Shown: piece after piece, positions 1 to 64,000 of the stretch
Numbering within the stretch: the first letter of the stretch is position 1
Layout of the letters: each line of letters opens with the position of its first letter
Source: Octopus vulgaris
Lineage: Eukaryota
Reading direction: 5' to 3'
Length of the DNA stretch: 64,000 nt
Assembly (NCBI GenBank): GCA_951406725.2
Contig: OX597815.1
Location: 207,514,001-207,578,000 of the forward strand
Program-made: the position numbers and the translations under genes
Notes under the pieces: generated by a model
What the model saw: only the letters and a program-made list of their open reading frames with translations
Told to the model about the DNA's origin: nothing
The model's database searches: none

Positions 1-14
1 TCCATGGACATATA

Positions 15-316
15 TGTTTGTTCCTTCTCGAACCATGCCTGGCTCATAAGGACCAGTTTCCCGGTTTCCTTGGCGTATAGGTTCCCCACCTGGACGGGAC
101 GCCGGTCCGTCGCAGGTGAGCTGCAAGATGCAGGAGGAAAGAATGAGAGAAAGATGTGGCGAAAGAGTCAGCAGAAGTTCGCCATTACCTTCTTCCGGAG
201 CCGCGTGGAGCTTAGGTGTTTCGCTCATAAACATACACATAACTCGGTCTGAGATTCGAACCCGTGATCCCTCGACCACGAGTCCGCTGCTCTAACCACT
301 AGGCCTTGGGCCTCCA
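15..316 (-). mobile_element. tRNA-derived SINE, family C head with V-domain-like tail
   Basis: Minus strand starts TGGAGGCCCAAGGCCTAGTGGTTAGAGCAGCGGACTCG...GGGTTCGAATC (A/B boxes); tail has CCTGCGACGGACCGGCGTCCCGTCCAGG; close copy at 36620-36880. Confidence 0.85.
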
Positions 317-1390
317 TAGACATACATGGCCTTAACGTAATTCTCACGCGGAATCAGCGTGACACAGTGGCGAGGTTGTACTTTCGAATTACAAATTCAA
401 TCTACCCAGCGGATTTCTGTACACTTTCCGTCTACTCAGTTTCACTCACAAGATACGGGTCCAAGCCATAGGAACTTACATTCGCCCAACATACAATGCA
501 GTAGAATCGAACCCGGAACCCCGTTATTGCGAAGTGAACTGTCTAATCATTCGGCCACATACACACACATTCATACGTGTGTGTATGTGTGTGTGTGTTT
601 GTGTGTGTGTGTATTTGTGTGTGTGTGTGTGTGTTTGCGATCATGGGCACACGACGAGGTTCTACATAGTCTCCATTTACCAAATGTTTGTTCACAAGAT
701 ATTAGACAACCATCGAAGGTACTTTCTCAGAGTGCCTTGCAGCAGGATAGAATCGAGGACCACGCGGATGGAAAGCGGACTTCTTAACCACGCAGCCATG
801 CCTACACTTCTCGGCTAAATTCGTGGCAACTCCTAGTATGAAACTCCTCAACCGCGAGTGTAATTTTTCAATGTCTTTACATAAATCTAGTAAAAAGTAC
901 GGCGGGGTGAGTGATAAAATCAGTCGAGTGACAGACAAAATTACTTGTAGTATTTAGTTACATTTAATTACCTTCTTTGCATTTTGTCCTTTCTCTTTGT
1001 CTCTTACCCTTTCAGAATTAATAAAAGTAGTACCAGTCAAATTGAATACGTTTTTTTTTTTTCGAAATTCTGTGGTTTTCTTTAACTATTTGAGAACTCA
1101 ATAAATTTAGTGAAAATATTCGAATTAGTTCTGATAAAGTTTGAGAAAATGAGGACGAAGTGGTAATAAATGCCAATGTAATTTTACATTTAAGTAACAA
1201 ATGTTTTAAATCATTGTAAATCTTGCATTCTGCTCTTACAAAATTACCATCAATGTGTTTTGTATTAATTTCTTTAAGAAATTAATAGTGAGAGAGAGAG
1301 TAACGTGAGAATATTTTCGTGGTTAAGGGAATTAAACAAATATGGGATAAAGACGAAACAGAACAATAGTCATACATAAGTCCCCTCTTT

Positions 1391-1467
<77 letters not shown>
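1391..1467. repeat. Compound microsatellite (TC)n(TA)n(GA)n, self-complementary
   Basis: Read directly from the sequence. Confidence 0.95.
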
Positions 1468-1600
1468 CAGCTTATGTGCATGCTAATCTGATTAAATATC
1501 TAGTTATTTAAAGTACGTCGGGAATGCATTTTTAATACAAAAATCTACCAAAAGTGCTCAACAAACTAGTTTTAAATATATATATATATATATATATATA

Positions 1601-1903
1601 TCTTTATATATAAAAGTCAAGTTGTGTGAGTGTCTGTCTCCTACGATATAGATTCCTAACTACTCCCACATTTTGCGGTGCAGTTTAACCAAAATCGGGT
1701 ATCTTATAGTCGTGATTCATATCGAGCCCTTCTGGGTATTAGCGCGCGTCTACGATGAGTCTACGATTTAAAAAAAAATTACCATCATTTTTTCCCATTT
1801 TTAATGCATTTTTTTTGCTATTATATAAGGGAAGTAACTCTCTAAAAATGCTTATATAGTTATTTCCCTTACAAACCCGAGCAACGCCGGGCGATACTGC
1901 TAG
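1601..1903 (+). mobile_element. Non-autonomous Helitron (family H-A), shortest copy
   Basis: 5' TCTTTATATATAAAAG; subterminal hairpin CCCGAGCAACGCCGGG; 3' CTAG; inserted between A and T in a (TA)n tract with no TSD; three more copies in the window. Confidence 0.9.
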
Positions 1904-2282
1904 TATATATATATATATATATATATATAATCGAGAACACGCGCGTGTTCATCTCAGAATTTGCTTAGTCTACTGAGAATGGACAGATAGATAGAAAGAT
2001 TCAATTTACTCGAACTATAAGAACGTTCTCTGAAACTAAGCCATGAGTTGATAGGTGTCAACATTCGGTTAAAAGTCACAGAATTCGAAGTTCTCATGTT
2101 GAGGGCGTCAACGAGTGTGGCTTCCATCTATCTATTACTCGCTTTGTGTGTGTAAGTAAAAGAGCGTGTGTGGAACGAAAGGAGAAAAAGACGGACAGAT
2201 GGACAACGTGATAGGTTACGGCAGGTAGGGAAAAATTTGAAAAGTAATAGATAGAATGCAAACCCACAAAAAGAAAGAAAAT

Positions 2283-2725
2283 ATCATCATCATTGTTTGA
2301 CCGTGGTCGAGACAATGGAATTTACCATGCTACGCCAGACTTCACGGTCTATCGTGGCATTACGGAGGTCCTGTTGCTGGATGCCTGTATCCCTGAGGAT
2401 TACATCAAGGTAGGAGAGTGTGCGCCCTCTGGTATTGCGAGCAGATGGCTTCCCGAGGAGAAGAGTAGAAATTACTTCGTTTTCAGCTCTACAACAATGT
2501 CCAACAACCTGGACTCTTCTACCTTTCACAAGAGATGACACAGGTGGTCGTTTCCCATATACTTGCATTTTGGTTGGATGACGCTTCCATGAGAGATTTT
2601 GAGCTCTCATAAGGAGGCGAGTGTAGGTTCCATCCAACCGCCTCTCAAGCTTCTTTGATAACTTCCAGGTTTCTGAGCCATATAGTAGAATTGGTTCGAC
2701 TGTGGCTTTGAAGAAAATAAAAGTT
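2283..2725 (-). mobile_element. RTE-clade LINE, 5'-truncated 3' fragment
   Basis: ORF 2290-2733 contains ILLYGSETWKLSKKLERRLDGTYTRLL...DREVWRSMV (RTE C-terminus); (TGA)n tail; second copy at 49047-49302. Confidence 0.88.
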
Positions 2726-3654
2726 GTGCACAATGAGTAGTACGCTGAGAAAAAAGAAAAGCAATGGAAAAGTTGACTGACGTTTCAGGTGAACACAATC
2801 AAAGAAAAGACGTGAGAAAGAAAATGGGAACAGAAACAATACCTATTTGAAGTATGTGTGTACCTCCGATCTGTCTAGAAATATATTTGTATTTCTTTGG
2901 TTTGGATCTTCAATCCTTGATGAGTTCATAGAACTGCCGTCGTAACATACGGTGTACCATGAGAATTTTAAACTGTCGGAGCTCATTCTTCTCTACGATC
3001 TAATGTTTTATCTCTTTTTCTATATGTTGCTGTATGTAAACAAAAAGACACAGGAAGCAACCATTCAAAATAATACACAAGCATAGATATATATCAAGCT
3101 ACATTCGCTAGATATTTATCTTTGCTGTTCTGTGTGAAAAAATCGGAGAGGCGCTGATCAAAGGATGAATGAGTCCGATAAATAGCACGCCAACGTACAT
3201 AGAGACAAACAGTAACTAGAAGATATTTAGCACATTACATAATTACTTAGATGTCTAATTATCTATAAAATAAGATAAAACTATATATCACTAAATTAAG
3301 GCGATACTAAAGATGAAATCTAACAGTTCACTGTTCATAGACGCTGGTTGGCCACGTTAGTCTTAATGCTGATTTTTACTAGCTGAGCGAAATGGAGCAA
3401 CAGAAATTAAAGTACTTTACTCAAGGGCACACAAAGTTCCCGGGCTGAGAACCGAACCCACGAACTAATGATTGAGAGCCCATTTGCATAACCACAAGGC
3501 CACGTGTCTGATTGCTAGAAGTTAACATACTGACAAATAATTAAGTAGACATAAAAACATGTCCTCTGCAGTTTCCACCCCAGTTTTGCGCAGGCCTGGG
3601 CTAGATGTAAGAAAATCTAAAATAAAAGCATAAATATTAGCACGTTAACTTAGG

Positions 3655-4110
3655 TAGTGGGTAGCGATCTTCTTCACAACTTCAGGGAGTGACGACCCTG
3701 CCTGACACGAATCCCGGGCTCAGCTGCTGGCTCCGGCTGACAGTACTCGGTATGGGCCCCTATCCAGGGTTACGGAAAGGAGGCAACCTTCAAAGAAATC
3801 CGGAGTGGAGCCCCGTAGGCGGTTTAGTGTTCGACTCGACACTCTTGCGGCAGCTCCTGCAACCAAGCTGGTGCCAAGCGTAATGCTCTGCACTCTTTTG
3901 TGTGGCCGCCGCCTTCGCGCCGCCTCGCCTCCTCCAGTTCGTCCACGCGCCGCGGGGCCGTTAGCGGCAGGCCCGCGCCGGTCGAGAGAGGAATCCTGAC
4001 GATTAGGCTATCCAGGATTTTCTTACATCTAACCCAGGCCTGCACAAGACTGGAGGGGGAACTGGAGAGGACATGAAATGTTAAAGCCAGACTGGATTAG
4101 TTTATGCGTA
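3655..4110 (+). mobile_element. Probable RTE-type LINE 5' UTR fragment
   Basis: AAATCCGGAGTGGAGCCCC...GGCAGCTCCTGCAACCAAGCTGGTGCCAA...GAGAGAGGAATCCTGAC resembles invertebrate RTE 5' UTRs as I recall them; not verified by search. Confidence 0.55.
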
Positions 4111-4619
4111 ACTCCAATGTCTCTCAAGACAAAAGGATGCCAACAACTAGCTACATTATCATGTGCATTTTTCTTCTTCGATAACTTGATATTCAGCTTG
4201 CTTTAACATCTGTCTGAAAAGAAACAAGAAAATACTGGAGAAAAGAAACCGACAAACTTAAATCAAAATTATACAAGCTAGATAACTTGAGAGCTATCTA
4301 AGTAAGTAGCTGCCTCCTTGAATCGTGAACTGTCTAAATGAATGGAAACTGACAAAAATTGAGAAGTTAAGTAATGGAAAAGAAACAAGGACAAAGATGT
4401 CAGGCAAAGAAAACAAAATGAAATTAAAGAAATCGAGTGTTGCGATAAGGATTTGTCGTTTGGGTTAGTTTGTTTTGTTTTGTTTTTTGTTGTTGTTTTT
4501 TTCTACTTCTTTTAACCTTATTTTAACAATTATCACTAAGATCATACTAGATAAGTTTTTTAGAGTCGAGTGTTTTATTACTTTTGCATCTCTGAATACT
4601 TTATTTGCAAATGGGTTTG

Positions 4620-4850
4620 TCTTGATAACAGCTTCTCTGATTGGATGGTCAACGAATTGGCGAATGCTGCTTTGCTTTGCTCTGGCAATAGCCTTTTACA
4701 GATGCCTGATGCGGAATGCTTGAAAGAAATGCATCCGTGCACGTTTTAAATGTCTCGGGCAAACTTTCATTAAGTTTTGTGAATATTTTGAAAGTCAGTT
4801 CTATAATTGCTGCCTTTTAAATACCAATACTAATGACAAAAGTGAAACTG
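4620..4850 (-). mobile_element. Highly decayed CR1/L2-like LINE ORF2 C-terminus
   Basis: Minus-strand translation ETFKTCTDAFLSSIPHQASVKGY resembles the FK..LD.FL..IPDQP.V.GY end motif. Confidence 0.4.
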
Positions 4851-5307
4851 ATGCTGTTTGTCTTCCAAAAACATTAGCATTCACCTCTTCTAGCAGAACA
4901 TAAACTCGTTCAATTTTGCAGTAAAAAAAGCAAAGATAACAATAAAAAAAATCATCAAATAAACGAGGAGACAGTTGTTTACTTATACGATCTTGCAACT
5001 CCTATCATTTACGACCTTATATAGTTTAGTAGAACTTCGAGTGAAATTGATATTTTCAACTAGTTTTCTACTTACAGTCTATAACTACTGGTATGTTTTC
5101 AGAAAATGATTTAACCTAAACAACGAAATAAGACAATAATATGGTAGATGTACAATTAAAATTAACATGATGCACATGCAATTTATCTAACTTATGATTC
5201 GATTCTACTTCATAAGTATTGACTAATCTTTGGTAATGGTTGGTGCCATTCTTTCTTCCTCGTGAATTTTGGTTTGTAATTTACAACGGAAAATCCAGAT
5301 TGAATTA

Positions 5308-5508
5308 AGGCGGTGAGCTGGCAGAGCCGTCATCACGCCGAGCAAAATGCTTAGCGGCATTTCGTCTGTCTTTACGCTCCGAATGCAAATTTCGCCGAGG
5401 TCGGCTTTTCTTTTCATCCTTTCGGGGTACCAGTTGAACACTGGGGTCGATGTAATCGACTTACTCTACTCGCCCGAAAGTTCTGGCCTTGTATCAAAAT
5501 TTGAAACC
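5308..5508 (+). mobile_element. SINE family B (Nin-domain-like), short tail
   Basis: AGGCGGTGAGCTGGCAGA head; TTTCATCCTTTCGGGGT; CTGGGGTCGATGTAATCGAC. Confidence 0.85.
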
Positions 5509-5627
5509 GATATAAAAGATTAAATTCTATGAAATTTTTCGATGATGAGGAAATGTCTACTAAACATTTATCGAAACCAACTCTTTTAAAAGTAATTAAA
5601 GTTAATTTACTCTTCATTTATATATTC

Positions 5628-6481
5628 GGATCTTTTCCCTTTCAACGGCAGATACAGAAATTAACTTTTTGTAACTAAACACTTTCAAACTTCGGACACT
5701 GGTAGTATGTGTCATATAAAACATCTTTTACTCTTAGTGTTGTTGAGAAAAGTTTCTATTTTCAAAGTTATTTCGTGTTAAAACTGTTGTATTTCGGTAA
5801 TTTCAACCAATCAATGACGTGTATTCAGCTGAATAAAATTACTGCCATTGTTTGTCAACAACAACTATCGGCGGTGTATATTTCGTTTGCCACTGTTATT
5901 TATGACATCGTTCGTGCGTTTGTACTGGTTTTAGCTTTAGGGTTTTAGGGTTAGGGTTATGGTTTTAGGGTTTTAGGGTTGGGATTTAGGGTTAGGGTTT
6001 TAGGGTTAGAGTTACGGTAAAAAGGGAAAAATGAAGAAATTGGAGAGGAGGGGCAAAAAAGTTTTTCCGAAAATAGTAGCTGGAAAACAGGGAAAAAAAA
6101 CTAAAAGCAGTAGAAATGCACGAATAATTGTGGTGGTGCCATGAAGTAAACATGCTTCAAATACACTCGTTTATTTATACAAACGTAACTGAGATGAAAT
6201 ATGTCATAAATAACAGTGACAGATGGAAAATACACCGCCGGAAGTTGTTGTTGACGAACAGCAGCAGTAATTTTATTCAGCTGAATGCACGTCATTGATT
6301 GGTTGAAATTACCGAAATACAACAACTTTAACACGAAATAACTTTGAAAATAGAAACTTTTCTCAACAACACTAAGAGTAAAAGATGTTTTATATGACAC
6401 ATTCTACCGGTGTCCGAAGTTTGAAAGTGTTTAATTACAAAAAATTAATTTCTCGATCTGCCGTTGAAAGGAAAAAGATCT
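5628..6481. mobile_element. Fold-back MITE with ~280-bp inverted arms, 8-bp TSD and telomere-like core (Merlin- or MULE-like)
   Basis: Arms about 5628-5908 and 6201-6481 are reverse complements, which explains the mirror ORFs MSYKTSF; TSD ATATATTC at 5620-5627 and 6482-6489; starts GGATC. Confidence 0.9.
5937..6012 (+). repeat. Degenerate TTAGGG/TTTTAGGG telomere-like array inside the MITE
   Basis: TTAGGGTTTTAGGGTTAGGGTTATGGTTTTAGGG... read directly. Confidence 0.9.
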
Positions 6482-6869
6482 ATATATTCTTTTATTTCAT
6501 GCTTATAAGACTTATATCTGATTTGCCTTGCATAGGTTTATTTAAATTTTCAAACCTGTTATTTTGGAGACGAGCATCAAAGACGCTAATTCTTCTTCTT
6601 TTACTATCTGGATTTGAGCCAATAAATGAGCCCATACAGAGTTACGTGATAAAAGAGAAACAGCAGCCAAATTACTTTCAAATTACATTCTGTCATCATA
6701 AAAAAGTTTAAGACAATTTAAATTTTGTAGTACTCGGTATCTGTAATGTCATGATTAGAATGCGTAAAAGGGGCCATCCAATAAGAGTTCACCTGGGGCT
6801 AGATAAGAACACCAGAGTTTGTAATGAGGTGAACTGAAACGCGTCAAATGCTTTATCGAAATCTGTGAC

Positions 6870-7285
6870 TACTTGTAGGACTTAATTTCAAGTGTTGTAC
6901 CACAGAAACAGTTTTTGTCTTTGCGTGCCACAATCTCTTCACCTGCTATTCTTCAATTTTCTCAATTTTCTTACCATCATATGGTATTGAAAAGTTTTTG
7001 GTCTTAAACACATCTTTTTCTTATTTTCCTGACCTCAACGGATATATCTGGTTTCCTTGCTTCGATAGTATGACTAACGTCTATAGAATAAAATCTTGTA
7101 ATTACCATCCATTACGACAGCCTCTGGACCTGTCACTTCAAATCCACAAGCTTGGTTAACAGCCCACTGTACGTTGTACGAACGCAGTTAGGACTGCGTT
7201 TATATTCTTTTTGTGCTAGCTTACTGCATCCACTTACAAGCTGGTTTATACTTCGTCCTATTTGTAACACATAATTCTTTTATGC
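6870..7285 (-). mobile_element. Dong/R4-type (restriction-like endonuclease) LINE C-terminal relic
   Basis: Broken minus-strand translation SINQLVSGCSKLAQKEYKR...GPEAVVMDGNYKILF...SHTIEARKPDI...FSIPYDGKKIEKIEE...RLWH matches the CCHC and PD-(D/E)xK region of R4/Dong elements. Confidence 0.8.
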
Positions 7286-8559
7286 GTTTCAGCCCTAAGA
7301 CTGTGGTCATGCTGGAGTGCCGCCATTATTATTATTATTATTGTTGTTGTTGTTGTTCCTGTTATTAAAAATGGAAGCTTCTTGAAACGTTACTGTTACA
7401 CTTTACTAATTGTTCAAGAGAATGATGAAGGGAAACAGCAGAGCAGCAGACAAAAAAACGTTCGTAAAAATAATTATTCACCGAAGTTTGATTGGTTGCC
7501 AAAATGTGTAAGAAACTGATTCATGCACTCATCTTTTCAGCCGTCACATACGAATCATGTTACATTCATCTATTTAATCAGTTCCCAGTTTGCATTAACG
7601 ATAGCAACCTTCCTGGCTTTTACGTTTAAGACACAAAAGATATGAAAATATTACGTTTTGCACGTTAATATATCACGTGATCTGGGTAAAATAATAGATA
7701 AATACGTAAAACATTTCCTACGAATTAAATCTCAGTGTTTAATTATATTTCGATATGTTTACGAACATTATTGCTCATATATTGTCACGCTGCTTCTTTA
7801 TCTCTTTTGCTCTCTTATATGTGCTCTTAATCTAATCAGTTTAAGTTCTAATCTATATAATTTCATATATAATGTACTTCTTTTCAAATGTTGTTGTACT
7901 GTGCGTTAAGAAATTTTACGATCCTCAAAATCTTGCCGTGATGCAATTTCTACGCTGATTACCATGTTGTTATATATTAAGAAATATTCCGATATAGAAT
8001 GTCTTGAAAAAATAATCCAATCACTTTTTTCACGGAAACAAAAGTGAGCGTTTAAACAAGCACCCTAAGTATACATATAAAATGATATTCCATAAATACG
8101 CCGGGATGGACAAGAGTGCAGTAATATTATAGCCTAATACTTACATTACAAGATGATGCTTGCTGCGTGATGGGTGATAGGGCAACCGGTGATACTGGAA
8201 ATAATAGGGAGTAGATCATCATAATCAGAAAAATGCTTCAGTGGTCAAAAACCATTCAAAGTTGCTTGTCGTATACGGCGCTGCATTTCTTCATATAACG
8301 TATTGTAGAAACTGAGCTCTGTAGCTATATGTCTTGTAATGTTTTTTATGTGCACAATTAGGGTCACCAACAACAATTCGCAGACCTTTCTTTTTGTCAA
8401 CTCTTTAAGTATATTTTGTTGCATTCAATTAAAGTGTGCAAAGCTCTTCTATTCCCTTCTTGTTCTGAAAGTCTCTCTTGTTCCAAAAGCATCAGCTTTT
8501 CATTAAACAAAATTTCCGTATGGGATTCTAGCAGCCACATCATTTACGACCTATTCAAA

Positions 8560-9240
8560 TCTCACATTCCTTTCCAGTGTCCCAATATCTTGAACTTATA
8601 AACTTGCTGATAGCATAAACCTTGATAAAGTCACGGATACACTGTGCTCACAGGCTTTCCAAAACACCGTTTATGATTGAAGATTCTATATCATCTCGCG
8701 ATTCGGTTATGTTTACCCACGGCATTTATAATGCCGAACGTTTTCATTAGTCTCTCATCCTCCTGTTCAATTGTTTTTATAAATTGCTTCAAGGCTCTTA
8801 GAAAGTATGCCTTTAAGTTAGCGATCACACCTTGACCCTTTGACTGAAGCAAAAAAGGAGTATTCTTGTGAATATATATTCTGCTTCCACATTATCCAAA
8901 AATTCATTTAAATTCTTTAGGTGGTTTACTGCATTGTTTAATTTCCATTGTCAGAATTGTCACACCAGGCACTGTATTTTTCTGCAGCAGAAAAACAAAG
9001 CAGTCTGTAAATAAGTCATAATGAAAATTTTCTCAGTGAACGGAACAGATGTTTTAGCATTTGATCTAATTTTGTTTTTATTTCCAAGTGTTGTGTCCTT
9101 AATGGACATTCCGTACTTTAACGCTTTTCCCCCGAATCAAACTTTTAGTAAAACCTCAAATTTCCTACCCTTTTGCAACTCATTTTCACACTGCTGTCTT
9201 TACTTCTACCTAATGTCCTTTTTCTAGTCACTTTGAAAAA
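8560..9240 (-). mobile_element. Decayed Tigger/pogo transposase
   Basis: Minus strand KNTPFLLQSKGQGVIANLKAYFLR corresponds to the PNTTSLLQPMDQGVIANFKAYYLR motif; YGMSIKDTTLGNKNKI resembles the N-terminal HTH; many stops and deletions. Confidence 0.65.
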
Positions 9241-11097
9241 GGCAATGAGCTACATTGTATGCATTTGTATCAAAATGCAACAGTGACAAAGATAGTCAAG
9301 AAAATCTACATCAAATAATAAACCAGTAGAGTCCGATGAAAGAGGTGACATTTTGCGTCGGCCAAACTATTGAAGTTGATATTTTAGATGGAGTGAAGTA
9401 GAAATGATAAATGATGAAAGCTGCACCACGTAGGAAGAACTACTGTATGATTGAGTTTAGTTATAAGGTCAAGAGCGAGAATGTTGAGAGAAATGAAAAC
9501 TAAGGTCTGTTGAATTAGCTTAAGGTGAGGGAGGGAGAGGATACTTTAATGCAATGAAAAGCAATTTGTTAGAGAGGGGGAGGTACGGGCAAGCGTTGAA
9601 AAGAATATTTAAACAATTAAAAATATAAAAAGTTCGTTGGAAAATAAAAACAACTAAATTTAAAACCCGAATTGAGGGGCTGTATGCAGTAAAAATGTAA
9701 AGAGAAAGGAACAGAAAAATAAAATGAGGAATAGTCTGACGGATTAAAGTGTCAAATTAAATATATATTATTAAAAATATATATTATGCATGTATGTGGA
9801 TCGTGATTTAAGATTTTAAGTTGTTAAAATTTACCCACTTTACGTAAGAGCGACATGAGGAACCGTGTCCAAAATTAATGGTCTTTTTTTTGCATATTTC
9901 TTAAAAATTTCATAACAATAGTTTTTGTAATGCATGACATGTCTGTACTCCATCATGTCTCGCATGTTGAAATATCTGCCATAGATATAATGATCAGAAT
10001 ATTTCAAAACTTATATCGTCTCTATAGGATATCAGCTGGACATCGACTATGGCAACACTAAAATTTACAGTTAATCCAGACATGAATTGATTTTAAAAAA
10101 AAAAGTATTTCCGAGCACTTAGCACGAAAAAGAATTTCTTGGTGACATATTTTTTGACAATTCTACTGTGTCTGCTGTACTTACAATTACTTTGAAAGAT
10201 ATGAGTGTTAACTTCTTTCTTTCTTTCATTTATTTATTTGTGTCTACTTATATAATTTGTTTTCGGTATTTGAGTTATTCGAAGTGTCTGTTTCTCGTTT
10301 AATAGGTGTCTAAATATAATAGATGTTAATGGTAAATAAATCTGGAAAAGAAAACAAATCTCTTGTCAGAACAGTATACATAGTTAAAAAAATTAGTAGA
10401 ATAAATATGAAACTTAAAAGTACATAGTGATATCATCAAGCTAATTAAACGTCAGGTTATGAATAATACCTAATTATTTTCCAATGATAGATAGCATATG
10501 ATAAGCTCTAAAATAATAGGTTGTATGTATGATGGTTTACAGTGTAACAACTGGATCAGTAAGCACATTACACTATTTAAACAGTATGCTATACCTTGTA
10601 ACCCAAGGAAATTAATATAATGTAACATCGTGTTGAATCTCTTAGGAGGAAATTCAATAAGACTGATCATGAAGCAAATTACTAAATAATAAACTACAGC
10701 ATTTTCATTTTGAGTTACACTAGAAGATAATTCAGTTGTTATTTAACTTTCAATGATAGGAGAAAATGTATTGTATTGTGATATTACTTTCACTACATAT
10801 AGACACATACTATTATAGCAGTTATGTTACGTTATGAGACAACCAAAGTACAAATGAAACTAAAGACAAAGCAGAACAACAAAAATGTAAACTAAAATAA
10901 AGAAAGTTTCTTATTAATTAGTTGGGGCATGTACCTTTTTACTAAGCAAAAGCAATTATTAAAGTCTACACTGTCTAGAAATTTCATATATTGTAATAAA
11001 TTTTTTTTATCAAAATGTGGTTTTGAGACTTCTTTTATTATTGAAGATTCCGACTACAAAAAACTAAACTATTTTTCATTCACAGCGAGATTGCGTT

Positions 11098-11098
<1 letters not shown>

Positions 11099-11181
<83 letters not shown>
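11099..11181. repeat. (CT)n microsatellite
   Basis: Read directly. Confidence 0.95.
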
Positions 11182-11750
11182 ATCCCTCCTCTTATACTCT
11201 ATGACGTTACTTTCAACAAACATATCAGTAAAAATATTTTCCAAATTATAAGTTTAATGCAGTTTTAGCCAAATTATGTTGAATCCAGTATTCTTTTATA
11301 CTTGTTGGATGTTGTTGAAGAAGTAGAAAGCTTCCGATAGTTGATTCTTAGGTTGAGATCACTGTTCATGTTATTGTAGTTCAGTTGATGAACGGGTATA
11401 CAAAAATAACATTTCCGCATCTCTGTACATCTGTAATTGTATGTTTATAAAGGTTATTAAATGTACAAATTTATAAAATCGACGATAAAGTAATGCACAG
11501 CAAACAATAAATTATGCAATCACATGTGTTCGAACCTACAGTAAGATTTTTCGAAATTATTTTTTTTGGTACATATCAGGTGTGCATTCCAATTCACAGT
11601 CAAGCACAGTTACGAAACCAACTGACATGTGTATATACGATAAACTGAAAACTTTTACGTGGTTAGATTAAGTCAACATAAAACCCGATTACTTCATAAA
11701 TTCTGTCTTTGAGTGCTTGCTATTATTTCGAAGTTATTTATTGAGTGAGT

Positions 11751-12135
11751 GAAGTGGAGGCGCAATGGCCCAGTGGTTAGGGCAGCGGACTCGCGGTCAT
11801 AGGATCGCGGTTTCGATTCTCAGACCGGGCGTTGTGAGTGTTTATTGAGCGAAAACACCTAAAGCTTCACGAGGCAGGGGATGGGGGTGATCCCTGCTGT
11901 ACTCTTTCACCACAACTTTCTCTCACTCTTACTTCCTGTTTCTGTTGTACCTGTATTTCAAAGGGCAGGCCTTGTCACTCTCTGTGTCACGCTGAATATC
12001 CCCAAGAACTACGTTAAGGGTACACGTGTCTTTGGAGTGCTCAGCCACTTACACGTTAATTTCACGAGCAGGCTGTTCCGTTGATTCGGATCAACCGGAA
12101 CCCTCGTCGTCGTAACCGACGGAGTGCTTCCATCC
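11751..12135 (+). mobile_element. Full-length SINE, family C head with alternative tail, 11-bp TSD
   Basis: GGAGGCGCAATGGCCCAGTGGTTAGGGCAGCGGACTCG head; TSD ATTGAGTGAGT at 11740-11750 and 12136-12146. Confidence 0.9.
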
Positions 12136-12350
12136 ATTGAGTGAGTACTACTGGACGAATAAAGATACAAAGATAAATTAAGCGCATCATATATAAAAAA
12201 AAAAGATTCAAATCGAGATTCGAATGTGTAAAAATTATATAGCAGCAAGAAAAACAAACCAAAAAATAACAGAAAACGCACGGAGGGAGGTTTCTGCAAG
12301 TAATAACAATTTTCTCAAAGATACGGGAAAATAAAGGACGTTATTTTTCA

Positions 12351-12747
12351 TGTGTGGTAAGTAGCTTGCTAACCAACCACATGGTTCCGGGTTCAGTCCC
12401 ACTGCGTGGCATCTTGGGCAAGTTCGTAAATATAGCCCCGGGCCGACCAATGCCTTGTGAGTGGATTTGGTAGAAGGAAACTGAAAGAAGCCCGTCGTAT
12501 ATATGTATATATATATATATATATGTGTGCGTGTATGCGTGTGTGTTTGTCTCCCTAGCATTGCTTGACAACCGATGCTGGTGTGTTTACGTCCCCGTCA
12601 CATAGCGGTTCGGCAAAAGAGACCGATAGAATAAGTACTGGGCTTACAAAGAATAATTCCCGGGGTCGATTTGCTCGACTAAAGGCGGTGCTCCAGCATG
12701 GCCGCAGTCAAATGACTGAAACAAGTAAAAGAGTAAAAGAGTAAGAG
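12351..12747 (+). mobile_element. SINE family A (internal TA/GT microsatellite, (GAGTAAAA)n tail)
   Basis: TGTGTGGTAAGTAGCTTGC...GGTTCAGTCCC head; CTCCAGCATGGCCGCAGTCAAATGACTGAAACAAGTAAAAGAG end; more than 8 copies in the window. Confidence 0.9.
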
Positions 12748-13462
12748 CTTAAAACAAAGGGAAAACCCTTAAAATGAGTTTATTATCAGTTAAATGCATT
12801 TCATTTCATTTCTACCTGTTCGTAAATATGTGACTGGCTTTAATTTCAAGTGTTGAAGTTAACACTTGTTCTCACAGTGAGTAACTATTAATTAGGTATC
12901 AAAGACTCATTAAAACTACCAAATAATATCTCTTTCATAATCTCTCCGAACACCGTGAAATAAATTTTTCAAGCTCTTGCTTTCATCGTGTAGTTCAAAA
13001 TTTCATTTATTTACAAACTGAATGTATTTAGTAAGAAATTAGAGAAAAGATTTAATTACTGCTACATAACATATAATCCATATTTTATATTTCAATCTTA
13101 ATATTTAAATTAATTTTAACAAAATAATATTAGATGAAAAGCAAATATATCTTTGATGTCAACATTTAAGTGGGCTGAAATTTCATTTTTCTGACTCAGA
13201 AACTGATATATTTAACTGAATTTTAAAAGTTTATTTTGGACAATTTTCTTATAAATTACCAACTTAAAATTTATTCTTCATTAAAAAATTCTACAAAACT
13301 ATTAATTCAAAACATGAAACACTTAAGAGTCGAGTTTCTTTATGGCATGAAAACAAGTAGATTGTATGAATCAAGGACACTTAGAAGACTTAACTCTAAG
13401 TTTTTTTTTATTCTTTGAAATTCGGATTAATTTCAACTTTGGCATCCACATTTATATTTGTA

Positions 13463-14125
13463 ATATATTTGTTTTGCTTGTGCAAATAATAACGACTAGT
13501 TTCCCCACTTACTCATTTCAAGAGTCTTCTCTGAAATGTAAAAACATTTTGAATAAAATCGATGTTTTTGTTTTGCGGTGAGATGGCAGAGTCGTTAGCA
13601 CGCCGGGCAAAAAAATACTTAGCGGCACTTCGTCGGTCTTTACGTTCTGTGTTCAAATTCCACCGGGATTGACTTCGCCTTTCATCTTTTCGGGGTTGAT
13701 AAATAAGGTACCAGTTTCGCACTGGGGTCGATGTAATCGACTTAATCCCTTTGTCTGTCCTTGTTTGTCCCCTCTATGTTTAACCCCTTGTGGGAAATAA
13801 AGAAATAAATATATTTGTTTTACTTGTGCAAATAATAATGACCAGTTTCCCCACTTAGTCATTTCAAGTGTCTTCTCTAAAATGTAAAAACATTTTGAAT
13901 AAAATTAATATTTTTGTTTTGCTTAAGGCGGCGAGATGGCAGAGTCGTTGGCACGCCGGGCAAAAATTGTTTAGCGGCACTTCGTCCATCTTTACGTTCT
14001 GTGTTCAAATTCCATCGGGGTCGACATCGCCTTTCAATATTTTGTGGTCGATAAGATAAGCACCGGTTGAGTCAATGTAATCGACTTACCCCTTCCCTCA
14101 AAATTTCAGGCTTTGTGCCTACAAT
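13463..14125 (+). repeat. Tandem duplication (~345-bp period) of flank plus SINE B
   Basis: 13463-13575 matches 13809-13922, and each is followed by a SINE B head. Confidence 0.85.
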
Positions 14126-14525
14126 AGATAGTTTCATTTTATTGTTTGTAAAGAATCATTATTGGACGAAGAGGTGAGACTTGGTTAGAGTGCACTTAAA
14201 GTTATGCTTGTTTGTTGACCATAGCGCAATATTTACTACGAAAGATTATGAATAACAACGAAAGATACGTTTTTTTATTATTATTTTCCGATAAAAGAAT
14301 CCTTACGTGTCACAGACAGCGAAATCAAAATATAGTTTCTACACATAAACATTTGTTTCATGTTAATTAACTCCTAGTAATCATTAATGCTTTGCTATTT
14401 GTGAACACAACAGGATACTGTTCAGATTTTAAATATCCGCAACACATTACTACAGTGAAATTGCTTTTAAAAGTATAAAACAATTATAGTACACACATGC
14501 ATATATAGCTGTATGTGTATGTATG

Positions 14526-14559
<34 letters not shown>

Positions 14560-14560
<1 letters not shown>

Positions 14561-14701
14561 CATCATCATCATCATCGTTTAACGTCAGTTTTCCATGCTG
14601 TCATGGGTTGGACGGTTCGACCGGGGTCTGGTAAGCCAGGAGGCTGCACCAGGCTCCAGTCTGATCTGGCAGTGTTTCTACAACTGGATGCCCTTCCTAA
14701 C
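14560..14701 (-). mobile_element. SINE family E 3' part (Meta-domain-like, (ATG)n tail)
   Basis: Minus strand GTTAGGAAGGGCATCCAGTTGTAGAAAC; related copy at 63800-63988. Confidence 0.75.
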
Positions 14702-14734
14702 TTCGAAGATACTGTCAACAACATTCTCGTATAA

Positions 14735-14831
<97 letters not shown>

Positions 14832-15130
14832 GTTCTAACCGGTGCCCCAGGATGGCTACTGTCCAATGTTCAGTTATGACAAAAACGACCATACATTGAT
14901 CTGATGGATTACTTAACACTTCTGTAGAGTACAAATTTATAATTCTTATACAAGAATGTTGTTGACAATCACTTCGAAGTCTCGGCCAGCTAAGCTTAGC
15001 ATTCTTTTATAATAATTATAAATTTGTACCCTACAGAAGTGTAAAGTAATCCATCAGTTCAATGTATGGTCGTTTTTGTCATAACGGAACATTGGACAGC
15101 AGCCATCGTGGGTCATCGGTTAGAACGTTT
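14701..15130. repeat. Nested inverted repeat, probably Penelope-like terminal repeat
   Basis: 14828-14944 is inverted to 15013-15130; 14701-14735 is inverted to 14946-14979; decayed relative near 26262-26340. Confidence 0.7.
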
Positions 15131-15428
15131 TTTTTTTGTCGAACAATTCGACCCCAGTAGTTACTTTTTTAAGCCTGATAATCATATCGTTTTCCTTTTG
15201 CCGAACTGTTAAGTTACGGGGACGTAAACCACACCGGTTGTCAAGTGATGGTGGGACACACACACACACACACACACACAAACACTCTATGTATATATAT
15301 ATATATATATATATTGTAATTCGAATTGAAGTTATAGCCACGAAACGTACGTAGTCTTTTTACTTATTATATATTGTTTATTCATTTTTTTGTACTTTTT
15401 GTGATCTAGTTATATGTTTTATATTTAA

Positions 15429-15823
15429 CTAGCAGTATCGCCCGGCGTTGCTCGGGTTTGTAAGGGAAATAACTATATAAGCATTTTTTGAGATGTAAAG
15501 TATAATAGCCATCTCAATATGGCTAACCACAAAGGGGGGTGTTACTGTAGCTTTTTACGTTCTGAGATTTAATAATAAATTTTTAGAGACTTACTTCCCT
15601 TATATATGCCAAAAATGCATTAAAATGGGGAAAAATTGATGGTAAATTATTTTTTAAATCGTAGACTCATCGTAGACGCGCGCTAATACCCAGAAGGGCT
15701 CGATATGAATCACGACTATAAGATACCCGGTTTTGGTTAAACTGCACCGCAAAATGTGGGAGTAGTTAGGAATCTAAATCCAAGGAGACAGACAGCACAC
15801 AACCTCTCTTTTATATATAAAGA
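15429..15823 (-). mobile_element. Non-autonomous Helitron H-A with ~90-bp extra internal segment
   Basis: Same termini as 1601-1903 (CTAG at 15429, TC start at 15823), A|T insertion site. Confidence 0.9.
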
Positions 15824-15889
15824 TTTTATTTTTTCTTTATGATTTGGTTTATGTCTATCATTGTTTGAATTACATAATAGTGGTTTTTC

Positions 15890-15942
<53 letters not shown>

Positions 15943-16593
15943 CATATATATATGTATGGGCTTCTTTCAGTTGCCGTCTACCACATCAACTAACAAGGCT
16001 TTGGTCGGTCCGTGACTATATTAGAAGACACTTGTGGTTGGCAAGAAAACTTCTTATCACGCAGCCACACCTGCGCGCACGCCTGTGTGTATGTGTGCGT
16101 GCGCGATCAGTTGGAAGTCATTAGAGCTCTGGTATATTGCTGTGATAATCGCTCAGGCTCTCACGTCTCTGGGTTCAAAACGCTCTGCAGTCACTTTGCC
16201 CTGCATCCTCTTTGAGGGATAAAATGTGATTCCTGCACAAAGGTCAATTTTTGTCTTTCTCACATACATTTTGTTTTTTTTTTTTTCTTTTTTGGTCTAC
16301 CTTTATCCCTTATCGAAGAAATCAATTGTGATTAGGCTTGGAAAAAAGATGGGCCTCGTCGTATCTAAAAACACCAGAGACACGCCGTATATCACGACAG
16401 CGCCCCAACGATTTCATTAAATAGTTTAGAGCCCAATGAATGGCAAGCATCGGGCTCTAATACATACATAGTAGAAATAAATACGAATGTATGAATGAAA
16501 AATATGGTCAAATTATCTTCGTTTTCTTTGTGTTAGCGTACTAATATCAACGACACACCAATATGTTGATTTAGCATTTTGCTTTCTCTCTCT

Positions 16594-16671
<78 letters not shown>

Positions 16672-17387
16672 ATTATTATTAAGCCCTAAATTTAGCATTC
16701 AAATATTTTAAAACGTTTCCTCCCAAATGTACATATTTTAAATATGCAGGTTTTCGTCTCAAAAATAACAAGTGTGTGTGTGTGTGTGCGTCATAATAGT
16801 TGAATAACCTTGGAGAAAATATTTGGTTATTGAAGAAGGGTTTTTTTGGTTTTTTGTTTTTTTTTATTATTATTCTTGGAGAAAGATCTGTCTTTAAAAA
16901 TAGAAAATTTCTGATTCAGCAATATTGTCCCAGTATCATTTACAATAAAACAACCTATTTTTCGTGTTCTCTGAAGAGTATGATTAACATTGTGTGGAAC
17001 TCTGATGTATTTCGAAACCTCTTATGTGAGTGTCTTTGGTGTGTGCGCGCGCGTGCGTTTGTGTGTTTGTATTGCCTTGGGATTTAGCATACTTCCCAAG
17101 TTTTACAAAGGACTGACAAAACAAAACAAAGAGATGCCAAATAATACCATATCAGTATATGCTTGCGTATATATGTCCATGCACGTGTGTTCTTTTTTTT
17201 TTGTTTTTGTTTTGTTTTTTTTATATGGCATTTCTTGGAAATTACCAATTTAATCTCTCAGCACTTATAATACATTATAATAAACATATAAACAAGCATT
17301 GGAACTTAGAGGATGTTAGTGTGTGATATTACTATGGTTTTATTCCATAGGATTTCCAAGTCCGAAATAAATATTATACATAGATGC

Positions 17388-19282
17388 GTACATACATACA
17401 TACATTCCTACATTCATACATGCATGCATACATATATACATACATGCATACATACATACATACATACATACATACATACAAACATACATACATACATTCC
17501 TACATGCATGCATACATGCATCCATACATACAGGCATGCATCCATACATGCATGCATGCATACATACATACATACATACATACATACATTCCTACATACA
17601 TTCCTACATTCATACATACATACATACATACATGCATACATACATGCATACATACATACATACATACATGCATACGTACATGCATACATACGTACATACA
17701 TACATACATTCCTACATACATACATACATGCATGCATACATACATACATACATACATACATACATGCATGCATACATGCATGCATACATACATACATGCA
17801 TACATACATGCAAACATACATACATACATGCATACATACATGCATACATACATACATTCAAACATACATACATGCATACATGCATACATACATGCATACA
17901 TGCATACATACATACATACATACATACATACATACATACATACATGCATACATACATGCATACATACATACATGCATACATACATGCATACATACATACA
18001 TACATGCATACATACATACATACATACATGCATACATACATGCATGCATGCATACATACATACATACATACATACATACATACATACATTCCTACATGCA
18101 TACATACATACATTCCTACATGCATACATACATACATACCTACATGCATACATACATACATACATACATACATACATACATACATACATACATACATACA
18201 TACATAGGCACAAGAGTTGCTGTGTGATGAAAGGCTTGCTTCCCAACCACACGGTTCCTGCATACTTACATACATGCATACATACATACATACATATATG
18301 CATACATACATACATACATGCATGCATACATACATGCATACATACATACATTCAAACATACATACATGCATGCATACATGCATACATACATACATGCATA
18401 CATACATGCATACATACGTGTACTTGTGTGTCTGTGATTGTCCTCCCTTCATCGCTTGACAATCGATGTTGGTGTGTTTGCGTCCCCGTAGCATGGCGGT
18501 TTGGCAAAAGAGACGCAATAGAATAAGTGCTAGGTTAACAGAGAATAAGTCCTGGGGTTGATTTGTACATACATACATACATACATACATACATACATGC
18601 ATACATACATGCATACATACATGCATGCATACATGCATGCATACATGCATGCATACATACATGCATACATACATGCATACATACATACGTGTATACATAC
18701 ATACATACATACATACGTACATGCATACATACGTACATACATACATTCACACATACATACATACATGCATACATACATACATACATATACATACATACAT
18801 ACATACATACATACATACATACATACATACATACATACATGCATACATACATACATGCATGCATACATACATGCATGCATACATACATTCCTGCATACTT
18901 ACATACATACATACATACATACATTCCTACATGCATACATACATACATTCCTACATACATTCCTGCATGCATGCATGCATGCATACATGCACTTTGAACA
19001 AACATACATACGTACATTCCTACATACATACATACATACATACATACATACATACATACATAGGCACAAGACCGGCCTCCCCTCTCCGCATTATCCAAGG
19101 AAAAGGTAAAGGCTAATACAGCTTGGTACTTGTGACGTCGCAATTCATTTCTACAGCTGAGTGGAATGGAGCAACGTGAAATAAAGTGTCTTGCTCAAGG
19201 ACACAACACGCAGCCCGGTCCGGGATTCGAACTCACAACCTCGCGATCGCAAGCTCGTATACAGAAACGGAAAGAAGCCCGT

Positions 19283-19337
<55 letters not shown>

Positions 19338-20007
19338 GCGTAATTGTGTGTCTGTGTTTGTCCTCCCTTCATCGCTTGACAATCGGTGTTGGTGCGTTTG
19401 TGTCCGCGTAGCATGGCGGTTTGGCAAAAGAGACGCAATAGAATAAGTGCTAGGTTAACAGAGAATAAGTCCTGGGGTTGATTTGTACGACTAAAGGTGG
19501 TGCTCCAGCATGGCTGCAGTCAAATGACTGAAAACAAGTAGCAGAATAAAAGAAAGAATACATACAGACATACATACATACACACATACATACATACATA
19601 CACACATACATACATACACACATATACACATACACACACACATACATACATACACACATACACACACATACATACATACATACACACACATACATACATA
19701 CATACACACATATACACATACACACACACATACACACACACATACATACATACAAACACACATACATACATACATACACACATACATACATACACACACA
19801 TACACACACACATACATACATACATACATACACACATACACACACACATACATACATACATACACACACATACACACACACATACATACATACATACATA
19901 CATACATACATTCCTGCATACTTACATGCATGCATACACACATACACACACACATACATACATACATACACACACACATACACACACACATACATACATA
20001 CATACAT

Positions 20008-20058
<51 letters not shown>

Positions 20059-20072
20059 TACATGTATGTATG
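17388..20072. repeat. Large (TACA)n/(TGCA) microsatellite field with embedded duplicated SINE fragments
   Basis: Read directly; source of the HTYI/MYVC ORFs. Confidence 0.95.
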
Positions 20073-20204
20073 TAAACGTAACACAGTATTGAAAAATCAA
20101 AGTTCAATATCTGTTTAAACTGTGGGAACGCAACTCTGAAACTTATCAATTCACATGTTGGTCAATTAAAAATGCATTGTTTCTTTGAACACATACACAT
20201 ATGC

Positions 20205-20478
20205 TGAGACCCCCTTCGGTCATGACTGACCATGGGATTGCACCTAGGAAGTTACCCTCCCAGGCACAAGTCCGGGCAAAGTTCATACCGGCCTCCCCTC
20301 TCCACGTTATCCAAGGGAAAGGCAGATGGCTAATACAGATTGGCACCAGTGACATCGCAACTCATTTCAACAGCTGAGTGAACTGGAGCAACGTGAAATA
20401 AAGTGTCTTGCTCAAGAACACAACACGCAGCCCGGTCCGGGATTCGAACTCACAACCTCGCGATCGCAAGCTCGTATA
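20205..20478 (-). mobile_element. SINE family D
   Basis: GAGACCCCCTTCGGTCATGACTGACCATGGG...GAGCAACGTGAAATAAAGTGTCTTGCTCAAG; relatives at 19065-19258, 24087-24300, 51943-52250. Confidence 0.85.
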
Positions 20479-20655
20479 CACACACACACACACACGCGCG
20501 CGTATATATAAGCAAAGTAGCTAGTTGTAAAATCTCAAGGGATAAGGATAGTAAGTATTTTATTTATGCGCCCTTTTCAAGACTAGCCAGGCTCATGGGC
20601 CCGGTTTCGTCGTAACCGACGGAGTGCCACGATATACGTATATATATATATATAT

Positions 20656-20796
20656 GCAGGAGTGGCTGTGTGGTAAGTAGCTTGCTAACCAACCACATGG
20701 TTCCGGGTTCAGTTCCACTGCGTGGCATCTTGGGCAAGTGTCTTCAAAGCCTTGTGAGTGGATTTAGTAGACGAAAACTGAAAGAAGCCTGTCGTA

Positions 20797-20843
<47 letters not shown>

Positions 20844-21053
20844 TTGTGTGTCTGTGTTTGTCCCCCTAGCATTGCTTGACAACCGATGCTGGTGTGTTTA
20901 CGTCCCCCGTTACTTAGCGGTTCGGCAAAAGAGACCGATAGAATAAGTACTGGTCTTACAAAGAATAAGTCCTGGGGTCGATTTGCTCGACTAAAGACGA
21001 TGCTCCAGCATGGCCGCAGTCAAATGACTGAAACAAGTAAAAGAGTAAAAGAG
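20656..21053 (+). mobile_element. SINE family A
   Basis: Near full-length match to the other A copies. Confidence 0.9.
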
Positions 21054-21404
21054 TATATATATATATATATAAATTAATAAATAAAACATATGCATATATA
21101 CATACATATATGTACGTACCTACATCTACATGTATATATACATGCATATATGGGTACAGGACACCAAAAAAAAAAAACGTGGAACACAATGAGAAAAGAA
21201 AACATAAAAAGAAAACCAAGGAACTGGACATTTTTCTTAAGCAACAAAAAAAATAGAGTACAGGACAAATAACACAAGGAAAATTCCCCTTCTTCAGTCG
21301 TCATGGTTTCATCTACTCTGCGTTTCGAAATAACGAGCGTTACTGAAGCTATCGTTAACCAGCGAATCTATGAGCCCACCTGCTGGGACACTTTTGCATG
21401 CATA

Positions 21405-21620
21405 CTCTTTTACTCTTTTCTCTTTTACTTGTTTCAGTCATTTGACTGCGGCCATGCTGGAACACCGCCTTTAGTCGAGCAACTCGACCCCGGGACTTAT
21501 TCTTTGTAAGCCCAGTACTTATTCTATCGGAGTCTTTTGCCGAACCGCTAAGTAACGGGGACGTAAACACACCAGCATCGGTTGTCAAGCAATGCTAGGG
21601 GGACAAACACAGACACACAA

Positions 21621-21659
<39 letters not shown>

Positions 21660-21821
21660 CGACGGGCTTCTTTCAGTTTCCGTCTACCAAATCCACTCAC
21701 AAGGCTTTGGTCGGCCCGAGGCTATAGTAGAAGACACTTGCCCAAGGTGCCACGCAGTGGGACTGAACCCGGAACCATGCGGTTGGTTAACAAGCTACTT
21801 ACCACACAGCCACTCCTGCGC
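21405..21821 (-). mobile_element. SINE family A
   Basis: Full-length reverse copy. Confidence 0.9.
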
Positions 21822-22125
21822 TATACTAGTAACATTTGCCGTGAACTTCTTTCATGTTACATATTCGCGGCATTGTCAATACAACATTAGGGACTCCTCA
21901 CTTTCTGCTTAAAATATGATTCATTTTGTTTAAAGATAATTATTTTCCTATCTGGTTTGAACGTCTGCAGATAAGGCACTTCTGAAATGATTTATTACAT
22001 TCTCTTGTAAGATATCATGCCCTTAATTTTTTGCCTTTTTTTTCACTTGTTGTTTGCTGGTACTTCTATCGTTCTTGTTACTGACACCCTGTCTGTCTTT
22101 CTAAACTCTCCACCGAGTATTGTAT

Positions 22126-22352
22126 CTCTTTACTCTTTTGCTTGTTTCAGTCATGTGACTGTGGCCATGCTGGAGCACCGCCTTTTAGTCGAGGAAATCG
22201 AACCCAGAACTTATTCTTTGTAAGCCTAGTACTTATTCTATCGGCCTCTTTTGCCGAACCGCTAAGTTACGGGGACATAAACACACCAGCATCGGTTGTC
22301 AAGCGATGTTGGGGGGACAAACACAGACACACAAACATATACACACACACAC

Positions 22353-22383
<31 letters not shown>

Positions 22384-22536
22384 CACACGACGGGCTTCTT
22401 TTAATTTCCGTCACAAGGCTTTGGTTGGCCCGTGGCTATAGTAGAAGACACTTTCCCAAGGTGCCACGTAGTGGGACTGAACCCGGAACCATGTGGTTCT
22501 TAAGCAAGCTACTTATCACAGAGCCACTCCTACGTC
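22126..22536 (-). mobile_element. SINE family A
   Basis: Full-length reverse copy, more diverged. Confidence 0.88.
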
Positions 22537-23265
22537 TCATGTGTATCTTATTTTCCTTACTGATTGAAAATAATTCCATCTACCCGAAAAATACACAACT
22601 ACGGCTTATCTTCTACGCAGTATTTGAAAATTATGTATTAGAAGCCTTCACATAGAATGGACTTTAAAATGATTGGTTGACTTGAAGAAAAAGCATAACT
22701 TAGGCAAATATAAACTTGAAGAATAGATGACGTTCTGAGTAAACACACACGCACACGTACACACACGCGCACGCGCACGCACGCACGCACGCACGCACGT
22801 GTGCGCACACACATGCGCACCGTAGACAAGTAACCTTCCTTTTCTGATTAGGAAACCGGAAATATGGATTTTAGTCTCGTTACGATTTCCCTTTTCCTTT
22901 TATTTCTAACGGGTTTTCCTTACCCTTTTAATAATTCTTTCATTGTTGCGGGGTTTCTTTGGATAAGACATTTAAATCTAGTTTTTGTTTTCTTTTTTTT
23001 TTTCTTTTTCCCGTTTTCAAGCAATCGGGCTGTGGAAAATTAATCAACAGATATAATAGAAAATTACCTGCAATAAAATATATCTTCCATTACCTCACAC
23101 ATTTCGAAATCTTAGAAACGGCTATGGCTTCTAAGGTGAGTCACCTGGTTTAGATCTCGGTTCAAGTTTATTTTATTTATGAACACCACTAAATCGCTTG
23201 GTCAGAGTTCACTTAAAGTTATGCTCGCTTGTTGACCACAAGGCAATATTTACTGTGAATGATTA

Positions 23266-23682
23266 AGACGGCGAGCTGGCAGAAACGTTAGCACGCAGGG
23301 CGAAATGCGTAGCCGTATTTCGTCTGCCGTTACGTTCTGAGTTCAAAATCCGCCGAGCTCGATTTTGCCTTTCATCCTTTCGGGGTCGATAAATTAAGTA
23401 CCAGTTACGCACTGGGGGCGATGTAATCGACTTAATCCGTTTGTCTGTCCTTGTTTGTCCTCTCTGTGTTTAGCCCCTTGTGTATAGTAAAGAAATAGGT
23501 ATTTCGTCTGCTGTTACGTCCTGAGTTCAAATTCTGCAGAGGTAGACTTTGTCTTTCATCCTTTCAGGGTCGATAAATACCAGTACCAGTTACGCACTGG
23601 GCTCGATGTAATCGGCTTAATCCCTTTGTCTGTCCTTGTTTGTCCCCTCTATGTTTAGCCTCTCGTAGGCAATAATGAAATA
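23266..23682 (+). mobile_element. Dimeric SINE B with 18-bp TSD
   Basis: Full unit followed by a head-less second unit; TSD ATTTACTGTGAATGATTA at 23248-23265 and 23683-23700. Confidence 0.92.
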
Positions 23683-24086
23683 ATTTACTGTGAATGATTA
23701 TGGATAACAACGAAAGATACATTACTTTTTCCTCTCTTAACTAAATCTAGTTCAAATGCTTGACTCGATTCTATATTGTAGTCAATATACGGAACAGGTA
23801 TTTAAGTTCCTCGAGATAAATATAACTGAATATCAACCACCTCAATATTTTACCTAGTAAATAACTCCAACACTTTGATGTTCCCTTCATCTATTACTCT
23901 AAAACCTTGTGATTGCTTAAAACAAAATTGGTTGGGGAAGATAACCTAGAACAGTTATACGTTTTGTATTGTTCAAAGTATCAAGATTTTAAAATGATTT
24001 ATAGAAATATACATGCTCCAATTTAAAAGAGAACTTTACTTCAGTTAATCAGACCATAAAGTTTATAAATGCTGATTGATATGGGG

Positions 24087-24300
24087 AGACCCCCTTCGGT
24101 CATGAATGACCATGGGATTGCAAGTTACCCTCCGAGGTACAAGTCCGGGCAAGGTTGTTTATGGAAGGCCAGCAGTCGCCCATGCATACCGGTCTCCGCT
24201 CTCCACACCACTGATGTTATCTAAGGGAAAGGCCGATACAGCTTGGCACCAGTGATGTCGCAACTCATTTCTACAGCTGAGTTAACTGGAGCAACGTGAA
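24087..24300 (-). mobile_element. SINE family D 3' part
   Basis: Matches 20205-20400; CTGATTGATAT repeated on both sides. Confidence 0.85.
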
Positions 24301-25132
24301 CTGATTGATATACAATAATTATTTTGGTGGAAAATATCTCAGTAGGTATAAAACGAAGGAAATTACTAAGTTAAAATATTAAATTTGTATTAAAAGTAGA
24401 AACTAAAGCTACTAATGAGAAGTCACGACCTAGAATGTACTTTAAAGTATTTCGTTAATCTTAGTTCCAGGGTAGGGAAGAAAATGACTGGTCATTGGTG
24501 AGGGGATAGGGGAATGCTGCCCTACAAAACATAACTTCAGTAAATGTAAACCTCAAGAATGAGTGAAGTTATGTATGAACTCTCATCTCTCACCCACACA
24601 TACACGCATTATGTTAACGCATAATAGGTCTGTGTAGGAGAGCATTTCATTGTGCGTATCAGTGTGTGAAATTAAATGTGTAAGTCTGTGTAGGCAGATG
24701 TATAAAGTGTGAAGATAATGGTTTTAAACTATAATTAAGCCAACCGAAGCAACTTAACGAGATGATGATTAGCAACCGTTAATTAATTATCATTTCATTA
24801 AAATTTCTTTAGAATTAGGTCAAAACCTATCATCCTTTGTTTCTCTATTTCCCTCTCACTCTCTCTTTATCCCTCTTTTCTCTCTCTTTCTCTCTCCCTC
24901 TCTCTCTCTCTCTCTCATTTCATCTAACTTTCTAGTTAAAATTTATCTTTACATCCAATCACATTTGATTCTAAAGTACACATGTATAACATAGATGTCT
25001 GTATAAATGTATGTATATGCATACATACAAGTGCACGCACGCACACACACACACACACATACACACACATACACACACATACAAACACATACACACACAC
25101 ATACACACACACACACAAACAAACACACATAT

Positions 25133-25540
25133 AGGCACAGGCGTGGCTGTGTGGTAAGTAGCTTGTTTACCAACCACATGGTTCCGGGTTCAGTCCCACT
25201 GCGTGGCACCATGGGCAAGTGTCTTCTGCTATAGCCTCGGGCCGACCAAAGCCTTGTGAGTGGATTTGGTAGGCGGAAACTGAAAGAAGCCCGTCGTATA
25301 TATGTATATATATGTATGCGTGTGTGTGTTTGTGTGTCTGTGTTTGTCCCCCTAGCATTGCTTGACAGCCGATGCTGGTATGTTTATGTCCCCGTTACCT
25401 AGCGGTTCGGCAAAAGAGACCGATAGAATAAGTACTGGGCTTACAAAAGAATAAGTCCCGGGGTCGAGTTGCTCGATTAAAGGCGGTGCTCCAGCATGGC
25501 CGCAGTCAAATGACTGAAACAAGCAAAAGAGAGAAAAGAG
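25133..25540 (+). mobile_element. SINE family A
   Basis: Full-length copy. Confidence 0.9.
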
Positions 25541-25595
25541 TCTACACATACACGTAAACATATTCTATTCTATGTTATATTATCTAACTTTCTAG

Positions 25596-25627
<32 letters not shown>

Positions 25628-26389
25628 TCAGGTGGTTAAGAAGTTCGCTTCGTAATCAGGAATCTCCGGATACGATCCCACTGCGCAGCATCTAGGACAA
25701 ACGTCAGTTATTACAGCCTAAGGTCCATCCGGGCACTGTAAGTGAAACCGGGTTGACGGACAGAAAGCGTAGAGAAGCCCGCCGTATGGATTGGACCCGT
25801 AACATTCTTGTCACACACTGTATCATGTTGATTCTGTTTGTGAATTATGTTAAGAGTTCATGTGTCTTTGGAATGCTTATTCAGCTAATTCATTTGGTCG
25901 AATAAGAAATTACTCATATACCCTGAACCGACAGCCATCCACCTATTCTTCCATCCGCATGTAAACACACGTGTATGTATGTATGTGCGCGCGCGTCTGT
26001 ATTGCAAATTTGTTAGCCAAAAGAAAAATGGACGAATGACAAATTTATTCACAGAAAAATACAGAACGGCATCGAAACTTAAAGATGACTAATTTTAAGT
26101 ATCTTGTATTTGTAAAAAATGATTTGACCGACTTCTTTTAAATTATCGCTTGCTGAAAGGTATTGCATTTTCATAGCTCGAGATCTCATCTGCCTACGTA
26201 TCTATCTCTCTCTATATCTATCTAATTCTGTACGATGGCGGCTTAGAACTGTTAATACTCTTCTTAAGAATTATAAATATGTACTCTACAAAAAGTATTG
26301 AGCAATCCTTTAGTTTAATGTAAAGCTGTTTTCGTTATAACATCATAAAAACAAACATTAACATATCTATCTATCTATCTATCTATCTA

Positions 26390-27115
26390 CGGGGCCGACC
26401 TGCCCGAGATGCGGGCAGAGCGACGAAACCGCTCTGCACGCAATCGTGCAGTGTCCAGCAATTTCCCACCTGTGGGCTTATGTCGAACGACTACTGTCAC
26501 GTGTGGGACGTGTCGGTTTATCAGCCGAGTCTATCGTTAATATCGTCACGCCTCCTTCCTTCAAACGGGAAGGAAGAGCTATTTTTATCATACTTGTGGC
26601 TATGGCGAAAGAATGTATCTGGTGGACGCGTCTGAAAGGATTAGAGACAAACACTTTCCTCTCTGGTCAATCTCTCATCAACTTCTTCAAGTATCACTTG
26701 AAGAAAAAAGTGAGAGTAGAGAGGCAAGTTTTGTCTAGTGAATGTTTTAAAAAAAGATGGGTGAATGTAGCAAGGATGGCACGTATGAATGACGAAGCCA
26801 CCTTGACTATGATTCTATGAACAGTAAAAATTAATACAGAGAGTTGCTTATTTGCAAAAAAAAAAAAAGAAATATAACATGTGACTTCATTGACCGAGGT
26901 TACCGTGGTCTTTTCCGTAGGCTTTTCTTTCCACGGGTAAACCTCACCTGTCCCCCCTTTACACTTCATATTGACATTTCTGTGATAACGATCCCTATTG
27001 ATCAATTTTTTTTTCCTCTCCCCCTTTTTTTTAACCCCCCTTTTTTTGTCCTCTTTCTCTCCTTTTACGATCCCTTTTGATCGACCCCCCCTTTTTTTAT
27101 TTTATTTTATTTTTA

Positions 27116-27146
<31 letters not shown>

Positions 27147-27233
27147 TTTTTTTTTTTTAAACCTTCAAAAGAAAAGCTCTACCTTGTAATTTGTTCTATC
27201 TGTGTGCAGCCCTGTGTGGCTAATAAAGAAACA

Positions 27234-27234
<1 letters not shown>
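26390..27234 (+). mobile_element. Tx1/L1-clade LINE 3' end inserted in (CTAT)n
   Basis: CPRCGQSDETALHAIVQCP zinc finger, ORF to 26820, T-rich 3' UTR ending AATAAAGAAACA; (CTAT)n on both sides. Confidence 0.85.
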
Positions 27235-27288
<54 letters not shown>

Positions 27289-27480
27289 TCATATTGACAT
27301 TTCTGTGATAACGATCCCTATTGATCAATTTTTTTCCTCTCCCCCTTTTTTTAACCCCCCCTTTTTTGTCCTCTTTCTCTCCTTTTACGATCCCTTTTGA
27401 TCGACCCCCCCCCTTTTTTTATTTTTTTTTTTTATTTTTATTTTTTTTTTTTTACCTTCAAAAGAAAAGCTCTACCTTGT

Positions 27481-28996
27481 TAGTTAGTTAGTTGGTTAGT
27501 TAGTTAATTTGGCTCAAAAGCAAATAGCAAGGCCATGTAGGGGGACATGGAGTTAAGTACAGGGTGGTGTTCATGTAAAGAGTTCAGGCCACTTGAGGTC
27601 CAGGGAGGCTTTGAACAAAGCGGTCGTCGGCATCTTCACCATCTCGTCTGGCAGCTTGTTCCACGGATCCGCAACCAGGACGGAGAAAGCTCCTCTCCTT
27701 CGATTGAGATGAAATCGTCGCAGGTAGAGCTTTTCGGAATGACCCCGCAGCCGACGCTCTGGAGCAGGAGTGAAGAATAGCTCTTTCGAGAGGTTACACT
27801 TTCCGCTTATAATGTTGTGGGCGAGAATGAGATCACCACGGCGGCGGCGTTTTTCAAGAGAATAAAGGTCGAGGGTCCTCAGCCTTTCTTCGTAGGACAA
27901 ATTTTTGAGACCATGAACCATGCGGGTAGCCAGCCTCTGGACTCTTTCGAGGTGCTGTATGTCTTTGAGGAGATAAGGAGAAGAGGCCTGAATCCCATAC
28001 TCCAATATGGGTCTCGCCAGCGTGACATAGAGTGGTAGGAATATGGCTGCTGTGAGCATTCCGAATGACCGTCGAATCAAGAACAGAATTCCGCGTGCTT
28101 TGTTGGCAGCATGGACGCACTGGGCCGAAGGCGAAAAGAAGGAATCCACCAAGATACCCAGGTCCTTTACCTGATGGGTCCTCTCCAGCAGCAGACGACC
28201 CGGCTCGAAATCAAGTTGAGTTGCAGGAGTAGAGCCGACAGGCAGATGACAGCACTTTGACACGTTCAGACACAGGTCCCAATCGTTAGACCACTTCCAA
28301 ATTTGGTGGAGGCATCGACGAAGATCCTCTATATTACCGCGAGGAGCGACCAGTTTGATATCGTCGGCAAATAGAATGGTGTGTTGCGTTAGGTCGTCGG
28401 GCAAGTCATTTATGAAGACTAAGAACAACAAGGGCCCAAGCACTGAACCTTGAGGCACGCCACTGCTCGCACTGGAGACGTCGGACCGCGAACCATTAAC
28501 TTGGACTTGGAAGGAGCGATCTGAGAGGAAGGCACCAACCCATCGTATAATATCCGGATGGAAACTATATGCTTGAAGCTTGACAAGTAATAGGCGGTGG
28601 TTTACCGAGTCAAAAGCTTTGGCAAAGTCCAATAAAACGATGTCAACAGCATCACTATCATCGAGGATGCGCGTCACCAATTCTTCCATTACTAGTAAGT
28701 TGGTCAAGCATGATCTCTTCGGCACGAAGCCGTGTTGGGAATCAGAGATAGAGGCTGTGTTTAGGAGGTGGAGCATCATACTTTTCTTAAGGATGGTTTC
28801 GAACATCTTGCTGATTATTGATGTAAGGGAAACCGGTCGGTAGTTAAGCGGGTCTTCGCGGCTCCCTTTCTTGAAAATTGAGCAGATTATCGCTGTTCTC
28901 CAGTCTGCAGGTATAACAACCGTCGCCAATGACATATTGAATAGTCGTGTTAAGGGCTCGCAGATGACCGGAGCCAACGCTTTGATAACCCGTGGG
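27481..28996 (-). mobile_element. CR1-clade LINE, 5'-truncated, (TAAC)n tail
   Basis: Contains the intact RT frame; short 3' UTR then (AACT)n repeats; sharp junctions inside the Tx1 UTR. Confidence 0.92.
27571..28977 (-). CDS. CR1-type reverse transcriptase, partial ORF2 (468 aa, no endonuclease domain)
   Basis: Motifs NYRPVSLTS, QHGF, LDFAKAFDSVNH, SGVPQGSVLGPLLF, LFADD, KDLGI, LERVQRLATR; frame stays open up to the truncation point, so the annotated start is not a true start. Confidence 0.93.
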   Translation of the reverse strand: MAPVICEPLTRLFNMSLATVVIPADWRTAIICSIFKKGSREDPLNYRPVSLTSIISKMFETILKKSMMLHLLNTASISDSQHGFVPKRSCLTNLLVMEELVTRILDDSDAVDIVLLDFAKAFDSVNHRLLLVKLQAYSFHPDIIRWVGAFLSDRSFQVQVNGSRSDVSSASSGVPQGSVLGPLLFLVFINDLPDDLTQHTILFADDIKLVAPRGNIEDLRRCLHQIWKWSNDWDLCLNVSKCCHLPVGSTPATQLDFEPGRLLLERTHQVKDLGILVDSFFSPSAQCVHAANKARGILFLIRRSFGMLTAAIFLPLYVTLARPILEYGIQASSPYLLKDIQHLERVQRLATRMVHGLKNLSYEERLRTLDLYSLEKRRRRGDLILAHNIISGKCNLSKELFFTPAPERRLRGHSEKLYLRRFHLNRRRGAFSVLVADPWNKLPDEMVKMPTTALFKASLDLKWPELFT

Positions 28997-29045
28997 TGTA
29001 ATTTGTTCTATCTGTGTGCAGCCCTGTGTGGCTAATAAAGAAACA

Positions 29046-29345
<300 letters not shown>

Positions 29346-29665
29346 CAATTTTTTTTCTGAGGAAATTACAAACCCATCACAGTTTAATTAATTACGTATC
29401 AACTATGCAATAAGGCTACAAATAATCTCATTAGTTGAAATTTACAGAAAAACAAAAGACGAAGACAGGTATACATTATTTACATTATTTACATTTAAAG
29501 TTTTTAAAGTAACAGTATATTCAAAGTTTCATCGCTGCCAATTTGTCATTGGATATATGCATTTATACGTTTATGTGTGTAGGTATACATATGCGTATAT
29601 ACTTGTGTATATGTATGTGTAGGTGTATGTAAGTATATATATGCGTGTTTGTGTCCGTGTATGTA

Positions 29666-29703
<38 letters not shown>

Positions 29704-30307
29704 CTATACACATATATGCACACATGTATATATATACATACATATATATAAACAAACATGACATATATATACATACATACATACATACATACATACACAC
29801 ACACATACATGTACAAATGACAAATACAAATATATGAGAGAGAGAGAGAGAGAAAGAGCGAGAGAGAGAGAGAGTGGGAGAGAGCATGCGGACATTTTCT
29901 GTACATATAACACCATACAAATTTCAAGTGGTATTGGCTGATACGATGGTGATATTTTGTAGAAGGGTGGGAAAAGTCCCACATTTAGAATCAATTGTGT
30001 GGCAAATACATCAACCTAATGGTGATAAATTTAGAGAGAGCAGCTGTTCAGAGCAGAATTTCAATTTCGTATATAAAATTGGTGCATCGCAATAAATAAA
30101 GTCTATTGCTTGTTATAGCATTTATTAGTTTCATCAGTTCAGTCAAAGATCTTTCAACTACTTGACCGTTCCCTATTCATTCATTCATTCAAGTAACGGT
30201 ATTCTTAAGAACGGCGAGTAGACTACAGGAGCTCTTTTCATTAACTCGAATTGACAACTTGAATTATGAACTGAGCACAGAGTCGAACAATCAATAGAAT
30301 GAACTCT

Positions 30308-30650
30308 GTGTGTATGTATGTATATATGTATGAATGTATGTATGAATGTATGTATGTATGTATGTATGTATGTATGTATGTGTGTATGTATGTATGTATA
30401 ATGTATGTATGTATAATGTATGTATGTGTGTATGTATGTATGTATAATGTATGTATGTATGTATGTATGTATGTATGTATGTATAATGTGTGTATGTATG
30501 TATGTATGTATAATGTGTGTATGTATGTATAATGTATGTATGTATGTATGTATGTATAATGTGTGTATGTACGTATGTATGTATAATGTATGTATGTATG
30601 TATGTATGTATGTATGTATGTATGTATGTATAATGTATGTATGTATGTAT
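30308..30650. repeat. (TATG)n microsatellite with TATAA interruptions
   Basis: Read directly. Confidence 0.95.
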
Positions 30651-30950
30651 GCATTTTTCTATCTATCTATCTATCCCTCCCTCCATCTGTCTATTTATTT
30701 GCCCACTTATGTATCCATCTCTATGCGTCTCTCTCCATATGTCTCTCTGTCTATCCATATATCTACGTATCAAGAATTTATATCTCTCTCAGTCTATCGA
30801 TTTAGCTATCTATCGGTCTATTTATTTATCTAATTATCTATTCATTTATCTATCCATACAACTATATATCCATGAATTTGTTTATCTTTTTCATCTACCT
30901 GTCTTTTTATCTATTTATTTATAATTTATCCATCTCTCTCTCTCTCTCTT

Positions 30951-31016
<66 letters not shown>

Positions 31017-31191
31017 CAATAGAAACTTAGGTAAATAGATGAATGGGTAAAAAGACAGCTATTCAGATACAAAAGACTAACAATGAGTCATAAATTTTAA
31101 TAGGTAGGCGGGCTATGTGAAAAGGTTGGTTAATATTTGGGTGCGGGTGGCTAACGATATATGTATGTATATGTAAGTTTTTTTGTATTAT

Positions 31192-31230
<39 letters not shown>

Positions 31231-31244
31231 ACTTCCTTGTGTTA

Positions 31245-31281
31245 CCTTCTGTTGAAGAGCGTAGGCTCGAAACGTAAAAGA
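31245..31281 (+). ncRNA. Minimal hammerhead-like motif with variant core
   Basis: CCTT-CTGTTGA-A-GAGCgtagGCTC-GAAAC-GTA-AAAG; core A6 replaced by T; the downstream sequence recurs inverted at 29432-29472. Confidence 0.5.
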
Positions 31282-31356
31282 CTTACCTTCCCGAGTGTCA
31301 AACACTTGCTTGTCGTTTATACACCTGTCTTTGTCTTTTGTTTTTCTGTAAATTTC

Positions 31357-31433
<77 letters not shown>

Positions 31434-31749
31434 GAACATTATTACTCATGAGAGATAACAATGTTAGTGGCCGCAAGCTTAAAACCGTAAAGACAAAATT
31501 AGTAGATATATATATATAAGAATTATATATAACAAGGGTACCAAGAAGCACCAGCTTTGCTAAAAATAAGAGTAAAATATAGGAGTGACTTCGGAGTATT
31601 TCTTTACTCCTATTTTTAGTAAGGTTGGTGCTTCTTGGTGCCCTATATATATAGGGGCGCATACGGTGCATTATATAGAACAAATAAGGATGTCAGTGCT
31701 CATTACAGATTGTAGAGAATATTTTATTGAGACTGAAGCTGAGGGTTGC

Positions 31750-31790
31750 TTCGCGACTCGAGTTTCACGCATTTTAGATCTTCAGGCGAA
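31750..31790 (-). ncRNA. Minimal type I hammerhead motif, stem II decayed
   Basis: TTCGC-CTGAAGA-tctaaaatgcgt-GAAAC-TCGA-GTC-GCGAA: perfect 5-bp stem I, palindromic stem III, GUC triplet. Confidence 0.7.
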
Positions 31791-31872
31791 ATCGCAGTGG
31801 CGTGAATGTCGAGTTGCAAGACAAACCCTCCTCTATACATGTGTGTGTGTGTGTGTGTGTGTTAAATAAAAG

Positions 31873-32431
31873 GAGACAACAAAGCCAAGGCAGTGTGAAA
31901 TTTCTAAGACATTTATAAAGAGAAAAGTAGTCTTAACAGCTGTTTCAGGGATATAAAGGATATCTCCTCATCAGAGACGATATGTGAGAGTTAAATAGTT
32001 GAGTTCAATATAAGAAGTTATTTGGGAAAAGGAGAGATAAAAGAAGTATAAAGGGAAATGTGAGAATAAAGATATATACTGGATGCTACACGTCCAGTTT
32101 CATTATCCAAGGAAGGTGCTGTGTAGAATGAGTAAAGAGGCTTCTTGCCCGTGGTATATCGCCTCTCTACCCATTCTATACAACACATTTCTTGGATAAT
32201 GGAATTTTAACTGTAACATCCAACATATATTTTTATCCTCATATTTCTCTTTATACTTCCTATTTCTCTCCCTTTCCAAAATAACTTCTTATACTGAACT
32301 CTACTATTTACTTCTATTTAACTCTCTTATATCGTCTCTGATGATGTGATATCCTTTATACCCCTGAAACAGAATTTCTTTCTCTTTATAAATGTCCTAG
32401 AAATTTCACACTGCCTTGGCTTTGCTGTCTC
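31873..32431. mobile_element. ~560-bp palindrome, Penelope-like inverted terminal repeat with a hammerhead motif in each arm
   Basis: Arms 31873-32141 and 32161-32431; CTGATGA...GAAACAG in both arms. Confidence 0.8.
31930..31978 (-). ncRNA. Minimal hammerhead motif
   Basis: GTCT-CTGATGA-GGAGATATcctttATATCCCT-GAAAC-AGCT-GTTA-AGAC; one extra T at the cleavage triplet. Confidence 0.65.
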
Positions 32432-32509
32432 ATACTATTATCGAACCAGGAGTCTAACACAGCACTTACACAGCCTTACCTGCATTTTGGGTCTTCTGGA
32501 TACCAAAAC

Positions 32510-32555
<46 letters not shown>

Positions 32556-32687
32556 AGTTCAGTCAAATTTAGATTCAGATAAATATGGTACTTAAGTTGA
32601 AGGCAGCAGAATTTAGTATGGTATTATCCATATAATTTAAAATAAGGTGATTATAATCAAAATAAGCAACAAGGATATCCAGAGGTA

Positions 32688-32776
32688 ATGCAGTACGATC
32701 GTTTCATGCGACTCCATTTAATTGAACAATGCAAACATTACATCAATTTAAAATGTAGAGCAATCTTCAGCTGCAT
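32688..32776 (-). ncRNA. Type I hammerhead motif with long stem II
   Basis: ATGCAG-CTGAAGA-long imperfect hairpin-GAAAC-GATC-GTA-CTGCAT: perfect 6-bp stem I, intact core, GUA triplet. Confidence 0.75.
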
Positions 32777-32989
32777 AAAAATATAGAATTTAGTTAAATT
32801 CAAAGGACTCATTTGTATAATTTATTTTATCCCTCTGTGTCTTAAACGTATACGATTTTTATTCGTCGTAATTTACAATGCATTTTTCATTTATTACATA
32901 GATATGTATATACACTTAAATACCTACTTACGTATTCATATACATATATATAAGTACGAATTTATATTATATATATATATATATATATA

Positions 32990-33439
32990 TAGTACGCTTA
33001 TATATTTGTTGTGCAAGATTTTTTATGTGAAGTCGTGTGTTGAAACAGATATTGTTATATTTCGGAATATATAATACGTGTGTTTTTATTGGCTAAACTG
33101 GCAAAATGACATTCCGAAATATAACAACATGTGGCTGTGTGGTAAGTAGCTTGCTAACCAACCACATGGCTCCGGGTTCAGTCCCACTGTGTGGCATCTT
33201 GGGCAAGTGTCTTCTGCTATAGCCACGGGCCGACCAAAGCCTTGTGAGTGGATTTGGTAGACGGAAACTGAAAGAAGCCTGTCATATATATGTATATATA
33301 TATATATAGTACGTTTATATATTTGTTGTGCAAGATTTTTTATGTGAAGTCGTGTGTTGAAACAGATATTGTTATATTTCGGAATATATAGTACGTGTGT
33401 TTTTATTGGCTAAACTGGCAAAATGACATTCCTAAATAT

Positions 33440-33447
<8 letters not shown>
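32990..33447 (+). repeat. ~140-bp direct repeats flanking the 5' half of a SINE A
   Basis: 32990-33130 matches 33307-33447; SINE A head at 33131-33290. Confidence 0.88.
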
Positions 33448-33490
<43 letters not shown>

Positions 33491-33802
33491 AGAAAACGTA
33501 CACGTATTCACACACATTAATACCTATCTCTATGCTTTATGTGTGTGTGTGTGTGTGTGTTGGCTGTGCACATGATCTCGTACACTTATACACACATACC
33601 AATATACTTAAGTATCATCTCTGACTACTCTGTTACTGCTGACACAATGCAATCAATCACATGGGGAGAGTGGATGAAATTGTAAGCTAGGGAGCGAGAG
33701 TGAGGGAGGAAGGGAGTAACAGCTCGGTTGTGAGAATGCCAGACTAGCCATCACTCTGTGTTTATGTATGAGAGCGTTTGGTATGAGCACAAATATATAC
33801 TC

Positions 33803-33846
<44 letters not shown>

Positions 33847-35269
33847 AGAAAATATGTGAGTTTAGACGAGCAGGGAGCATCGTAGTAAGATTAAATGGTA
33901 GATACATTGAAGACAAGTCGTTGGTGAGAAGTTCAATGGCTGCCATGTTTTTTTGTTGAGTGAAAAAATTTTCTTTTCAGCAAATAAAATTTGAAAATTT
34001 TGAATTCAGAAGTCAAGAATGTATCTATTGTCTGAGCATTCCCGTAAATGTATTGAGTAAACAAACATTCGTCTCTCGAGCAGAACTGAAGTATTTTACG
34101 ATTATGAAATATAAATTCAATCTTTGTGAAGCTAGATTGATTGTTTGTTATAACGTGTAATAACGGAGAGCTGTAACCACGTTTCTTAATACATAAATAT
34201 AGAGACAGTTTTAACAGCGACAGAAATTATAGTTAATCCAAGTAGTTATCACACATAGTTTTAACTTTCCCTTTGGAATCAATTTTGGCTTTCATCGACT
34301 ACAGTCTTAGTACAATATTTACTAGTGATATATCTATATTGACTTAATTGATCGTATCCACTTTCTAATAAAAATTTTGCTTCTTGTGTCCACTCAAAAG
34401 GAAATGAATGATTTGCCAAAAGAAAGTTTCAGGCCAACAAAAGAATAGATTCAGTGTTAGTTGTTTTTAGTTGGTTTCCGAGCCAGGTATCAATATTTAC
34501 AACACGATATTGCCTATGACAGTTATTTACACAATTAGCTACTTTTCAGAAACCTTAACACAGTGCGCAGATTGATATTGAGAGTCGCTGTCTTCTATCA
34601 CTTAACCTAATGCTATAAACACATGAGTCAACAATGCCCAGTAAAAAGACTTATCCTCTGTACAGCTTTTATGTATCTCACTTCATTTCTTAAGTATAGA
34701 CCGGACTCGTTGATAGCTTCAAAAATACTTCAAGAACACTTTAAGAAAACCGTCAGTTAAAATCGTTTGTGAATTGTTTGAAAAAGATTCTTTTATATGA
34801 ATATTTCTTTTATCGAAATAAATGAAATGGATGCAGAAAGGGAAGTCCATTCAGTAAGCTATGAAACGAAACAGCTTCGGTTCTCTTCAAAACACTTTGC
34901 AAGTCTAAAAAGAATGCAACTGGCAGAGGTTCAAAAGAATCGCTTTTGTGTCAGCATTTTCGATGAAGTTCGTAAAGAATCTCTGACAGCATAAAGAAAT
35001 GCATTGAAGTCTCAGACTTGATGCAAACAATGATAATGTTAGCAAATTAATGCGTAAACGGTGGAGTGGGGATAAGAAATCAGGGAAATTGGAAAGGACA
35101 GCTATGGGTTAAGGAAAGCGAGATAACGAGGGAATGACTTACACAGCTACATACACACACACATGCCCACCCACCCCTACACTTACATAGACACGCACGA
35201 ATATACGCATACACACATATATACATGTGCGTGTGCGAGGTGGGGGTCGTGTGCGTACGTTTGCGCGCG

Positions 35270-35353
35270 TATATATATATTTATATATATACCTATTTAT
35301 ATATATATATACATATACATATATATATATATATGTATATATATATTTATATT

Positions 35354-35384
<31 letters not shown>

Positions 35385-35414
35385 ATTTATATTTATATAT
35401 ATATATACATATAC

Positions 35415-35472
<58 letters not shown>

Positions 35473-35487
35473 ATGTATATATATATT

Positions 35488-35521
<34 letters not shown>

Positions 35522-35608
35522 ATATATGTATATATATATATTTATATATATACATATACATATATATATATTTATATATATATATTATATATATACATAT
35601 ATATATAT

Positions 35609-35696
<88 letters not shown>

Positions 35697-35768
35697 CATA
35701 TATATGTATATATATATACATATATATACATGTATATATATATTTATATATATACATATATATATATA

Positions 35769-35800
<32 letters not shown>
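35270..35800. repeat. Long degenerate (TA)n tract
   Basis: Read directly. Confidence 0.95.
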
Positions 35801-36049
35801 GGCAATAATAAATCTGAGTGATGGGTGTGTGTGTGTGTGTGTGTGTGTAAAAAGTAGCGAGCTGGCGGAATCATTAGCACGCTGGACAAAATGAATAGCA
35901 GCATTTCGTCCGCCTTTACGCCCAGGGTTCAAATTTCGCCAAAGTTGGCTTTGCTTTACATCCTAAAATACCAATGGAACACGGGTCCACGTAATCGACT
36001 AGCTCGTCCTCCAAAATTGCTGGCCTTGTACTTGTAGGATTCATATATA

Positions 36050-36283
36050 AATTCCTGTATTGCCGACAGGGGGCTAAACATAGAAGGGACAAACAAGGAC
36101 AGACAAAGGGGTTAAGTCGATTACATCGACCCCAGTGCGTAACTGGTTCTTATTTAATCGACCCCGAAAGGATGATAGCCAAAGTCGACCTCGGCGGAAT
36201 TTGAACTCAGAACGTAACGGCAGACGAACTACTGCTAAGCATTTCGCCCGGCGTTCTAACGGTTCTGCTAGTCCGCCACCCTA
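36050..36283 (-). mobile_element. SINE B, long tail, 15-bp TSD
   Basis: TSD TAGGATTCATATATA at 36035-36049 and 36284-36298; an older plus-strand B copy lies at 35855-36030. Confidence 0.88.
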
Positions 36284-36619
36284 TAGGATTCATATATAGG
36301 CACATGTACACACACACACACACACACACACATGCACATACACACACTCACACATATGCTCGCACACAAACGCACATACACATCCTCAAACACATATGTA
36401 CACATACAAGATACTTACTTACACATATACACACAACAGACGAGAAGCGAAAGGCTATGCGTGCACAAAATCAAGTTGTGTTTGTATATATGTAAAATAA
36501 ACTTCCGAGGTAAAGAAGGATAAAAGGCAAGAAATAATCGTTATTAACATCTACATTTGAAAATTATAAAAAGAAAATTTAAAAGCTTAAAAGCAAGACA
36601 AACAGAAGACTATAATAGC

Positions 36620-36880
36620 AGCACAAGATAGGGCCAGTTTCCCGGTTTCCTTGGCGTATAGATTCCCCACCTGGACGGGACACCGGTTCGTCACAGGTGG
36701 GCTGCAAGATGCACGAAGATGCAGGAGAAAGTTGTGGCCAAAGAGTCAGCAGAAGTTTGCCATGAGCCGCGTGAAACTTAGGTGTTTCGCTCATAAACAC
36801 ACATATCGCCCGGTCTGAGATTCGAACTCGCGATCCCTCGACCGCCAGTCCGCTGCTCTAACCACTAGGCCATGTGCTTC
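36620..36880 (-). mobile_element. SINE family C with V-like tail
   Basis: Homologous to 15-316. Confidence 0.85.
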
Positions 36881-36959
36881 CATATATATATATGGAGGCA
36901 GCAATTTTGAGGAGGGAATGAGTCGATTACATCGACCCCAGTGCTCCACCGGTACGTGT

Positions 36960-37272
36960 GAAGGCGCGTGGCTCGGGCATTCGGCTCACGATTGTAATGT
37001 CGTTAGTTCAATTCCCGGCGACGCGTTGTGTCCTTGAGCAAGACACTTTATTTCACGTTGCTCCAGTCCACTCAGCTGGCAATAATGAGAAGAACCTGTA
37101 TTTCAAAGGACCGACCTTGTCACACTCTGTGTCACGCTGAATCTCCCCCAGAACTACGTTAACGGTACACGTGTCTGGGGAGTGCTTAGCCACTTGCACG
37201 TTAATTTCACGAGCAAGCTTTTCCGTTGATCGTATCAGCTGGGGCCCTCGTCGTCGTAACCAATGGAGTACT
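36960..37272 (+). mobile_element. SINE with D-type head and the tail seen at 11950-12130
   Basis: GAAGGCGCGTGGCTC...GTGTCCTTGAGCAAGACACTTTATTTCACG then CTGTATTTCAAAGG...CCCTCGTCGTCGTAACC. Confidence 0.8.
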
Positions 37273-37449
37273 CCTTTTATATATATATGTATATATGTAA
37301 GGCGAGCTGGCAGAATCGTTGGCACGCAGGACGAAATGTTTAACAGTATTTCGCCCGTCGCTACGTTCTGAGTTCAAATTCAGTCGAGGTCGACTTTACT
37401 TTTCATCCTTTCGGGGTCGATAAAATAAGTACCGTTTGAACTCGTGAGA

Positions 37450-40040
37450 TCGCTAGAGGCTTGGGAAAAGAAGAAGAGAAAGACGTCGAATTTTGTGGAA
37501 GCAAGGGAACCCCAAATAAGAGAAATCAACTTGAATGACATTGGTATCTATAAAGAAATTTGAACAAGGGAGAGACAAAATTTTAAAGTGTCTCCTCCCC
37601 CAGGAAGGTTGCAGTATGAACGTGAAAAAGTCATCTATTATAGAACTTACTCTGTAAAAGAGATGAAAATCTGTATAATGGAGATTGGCTTGATTGAAAA
37701 GGCACTGCAACTAATATGGAAGGAGGTGACATACCTCAACAAGACACGTAAATTTGGAACCGTGGAGGTGCACTTCTGAGATGCAGCCACCGTCAGGCTA
37801 CACTTTGCGACACCAATGAAAACGGAAGAGTGGGTGCTTCTACCCGTGTTTCCAGAGTAAGGATAGATGATATTCCCCCGTAAATTGATGTAGCCTGGGT
37901 GGTGGATGCAATCCTGCTAGGAGTAAAGGATAAAATCACTGTTCTACAAGCAACGTATACTTAGTGCGACCCTCCACGAGGAAGAGGAGGAGGAAGCAGC
38001 AACAACAACCGCAGCATCAACGTCAACAACAACTCAAGAAGGTAGTAGCAGCAACAATGAAGAGAAAGAGGAGGAGTGGTCTTCCATAAAAAGGAAAAAT
38101 ACACAGATTACCCCAACAAAACCTTCCACCACTAAGAAAATGAATGCTAATAAGCCAAAAACAACAAACTTGGACGAAAACCTAATGGCCGTTAAGGCCG
38201 CAAATAATAGACTTTTGAACAGTTGGCAGTCATTTCGATAAAATTTTAACCAAAGACATACATCTATATAAAATTGACCGGAAAAATTACGGAAGAATTC
38301 CTAAATGACATCAGGTCATGGAATTTAGATGTTATTGTTGCTACTGAAACCTGGATAAATGGGCCAAAAGACCTGCTCTTGCTCTTGGACGGTTATGAGA
38401 TATTCATTTCTTCAGGCCATCCTTCAGGCGGAAGTGGGGTGTTGGTCCTAATAAAAAAAACGGGTTTCAGAGAAAAACTTAATTTTTTCTGATCCAGAAG
38501 GTAGGCCCATCACTCTGCTAAACACAGATCTGAAGATTTTGGCCAAGGTGTTATCCAAAAGGTTGGCGCATGTCGCGGATGGTTTGGTCGGGGAGGCACA
38601 GGCATGTGTCATTCCCGCTAGAACCATTCAGGATAATCTCCACATTCTACGCTACATCGTAGAGGGATTTAATAGTAAACCTGGCAAGGGTTGGGTACTG
38701 GTCCATTTAGACCAAGCAAAAGCTTTCGATAGGGTTGACAATCGTTACCTGGTGTCGATCCTCGCGCAGTTCGGCCTGGGTCTTGGCTTCATTAGGTGGA
38801 TCATATCAATATATGACAACATTGACTCAATCGTTTGGGTGAACAGTTTTCTGTCAAAGCCGTTCTGTAGCAAACGCTCAGTTCGCCAAGGTATCGACTC
38901 TCCCCGCTTTTGTATGTGTGGGCTCTTGAGCCATTGCTGCGAAAGTTGAGTGGCATCTCGAGGGAGCCAGGTTGTGTGAAGTCGGTTTCAGCATACGCGG
39001 ACATCACCATCATCGTGACCGAGGGTAGGCGAGGCCATTAAGGATTAGGAGACGGTGGCAGGAGCAAAGATTAATCGTGGACAGTCAGTTGGCTTGCAGC
39101 TCAGCACCTGGAGAGGCAAGTCGATGTCTCCTGACAGCGTTGTGGGACGTTGGGTTTGATTAAGTTGTTAGGGGTCTGGTTTGGTCCAGACCTCCAAATA
39201 GAGAAGAACTAGGCTGAGGTATCGAGAAGGGTGACCCACGTAGTCAAGACCTGGTCTTGGCGGTGGCTATCCCTGAAAGGGAGGGCGGAAGTGGCCAATA
39301 TGTTTATCGCATCGGTCATCATTTACCGCCTGGCTGACGTTCCTTGCTCTGATTCGTGGTTAATCGAGCTGGAAAGACAGATCTTCCACTTCTTGTAGAG
39401 GGCTCGAAACCGCTTGTGAAACCCTCTATTTGTTGCCAAGAACCGTTAAAGGGTGGACTAGGGATGCCTTGGCTGTTGATGCGCAGACATGCACTGAGGT
39501 TGAGGTATCTGCAGCTCCAGCTGGATGGTGAACGGGTGTGGTCTCCGCTTGCGAAGCATATGTTTCCCAAGTTCACTAGTTTCGGTGGGCGGGAAACCTA
39601 GTTCCATCGTAGATCGAAGTTGGATACATGGTTTACGGAGTGCCGTAAGGCTCTCTTGCTATTCTGTCGCTCGGGTAATGCCAGCGGTTTACCCACATCT
39701 TTCTATAGAAGGATGGCAGATACCTTAGAGGAAACCCTAGGTCTCGATGATAATCAGCTGGCCAGTCTGTTCCAACGAACATTCGAGCCTGGATAACTTT
39801 CAGAGTTATATGGATTGGCAATGTTACCGAGGAGCCTTGCCCGTTCAAGATAAGCTCACAAGAGACAGTTTTCACGGCCCATTGACCTGCCCAAGATGCG
39901 GGCGGGACAGGGAAACCGTCCTGCATGCTATTGTTCAGTGCTCGGAGGTGTCGGACGTGTGGGCTTATGCTGAACAACTGTTGCCGAGCACTAGAAGAGT
40001 ACAGCTGTCGTCTGAGTCAATTCTAAAAATTGACCTACCT
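37450..40040 (+). mobile_element. Decayed, internally deleted Tx1/L1 LINE (ORF1, APE, RT and zinc-finger remnants)
   Basis: LDVIVATETW (APE); RPITLLNTDLKILAKVL, LDQAKAFDRV, SVRQG, AYAD (RT); GGLGMP; CPRCGRDRETVLHAIVQC; frameshifts throughout. Confidence 0.88.
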
Positions 40041-41066
40041 TCAGTACGGGGACACATGAAAGCTACGTGTCCCCAGGAACACGAAGAGGAGGAGATAGAG
40101 GAAGAACAAGAAGAAGAGGTTTCAACAGTAGAGGAGCAAAGTATGGAAGAACAGTACACAGTAGTGAAGAGGAAGAAGAGTAACGCGGACTACCAAAAAG
40201 TTCTAGGAAGAAAAGAAAAGGAAACTGAGAGAAGACGCAGAGCGTGAAACAAGGAAAGACGAACGAACAGAGAACAAATGAAAGGCCAACAAAAGTAGTT
40301 GAAGAGGTCGAAGAACGAAGAGAGAAACCGTTACCAACAAATAGTACGGAGGAGAAAGTACAGAAGAAAAAGGAAGTAGAAAGAGAAATTATAACAATAA
40401 AGAATGAGAGACATACAGAGATAGAAATACCAGCAACAGTAGAATAGATTGGTGAAGAACATCAGAGAGAGACACCGAAAGGAAAATAATTAAGAAATAT
40501 GATACAACACACACAAAAAGTGTAGAGATAGAAAAAAAAAGATTGTGAAAATGAAGAATGTAATTAGAATTAAATTATTACCCAACGAGAACAATGTAGA
40601 TTTGAAAGTTGTTTTGCTGGAGAGAGAGAGAGAGAGAGAGAGAGGAGAACGGTTAAAGAAATTGTTTGGCGAAAAGTTAGAAGTGACACCGGTAGAGTAT
40701 CGTTTTGATGAATTGTCGCCGGTGGTGGTACTCGAAGATTTAACGGAGTATTTGGTGTTAAATGAGGGTAAGTGAGGCAATTTTAAGAACAGAATAATTA
40801 GTGACTTTGTGCAAATTTTAAAAAAAAAGGGAAAAAAGGGAGAACCAACAGATACAAGACAGAATATTGAATTGTTAGTAAAACGTTATAAACAAACAGT
40901 AAAAAGAAACTGCCTTTTGGGGGACAGATCAGTCATTCCTTCCTCATTCTTCATTGTAACCAGAATTTCATACGATATATGTTTTTATGTACCCCCACTG
41001 TATTGTTTTGTATGTCCTTGTACTGCCCCCTCTCTATAAGGGCTATGTGCTCAATAAAAGAAATAA
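40041..41066 (+). mobile_element. Tx1-related ORF1-only derivative, 5'-truncated
   Basis: GHMKATCP knuckle end, E/K-rich frame, 3' end TTTGTATGTCCTTGT...AATAAAAGAAATAA similar to Tx1 ends. Confidence 0.6.
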
Positions 41067-41270
41067 GGACGTTGGCGTTGCCTTGGCGGAGGTTTGAATG
41101 CTCTTGTTTCCAAATGAGTTTATTTTCTATTTCCTAAAACTTCTGTGATATTTTTTTCATTATTCGCATCTTTAAGTAATGCAATAAATTTGTATTCAAT
41201 AAACATTTATATACTATAAAAGTTATTAGATGCAAAAAGAGCTCTACTTCTGCCGCACCCTGTATATATA

Positions 41271-41488
41271 CTCTTTTACTCTTTTACTTGTTTCAGTCAT
41301 TTGACTGCGGCCATGCTGGAGCACCGCCTTTAGTCGAGCAAATCGACCCCGGGACTTATTCTTTGTAAGCCCAGTACTTATTCTATCGGTCTCTTTTGCC
41401 GAACCGCTAAGTGACGGGGATGTAAACACACCAGCATCGGTTGTCAAGCAATGCTAGGGGGACAAACACAGACACATAAACACACACG

Positions 41489-41534
<46 letters not shown>

Positions 41535-41692
41535 TACGACGGGCTTCCTTCAGCTTGCGTCCACCAAATCCACTCACAAGGCATTGGTCGGCCTGGGGCC
41601 ACAACGGAAGACACCCGCCCAAGATGCCACGCAGTGGGACCGAACCCGGAACCATGTGGTTGGTCAGCAAGCTACTTACCACACAGCCACTC
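41271..41692 (-). mobile_element. SINE family A
   Basis: Full-length reverse copy. Confidence 0.9.
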
Positions 41693-42674
41693 ACAGTTGA
41701 AAAATAGGATATATATCAAGTAGTTAGCATGAAAAACCTCATAACGGAAAAATCCATCAATTATTCCTCTTAAATATATTTACTTATATTAAGTTTTGAC
41801 TTTAAGAGTCCCTCCTTGCGTGAGGCATTTATGTATAGTAATGCCCTTAATATATATATATATATATATATACACACAACGGGTTTCTACACGGTTTTCG
41901 CCCACCAAAGTCACACAGAGGGCATTGGTTGACCCGGGCCTATATACCAATTATGCATGTGGCTACAAAGCGAGATTTTTACCCACAAAGTCATGCCTGA
42001 GCCTACACGCATGCAGAAAGAGATCAATAGAATAAGCATCAGTCCTAAAACAGCATAGTGTAATAACTGAGACAGGTAAAAGAAGATATTTTGCAACAGA
42101 ACAGTAAGGTGCTATGAAGTGGGATTGAACCAGGAACGATGTGGTTAGGGAGCAAACTTCTAACTACATAACAACACTTGAGCCAACTGTTTTTTCTTTA
42201 AAGCCTTATGAATTTAGCGAAAATATTTTGCGTTAAACTGTAAAAGACAAAACATTTTCATATAAAACTGGAGAAATAATTATCTCTGGGAATCATTAAT
42301 TCTAAAAGCTCATAAAACCATGTGGGGGTCCTAGTGCACGAAAAATGGTTCTCTCTTTCCCTTTTCCCTCTCTCTCTCACTCACACGTACTCTCACACAC
42401 TCACACATGCATGCGTACACACTCATACACATACGAAAACCCTGGCACACCGGACGGATGCATAGAGCTCTTATGAACTCGCGCTACATTGGCTTCAAAG
42501 AAGCCTTACTAAGATGGGATTCATATAAAATGGAAATCTAAACTCAGAATAAACAGGAGAGGTACCGATTTATATATATAAATGCAGGGCAGCCCATAAG
42601 TCATGCATCAAAACGTTTGACATATTTATTTCAATTACGTTATTATAATTATTACTATTATTATTATATAATAT

Positions 42675-43858
42675 GAAGCGTTGACAGGAGCAAAATTTAA
42701 CGCGGAAAAATTAGGGAGCTTGCAAATCAGCACCTGGAGAGGCAAGTCCATGCCGTCCAAAAGCGTCGTGGGGCGCTGGACAGACGGTCCGGTTAAATTG
42801 CTTCGGGTCTGGTTCGGTCCAGACCTTCAAGTGGAGAAAAACTGGGACCAGGTGACGAGCAGGGTAACCAATCTCGTCCAGAAATGGACCGAGAGGAAGC
42901 TGTCCCTGAAAGATTGAGCGGAAGAGGCGAGTGCGTACATCGCATCCGTCATCTATTACCTATTTCTTTACTACCCACAAGGGGCTAAACACAGAGGGGA
43001 CATACAAGGACAGACAAAGGGATTAAGTCGATTACATCGACCCCAGTGCACGACTGGTACTTATTTAATCGACCTCGAAAGGATGAAAGGCAAAGTCGAC
43101 CTCGGCGGAATTTGAACTCAGAACGTAACAGCAGACGAAATACGGCTACACATTTAGCTCGGCGTGCTAAAGATTCTGCCAGCTCGCCGCCTTTTACCGC
43201 TTGACCGTCGTCCTTTGCCCTGTTTGCTGGCTGACCACGCTGGTGCGCTTACTCTTCCGCTTTCTGAGGAAGGGGCGCATTCCACTGGTCAGGCGCTCCA
43301 TCTGCTGTCAACAGCCGCTAAATGGAGGCTTGGGCATGCCGTGGTTGCTGATACGCAGACATGCGCTCAGGCTACGGCATCTCCAGCGTTTTGTTGACGG
43401 TGAGCAGGTGTGGTCGCCAATAATCAGACACGTTCTTCCACAGCTCGTCTCTTTGACTGAACTGCAATCGTGGATTAGGCGTAGACCGAGGAGGGGTGCT
43501 TGGCACCTTGAGTGCCGTCAAGCACTCACAGCCCTCCGCGAGGTCGGTGGTAGTTCCACTCTAGCGTTCTATAGAGGATTAGTGGAGGTAAAGTGCGACG
43601 TCGTTCTGGGGAAAAACTCTGGGCGTCGATGGGGATCAACTTACTGGCGTGTTTCGGATAAATTTCTGGCCTGGGCCTATGGATAACTTCCAGAAATCTC
43701 TAGCCTAGTAGTGCTACCGAGGGGAGCTACCCGTTCAGGATAAACTTTACAAGCACGGAAGTGCTGTCAGTCGGGCCTACCCAAGGTGCGCACAAAGCGA
43801 CGAAACGGTTCTTCACGCCCTCTTCCAGTGCCCTGCTGTCACGTGTAGGATGGACCCG
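42675..43858 (+). mobile_element. Tx1/L1 ORF2 fragment interrupted by SINE B (42961-43193, minus)
   Basis: TGAKFNAEK...VKLLRVWFGPDLQVEKNW and GGLGMPW, homologous to 39050-39950. Confidence 0.85.
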
Positions 43859-44113
43859 ATTACATATATATATATACACATATATATATATTCATATATA
43901 TATACATATATACATATATATATATATATACATATATACATATATATATACATATATATATACACATATATATACTATATATACGTATACATATATACAC
44001 ATATATATATACTATAAATATACACATATACATATATATATTATATATATATATATATACACATATACATATATATACTATATATATATACACATATATA
44101 TACTATATATATA

Positions 44114-44519
44114 CTCTTTTACTCTTTTACTTGTTTCAGTCATTTGACTGCAGCCATGCTGGAGCACCGCCTTTAGTCGAGCAAATCGACCCCGGGACTT
44201 ATTCTTTGTAAGCCCAGTACTTATTCTATCGGTCTCTTTTGCCGAACCGCTAAGTCACGTAAACACACCAGCATCGGTTGTCAAGCAATGCTAGGGGGAC
44301 AAACACAGACATACAAACATATACACACACACTTATATATATATATACATATATACGACAGGCTTCCTTCAGTTTCCGTCTACCAAATCCACTCACAAGG
44401 CATTGGTCGGCCCGGGGCTATAGCAGAAGACACTTGCCCAAGATGACACGCAGTGGGACTGAACCTGGAACCATGTTGTTGGTAGGCAAGCTACTTACCA
44501 CACAGCCACTCCTGCGCCT
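44114..44519 (-). mobile_element. SINE family A
   Basis: Full-length reverse copy. Confidence 0.9.
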
Positions 44520-44569
<50 letters not shown>

Positions 44570-44806
44570 TATATATACATTTATGCATACACGTGTATAT
44601 ATGCATGTATGTAAATATTACTGTGTATATTATCGCCAAATGCACATTCGTCTTTCGTATGTGTATACACACACACACACACACATGTATGTATGCATGC
44701 ATGCATGCATGTATGTATGTATGCATGCATGCATGCATGTATGTATGCATGCATGCATGTATGTATGTATGTATATATGTATGCATGTATACATACATAC
44801 ATACAT

Positions 44807-44837
<31 letters not shown>

Positions 44838-45011
44838 TACATACATACCGACCGACCGACCGACCGACCGACTCTCAGATTCACCCACTTATTGCAACGA
44901 TCCTTCAATTTTTCTAAACCTTGTAAAAGGAATCGGAAGGCTGGGCCTCCAACAAGGCCTTTCACAATACCCTTAAAGCCAGGGACGTTTCAACAGCCCC
45001 TCGTAAATAAG

Positions 45012-45959
45012 GACTATCCCATTACTTGGTTACCAAACATTTGTTGTGACCGTTGGTGATTGTATTGTTTTAACATTAAGTCATGATCATCCTGGCTTTT
45101 TGTTTTAAGTACATCGTACATTGGATATCACATTAAGACGGCGGAATGGGAATTGAGGGAGATATTGCAGTTATTTCTAGCATGTGGATGGACGACGAAG
45201 AAGCTTCCTCGTTGACTTATTTCCAAAGAATTGCCTTGTCAAATAGAAGTGTCTGTCATAAAATTGGGAAGGAAAAACTAAAAGAGGCTGACGAAAAACT
45301 ACTGTTATTACAATTTTACAGTCATTGTTAGGAAGATCAAAGTCTTGAGTATAACAAAATAAATAAATAAATAAAAGAATGCCACTAAAATTGCTGTCAT
45401 ATGAATTTGAACCATCAATGTTTTGGATTGAGCATTCCTAACTACTATTGTACTAAAAATAAAAATTTAAAAATGAGCTAATATATGCGATTATAAAAGT
45501 CAAGAATATGTTGTTTTTTTTATTTCAAGCTTGTATTCACTCATTTTTGTAAATTGCTGTGTTACTTACGAAGTTTTGCTTGTTGCTACTACTTGGTTCT
45601 CTTCTTCATTACTAAGAGCCCTTCCTTTCTCTAAAATCCAACAGATTTGGTGACGAGGTTGAGATTACCCAAAACTACTAAGAATATCTATCTATTACTA
45701 AAATGGAGAAAGCTGCTTATTAATTAGGTATGTAACAATTACTAAAAGTTCTAAAAGAGAGCAGTTATTAAATAGTTGATCGTCTGGAAATACAGACTAT
45801 CCCGTTACTTGGTTACCAAACATTTGTTGTGACCGTTGGTGATTGTATTGTTTTAACATTAAGTCATGATCATCCTGGCTTTTGTTTTAAGTACATCGTA
45901 CATTGGATATCACTTTAAGACGGTGGAATGGGAATTGAGGGAGATATTGCAGTTATTTC
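45012..45959 (+). repeat. 165-bp near-identical direct repeat
   Basis: 45012-45177 matches 45795-45959 with only a few differences. Confidence 0.9.
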
Positions 45960-46810
45960 ATGTTCTAAGTAATTTCCTATGATTTCGATTTCTCAAGTTT
46001 ATTGAATTTTTTAACACTAAATTTCTCACAAATTTGAATATTCATTGCATCCACTACGGAGTATTTCATTTGCAAAGTCTCTCACTTTCTGTTTCGATGT
46101 TTTTATTTCAAGTTTTAATTCACTATTTGGAAAACCGTCTGTTTATTCTATTAATGTATACGTAATGGAAAAACATTATTTATTGAATGAAAATTTTTTA
46201 ATACACCGGTATAATTTTTGTAAACAAAAAAATCTCAAGTGATTTTGTTATGGCTGTTTGTTATAACTACCCGGACCGATTTTGGCCATTTTCTTTTTTA
46301 ACTTAAAAGCCATGGAAGGAGCCTTTCCGGTAAAAATAAATAGATAAAAATAGATATTTTCAGAGGAAAAGTGAAAAATTCAAGGGAGATTTCGCTGTTG
46401 TTTCTAGCACAACCCAAACCACCCTCCCTTTTCACTCTCACATGCATTGATCCTTTTTCAGTATTTTTCTCCCATTAAACACATTTTATGGAATGATGAT
46501 GCCGAAGTAACACACGCCTGGTCCATTGGTAGAATATAAGCGACAAAATAAATTGCAATCTAAAATTTTACCTTCACCTCAATCAAGCGAAGCCGTGTGT
46601 GTAAGAAAAAACATTTTCTAACCGAAAAATACGCTATTAAAATGAATTATCGTTTACATAACACCTTTTTTTTTTTAAATAAATCCCTGTGGATAAATGC
46701 CAGAAATGACCTTTTCAGGCTCTCCAATATTTTAATTTCTGAACAGAAACAATCGGGAGTGTGGAGTTGCAAAAGATTCATAATTTCTTAAATTTTCTTT
46801 TTATAGCATA

Positions 46811-47325
46811 CTAGCAGTATCGCCCGGTGTTGCTCGGGTTTGTAAGGGAAATAACTATATAAGCATTTCTAGAAACATTTCAAAAGCATTTCAAAAACAA
46901 ATAGCAAAAAAAAAAAATGCATTAAAAATGGAAAAAAAATGATGGTAATTTTTTTTTTAAATCATAGACTTATCGTAGACATTTTTAGAGAGTTACTTCC
47001 CTTATATAATAGCGAAAAAATGCATTAAAATGGAAAAAAATTATGGTAAATTTTTTTTTAAATCGTTGACTCATCGTAGTCATTTTTAGAGAGTTACTTC
47101 CCTTATATAATAGCGAAAAAATGCATTAAAATGGAAAAAAATGATGGTAAATTATTTTTTAAATCGTAAACTCATCGTAGACGCGCGCTAATACCCAGAA
47201 GGGCTCGATATGAATCACGACTATAAGATACCCGCTTTTGGTTAAACTGCACCGCAAAATGTGGGAGTAGTTAGGAATCTAAATCGTAGGAGACAGACAC
47301 ACAACTTCACTTTTATATATAAAGA
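46811..47325 (-). mobile_element. Non-autonomous Helitron H-A with a ~100-bp internal unit in about 3 copies
   Basis: CTAG at 46811, TC start at 47325, hairpin, A|T site. Confidence 0.9.
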
Positions 47326-48177
47326 TAAATATATTTATGGGAGAAAGATATTGAAAAACATCAACCCATGCGAGAGTTATAAAGAAACGAAAAGGGTTGT
47401 CTTTGAATGTGCTAGAAATCGCCAAATCGCCCTTAAATCACTCACTTTTCCCTCTGAATTTTTTTTACCGAAAATGCTCTTATGGTTTTGAAGTGCAAAA
47501 AAATGGCCAAAATAGGTCCAGAGTTGAATGATGAGGGAGGAGGGGGTAAAAAAATTTTTCATAACTTTTTTTTCATACAAAGATGCATCCAGCCCGTCAC
47601 AAGGCTGTGGTCTAAAAAAGAAATGAGGAAACTCCCCGAAAAAATTTTCCCCACAAATTTCTTTATGATCGTAACCTATGCCGTTTGAAACTGATTTGTA
47701 TAAACTTACATGAAAAGACACCGATTTTCAAGAAAGTTATGAGAGGAAAAAGTCAGATCTTGTGAATTTTCCGAAACTCCTCTCTACCCCCTCGGAAAAA
47801 TTCTTTCCCCATAAACCCCTATATACTCTGAAGCCACAACATCTAAGCGGTATTTGTAGAAAATTTTGTTGAAAAGTATCCATTTTTCTGGATGTTATGA
47901 GGTAACAAAGTCGGAGGCGCATGCATTTGTAATAATGTCCTTTTATTTATACGATTTTTCATTTCATATTTATTTATTTCATTCATTGTTTGCAATGTCC
48001 TCTCTCCCCCGCTTCTCTCTCACACATGCTCTCTCTCTTTCTCACACACACACACACTGCAAAACTTCCAGATGGGCTGCTGAATTGAAATCTCTATGTT
48101 GCTTTGAGGGGAAGGTAAAACTTGACAAACTGCTTCTCCCTCTGTTGGACTATCGTGATGTTTGTTTTAAAAAAGTG

Positions 48178-48365
48178 GGTGCTATTCATGAAGAGTGGTC
48201 CCAGTGCGCGCACTCGCGCTCGGTAGTCGTGAGTAGTCGATGCTACAATGCAAATCACTAGATGCGCAAAGCAGGTTAGGGTTAGTGATTTACATTGTAG
48301 CATCGACTACTCACGACTAACTAGTGCGGATGCGCGCACCGAGACCACTCTTCTTAAATAGTACC
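48178..48365. mobile_element. 188-bp fold-back MITE, 8-bp TSD, TTAGGG in the loop
   Basis: GGTGCTATT...AATAGTACC termini, arms of about 85 bp; TSD AAAAAGTG/AAAAAGCG; GGTTAGGGTTAG at the centre. Confidence 0.85.
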
Positions 48366-49046
48366 AAAAAGCGATTATGACTGTGACAAAATCATGAAAG
48401 CAGTATTTACTAAGCAAGTGAGCGCTATTATACAAAGAAATGATTAGACGTAAAATATCATAAAAATTATTAGTATTGGGAATCAAATGTGAAAATATTA
48501 TCTTGGGACTAGCAGAAAACCGCCCGGAAGGCAGTCTTTCTGATTGTGAAGTTAGTCATCTGAAAGATAACAAAAGAAAAAAAGAATCTACTGAATAAGA
48601 ACTTGCAAAAAGATATAACAAATTACCGATGGCAAAACCACTCAGCACAACGATGACTGACTGGATAACTGGGGTCAGTTTTAAGCAGTAATAGACATAA
48701 TTCAAAGAGTCTTGGGCGCAACTGATCCAGGTGTTGACCCAGCAAATGGAAGTTCACTCGCCCAATAACTCCTCTTAGCAGATGCATGATTTGGGGGTGA
48801 TCTCACTAACCTGTCCCATTAGTTTATCTGAACAATAACAACAGCATTTCGTCCCCTCCTTCCATACTTGATGTCACTAAGTTGTCAAATTCTCTTGGTT
48901 GTTGACCAGCAAACGCTTCGAAACAATCTCCACCACCCGGTGGAATCATAAACATTATTCATTTGACCTGTGCAGGACATCAAATATACCACTAAGATAC
49001 CTTTTTTTCCCTCATTCTGGCTCAGGGTAATTGGTTAATTACATGG

Positions 49047-49302
49047 TCAACCTGTGAAAGGTAAGAGAGTCCAGTTTGCTGGACATTGTTGTAGAACTGA
49101 AAAAGAGGTAATTTCTACTCATCTCCTCTGGAAGCCATCTACTCGCAATACCAGAGGGCGCACACTCTCCTACCCTGATGTAATCTCCAGGGATACAGGC
49201 ATCCAGCAACAGGACCTCCGTAATACTATGATGGACCGTGAAGTCTGGCGTAGCATGGTAAATTCCATTGTCTCGACCACGGTCGAACAATGATGATGAT
49301 GA
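49047..49302 (+). mobile_element. RTE LINE 3' fragment
   Basis: Homologous to 2283-2545; (TGA)n tail. Confidence 0.88.
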
Positions 49303-51451
49303 AGTATTTATTGACCGGTTGACTCAACATTAATTGAATTTTATTTTCTCTCATTTGTACACTTTGGAGTCTGACTGCTCAACCATATATCCATTTACCT
49401 TAAAAGAAGTTCTAACATTCAGATAGATATGCATATGTCTATATACATTTATGCATACATGTCTATATGTGCTTGTATGTAAATATTACTGTGTATATTA
49501 TCGCCAAATGCACATTCGTCTTTCGTATGTGTATACACACACACACACACACTCTTTTTCTGTTTCTCTCTCTCCCATACTGAGAGAGATAATCGCCAAT
49601 CGCATATATATTTGTACGTTTTAATCTATTCTAACAAAATTGTCTATGCCTTCACTTTTCGCCGCATCCACTTCGGTTCAAATGTCAAGTAAAGGACGTT
49701 TATAAGATATTTATCTTTTCTATAATATATCGTATGATGTTCAATCCAGCCAAATTTTTACGTTCCCTCTTCACTATCAGCAGTTTCTCCTTTTTATTTC
49801 ATTTCTTTTCGTTTTTTTTGTTTTCCTATTTATTTTGTAGGCGGGAGAGTGTTTGTTTATCCATCAAATATTATCCTTAAGTGATAAGATGGTCGACTGC
49901 CAGAACTGATAATACATTCATATATTCTCTTAAACTTTAAAGCTCTCCACCACCACCACCATCGCCTACCCCGTCTTCCTTCCACCCAAAATACTTCACT
50001 TTATTAAGTGCAATTATCTGCTGCTGCAAACTTAAGCGTCTTGCGCAACTTGAGAATTTTTTTTTTTCCTATAATTTTCTAGCTTTCTCTCCAAACTGGC
50101 ATCTCTGAAATACTTTCATACTTAAAATATTTATACGTGACAATAGACCTTTGACTCCGCTGTAAAAATACTCGGCTTGAAATTCTAAGTAACAATGTCC
50201 CAGCTGGTCCCCTGAAGAGAGAATTTCGAATTCTTCGTTGAAAATAAAAGCATAAATGGTAAACAGATCCTTCAAGGCAGGTCAGATTTATCAGTGCTTG
50301 TGATTTGTTTCAATATTCTTCGCAAGATAGTAGAATTTGTCCCTCTCTACGACAGTGAAAAAGATGAATGATGTCCCACAGTCTATAAAAGAACACGTGG
50401 TTTTATTCACGTCTCTTAATTTTTCTATTTCACTTTTTTCACATGTTTATTCTAAGTGGAACAGCTTCAGAGAAATAAAAATCATAAGTTGTGTGGTCAA
50501 GAAGCTAACATTGCAGCCACCTGGTTTCTGGTTCAGTCCCACTGTGCGGTACCTTGCGCAAGTCTTCTACTATACAACTACAGGCCAAGTAATGAGAGAA
50601 TTTGATTGATGGAAAACGTGGAAGACCGTCGGGTGTGTGTTTGTCCCCCACTGCTACTTGACAACCGATGTTCATTTGCTTACATCGCCATAACTTAATT
50701 CAGCAAAAGAGAGCGATAGAATAGACGCCAGACATTTAAAAAAAAGTACAAGGGTCGATTTATTTAAACCCTTCAAATAAGAAATGACTTGCGGAAATAT
50801 ACGGTAGACCCTCTTGTCGTAGACGAAGTATGATCTTCTGCCATTTCTTCCTTAACAACCAGCACAAACGATTTGTTTAGTGATCAAATGTTTGTGTTGT
50901 ACAGTTGCTCACTCCCTCCATCAAATCTACAATGCCACATGTCAGATGTCGAAGTGCGATGAAGAGCAATGAGAGATGAGATGTTTTGCTCAAAAACCAA
51001 ACAACTCTCGCCTGGTCTGGGAATCGAAACCACTGTTTCGCGATCGAAAGTGCATCATTCTAACCACTAGGCCACGCGCTCACACATTTGTAGAAATAGA
51101 AAATATGAAACTTTAAAAAATAATCAAACAATTCAAAGAAGAAACGATCAGTGTAAAATAATATTTCACAATTTCTCTTAGAATAAAAAATTGTGTACAT
51201 AGTCTTTTTTTTTTTTTTTTTTGGCATTATGTTAATCCTCAAATGGCTCGGTATAATTTGATTGTTAAAAAGCATCAAATTAGTTTAGGGAATGAATGAG
51301 TTTTAAGAGCAGTATTATAAAATAGAGGGCAGTTTTTAATTTGTATAAGGTACTCAAGATCCTCGTCTCTAAAACTGGATTACGAACCTTACTGTAGGAT
51401 AATTTTGCGGTTGTGCAAAAACCCCAAGAGAGGATATATGCATCTTTTATA

Positions 51452-51494
<43 letters not shown>

Positions 51495-51942
51495 TAATCG
51501 TGTTGGAAAGCAGTACCCATGACCATTTATTGCTCCTCCGAGTTTTGTGGATGGACGAGAGGAAGACATTCTCAGACTTGAGACTTGTCTGGAATAATAG
51601 TGTGGGCTCCACTAAATACACGTAAGATGCCAGGCGATTATGTCAAGCCGGATGACGGATTAAGTCTTCCATCCATGTTGGCCATAGCAGGATTTGAACT
51701 TAATGCAAAGAGCCGGAACAAATATGCTCTTACAGTTCCGACAACCTGCTACCCTCTAACGACCCCGAAAGGCTGAAAGGTAAAGTTAACTTCGGTGGGA
51801 TTTGAACTCAGAACGCAGAGAATCGGAATATATACTGCGAAGCATTCAATCCGAATGTCTAACTACTCTGCCAATTCATCGCCTGGTGATTTGAACAATG
51901 TTCCTTGAACTACTGTATTATTAATTTTGATAGATATCTAGA

Positions 51943-52250
51943 GAAGGCGCATGGCTCAGTGGTTAGAGCGTCGAGCTTACGTTCGTGAGGTTTTGAGTTC
52001 GAATCCTGGACCGGGCTATGTGTTGTGTTCTTGAGCAAGGTACTTTATTTCACGTTGCTCCAGTTCACTCAGCTGTAGAAGTGAGTTGCGATGTCACAGG
52101 TGCCAAGCTGTATCGGCCCCTTTGCCTTTCCCTTGGATAACACTGGAGGCCGGTATGCATGAGTGATTGCTAGTCTTCCATAAACAACCTCGCCCGGACT
52201 TGTGCCTGGGAGGGTAACTTTCCATGGTCAGTCATGGGACTGCACCTGGA
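51943..52250 (+). mobile_element. SINE family D, near full length
   Basis: GAAGGCGCATGGCTCAGTGGTTAGAGCG...GAGTTCGAATCC tRNA-like head. Confidence 0.87.
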
Positions 52251-52386
52251 ATCAGCAGCATACATAGATAGATATTTAGATAAGCTGACGGGGAACACGG
52301 GTTCTTGCTAAATGGTATCCAGTGTTGCTGTTAATTTTAATCACACCCCAACCAAACAACCCGTTCATTTCACACGTGCATGTATA

Positions 52387-53856
52387 TAGTAATCACTCGC
52401 CACATCGCGGTTCACCTATCGCGCCATGAGTACACGGTGATGGCTAATATATGTAAATTTATATCGTGAACTACTCAGTATATCACGGATTTCTGCGGCT
52501 GATAGGGATTTATATATATATATATATATTTTATATTTTTTAGATTTTTAATTATTTCTGTGGTAAAATAAGCATTTTCACGTCTAAAAATTGATAAATA
52601 AAAATGCAGTACAGTACTGTATCATACATTAAAATATATTAAAAGAAAATACGTAGAGTACCGTAGATGAGTAAGCAAAGAATCGCACATACTGTATTGA
52701 AAACGAAACTCGGGAGGCGAGTGTGTGGTGGTGTTTTGCTTTTATAATAAAATACAGTAATCCTTCGATTATCGCCGGTGTTACGTTCCAAAACCTCCCG
52801 CGATAGATGGAAATCCGAAGTAGAAACAGTACTGTATATATATTTAAATTTTTATTACAATAAAAGGCACTTATTCACCGTAAAAGCTAATACACAGAAG
52901 GGACAATACAGGACAGACAAATGGGGGTCAAAATAGGACAGACAAAAAAATGGGGGTCAAAATAGCATATGGATAATCAAAGAGTGGAAATGATGAAAAT
53001 GGAGTGATGGACATGGGGACCCCACAAACCACGCGTCATCACTGATCTCCTTTTAGAATCACTGGTACTTACATTCAAGTTTCATTTACACATGTAACAA
53101 GGCATACACTTTCATTCACTGTACAGGACAGACAAAATAGGTTGAACCAGCATATGGTTAAATAACGGGTAGCAATTGATGAAAAGGAATATTGTATTGT
53201 CTTTTGAGTTCGCTGGTGCTTGTGTGTGGAGGGGTTAATTTATGTATGTTTAGCTAGGGTGGATTTTTGCAGGTGTTGTTGGCTGTGGTATGTCTGGTGT
53301 GAATGGATTATATGTGGCCTTGCTTGGGGCAAATGAGTTGGATGTTTTTGTGTAAGGTGTGAACGCGGGTTTTGGGTTCTTTGTTTAGGGTAACTGAGTA
53401 GGATGTTTGGTTTGTGTATGTTATGGATGCGGATTTTTGGTTGTCTTTGGTGTTATTTTTTATGGGTGTGCGATAGGTATCTTTCATTTCCGTCTCCTTG
53501 ACTATTGTCCATCTGTCGTCGCTTCCTCGAACAAGGTTGGTGGTGGTTCTTTGGGGTGTCCCTTTTGGGGTTCTCCACTTCTCTCTGTGGCACATTTGAT
53601 GTGGACTGCTTTATCGTGGTGTTGGTCAACTTTTTTCTATCGGGTTGTCAGTCTGTGGTGGGATTAAAATATTAAAAAAATATAAATACTTATCGGTCGC
53701 AGAAACCCGCGACATACTTAGGAGTCCGCGATATAAATTTATATATATATTACATATATTAGCCAGAAAAATCCGCGACCTACTGAATGCGCGATAGGTG
53801 AACTGCGATGTACTGAGTGCACGATAGGTGAACCGCGATATGGCAAGGAATTACTG
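52387..53856. mobile_element. Tigger/pogo-type non-autonomous element with nested insertions
   Basis: TIRs (T)AGTAATCACTCGCCACATCGCGGTTCACCTATCG and CGATAGGTGAACCGCGATATGGCAAGGAATTACTG, flanked by TA. Confidence 0.8.
52848..53665 (-). mobile_element. Probable Tx1-related ORF1-type retro-insertion inside the Tigger MITE
   Basis: K/T-rich frame ending ICPKQGHI; 3' end TTTGTCTGTCCTGTATTGTCCCTTCTGTG...AATAAAAA. Confidence 0.5.
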
Positions 53857-55889
53857 TATATACAATTTATGCATGCATGTATGTATGCGTGCATGCATTG
53901 CGATTTATGGTTATCTGAACTAGTGTGCATGAGTGTGTATATATTCACTGCAGATATCATCAGGTCAATAGGTTTTTCCGATTCGTGCGGTAATTGCTCT
54001 TTCATGTAATTGTATATCAATATAGATGGAAGTTTTTGTTTGAATTTCGCTTACTGCGCTTTCAGTTGATTATATTTTCCCCTCATTACTCTAGTTCGTT
54101 TATAATCAGTTATTGCTCATTCGTCTAATAACACCATGTTCACCTTTCAGTGGTTGTATTCCGTGTTATTTACATCAACTCAGAAGAATGAATTCACTGG
54201 TTTAGTTTGGTCTGGCTTATGTAATGTGCTATTTTGACGATCTATAGGGATAACTTCAAACACGACGAAAATAAATTTCTGCTATCATCTAGAACCCATG
54301 TTCGACAATTCTTGGTGGGTTGGTGCGGACCCTGCTGCTCCAATTATAATCGGCAGGAAACTATAAGTGTATCTTGATTTCAAACACATTATCACTTGCC
54401 TGCTGTCTTTGTGCTTGTCCCCTACCCTACCGCTTGACAACCGGTGTTGGTGTGTTTACGTACCTGTAATGTAGCAGTTCGGCAAAAGTGACCGATAGAA
54501 TAAGTACCAAGCTTAAAAACATGAAAGTACTGGGATCGATTCATTCGACTAAAACCCTTCAAGAGGGTGCTCCAGCATGGCCACAGTCGAAATTCAACTA
54601 GCTGGGGGTATTTTAGATCTGTCACTCTTTATCTCTTTCATGTTGCCAATAAAAAGATTTGAACTTTTTATTTTTTTTTTTTTTTAGAATTAATACAGGG
54701 CTTTGTTCAAATTCAAAGGATCATTGAAATTTCTCTCGATTGTTCCTCGACCTGCAGGAGCAGACCCCAGTTTCCGGTCCAGCCATTGTGTACGTAGCTG
54801 TAATACTACGTGTTGAATTTTCTTCGTTTGATTACTGCTACGATCTTCCGCAAAAAAAAAAAAGGTGCTTCTTCACATTTATCAGAAGATAAGCGACTTT
54901 TTACCAGGCTTATATCAATAGAAAACGTTTTGGGGGATAGTATCCACCGTAGAAAGATGAATAGCTCCCTTATGCTGACGTGACTGACTCCGGCGCCGTT
55001 ATGTAGCCATGTATATTTATGTAGGTAGGTAAGTATTAATGTATGTCTATGGATCGAAGGGAAGTTGGTCGTGATTTGTAATTTCAATGTATTATTCATC
55101 TCTGTATTATTCTATCTCTCCATTATCCCGGTGTCCCTTTTCTTTTTATTATAGTTTTCTTTATATTTTCTTTCTTTTTTTTCGCCACTTCCTGCCGCCC
55201 TTTTTTTTACTTAGCTCCCTTCTATCACGTTCTGACGTACTTCCTTTGTCATCTTCTTGCACCTCTCCCTCTCGTTAATTATGTCTTCATTTCAGTTTTT
55301 TTTTATTATTATTATTTTTAAATCTGAACGGCCCCTTATTGTATGCAACCAGATTATACAAGCACACCTTAAAGGAAACCAAACAAAGACAACAAATGTT
55401 AAGCGATGTTTGAATGGGTAACGTACAAGAAAGTATCTGTTAGTTGTCCATACCTTATATATATGCAAAATGTGTTTGTGTTATGAGTTCATAACTCATG
55501 CTTGAAAGCACACAATATATCGGTGATGACAAATATTTTGGGGGTTATTTATTTAGGCACACCAGGATTAAGCAATCTAGAAACACTACTCTTCTGTTAA
55601 ATTATTTGGGGAATTTAGGTAATCTATTTTCTTGGGTTGGCCAAATTTTACAAACCACGACCGACTTCTTTTTTATTCAGTGAATCAGCAGTCTTTATAA
55701 ATCAATATATTGCCAAACGACAGAGAATCTACCAGGGAATAGGGGTATAAGTTGCAGTTTTGATTAGCAGTTCAATCAATGTCTCCTATTTTTACCTTGC
55801 TTATGCTATTCAGAAAGGAATATGCGTTACAGCTTATTTCTCTCCCGTAAAATATGAGGACCCCTAGACACATTTGGTTCTTTAGTATA

Positions 55890-56110
55890 TATTTCTTTAC
55901 TACCCACAGAGGAGACAAACAAGGACAGACAAACGGATTAAGTCGATTACATCGACCCCGGTGCGTAACTAGTATTTAATTTATCGACCCCGAAAGAAGG
56001 AAAGGCAAAGTCGACCTCAGCGGAATTTGAACTCAGAACGTAACGGCAGACGAAATACGGCTACGCATTTCGCCCGGCGTGCTAACGTTTCTGCCAGCTC
56101 GCCGCCTTTC
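55890..56110 (-). mobile_element. SINE B, long tail, 14-bp TSD
   Basis: TSD GGTTCTTTAGTATA at 55876-55889 and 56111-56124; a divergent short-tail copy follows at 56174-56390. Confidence 0.9.
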
Positions 56111-57339
56111 GGTTCTTTAGTATAATGTACCGAATCTAAAATGCCACCTATTATTTCATTAAGTAATAAAACAAGGCGGCGAGCTGACAAAATCATTATC
56201 ACGCTGGGCGAAATGCTTAGCAGGATTTTGTCAGTCTTTTCATTCTGAGTTCAAATGCCACCGAGGTTGACTTTACCTTTTATCTTTTCGGAGACCATAA
56301 AATAAATACCAGTTAAGCACTGTAATGGATGTAATCAACTAGCCCCACCTCCCTTTTAACTTACCGGTCTTGCGTCAAAATTTGAAACCATCAATAAAAT
56401 TACTCGTTTCAAGCTAGCCGAAATAATTAACTTTTTTCCCCCCTAGAAAAGCCCCTTCGTTTATATTACTAACGCACTTTGCAAAATCATAAGGGTCATA
56501 AATTTCCAGCACTCGCTTCAGTCCTGCCTTCAAAGGACACGTGCTAACATTTGCTTCGTCAATATTCAACATGATGAACATCAGTTTGAGAAAAAGAAAA
56601 ACAACAAGCCTATGATAGGATTCAAACTTCGTTCTTACCACTTGCTGTGTAATCGTCAGATTTTACGCTTCAGTGTTAGTTTTTCCGGCATCTCAAATTG
56701 CGCACGATAAAGTTTTTCTCAAACTTTTGTGGGGTTTTTTTTATTATTATTATCACCAGAAGATAATTCGTTACTAATTTATGTTTATTTTTTGTTTGTG
56801 TAACTCGATGAACAACGGCTTTGCTGGGCTGCTATCTTGAAGGGTTACATTGAACAAATCAGCCCCAGGATTTATTTCCAAGTTCTTATTAGTCTCCTTT
56901 GCGGAACTGCAAAGTTACGGGGATGTAATCAAACTAACACTAGTTGTCGAGTCGAGTGTTCGCGGTTGTCGAGTGTTCGTAGCAAGTCATAATTTCACTT
57001 AAAGGATAATTTCTTATGACATTACGACAGATCAAGGTATATGATATTTCATTCTCTTGGACATAAATGAAATAGCTTATCCTTCTAGCATTGATGACTA
57101 AATACTCATCCACCAGAATAAAAATTTTCACATGATCATTAATCCGTGCAATTCAAATACTGATCTCACGAAAATGCTATTTTGGAAGTAGTTTGATTTC
57201 ATTAGAAACTTTGAAACGGAAACTCTATACAAAAGGTTTCGTTTAAGATGACGTCACACATTTTTTGCAGGGATAAAATCAATTACCTCGATCAGCTCCT
57301 TTCGAAAGTGAACCCTGATTCCATATTTAACTATTCTTT

Positions 57340-57753
57340 TTTCTTTCTTTTACTTGTTTCAGTCATTTGACTGCGGCCATGCTGGAGCACCGCCTTTAGT
57401 CGAGCAAATCGACCCCGGGACTTATTCTTTTGTAAGCCCAGTACTTATTCTATCGGTCTCTTTTGCCGAACCACTAAGTAACGGGGACATAAACACGCCA
57501 GCATCGGTTGTCAAGCAATGCTAGGGGGACAAACACAGACACACAAACACACACGCACACATATATATATATATATACATACATATATACGACAGGCTTC
57601 TTTCAGTTTCCGTCTACCAAATTCACTCACAAGGCTTTGGTCGGCCCGAGGCTATAGTAGAAGACACTAGCCCAAGGTGCCATGCAGTGGGACTGAACCT
57701 GGAACCATGTGGTTGGTAAACAAGCTACCTTCCACACAGCCACTCCTGCGCCT
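57340..57753 (-). mobile_element. SINE family A
   Basis: Full-length reverse copy. Confidence 0.9.
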
Positions 57754-58150
57754 AACATTTAGTGACTATCTCAGTGTTTTCTTCCCACGTAACCTTAATT
57801 GGCTTATTAAATTCTACTGAAATGATCGTGTCATTGCGTTCAGTGAAAGGTTATTCTTCACCCTACAATTCCTATAGCGTGATCACGCATATTTCTTTTC
57901 CTTTCCTAAAGTCACAATGCCTCACAACACTGGGGCTCGTTCTCAGTTTCAGTAAAAACAAGCAGATGAATCGCATCTTGGATTTGTTGCTACTTCATTG
58001 TAACGCTGAAATATTTCCTGAGGACCTGACACTGACTATAACGATACGGTGGTTGAGACGTGCTGGCTTCAGTTGCCTTCTGAACGGCAAAAAAAATTAA
58101 TAATAGTGACGCGCTAAATGTTCGTGGTCTAAGCTATGGTTTGTATATGA

Positions 58151-58199
<49 letters not shown>

Positions 58200-58333
58200 T
58201 CAACATTTTAAAACTGTTGTAATACTTGCAACATTTAATAAAATGATGTAGCGTGAAACGATCGTACCAAATTACCGAAGTTATTCTTGTTGCTTATTCT
58301 GATTATGTGTGTGTGTGTGTGTGTGTGTACGTG

Positions 58334-59548
58334 TACAAATTATTCGCGCTAAATTTGATTTTGTCTCCCCACCCCCCAAGAACAGCTTGATGTGTGGGTG
58401 ATCAGTCAGTGGCATTGGAGAGCGTGACGATCAAAGGTGTAACTGATAAAAAGTTAGCTAACGTTGAGGACTGGAAGCTATCTGGGTATTCCAAAAAAAC
58501 TTACCTGTGTCATGATTCGCGCCGGATATCAAATACCGACATCGTGAGAGCTGCTCAATGTTCTGTGAAAACTATACAAGCTGTAAGACATGACATGGAG
58601 ACTATGAAACTGTGGCCAGCAGAAAGATATTGTTTTAGGGTGATTCTCCACTAAGGGTAACGTCATGACGCCCCTCACCTTTGAACAGAACCTAAGGTTC
58701 AATTCTGATGGGTATGTGAACCCCCTGAAAAGAGTTGCTGCTGAAAGGATTCGGTTTCTTATTTCTTTATTGCCCACAAGAGGCTAATCATAGAGGGGAC
58801 AGACAAAGAGATGAAGTCGATTGCAATAACCCCAGTGCGTAACTGGTACTTAATTTGTCGACTCCGCAAAGTCGACCTCAGCGTAATTTGAACTCAGAAT
58901 GTAACAGCAGACAAAATACCTATTTCTTTACTACCCACAAGGGCTAAACATAGAGGGGACAAACAAGGACAGACAAACGGATTAAGTCGATTACATCGAC
59001 CCCAGTGCGTAACTGGTACTTATTTAATCGACCCCGAAAGGATGAAAGGCAAAGTCGACCTCGGCGGAATTTGAACTCTGAACGTAGTGGCAGACGAAAT
59101 ACCGCTAAGCATTTCGCCCTGCGTGCTAACGTTTCTGCCAGCTCGCCAGAGGTATGGCAAGAAGGATTCGGCTTCTTGCCGTACCACCGGAAAGGGTCAG
59201 AAGTGGTTCTCGGAGAGTTTCTATGACTTCACCAGCCCCAATTTCTGGCCTCCTAATTAAAATTCCAATTAAAATTCCATGGATCTCTGTGGGGTGCGGT
59301 TGTGAAAGACACCAACTGCTCTGCCAGCAACACCAGGGCCGAGCTGGTGGCCAAGGACAAGATGTTCGAAGATCTTCCCAAGGACATAGTGAGAAACGCA
59401 TGCGCCAGGCTCCAGAGCCGTCTTGAGGCTGTGGTGAAAACTGAGGGCTGCTACTCTCAGTGTTATCTCCCAGCCATAATCTAGTTGATCTTTTTTGATT
59501 TTTAAAATACATTTCCTTTTATGCAACTGTCACATTCAGCCCGTGTAT
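58334..59548 (+). mobile_element. Decayed Tc1/mariner-superfamily element (DD37D/maT-like), split by dimeric SINE B (58760-59147, minus)
   Basis: Broken frames give DSASCRT..SQKWF..FYDFTSP..FWPPN..WGAVVKDTN..VRNACARLQSRLEAVVKTEGCY. Confidence 0.75.
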
Positions 59549-59585
<37 letters not shown>

Positions 59586-59994
59586 TTCCATGAAATAAAT
59601 ACCAGTTGAACAATGGGGTCGATGTAATCGATTAGCCCCATTCGCTCAAAATTTCAGGCCTTGTGCCTAAAATAATTGGATCTTTTCGGTTTGAACGGCA
59701 GTTTTTTCTAGCGGTGTCATATGAAATTGTCACCCATAATTATGACCCTAGTATCGATCTATTGCATTTCAATCTGTGTTAGGGTTAGGAGGGAGGGTGT
59801 CTTTTTTTCTTCACAAATGTAAATAAACCCAATCTGTTTCTTAAGCGAGGGACATATTCATACGGCACCGAATGTTTTTTTTACCTCAATAGACGTCAGT
59901 GATTGGTTGAAATTGAAGAAAAAAACAACAAATATCTTACAAACTATAGAATTTTCTCAATAAAGCCAAAAGAAAAAGATGTTTTATAAACACA

Positions 59995-61358
59995 CTAGCA
60001 GTATCGCCCGGCGTTGCTCGGGTTTGTAAGGGAAATAACTATATAAGCATTTTTAGAGAGTTATAGCCAAAAAATAGCAAAAAATGCATTAAAAATGGAA
60101 AAAATATGATGGTAAATTTTTTGAAAAATCGTTGACTCATCGTAGACATTTTTAGAGAGTTACTTCCCTTATATAATAGCGAAAAAATGCATTAAAATGG
60201 AAAAAAAACGATGGTAAATTTTTTTTTAAATCGTAGACTCATGTAGACGCTTTCTTAGCCATTTCTGTTTTGGTGTCTTCAAGCCATGAAGTCGTTGTTC
60301 TAAAAGAACGCTGGTCTCCTTGACAACGCATTACGACGTTGATTTCCTTGCACTCCCTTCCCCACAGGTGCAGGTGTGAGCGTGGATGCCAACTCCGCCG
60401 CCATCGACACACGAAAAATTATGCATTAAAATGGAATAAAAAATTATGTTAAATTATTTTTAAAATCGTAGACTCATCGTAGACGCGCGCTAATACTCAG
60501 ACGGGCTCGATATGAATCACGACTATAAGCTACCCGAATTTGGTTAAACTGCACCGCAAAATGTGGGAGTAGTTAGGAATCTAAATCGAAGGGGACAGAC
60601 ACTCACACAACTACAGTTTTATATATATAGATATACATAGCGCAGTAGTGGTGAGATGTGACAGCAAAGAAAAGCATACATTCACTCTCTGCATGCAATT
60701 AGACTCGGAAAGTTCGTGAGGAACCCATTGACCCAATTTGCTGACTTTTCCGATAGCACACAGGTCTCAATGAATGGTTGAATGACCAAATCCAAGCTTC
60801 TCTGCTAGTTCCTCAACAGTTACGATGAGATTTTGTTCCACCAGGGTTTTCAGGATGTCCTTGTCGAGTTCTACAGATCTTTCAGGATGAGGCTCGTCTT
60901 CTAGGCTGTTCCAATATAGCTTTGAAAAAAATAGCTGTTAAAATCGAAATGCACTCTTCAAAACTTGCACTATGAATAAGGACAAGATAAAATTACTACC
61001 TGCTTTTATAGCAAGTTAATATAAGTAGTTTATCCCATTCCCCTCTGACTTTTAGTTCAAGCTGTTGAAAAAACCGCATTATTATATATATATATACATA
61101 CATACATACATACATATACACACACACTCTCTCTCTCACACACATGCACACATTTATATTCTGTTATTCTTTTATATGTTTCAGCCTTGAGGTTGTGGCC
61201 ATGCTGGATCATGTGTGTGTGTGTGTGTGTCTATCTGTCTGTCTGTCTGTATGTATATATGTATATGTATGTGTGTGAACAATAATATTTTCAACAGATG
61301 TGTTGCAAATGTATCTGATTGTTCTCAAGCTTCAATACTGTGTGTGTGTGTGTGTGTA

Positions 61359-61391
<33 letters not shown>

Positions 61392-61913
61392 ATGTATGTA
61401 TATGTATGTATGTATGTATGTGTGTATGTATGTGTGTGTGTATGTATGTATGTATGTATGAGTGTATGTTTACTTTATTACTAACACAAGCCAGTACGGT
61501 TATTTAATGTAAAGTCTTCCTCAAATCACTATCTCTGGCTATTTACTCTCTTCCAAGAACATTTTCACTCACACTTATGTGTTAGCTTCCCATACATTTT
61601 ACTCATGTATCTATCAGCGTGATAGAGAGAAACAAATATTACATCTAGTTTCACTTTATTCGTTGCCCACTGTGTGTGTGCGTTTGCGTGTGGTGTAAAC
61701 CAGACTAAGAAAAGCATTTGACACACACCAGAATGTGAGTTTTCTGTAAATTTTGCTTAATTGGAGTTTAAATTTTAAAAACTGGACCTGGCATGACGCG
61801 ATGCATTGTACTCTTAAAAATGGTAGGTAAATTGTAATTGAAGAAATCCTATATTGTAGATTTGTATAACTCCCAAAGGGAGGCAGATAAAATCTGCCTT
61901 TTATAATAAGAGA
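59995..61913 (-). mobile_element. Composite Helitron: foreign 5' end, captured DNA, complete H-A element
   Basis: Outer 5' TCTCTTATTATAAAA at 61913; inner H-A 5' TC at 60631; shared hairpin and CTAG at 59995; removing the block restores the MITE at an A|T site. Confidence 0.85.
60645..60904 (-). pseudogene. mariner transposase fragment
   Basis: LEDEPHPERSVELDKDILKTLVEQNLIVTVEELAEKLGFGHSTIH*DLCAIGKVSKLGQWVPHELSE; WVPHEL at 60710-60727. Confidence 0.9.
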
Positions 61914-62386
61914 TTCTACCAGTATACGAAGTTAAAAAATTTTTTAAGTTACCTAGAAATTATGTTAAAAACTGCCGTTCAAACCGAAAAGATCCAAATA
62001 ATTTTTATTGCGGTGAATTAGCTGACCCGTTAGCACGCCGGACACAAAGCTAAGCGGCATTTCGTCCGTCTTCACGTTCTGAGTTCAAAATACCGCCCAG
62101 GAAGGATGAAAGGTAAAGTCGAACTTGGAAAAGGACTAAAATATTAGAACCGAGTTGTGAAAGTCATTTCAATATTGGTAAGATTGATATTAATGTTCAG
62201 CAACAGCGTAAATAACAATGATTTCATATTTTGACATATTATTGAATAGGTCTGTGTGTCTGCAGTGATTGACAGAATTGGTTGGTTGTTGGTTAGAATT
62301 CCATGAAATAATTTAGTCGTCTCATTTGAAGCTAATAGTAAAATGTTGGATGCTCATTCGACTAATCTAGACTATATAAAATTTAC

Positions 62387-62617
62387 AGGCGGCGAGCTGG
62401 CAGAAACGTTATCACGCCGAGCGAAATGCTTAGCGGTATTTCGTCTTCTGTTATGTTCTGAGTTCAAATTCCGCCGAGGTTGACTTTGCCTTTCATCCTT
62501 TCAGAGTCGATAAATTAAGTACCAGTTTCGCACTGGAGTCGATGTAATTAACTTAATCCCTTTGTCTGTCCTTGTTTGTCCCCTCTATGTTTAGCCCCTT
62601 GTGGGCAATAAAGAAAT
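62387..62617 (+). mobile_element. SINE B, long tail
   Basis: Full-length: AGGCGGCGAGCTGGCAGAAACG...GGCAATAAAGAAATA. Confidence 0.9.
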
Positions 62618-63206
62618 ATATATAAAACTTATTCCATTTTTTACACTCTGTTGTTTAGATTCAATAGAAAACATTTAAGAAAGAAAAATAAAAGACTTAT
62701 AGCAGAGCAGATTGATCCAATCACGTTTATCTCTCTTGATAAAAGATTAATCATGTTTTAATCAAAATCTGTCCATGCTCACTACTCACTCCTATAACAA
62801 AACTAAATTATGACGAGTAGCTATGTTAAGGGAGATAACTTTCTTTCGTCATTGTGTCTTCAACGCCTGCAGCGCATTCATGACTTTACAACGCAAGTCT
62901 TACCGATTAAGCACGACGTCTCCAATGACCTACGATCAGACATCTGCGCTTATTTAAGGGTATCTGTATGACCACATTCTCTAATTGACTTACTTCTTCG
63001 TGGCGGTCGGATATTGTGTGTATGTGTGCGCAGGAGTGGCTGTGTGGTAAGAAACTTGCTTCCCAACCACATGGTTCTGAGTTCAGTCCCTGTGCGTGGC
63101 ACCTTGGGGAAGTGTCTACAATAGACTCAGGCCGACCAAAGCCTTGTGGGCGGATTTAGTAGACGGAAACTGAAAGAAGCCTGTTGTGTGTGTGTGTGTG
63201 TGTATG

Positions 63207-63254
<48 letters not shown>

Positions 63255-63259
<5 letters not shown>

Positions 63260-63330
63260 GAAAGAATGGAGTCGAACGAAGATTTTAACAAAATTGTTAA
63301 AATCTTCGTTCGACTCCATTCTTTCATTTA
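63255..63330. repeat. Perfect palindrome, 37-bp arms, 2-nt spacer
   Basis: TAAATGAAAGAATGGAGTCGAACGAAGATTTTAACAA-AA-reverse complement. Confidence 0.95.
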
Positions 63331-63463
63331 TTCATATAAAAAACACACAAATTTCCACACAAGAACCCGGAGTTTCTACCCTTGACAGATCGCTTCAACC
63401 GTGTTTTCTGACGTGAATTTGCTACCCAGGTACCGGTTAAACGAATTTTCCATGCTAGGATAA

Positions 63464-63523
<60 letters not shown>

Positions 63524-63799
63524 GTGTGTGTGTTGTCCCACTCCCAACCTATTACCGCTTGAGTACTGGTGTTGCCCTCGGACAAAGGACCAACAGTTTT
63601 TAAGGAGAGGTGGAAGTTGATTACATCGACGCCAGTACTTGACTGACACTTATTTTATCGGCCCCGAAAGGACGAAAAGCAAAGTAGACCTCAGTAGAAT
63701 TTGAACTCAGAATGCAAAGCATTTTATCGGGCGTACTAACGATTCTGCTTGCTCGCCACATAGAAATTAATAAAGTAATAAATATTGCACCTCGCCTAT

Positions 63800-63988
63800 G
63801 CATGTGTCAAGTAAAAAGCACTTAGTCCACTGTGCTGAGTGGTTGGTGTTAGGAAGAGCATCCAGCTGTAAAAATCCTGCCAAAACAGTTACAGAAGTCT
63901 GGTGCAGGCTTCGGCCTGGCCGGCTCTTGTAGTACCGTCCCATCCATGCTAGCATGGAACACGGACTTTAAATGATGATGATGGTGAT
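63800..63988 (+). mobile_element. SINE family E 3' part
   Basis: GTTGGTGTTAGGAAGAGCATCCAGCTGTAAAAATC and (ATG)n tail. Confidence 0.75.
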
Positions 63989-64000
63989 TGGGTAAGAATA

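What the first reader, a model, noticed from the sequence alone, without database searches (positions are those of the whole stretch)
31245..32776. Four different minimal hammerhead motifs packed into 1.6 kb
Seen: CTGANGA...GAAAC(palindrome)GTH motifs with closing stem I at 31750-31790 (-), 31930-31978 (-, partial mirror at 32334-32372) and 32688-32776 (-), plus a variant-core motif at 31245-31281 (+). Their stems and flanks are unrelated, and they are separated by (GT)n/(TA)n/(CT)n tracts and inverted repeats. Known: minimal type I hammerheads with palindromic stem III mark Penelope-like terminal repeats and related small retroelements, and can cleave as dimers. Inference: an insertion hotspot for several non-coding, ribozyme-bearing retroelement families; three point the same way and could cut a minus-strand transcript.
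Basis: partly seen in the sequence, partly recalled or inferred. Interest (0 to 1): 0.72.

Follow-up and report, generated by a model that had tools for sequence, protein, structure and literature searches.

The report
Penelope-type hammerhead relics in microsatellites
This 1.6-kb stretch holds copies of four unrelated short repeat families that each carry a small hammerhead (self-cutting RNA) motif of the kind known from Penelope-like jumping genes; most copies here are decayed, they were likely pasted into simple-sequence repeats by Penelope enzymes, and the pattern is already described and common in this genome.

Summary
The motifs are at the stated coordinates. Two of them (31749-31791 and 32688-32776, minus strand) pass a strict minimal-hammerhead descriptor that dinucleotide shuffles of the window almost never satisfy. 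Each of the four motifs belongs to a different non-coding interspersed repeat family of this 2.8-Gb genome. Three families give 1,600-2,400 first-look candidates; the fourth is smaller. Typical family copies show complete type I hammerheads with a palindromic helix III. Family 1 carries U instead of A at core position 6 in 22 of 25 copies. In the window only motif 4 still matches its family; motifs 1, 2, 3 and the mirror copy have lost a helix or the cleavage site. The families show the known marks of Penelope-like elements (PLEs): 5' truncation, head-to-head inverted partners, and 3' ends abutting microsatellites. The genome also holds thousands of RT+GIY-YIG PLE loci with a hammerhead in their terminal repeats. 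No coding partner was found for these four families, no RNA evidence could be obtained, and Rfam models do not score them. The local density is well above a 600-kb background sample, which fits microsatellite targeting. This matches Cervera and De la Peña 2014. Earlier notes of this scan describe the same pattern in other windows of this genome. Verdict: real, ordinary, low interest.

The parts
31218..31359 (+). Family 1 element, about 150 nt and non-coding. Its own 5' TC-rich start is expanded into (TC)n from 31196. Its 3' end ...TTTCAAC abuts (TG)35.
   Evidence: 1628 first-look candidates, 40 scored, 84-87% identity; alignment of 25 copies.
31245..31281 (+). Motif 1, a hammerhead-like motif with U at core position 6 (CUGUUGA). 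It has an extra A, helix II GAGC/GCUC, GAAA, 4-nt palindrome ACGU and a GUA site. The window copy lost one U of the helix I 5' strand, which is CUUU/AAAG in typical copies.
   Evidence: U6 in 22 of 25 copies, A6 in 2, 1 unmatched.
31360..31429 (.). (TG)35 microsatellite at the 3' end of the family 1 copy.
31670..31791 (-). Family 2 element, an old family at 70-90% identity. The hammerhead lies at its 5' end and an A-rich stretch lies about 40 nt downstream of the cleavage site.
   Evidence: 22 candidates; alignment.
31749..31791 (-). Motif 2: core, helix I (6 bp), palindrome ACUCGAGU and GUC site are intact. Helix II is destroyed by 5 substitutions relative to typical copies such as L037, which have CGC/GCG.
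31792..31836 (+). Inverted, 5'-truncated partner of the family 2 copy, placed head-to-head. It lacks the CUGANGA box.
   Evidence: the window row L021 and 7 other loci show the same arrangement.
31840..31861 (.). (TG)11, which is (CA)n on the sense strand, at the 3' end of the left family 3 arm.
   Evidence: AC-type repeats follow 7 of 16 family 3 copies.
31862..32157 (-). Family 3, left arm of a head-to-head inverted dimer.
   Evidence: inverted repeats I1-I3; 2366 first-look candidates, most copies are single units of about 290 nt..
31930..31978 (-). Motif 3, a family 3 hammerhead. It has two substitutions in the 5' strand of helix II and a 1-nt insertion at the cleavage site (GUU-A instead of GUA).
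   Evidence: compare row L070_1777 with typical rows such as L074_1501.
32161..32442 (+). Family 3, right arm. Its hammerhead (32334-32372) has lost about 14 nt that cover helix III, the cleavage site and the 3' strand of helix I.
   Evidence: row L070_1786.
32510..32554 (.). (CT)9(TA)13 microsatellite at the 3' end of the family 4 copy.
32556..32823 (-). Family 4 element, a young family. The window copy is the long-3'-end form and is 5'-truncated near 32823.
   Evidence: 2063 first-look candidates, 40 scored at 98-100% identity..
32688..32776 (-). Motif 4, the only copy here that matches its family. It has helix I of 6 bp, CUGAAGA, a 58-nt helix II region closed by UGC/GCA between two unpaired U, GAAA, palindrome ACGAUCGU and a GUA site.
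   Evidence: the predicted dimer adopts the double-hammerhead pairing; 14 of 20 family copies pass the strict descriptor.

Best explanation
The four motifs are real hammerhead-type sequences that sit in four unrelated, non-coding interspersed repeat families, which were likely copied into microsatellites by the reverse transcriptase and GIY-YIG endonuclease of Penelope-like elements (PLEs); the copies in this window are mostly decayed relics and are predicted not to cut RNA here.

Shown:
- Each motif is part of a repeat family.
- Typical family copies carry a complete type I minimal hammerhead whose helix III is a 4-8-nt palindrome.
- Helices I and II differ completely between families, while the core boxes stay the same.
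- Copies are 5'-truncated.
- Copies often have an inverted 5'-truncated partner placed head-to-head.
- Copies end at a microsatellite.
- The same genome holds thousands of RT+GIY-YIG loci whose terminal direct repeats carry a hammerhead about 100 nt before a 3' end that abuts (TA)n.

Inferred:
- In a master copy arranged as a partial tandem (as seen for the related 353-nt family in locus L173), two hammerheads of one transcript would pair through the palindrome into a double hammerhead.
- They would cut after GUH and release unit-length RNA.
- A PLE enzyme supplied in trans would nick a microsatellite and reverse-transcribe that RNA.
- Template switches would then give the tandem and inverted forms.
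- After insertion the copies decay neutrally.
For: Non-random motifs:
- 0 of 300 shuffles reach the 2 observed palindromic hits.

Family membership and hammerheads of typical copies:
- own-genome searches; alignments.

Helices change between families while the core is kept:
- Family 4 has helix I AUGCAG/CUGCAU.
- Its 75%-identical relative in L101 has AAUUGG/CCAAUU, with G10.1-C11.1 restored.
- About a dozen further families in a 600-kb background sample have unrelated helices.

Helix II, which my descriptor did not require:
- At least 3 bp in 15 of 18 background hits and at least 4 bp in 9 of 18.
- Shuffles give roughly 25% and 10%.

Pattern search:
- The family 2 half-pattern has 108 exact genome matches against 0 for the reversed control.

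Head-to-head partners:
- 9 of 40 family 4 places have an inverted partner within 250 nt, and all 9 face 5' end to 5' end.
- The same arrangement holds for family 2 and for the family 3 dimer in the window.
- L173 shows an inverted stub, then 1.75 tandem units of 353 nt, then (TA)n.

Microsatellites at 3' ends:
- Family 1: 19 of 24 copies. Family 3: 9 of 16. Family 4, long form: 6 of 7.
- Random 45-nt stretches: 11.8%.
- 13 of 18 background hammerheads have a microsatellite within 300 nt downstream, against 31% of random positions.

Autonomous PLEs in the genome:
- 6136 GIY-YIG first-look candidates; 148 of 150 scored lie over Pfam's cut-off.
- Four of four fetched elements have a 781-aa frame. 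The one scanned against Pfam (L105) has RVT_1 and GIY-YIG; three of the four have 456-557-bp direct terminal repeats at 99-100% identity.
- A U3-A8 core-variant hammerhead lies in 11 of 16 PLE loci examined.

Published descriptions:
- The marks above match PMC4209133 (main text parts 1-2 read) and PMC8557442 (passages read).

Predicted dimers:
- The family 4 window copy and a family 3 copy form the intermolecular helix III and swapped helix I.
Against: - No sequence link between any of the four families and a coding PLE was found. The 781-aa PLE shares no BLAST similarity with them. The family 1 and 4 copies lying near PLE loci are separate insertions.
- Longer family 3 copies reach only about 650 nt and hold no ORF.
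- Rfam gives no hammerhead match: none at gathering score in the window, none at E up to 10 in the region, and none among the 150 rows listed for 8 loci with typical copies (33 further rows were not shown).
- Within family 2, pairing is barely above shuffles on 36 copies: 71.9% paired against 69.5% (17 of 500 shuffles as high), and covariation score 0.228 against 0.203 (62 of 500).
- Single-strand folding energies are unremarkable, with z from +1.25 to -0.94.
- The helix II junction departs from the published minimal hammerhead. Families 2, 3 and 4 have an unpaired U on both sides of helix II. Families 2 and 4 do not keep G10.1-C11.1.
- Family 1 has U6, a position regarded as essential (my knowledge of the hammerhead core).
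- The microsatellite type is family-specific: AC for family 3, AT for families 1 and 4. This could also mean templated tails, as in some LINE/SINE pairs.
- There is no RNA or cleavage evidence.
Confidence: 0.75

Rival explanations
1. The families are SINE-like elements mobilised by LINE reverse transcriptases, and they merely carry a hammerhead motif, as first proposed for metazoan non-LTR retrozymes.
For: - They are short, non-coding and 5'-truncated, with family-specific simple-repeat 3' junctions.
- LINE-type RT ORFs lie in the window at 27571-29007 and 38455-38949.
- An octopus repeat annotation lists 893 unclassified SINE families (PMC13282606, passages). That this window comes from that species is not established by my calls.
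Against: - The head-to-head 5'-truncated partners and partial tandems are described as PLE marks (PMC8557442, passages).
- The minimal hammerhead with a palindromic helix III is the PLE type (PMC4209133).
- PLEs are abundant and young in this genome.
Confidence: 0.13
2. The motifs are chance matches to a loose consensus in AT-rich, repeat-rich DNA.
For: - With the loosest descriptor, 49 of 300 shuffles give 2 or more hits.
- Motif 1 lacks the canonical core and motif 2 lacks helix II.
- One other descriptor hit in the window (5672-5770) looks like chance.
Against: - 0 of 300 shuffles reach 2 palindromic hits.
- Typical copies of all four families show complete helices.
- The background holds 18 hits per 600 kb, against a mean of 1.0 in shuffles.
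- The pattern search gives 108 matches against 0 for the control.
Confidence: 0.01
3. The cluster is a functional host unit in which a minus-strand transcript is processed by three co-oriented ribozymes.
For: Motifs 2, 3 and 4 lie on the minus strand within 1.03 kb.
Against: - Motifs 2 and 3 are damaged relative to their families.
- The three palindromes are not mutually complementary.
- All three are ordinary members of dispersed families.
- Family 2 copies decay about as shuffles predict.
Confidence: 0.03
4. The 31862-32442 palindrome is a foldback or MITE-type DNA transposon, not a retroelement pair.
For: It is a 575-bp inverted repeat with 82-92% complementary arms. Generic hairpin miRNA models match its centre.
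Against: - Most of the 96 matches are single units of about 290 nt; only C6:12040113 (and partly C8:26690963) is a dimer like the window's.
- Units are 5'-truncated to varying degrees.
- Units end at (CA)n.
Confidence: 0.03

Closest known systems
Minimal type I hammerheads (min-HHR) in the pseudo-LTRs of metazoan Penelope-like elements (Cervera and De la Peña 2014, PMC4209133; main text parts 1-2 read)
   Same: - Type I order, with helix I short or medium.
- An extra nucleotide after A9.
- Palindromic positions 15.2-16.2 or loop 3, so that only dimers give a stable helix III.
- Thousands of dispersed single copies per genome that fall into many sequence families.
- Pairs 100-700 bp apart on opposite strands.
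- A U3-A8 core variant, seen here in the coding PLE.
   Different: - Families 2, 3 and 4 have an unpaired U on the 3' side of helix II as well.
- Families 2 and 4 lack G10.1-C11.1.
- Family 4 has a 58-nt helix II region.
- Family 1 has U6.
- None of the four families was found inside a coding PLE.
PLE insertion architecture (Craig, Yushenova, Rodriguez, Arkhipova 2021, PMC8557442; passages read)
   Same: Strong 5' truncation, partial tandems, an inverted 5'-truncated copy at the 5' end, an insertion bias for microsatellites with (TA)n preferred, and the hammerhead near the 3' end.
   Different: Here the units are 150-650-nt non-coding elements. Family 3 ends mostly at (CA)n. Target-site duplications were not examined.
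Metazoan non-LTR retrozymes (Cervera and De la Peña 2020, PMC7229834, passages; Li, Clavereau, Pollet 2026 preprint 10.64898/2026.07.22.740005, abstract and section 14)
   Same: Short non-autonomous elements with type I hammerheads that co-occur with PLEs and are proposed to derive from PLE terminal repeats. The related 353-nt family forms tandems with one hammerhead per unit.
   Different: Retrozymes are defined by tandem arrays and mostly canonical hammerheads with loop-loop contacts, expressed as circular RNA. The window copies are single or inverted, minimal in type, and without RNA evidence.
Rfam hammerhead families (RF00163 and relatives)
   Same: The same catalytic boxes.
   Different: No match at any threshold tried. 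The coding PLE's own terminal-repeat hammerhead is not picked up either among the rows shown, so these models do not cover the minimal type.

Membership tests
min-HHR of metazoan PLEs (PMC4209133) | Core boxes CUGANGA ... GAAA ... UH in type I order | tested here: met
   Met for motifs 2, 3 and 4 and for typical copies of their families. The window copy of motif 3 has one extra U after U16.1.
min-HHR of metazoan PLEs (PMC4209133) | Core boxes, for motif 1 / family 1 | tested here: not met
   CUGUUGA: U at position 6 in 22 of 25 copies, A in 2, 1 unmatched. All other features of family 1 fit.
min-HHR of metazoan PLEs (PMC4209133) | Helix I of about 4-6 bp closing the motif | tested here: met
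   6 bp for motifs 2 and 4. 4 bp (GUCU/AGAC) in typical family 3 copies. 4 bp (CUUU/AAAG) in typical family 1 copies, reduced in the window copy.
min-HHR of metazoan PLEs (PMC4209133) | Helix II hairpin | tested here: inconclusive
   Typical copies have CGC/GCG (family 2), 7 bp (family 3), GAGC/GCUC (family 1) and only UGC/GCA for family 4, where shuffles reach 3 bp in 26.5% of trials. The window copy of family 2 has lost it.
min-HHR of metazoan PLEs (PMC4209133) | Unpaired nucleotide between A9 and 10.1 | tested here: met
   U in families 2, 3 and 4, and A in family 1.
min-HHR of metazoan PLEs (PMC4209133) | Conserved G10.1-C11.1 pair | tested here: inconclusive
   Kept in families 1 and 3. 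Family 2 has C-G and family 4 has U-A. An older family 4 relative in L101 has G-C.
min-HHR of metazoan PLEs (PMC4209133) | Palindromic 15.2-16.2 / loop 3 (dimer-type helix III) | tested here: met
   ACUCGAGU, ACAGCUGU, ACGAUCGU and ACGU.
min-HHR of metazoan PLEs (PMC4209133) | Location in the terminal repeat of an element encoding RT + GIY-YIG | tested here: inconclusive
   Not found for the four families. Found for the genome's 781-aa PLE, which carries a different hammerhead. The paper itself reports that most motifs are dispersed single copies.
min-HHR of metazoan PLEs (PMC4209133) | Self-cleavage as a dimer | not testable with these tools
   Only a thermodynamic dimer prediction was possible. 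No RNA runs with raw reads were available.
PLE-type insertions (PMC8557442) | 5' truncation, an inverted 5'-truncated partner or partial tandem, and a microsatellite at the junction | tested here: met
   (9 of 9 pairs head-to-head).
Metazoan non-LTR retrozymes (PMC7229834) | Tandem repeats of 170-400 nt, each with a type I hammerhead | tested here: not met
   No tandem copy in the window. A related family forms 353-nt tandems elsewhere.
Rfam hammerhead families | Score at or above the gathering threshold | tested here: not met
   0 matches in the window. No hammerhead row at E up to 10.

The most novel reading that the evidence does not exclude
These are discrete, ribozyme-bearing parasites of Penelope-like elements (dispersed relatives of retrozymes) that use a hammerhead junction not described so far, with an unpaired base on both sides of helix II. 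One of them amplified to well over a thousand copies with a U6 core that should be catalytically dead. If so, Penelope-type retrotransposition does not need hammerhead cleavage, and the fold serves another purpose, such as recognition by the reverse transcriptase.
Probability: 0.2. Interest if true: 0.55.

Novelty: new member of a known kind. Interest (0 to 1): 0.2.

Why it matters
It adds four sequence families, and one dense locus, to a pattern published in 2014 and already noted many times in this genome by this scan. Three modest points could be worth a bench test:
- the both-sided unpaired base at helix II;
- the abundant U6 family, a natural test of whether cleavage is needed for spread;
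- the link between these elements and the very high microsatellite content of this genome.

For annotation, such short elements should be labelled as PLE-associated hammerhead repeats and not as unclassified SINEs or miRNA-like hairpins.

Tried and rejected
- Rfam at gathering score on the window gave 0 matches. At E up to 10 on 31100-32900 it gave 25 rows, none a hammerhead family; they were generic miRNA-hairpin models on two inverted repeats. On 8 loci with typical copies and a coding PLE it gave 183 rows, of which 150 were shown, with no hammerhead family among them. I read this as a limit of the models, not as evidence.
- RNA evidence: the look-up of sequencing runs listed no holder on record as RNA, and every run is kept as contigs. 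Laying 4 runs gave contig cover of 32556-32835 but no information on RNA ends, strand or cleavage.
- Within-family covariation on 36 family 2 hammerheads was weak.
- Single-strand folding z-scores were unremarkable.
- The search for a coding partner compared the four families with 16 PLE loci. Only separate insertions of families 1 and 4 turned up. Following longer family 3 copies upstream gave about 650 nt without an ORF.
- The upstream-flank microsatellite counts are not valid, because my queries started inside the elements. Only the 3' flank counts are used.
- The BLAST-library density is biased. The four window families are in the library by construction, and 13 of its 19 entries come from the background sample.
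- The protein-atlas search on the PLE ORF gave look-alike clusters with HTH_animal, DUF8422, GIY-YIG and RVT_1. This is a lead only.
- The organism was not identified by my own calls. 'Octopus-like' comes from earlier scan notes.
Full report
**Observation.**

The region was read directly.
- Motif 2 (31749-31791, minus strand) has a 6-bp helix I, CUGAAGA, GAAA, the 8-nt palindrome ACUCGAGU and a GUC site. It has no helix II.
- Motif 4 (32688-32776, minus strand) has a perfect 6-bp helix I (AUGCAG/CUGCAU), CUGAAGA, GAAA, the palindrome ACGAUCGU and a GUA site. Its 58-nt helix II region is closed by three pairs.
- Motif 3 (31930-31978, minus strand) has CUGAUGA, a 7-bp bulged helix II, GAAA and the palindrome ACAGCUGU. 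It has one base too many before helix I.
- The mirror of motif 3 (32334-32372, plus strand) is the other arm of a 575-bp inverted repeat.
- Motif 1 (31245-31281, plus strand) reads CUGUUGA.

A descriptor of my own found only motifs 2 and 4 in the whole window, on both strands. Over 300 dinucleotide shuffles:
- the loosest setting reached two hits in 49 of 300;
- the setting with a palindromic helix III reached two hits in 0 of 300 (mean 0.017 per window);
- adding helix I of at least 6 bp gave a mean of 0.003 per window.

Rfam gave nothing at gathering score and no hammerhead row at E up to 10.

**Each motif belongs to a repeat family.**

The window is G000:C2:207514001-207578000 in a 2.8-Gb genome. 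Candidate counts below are lower bounds, not copy numbers.

| Motif region | First-look candidates | Scored | Identity |
|---|---|---|---|
| Motif 4 | 2063 | 40 | 98-100% |
| Motif 1 | 1628 | 40 | 84-87% |
| Motif 3 palindrome | 2366 | 40 | mostly single units of about 290 nt |
| Motif 2 | 22 | 22 | 70-90%, homology centred on the hammerhead |

Alignments show that typical copies carry complete hammerheads.
- Family 2: helix I of 6 bp, CUGAAGA, U, CGC, a 4-nt loop, GCG, U, GAAAC, UCGA, GUC.
- Family 3: GUCU, CUGAUGA, U, a 7-bp helix II, U, GAAAC, AGCU, GUA, AGAC.
- Family 4: identical to the window copy.
- Family 1: CUUU, CUGUUGA, A, GAGC, loop, GCUC, GAAAC, GUA, AAAG.
- Family 1 has U at position 6 in 22 of 25 copies and A in 2.

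Against these, the window copies are damaged.
- Motif 2 has five substitutions in helix II.
- Motif 3 has two helix II substitutions and an inserted U at the cleavage site.
- The mirror arm lost about 14 nt, including helix III and the cleavage site.
- Motif 1 lost one base of helix I.
- Only motif 4 is intact relative to its family.

The strict descriptor is passed by 9 of 22 family 2 copies, 9 of 23 family 3 copies, 14 of 20 family 4 copies and 1 of 25 family 1 copies.

**Are the hammerheads under structural constraint?**

Within family 2 the signal is weak. On 36 copies, 71.9% of cells pair against 69.5% in shuffles (17 of 500 as high). The covariation score is 0.228 against 0.203 (62 of 500). 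This is what neutral decay of dead copies would give.

Between families the picture differs.
- A 75%-identical relative of family 4 in L101 has helix I AAUUGG/CCAAUU instead of AUGCAG/CUGCAU.
- That relative closes helix II with GUAC/GUAC, while the core and the palindrome are unchanged.
- In a background sample of 60 stretches of 10 kb taken at fixed coordinates, the strict descriptor found 18 hits, against 0-4 (mean 1.0) in ten shuffles.
- Those hits come from about a dozen families with unrelated helices.
- Helix II was not required by the descriptor, yet it has at least 3 bp in 15 of 18 hits and at least 4 bp in 9 of 18. Shuffles give roughly 25% and 10%.
- A pattern for the family 2 type has 108 exact genome matches and none for the reversed control.
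- Single-strand folding is unremarkable, with z from +1.25 to -0.94.
- Predicted dimers of the family 4 window copy and of a family 3 copy adopt the double-hammerhead pairing, with intermolecular helix III and swapped helix I. The family 4 dimer is at -45.0 kcal/mol against -35.2 for two monomers.

**Link to Penelope-like elements.**

The genome gives 6136 first-look GIY-YIG candidates. Of 150 scored, 148 lie over Pfam's cut-off, and by my count 16 have a 781-aa open frame. Four fetched elements show the following.
- They are about 5.2 kb long.
- All four have the 781-aa frame.
- The one scanned against Pfam (L105) has RVT_1 (28.9 bits, just under the 29.6 cut-off) and GIY-YIG (30.6 bits).
- Three of the four have direct terminal repeats of 456-557 bp at 99-100% identity.
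- The 3' end abuts (TA)n.

A hammerhead with the U3-A8 core variant and the palindrome ACAUGU lies about 100 nt before that end. It was found in 11 of the 16 PLE loci examined.

The four window families share no sequence with this PLE, but they share its habits.
- Of 40 family 4 places, 9 have an inverted partner within 250 nt. All 9 face 5' end to 5' end, and 7 of the 9 partners are 5'-truncated.
- Family 2 shows the same arrangement in the window (31792-31836) and in 7 other loci.
- The family 3 palindrome in the window is such a head-to-head pair.
- Coverage plots show graded 5' truncation.
- 3' ends abut microsatellites in 19 of 24 family 1 copies, 9 of 16 family 3 copies and 6 of 7 long-form family 4 copies.
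- Random 45-nt stretches contain a microsatellite 11.8% of the time.
- A young relative of family 2 in L173 shows the full complex form. It has an inverted 5'-truncated stub, then 1.75 tandem units of 353 nt with one hammerhead each, then (TA)n.
- In L098 and L100 a family 1 copy sits in the same (TA)n as the 3' end of a coding PLE.

These marks are the ones published for PLEs and their minimal hammerheads.
- PMC4209133 (main text parts 1-2 read) describes an extra base after A9, palindromic 15.2-16.2, thousands of dispersed single motifs, pairs 100-700 bp apart on opposite strands, the U3-A8 variant and low dimer activity.
- PMC8557442 (passages) describes 5' truncation, partial tandems, an inverted 5'-truncated copy at the 5' end, and a microsatellite bias with (TA)n preferred.
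- A 2026 preprint argues that animal retrozymes are non-autonomous PLE derivatives (10.64898/2026.07.22.740005; abstract and section 14 read).

**Hotspot claim.**

- Microsatellites of at least 14 nt cover 6.1% of the background sample and 12.4% of 30800-33600.
- The strict rate is 18 hits per 600 kb, about one per 33 kb. About 0.05 would be expected in 1.6 kb, and 2 are observed.
- A BLAST library of 19 hammerhead families found 36 copies in 600 kb, never more than 2 within 1.6 kb in any of the 60 loci. The region has 5 copies from 4 families.
- That comparison is biased, because the window's own families are in the library by construction.
- Of 18 background hits, 13 have a microsatellite within 300 nt downstream, against 31% of random positions.

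So the crowding is real and is most simply explained by several microsatellite-seeking insertions into a microsatellite-rich patch. More than 1,000 windows of this genome have been read in this scan, so a few such patches are expected.

**What the copies can do here.**

- The three minus-strand palindromes differ, so mixed dimers would pair at only 4 of 8 positions.
- Two of the three motifs are damaged.
- No tandem partner exists in the window.
- Cleavage of a local transcript is therefore not expected. An intact family 4 RNA could in principle pair with RNA from other family 4 loci.
- No RNA evidence could be obtained.

**Differences from the published type.**

- Families 2, 3 and 4 have an unpaired U on both sides of helix II. 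About 8 of the 18 background hits show such a two-sided mismatch.
- Families 2 and 4 lack G10.1-C11.1.
- Family 4 has a long helix II insert.
- Family 1 has U6.
- I could not view the figures or supplements of PMC4209133, which may show such variants.

**Earlier notes of this scan.**

Searches returned notes that describe the same pattern in other windows of this genome. They report PLE hammerhead stubs at TA microsatellites and a U6 family, and they call the genome octopus-like. My analysis was independent of them and agrees. I did not test the organism label.

**Verdict.**

These are new members of a known kind, of low interest.

Noticed in passing
window 31526-31653: A 128-nt near-perfect hairpin flanked by TATATA. 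Its roughly 60-nt arm recurs as paired inverted termini 370-575 nt apart elsewhere (80 first-look candidates). It looks like a MITE-type DNA transposon reduced to its two terminal inverted repeats. This explains the generic plant-miRNA Rfam hits.
   Followed up: partly
L173:1398-2102 (G000:C1, around 91563133): A young relative of family 2 with the same helix III and GUC site. It is arranged as an inverted 5'-truncated stub, then 1.75 tandem units of 353 nt with one hammerhead each, then (TA)n. This is a retrozyme-like partial tandem.
   Followed up: partly
L105:430-5672 (G000:C16, around 20838796): A full coding PLE. It has a 781-aa RT+GIY-YIG frame, 456-bp direct terminal repeats at 99.3% identity, a U3-A8 core-variant hammerhead about 100 nt before the 3' end, and (TA)n on both flanks. 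The genome gives 6136 GIY-YIG first-look candidates.
   Followed up: partly
window 58195-58306: A 77%-identical relative of family 4 on the opposite strand, which is the only other hammerhead-family copy found in the window outside the region. A 41-nt family 1 fragment lies at 29433-29473.
   Followed up: no
window 27571-29007 (-), 38455-38949 (+), 39741-40247 (+): Open frames with RVT_1 (114 and 48 bits) and zf-RVT, that is, LINE-type retrotransposon remnants near the cluster.
   Followed up: no
background loci L109-L168: Microsatellites of at least 14 nt occur about once per 0.5 kb and cover 6.1% of 600 kb sampled at fixed coordinates. Different hammerhead families end at different repeat types: AT for families 1 and 4, AC for family 3.
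   Followed up: partly
window 5672-5770 (-): A descriptor hit with the U3-A8 core, a 72-nt spacer and a 6-nt palindrome. It is not part of any family I looked at and is probably chance.
   Followed up: no
window 32550-32840: Words of family 4 are held by public runs labelled with four different coded organisms (A-D). The family is therefore probably shared by related species.
   Followed up: no

What the first reader, a model, noticed from the sequence alone, without database searches (positions are those of the whole stretch)
59995..61913. Composite Helitron that appears to have captured ~1.15 kb of genomic DNA, with a rebuildable empty site
Seen: a MITE (29-bp TIRs, TSD AAATAATT) is split by a 1919-bp block. 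Joining the flanks gives GATGTTTTATAAACACA|TTCTACCAGTATACGAAGTT, which matches the uninterrupted relative near 6384 (GATGTTTTATATGACACATTCTACCGGTGTCCGAAGTT). The block starts TC (61913, minus), ends hairpin+CTAG (59995), sits at A|T with no TSD, and holds a second Helitron 5' end at 60631. Between the two 5' ends lie microsatellites, a SINE tail scrap and a mariner fragment. Known: Helitrons can read through to a downstream terminator and transduce flanking DNA. Inference: the 5' end of one family used the 3' terminator of a downstream H-A element at a donor locus and moved the whole block in one event.
Basis: partly seen in the sequence, partly recalled or inferred. Interest (0 to 1): 0.78.

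Follow-up and report, generated by a model that had tools for sequence, protein, structure and literature searches.

The report
Amplified two-part Helitron carrying transposon scraps
This 1.9-kb insert is one of at least 741 near-identical copies of a jumping element built from the start of one Helitron transposon, about 1 kb of old transposon scraps and a whole second Helitron, likely fused once elsewhere by a known read-through process; its relatives tend to land at sites that look like their own start.

Summary
The anatomy is as described: a 1,919-bp TC...hairpin-CTAG block sits at A|T, without duplication, in a 399-bp MITE whose empty site occurs 9,264 times in the genome. It is not a one-off capture. 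The cargo/second-Helitron junction occurs 741 times; 29 of 29 other best-matching loci hold the full block in unrelated flanks. The first 280 bp are 98% identical to the 5' end of a RepHel-coding Helitron. A longer ancestral form with an undeleted mariner piece exists; this copy and a sister form are two deletion derivatives of it. The same 5' end (3,437 copies) has at least five other cargo/terminator combinations. The donor locus was not found, so read-through is inferred. Compound Helitrons of this kind are published for bats and silkworm. The less ordinary by-product: the clan's targets resemble its own 5' end downstream of the A|T (32 of 50 non-microsatellite sites against 5% background; 5 of 8 held out), and the identical MITE base was hit at 8 separate loci by four subfamilies. 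New member of a known kind; interest modest.

The parts
59670..59677 (.). left 8-bp target duplication of the host MITE
   Evidence: same 8-mer at 61996-62003
59678..59994 (.). host MITE, left part (29-bp TIR at 59678-59706)
   Evidence: empty site 9,264 exact copies
59995..61913 (-). whole compound non-autonomous Helitron (subfamily A), inserted at A|T, no duplication
59995..60631 (-). H-A1 module: complete short Helitron with own TC start, ~102-bp tandem units (60048-60248), GC-rich insert (60250-60412), hairpin (60007-60022) and CTAG
   Evidence: 86-90% to three free H-A copies in the window; one stand-alone copy at 97.5% among 30 loci
60632..60650 (+). 19-nt spacer, likely the first bases of a SINE plus TA repeat; supplies the A before the inner TC
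   Evidence: resembles SINE starts in the window; inference
60651..61083 (-). 5' half of an old mariner copy, clipped at both ends, with a 158-bp internal deletion at 60909
   Evidence: 80-89% to free full-length mariner copies; deletion versus A0; HTH_48 E=5e-20 in the undeleted form
61084..61211 (.). microsatellite and SINE tail scrap (61143-61211)
61212..61513 (-). lineage-specific cargo with (CATA)n/(CA)n tract (61339-61469)
   Evidence: 40 of 40 scored candidates 100% over 61215-61345
61514..61633 (-). 120-bp module shared with sister subfamilies B and F2, absent from the two coding copies
61634..61913 (-). H-B 5' end, left end of a RepHel-coding Helitron; strong hairpin at 61881-61899
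   Evidence: 97.9% to L226; 3,437 exact 30-mers
61914..61995 (.). host MITE, right part (TIR 61967-61995)
61996..62003 (.). right 8-bp target duplication of the host MITE

Best explanation
The block is a recent copy of an amplified non-coding Helitron made of the 5' end of a RepHel-coding family (H-B), about 1 kb of SINE, microsatellite and mariner debris, and a whole short Helitron (H-A1), likely fused once at an unfound donor locus when copying started at the H-B end and stopped at the H-A1 terminator. Shown: anatomy, copy number, unrelated flanks, the coding source of the 5' end, a longer form A0 and two deletion forms (A here, A'). Inferred: the fusion route, the order A0 to A and A', mobilisation in trans by a RepHel of this genome, and an age of a few million years at most. 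The clan inserts at A|T followed by a stretch like its own 5' end (shown statistically); this likely explains why it sits at this MITE base, in TA repeats and head-to-tail with other Helitrons.
For: 741 exact cargo/H-A1 junctions, control 0. 29 of 29 loci other than the window hold the full block in different flanks. 5' 280 bp 97.9% to L226, which codes Helitron_like_N and PIF1 and ends in a different 3' region. 16 of the first 30 of 100 hits for the undeleted mariner are A0 composites, 14 are free mariners. Free mariner and A0 share the 158 bp missing here, so A is derived. An A precedes the inner TC in all five junction classes that keep it, as expected if H-A sat in host A|T. A stand-alone H-A1 exists (1 of 30). 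Published precedent: HelibatN539 (PMC4224331, passages); flank capture in ~11.7% of Helraiser events (PMC4778049, passages).
Against: No donor: the only hit for cargo-type mariner running on past the junction is an unrelated 84% copy. The cargo is four short clipped pieces, and sister subfamilies swap modules, so part of it may have been gained stepwise. Both coding H-B copies examined are broken, at different places; the intact coding family seen most often (13 of 18 loci) has different ends, so the mobilising enzyme is not identified. No tree of the copies was built.
Confidence: 0.72

Rival explanations
1. Nested insertion: the cargo already lay inside an H-B element; H-A1 inserted into its internal TA repeat, and copying then stopped at the first terminator met, dropping the native H-B 3' part.
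For: H-A1 sits in a TA tract after an A, the preferred target; class D keeps the native H-B 3' end together with an inner H-A 5' end.
Against: None of the 20 A-lineage elements among 90 sampled lacks H-A1; no cargo-type mariner runs on into other sequence (exact pattern only).
Confidence: 0.12
2. Stepwise assembly by template switching or gap repair between abundant Helitrons and repeats, with no single large transduction.
For: Cargo is a mosaic of clipped pieces; subfamilies B, E, F2 share segments in different combinations, and L153 joins E-type upstream sequence to an H-A1 start.
Against: Within the A lineage all variants examined are explained by deletions from one colinear A0.
Confidence: 0.13
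3. Serial independent insertions at this locus, or a one-off local capture.
For: None beyond the mixed content.
Against: 741 identical junctions and 29 of 29 full copies elsewhere.
Confidence: 0.01
4. For the target bias only: it reflects easily melted or TATA-like DNA 3' of the site rather than recognition of a mimic of the 5' end.
For: Helraiser prefers AT-rich DNA on the 3' side (PMC4778049, passage); half of the sites are TA-type repeats; positions 2-4 of the flank do not copy the element's letters.
Against: Order matters, not only composition: score 6.16 versus 3.44 (max 4.21 in 300 shuffles) and 2.71 on the mirror side.
Confidence: 0.4

Closest known systems
HelibatN539 compound Helitron of vesper bats (PMC4224331, passages seen)
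   Same: 5' end of one Helitron plus 3' end of another with intervening host DNA, then amplified
   Different: there the donor region was found and the cargo is part of a gene (KCNQ5); here the cargo is transposon debris, no donor was found, and at least five sister composites share one 5' end
Silkworm BmHel-6, -9, -10 (PMC3789558, passages seen)
   Same: new families made by joining segments of other Helitrons
   Different: different host; no target motif reported in the passages seen
Helraiser/Helibat1, canonical Helitron1 (PMC4778049 passages and section 12; PMC5876387 passages)
   Same: TC start, hairpin and CTAG end, A|T target without duplication, read-through, head-to-tail junctions, AT-rich bias on the 3' side of the target
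   Different: the passages describe the bias as AT-richness, not as likeness to the 5' end; the logo figure itself could not be seen
Recently active Helitrons in the Octopus vulgaris repeat annotation (PMC13282606, part 1 of 3 and passages seen)
   Same: 2.8-Gb genome with young Helitrons (8 families, 178 insertions listed as recently active)
   Different: no element anatomy in the text seen; its library and supplements were not seen and may already hold these families. That this genome is an octopus is my inference

Membership tests
Helitron1 (HLE1), non-autonomous | 5' TC start | tested here: met
Helitron1 (HLE1), non-autonomous | 3' hairpin followed by CTRR | tested here: met
   CTAG with hairpin 60007-60022, conserved across copies; folding alone not above shuffles
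Helitron1 (HLE1), non-autonomous | insertion between A and T, no duplication, empty site | tested here: met
   97 of 107 sites A before (9 more are tandem junctions), 106 of 107 T after; paralogous empty sites
Helitron1 (HLE1), non-autonomous | many dispersed copies with the same ends | tested here: met
Helitron1 (HLE1), non-autonomous | ends shared with a RepHel-coding element | tested here: met
   5' end 97.9% to L226/95% to L233; last 28 bp 89-93%; no intact partner copy among these two
Compound Helitron by end bypass/read-through | 5' end and terminator come from different elements | tested here: met
Compound Helitron by end bypass/read-through | donor locus with the captured DNA in place | tested here: inconclusive
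   not found by one exact pattern; similarity searches are saturated by copies
Compound Helitron by end bypass/read-through | transposition shown by experiment | not testable with these tools
   needs cells or pedigree data
Helitron2/Helentron (HLE2) | T|T target and short terminal inverted repeats (PMC11417382) | tested here: not met
   A|T target; TC/CTAG ends
Tc1/mariner (cargo) | Mos1-type HTH and homology to full-length copies with TIRs | tested here: met
   the window's own deleted piece gives no Pfam match above cut-off

The most novel reading that the evidence does not exclude
Helitron transposase picks its target with the same sequence read-out that it uses for its own 5' end (A|T, then an A-run about 10-13 nt downstream). 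This would make Helitron starts, TA repeats and certain MITE bases hotspots, generate head-to-tail arrays without rolling-circle concatemers, and turn one 5' end into a factory of compound elements. The young octopus-like clan gives thousands of natural sites to test it.
Probability: 0.35. Interest if true: 0.6.

Novelty: new member of a known kind. Interest (0 to 1): 0.32.

Why it matters
The element itself moves only transposon debris and follows a published route, so it matters mainly as annotation: a young clan of about 3,400 elements with at least six cargo types in a mollusc-type genome. The target bias matters more: how Helitrons choose and cut the target is open, a rule tied to the 5' end is directly testable with Helraiser, bears on its use as a tool, and warns that tandem Helitrons and shared insertion sites need not mean concatemers or common descent.

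Tried and rejected
Donor search: exact pattern for cargo-type mariner without the junction gave 1 hit, an unrelated 84% copy; DNA searches return only family copies. Empty allele in other individuals: inconclusive. Joints skipping the block in 4 of 4 runs come from the 9,000-copy MITE (side at most 26 letters); no listed contig bridged the right junction with 31 letters on both sides in any of 4 runs, one X1 contig had a MITE-type loose end that may be an empty allele or another copy, and a 49-nt junction contig at depth 100-350 reflects the multi-copy hotspot. The element near 6384 is a different family (72%), rejected as the direct empty site. MITE carrying the Helitron as one moving unit: rejected as the sole cause of the 9 shared junctions, since four subfamilies and two MITE variants are involved; it cannot be excluded among the five class D cases. 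A tree and divergence table of A0, A and A' was not obtained, which leaves their order resting on deletion junctions. Rows dropped before counts: elements with no terminator found in the fetched stretch (2, 2), one ending CTAT, tandems and TA-type flanks as stated. Kosek et al. 2021 is not held. Earlier scan notes: none.

Full report
Observation. The window lies in a 2.8-Gb genome of 227 contigs, likely an octopus (inference from size and repeat content; no call names it). The block 59995-61913 is 1,919 bp, starts TC and ends CTAG on the minus strand, and sits between A and T with no duplication. It splits a 399-bp MITE with 29-bp TIRs and an 8-bp duplication. The element near 6384 is only ~72% alike, though it joins at the same place; the MITE's own family gives 9,264 exact empty sites, and contigs of 4 of 4 runs continue across the join.

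It is a family, not an event. The 449-bp cargo query gave 40 of 40 scored hits at full length, 24 of them identical, the window included; 29 of 29 other loci fetched hold the whole block in unrelated flanks. The 35-base cargo/H-A1 junction occurs 741 times, control 0. The outer 5' end occurs 3,437 times.

Source of the parts. The first 280 bp are 97.9% identical to the start of L226, a 6.8-kb element coding Helitron_like_N and PIF1; L233 is a second copy; each is broken at a different place. Their 3' region differs from the block's except for the last 28 bp. The last 637 bp are a complete short Helitron (H-A1), 86-90% like three free copies in the window, with one stand-alone copy at 97.5% among 30 loci chosen for likeness to the window. 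Between them lie a 120-bp module shared with sister subfamilies, microsatellites, a SINE tail scrap, the clipped 5' half of an old mariner (80-89% to free copies) and 19 nt that resemble a reversed SINE start.

History. A pattern for the undeleted mariner gave 100 hits; of the first 30, 16 are longer composites (A0) and 14 free mariners. The window form (A) lacks 158 bp that A0 and free mariners share; form A' lacks a different, longer stretch. So A0 is likely ancestral. Thirteen A0 copies aligned over the last 915 bp are 97.0-99.0% identical to this one; with the clock in PMC13282606 (JC 0.09 = 25 My) that is roughly 2 My, my arithmetic. No donor locus was found.

The clan. Of 90 complete elements from 80 stretches taken along C1 by position, 20 are A-lineage (14 A', 5 A0, 1 A), 20 B, 15 C, 14 D, 8 E, 13 F. 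Only D keeps the coding element's own 3' end; 76 of 90 end in a borrowed terminator, with different inner Helitron starts and different cargo. The same 5' end has therefore been joined to downstream Helitrons several times. In all five classes that keep an inner H-A start the base before it is A, which fits read-through or nesting better than end-to-end abutting.

Target bias. Of 107 distinct sites, 97 have A before and 106 T after; 7 are followed and 9 preceded by another Helitron end; 50 of 100 non-tandem 3' flanks are TA-type repeats; 32 of the other 50 match T-N(3-8)-TAWAA, against 4.8% of 65,143 background AT sites and 5 of 48 mirror flanks (motif chosen after seeing these flanks). Held-out: 5 of 9 rows, 5 of 8 with a duplicate counted once, mirror 0 of 9. 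Scored against the element's own first 15 bases, 28 C1 flanks average 6.16 versus 2.71 (mirror, n=24), 1.99 (background, n=4,000) and 3.44 (shuffled, max 4.21 of 300); a few of these flanks are starts of other Helitron families. Nine loci carry an H-B element at the identical MITE base: 8 separate loci (two are a duplication), subfamilies D x5, A', A, F1, each MITE in its own flanks. Against a strict mimic: flank positions 2-4 do not copy the element's letters.

Comparison with the literature. Compound Helitrons with captured DNA are described in bats (PMC4224331, passages) and silkworm (PMC3789558, passages); read-through was measured for Helraiser, whose targets are AT-rich mainly on the 3' side (PMC4778049, passages and section 12). 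I found no statement that targets resemble the 5' end in the passages seen of PMC4778049, PMC5876387, PMC11417382, PMC13286980 and PMC12001565 or in the listings of searches; figures, supplements and the structural paper of Kosek et al. 2021 (not held) were not seen and may cover it. The octopus repeat library of PMC13282606 (part 1 of 3 and passages) may already contain these families.

Verdict. Observation confirmed; interpretation partly supported. New member of a known kind, interest 0.32, with a testable side result on target choice.

Noticed in passing
L218-L223, L227-L231, L234, L235 (for example G000:C2:110861300-110871200): A young RepHel-coding Helitron family of ~6.15 kb, 98-99.8% identical among 13 of 18 loci fetched, open frames up to 1,744 aa; likely recently active; several 3' flanks show the same target motif.
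   Followed up: partly
window 61881-61899: Strong hairpin 15 nt from the 5' end of the H-B element (-7.4 kcal/mol, 0 of 200 shuffles as good); role unknown.
   Followed up: no
L021-L024, L026, L033, L055, L056, L119, L138, L139, L192: Head-to-tail junctions of CTAG directly onto an H-B start, often between different subfamilies (four in a row in L192), often with the start two bases shorter; fits insertion at existing starts rather than concatemers.
   Followed up: partly
window 59678-61995; L163-L170: Host MITE family (at least 9,264 copies) has GG-starting TIRs, 8-bp duplications and internal telomere-like repeats; Merlin-like by recall, not tested.
   Followed up: no
window 5622-6487: Foldback element with 292-bp arms at 91% and a telomere-like tract, 72% related to the host MITE.
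   Followed up: partly
L132, L133, L140, L165, L185, L186, L188: Subfamily F1 carries a fragment that looks like a piggyBac transposase (recalled likeness, not tested) and a ~115-bp tandem unit of variable copy number.
   Followed up: no
L014, L107, L112 and other class D elements: Class D joins an inner H-A start to a helicase scrap and the native H-B 3' end.
   Followed up: partly
L169 and L170 (C29); L102 and L106 (C1); L190 and L191 (C1): Pairs of loci with the same element and the same flanks: segmental duplications or assembly duplicates.
   Followed up: no
window 1593-1913, 15414-15824, 46799-47333: Three free H-A Helitrons in 64 kb, with varying numbers of the ~101-bp unit; such density makes a downstream terminator easy to meet.
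   Followed up: partly
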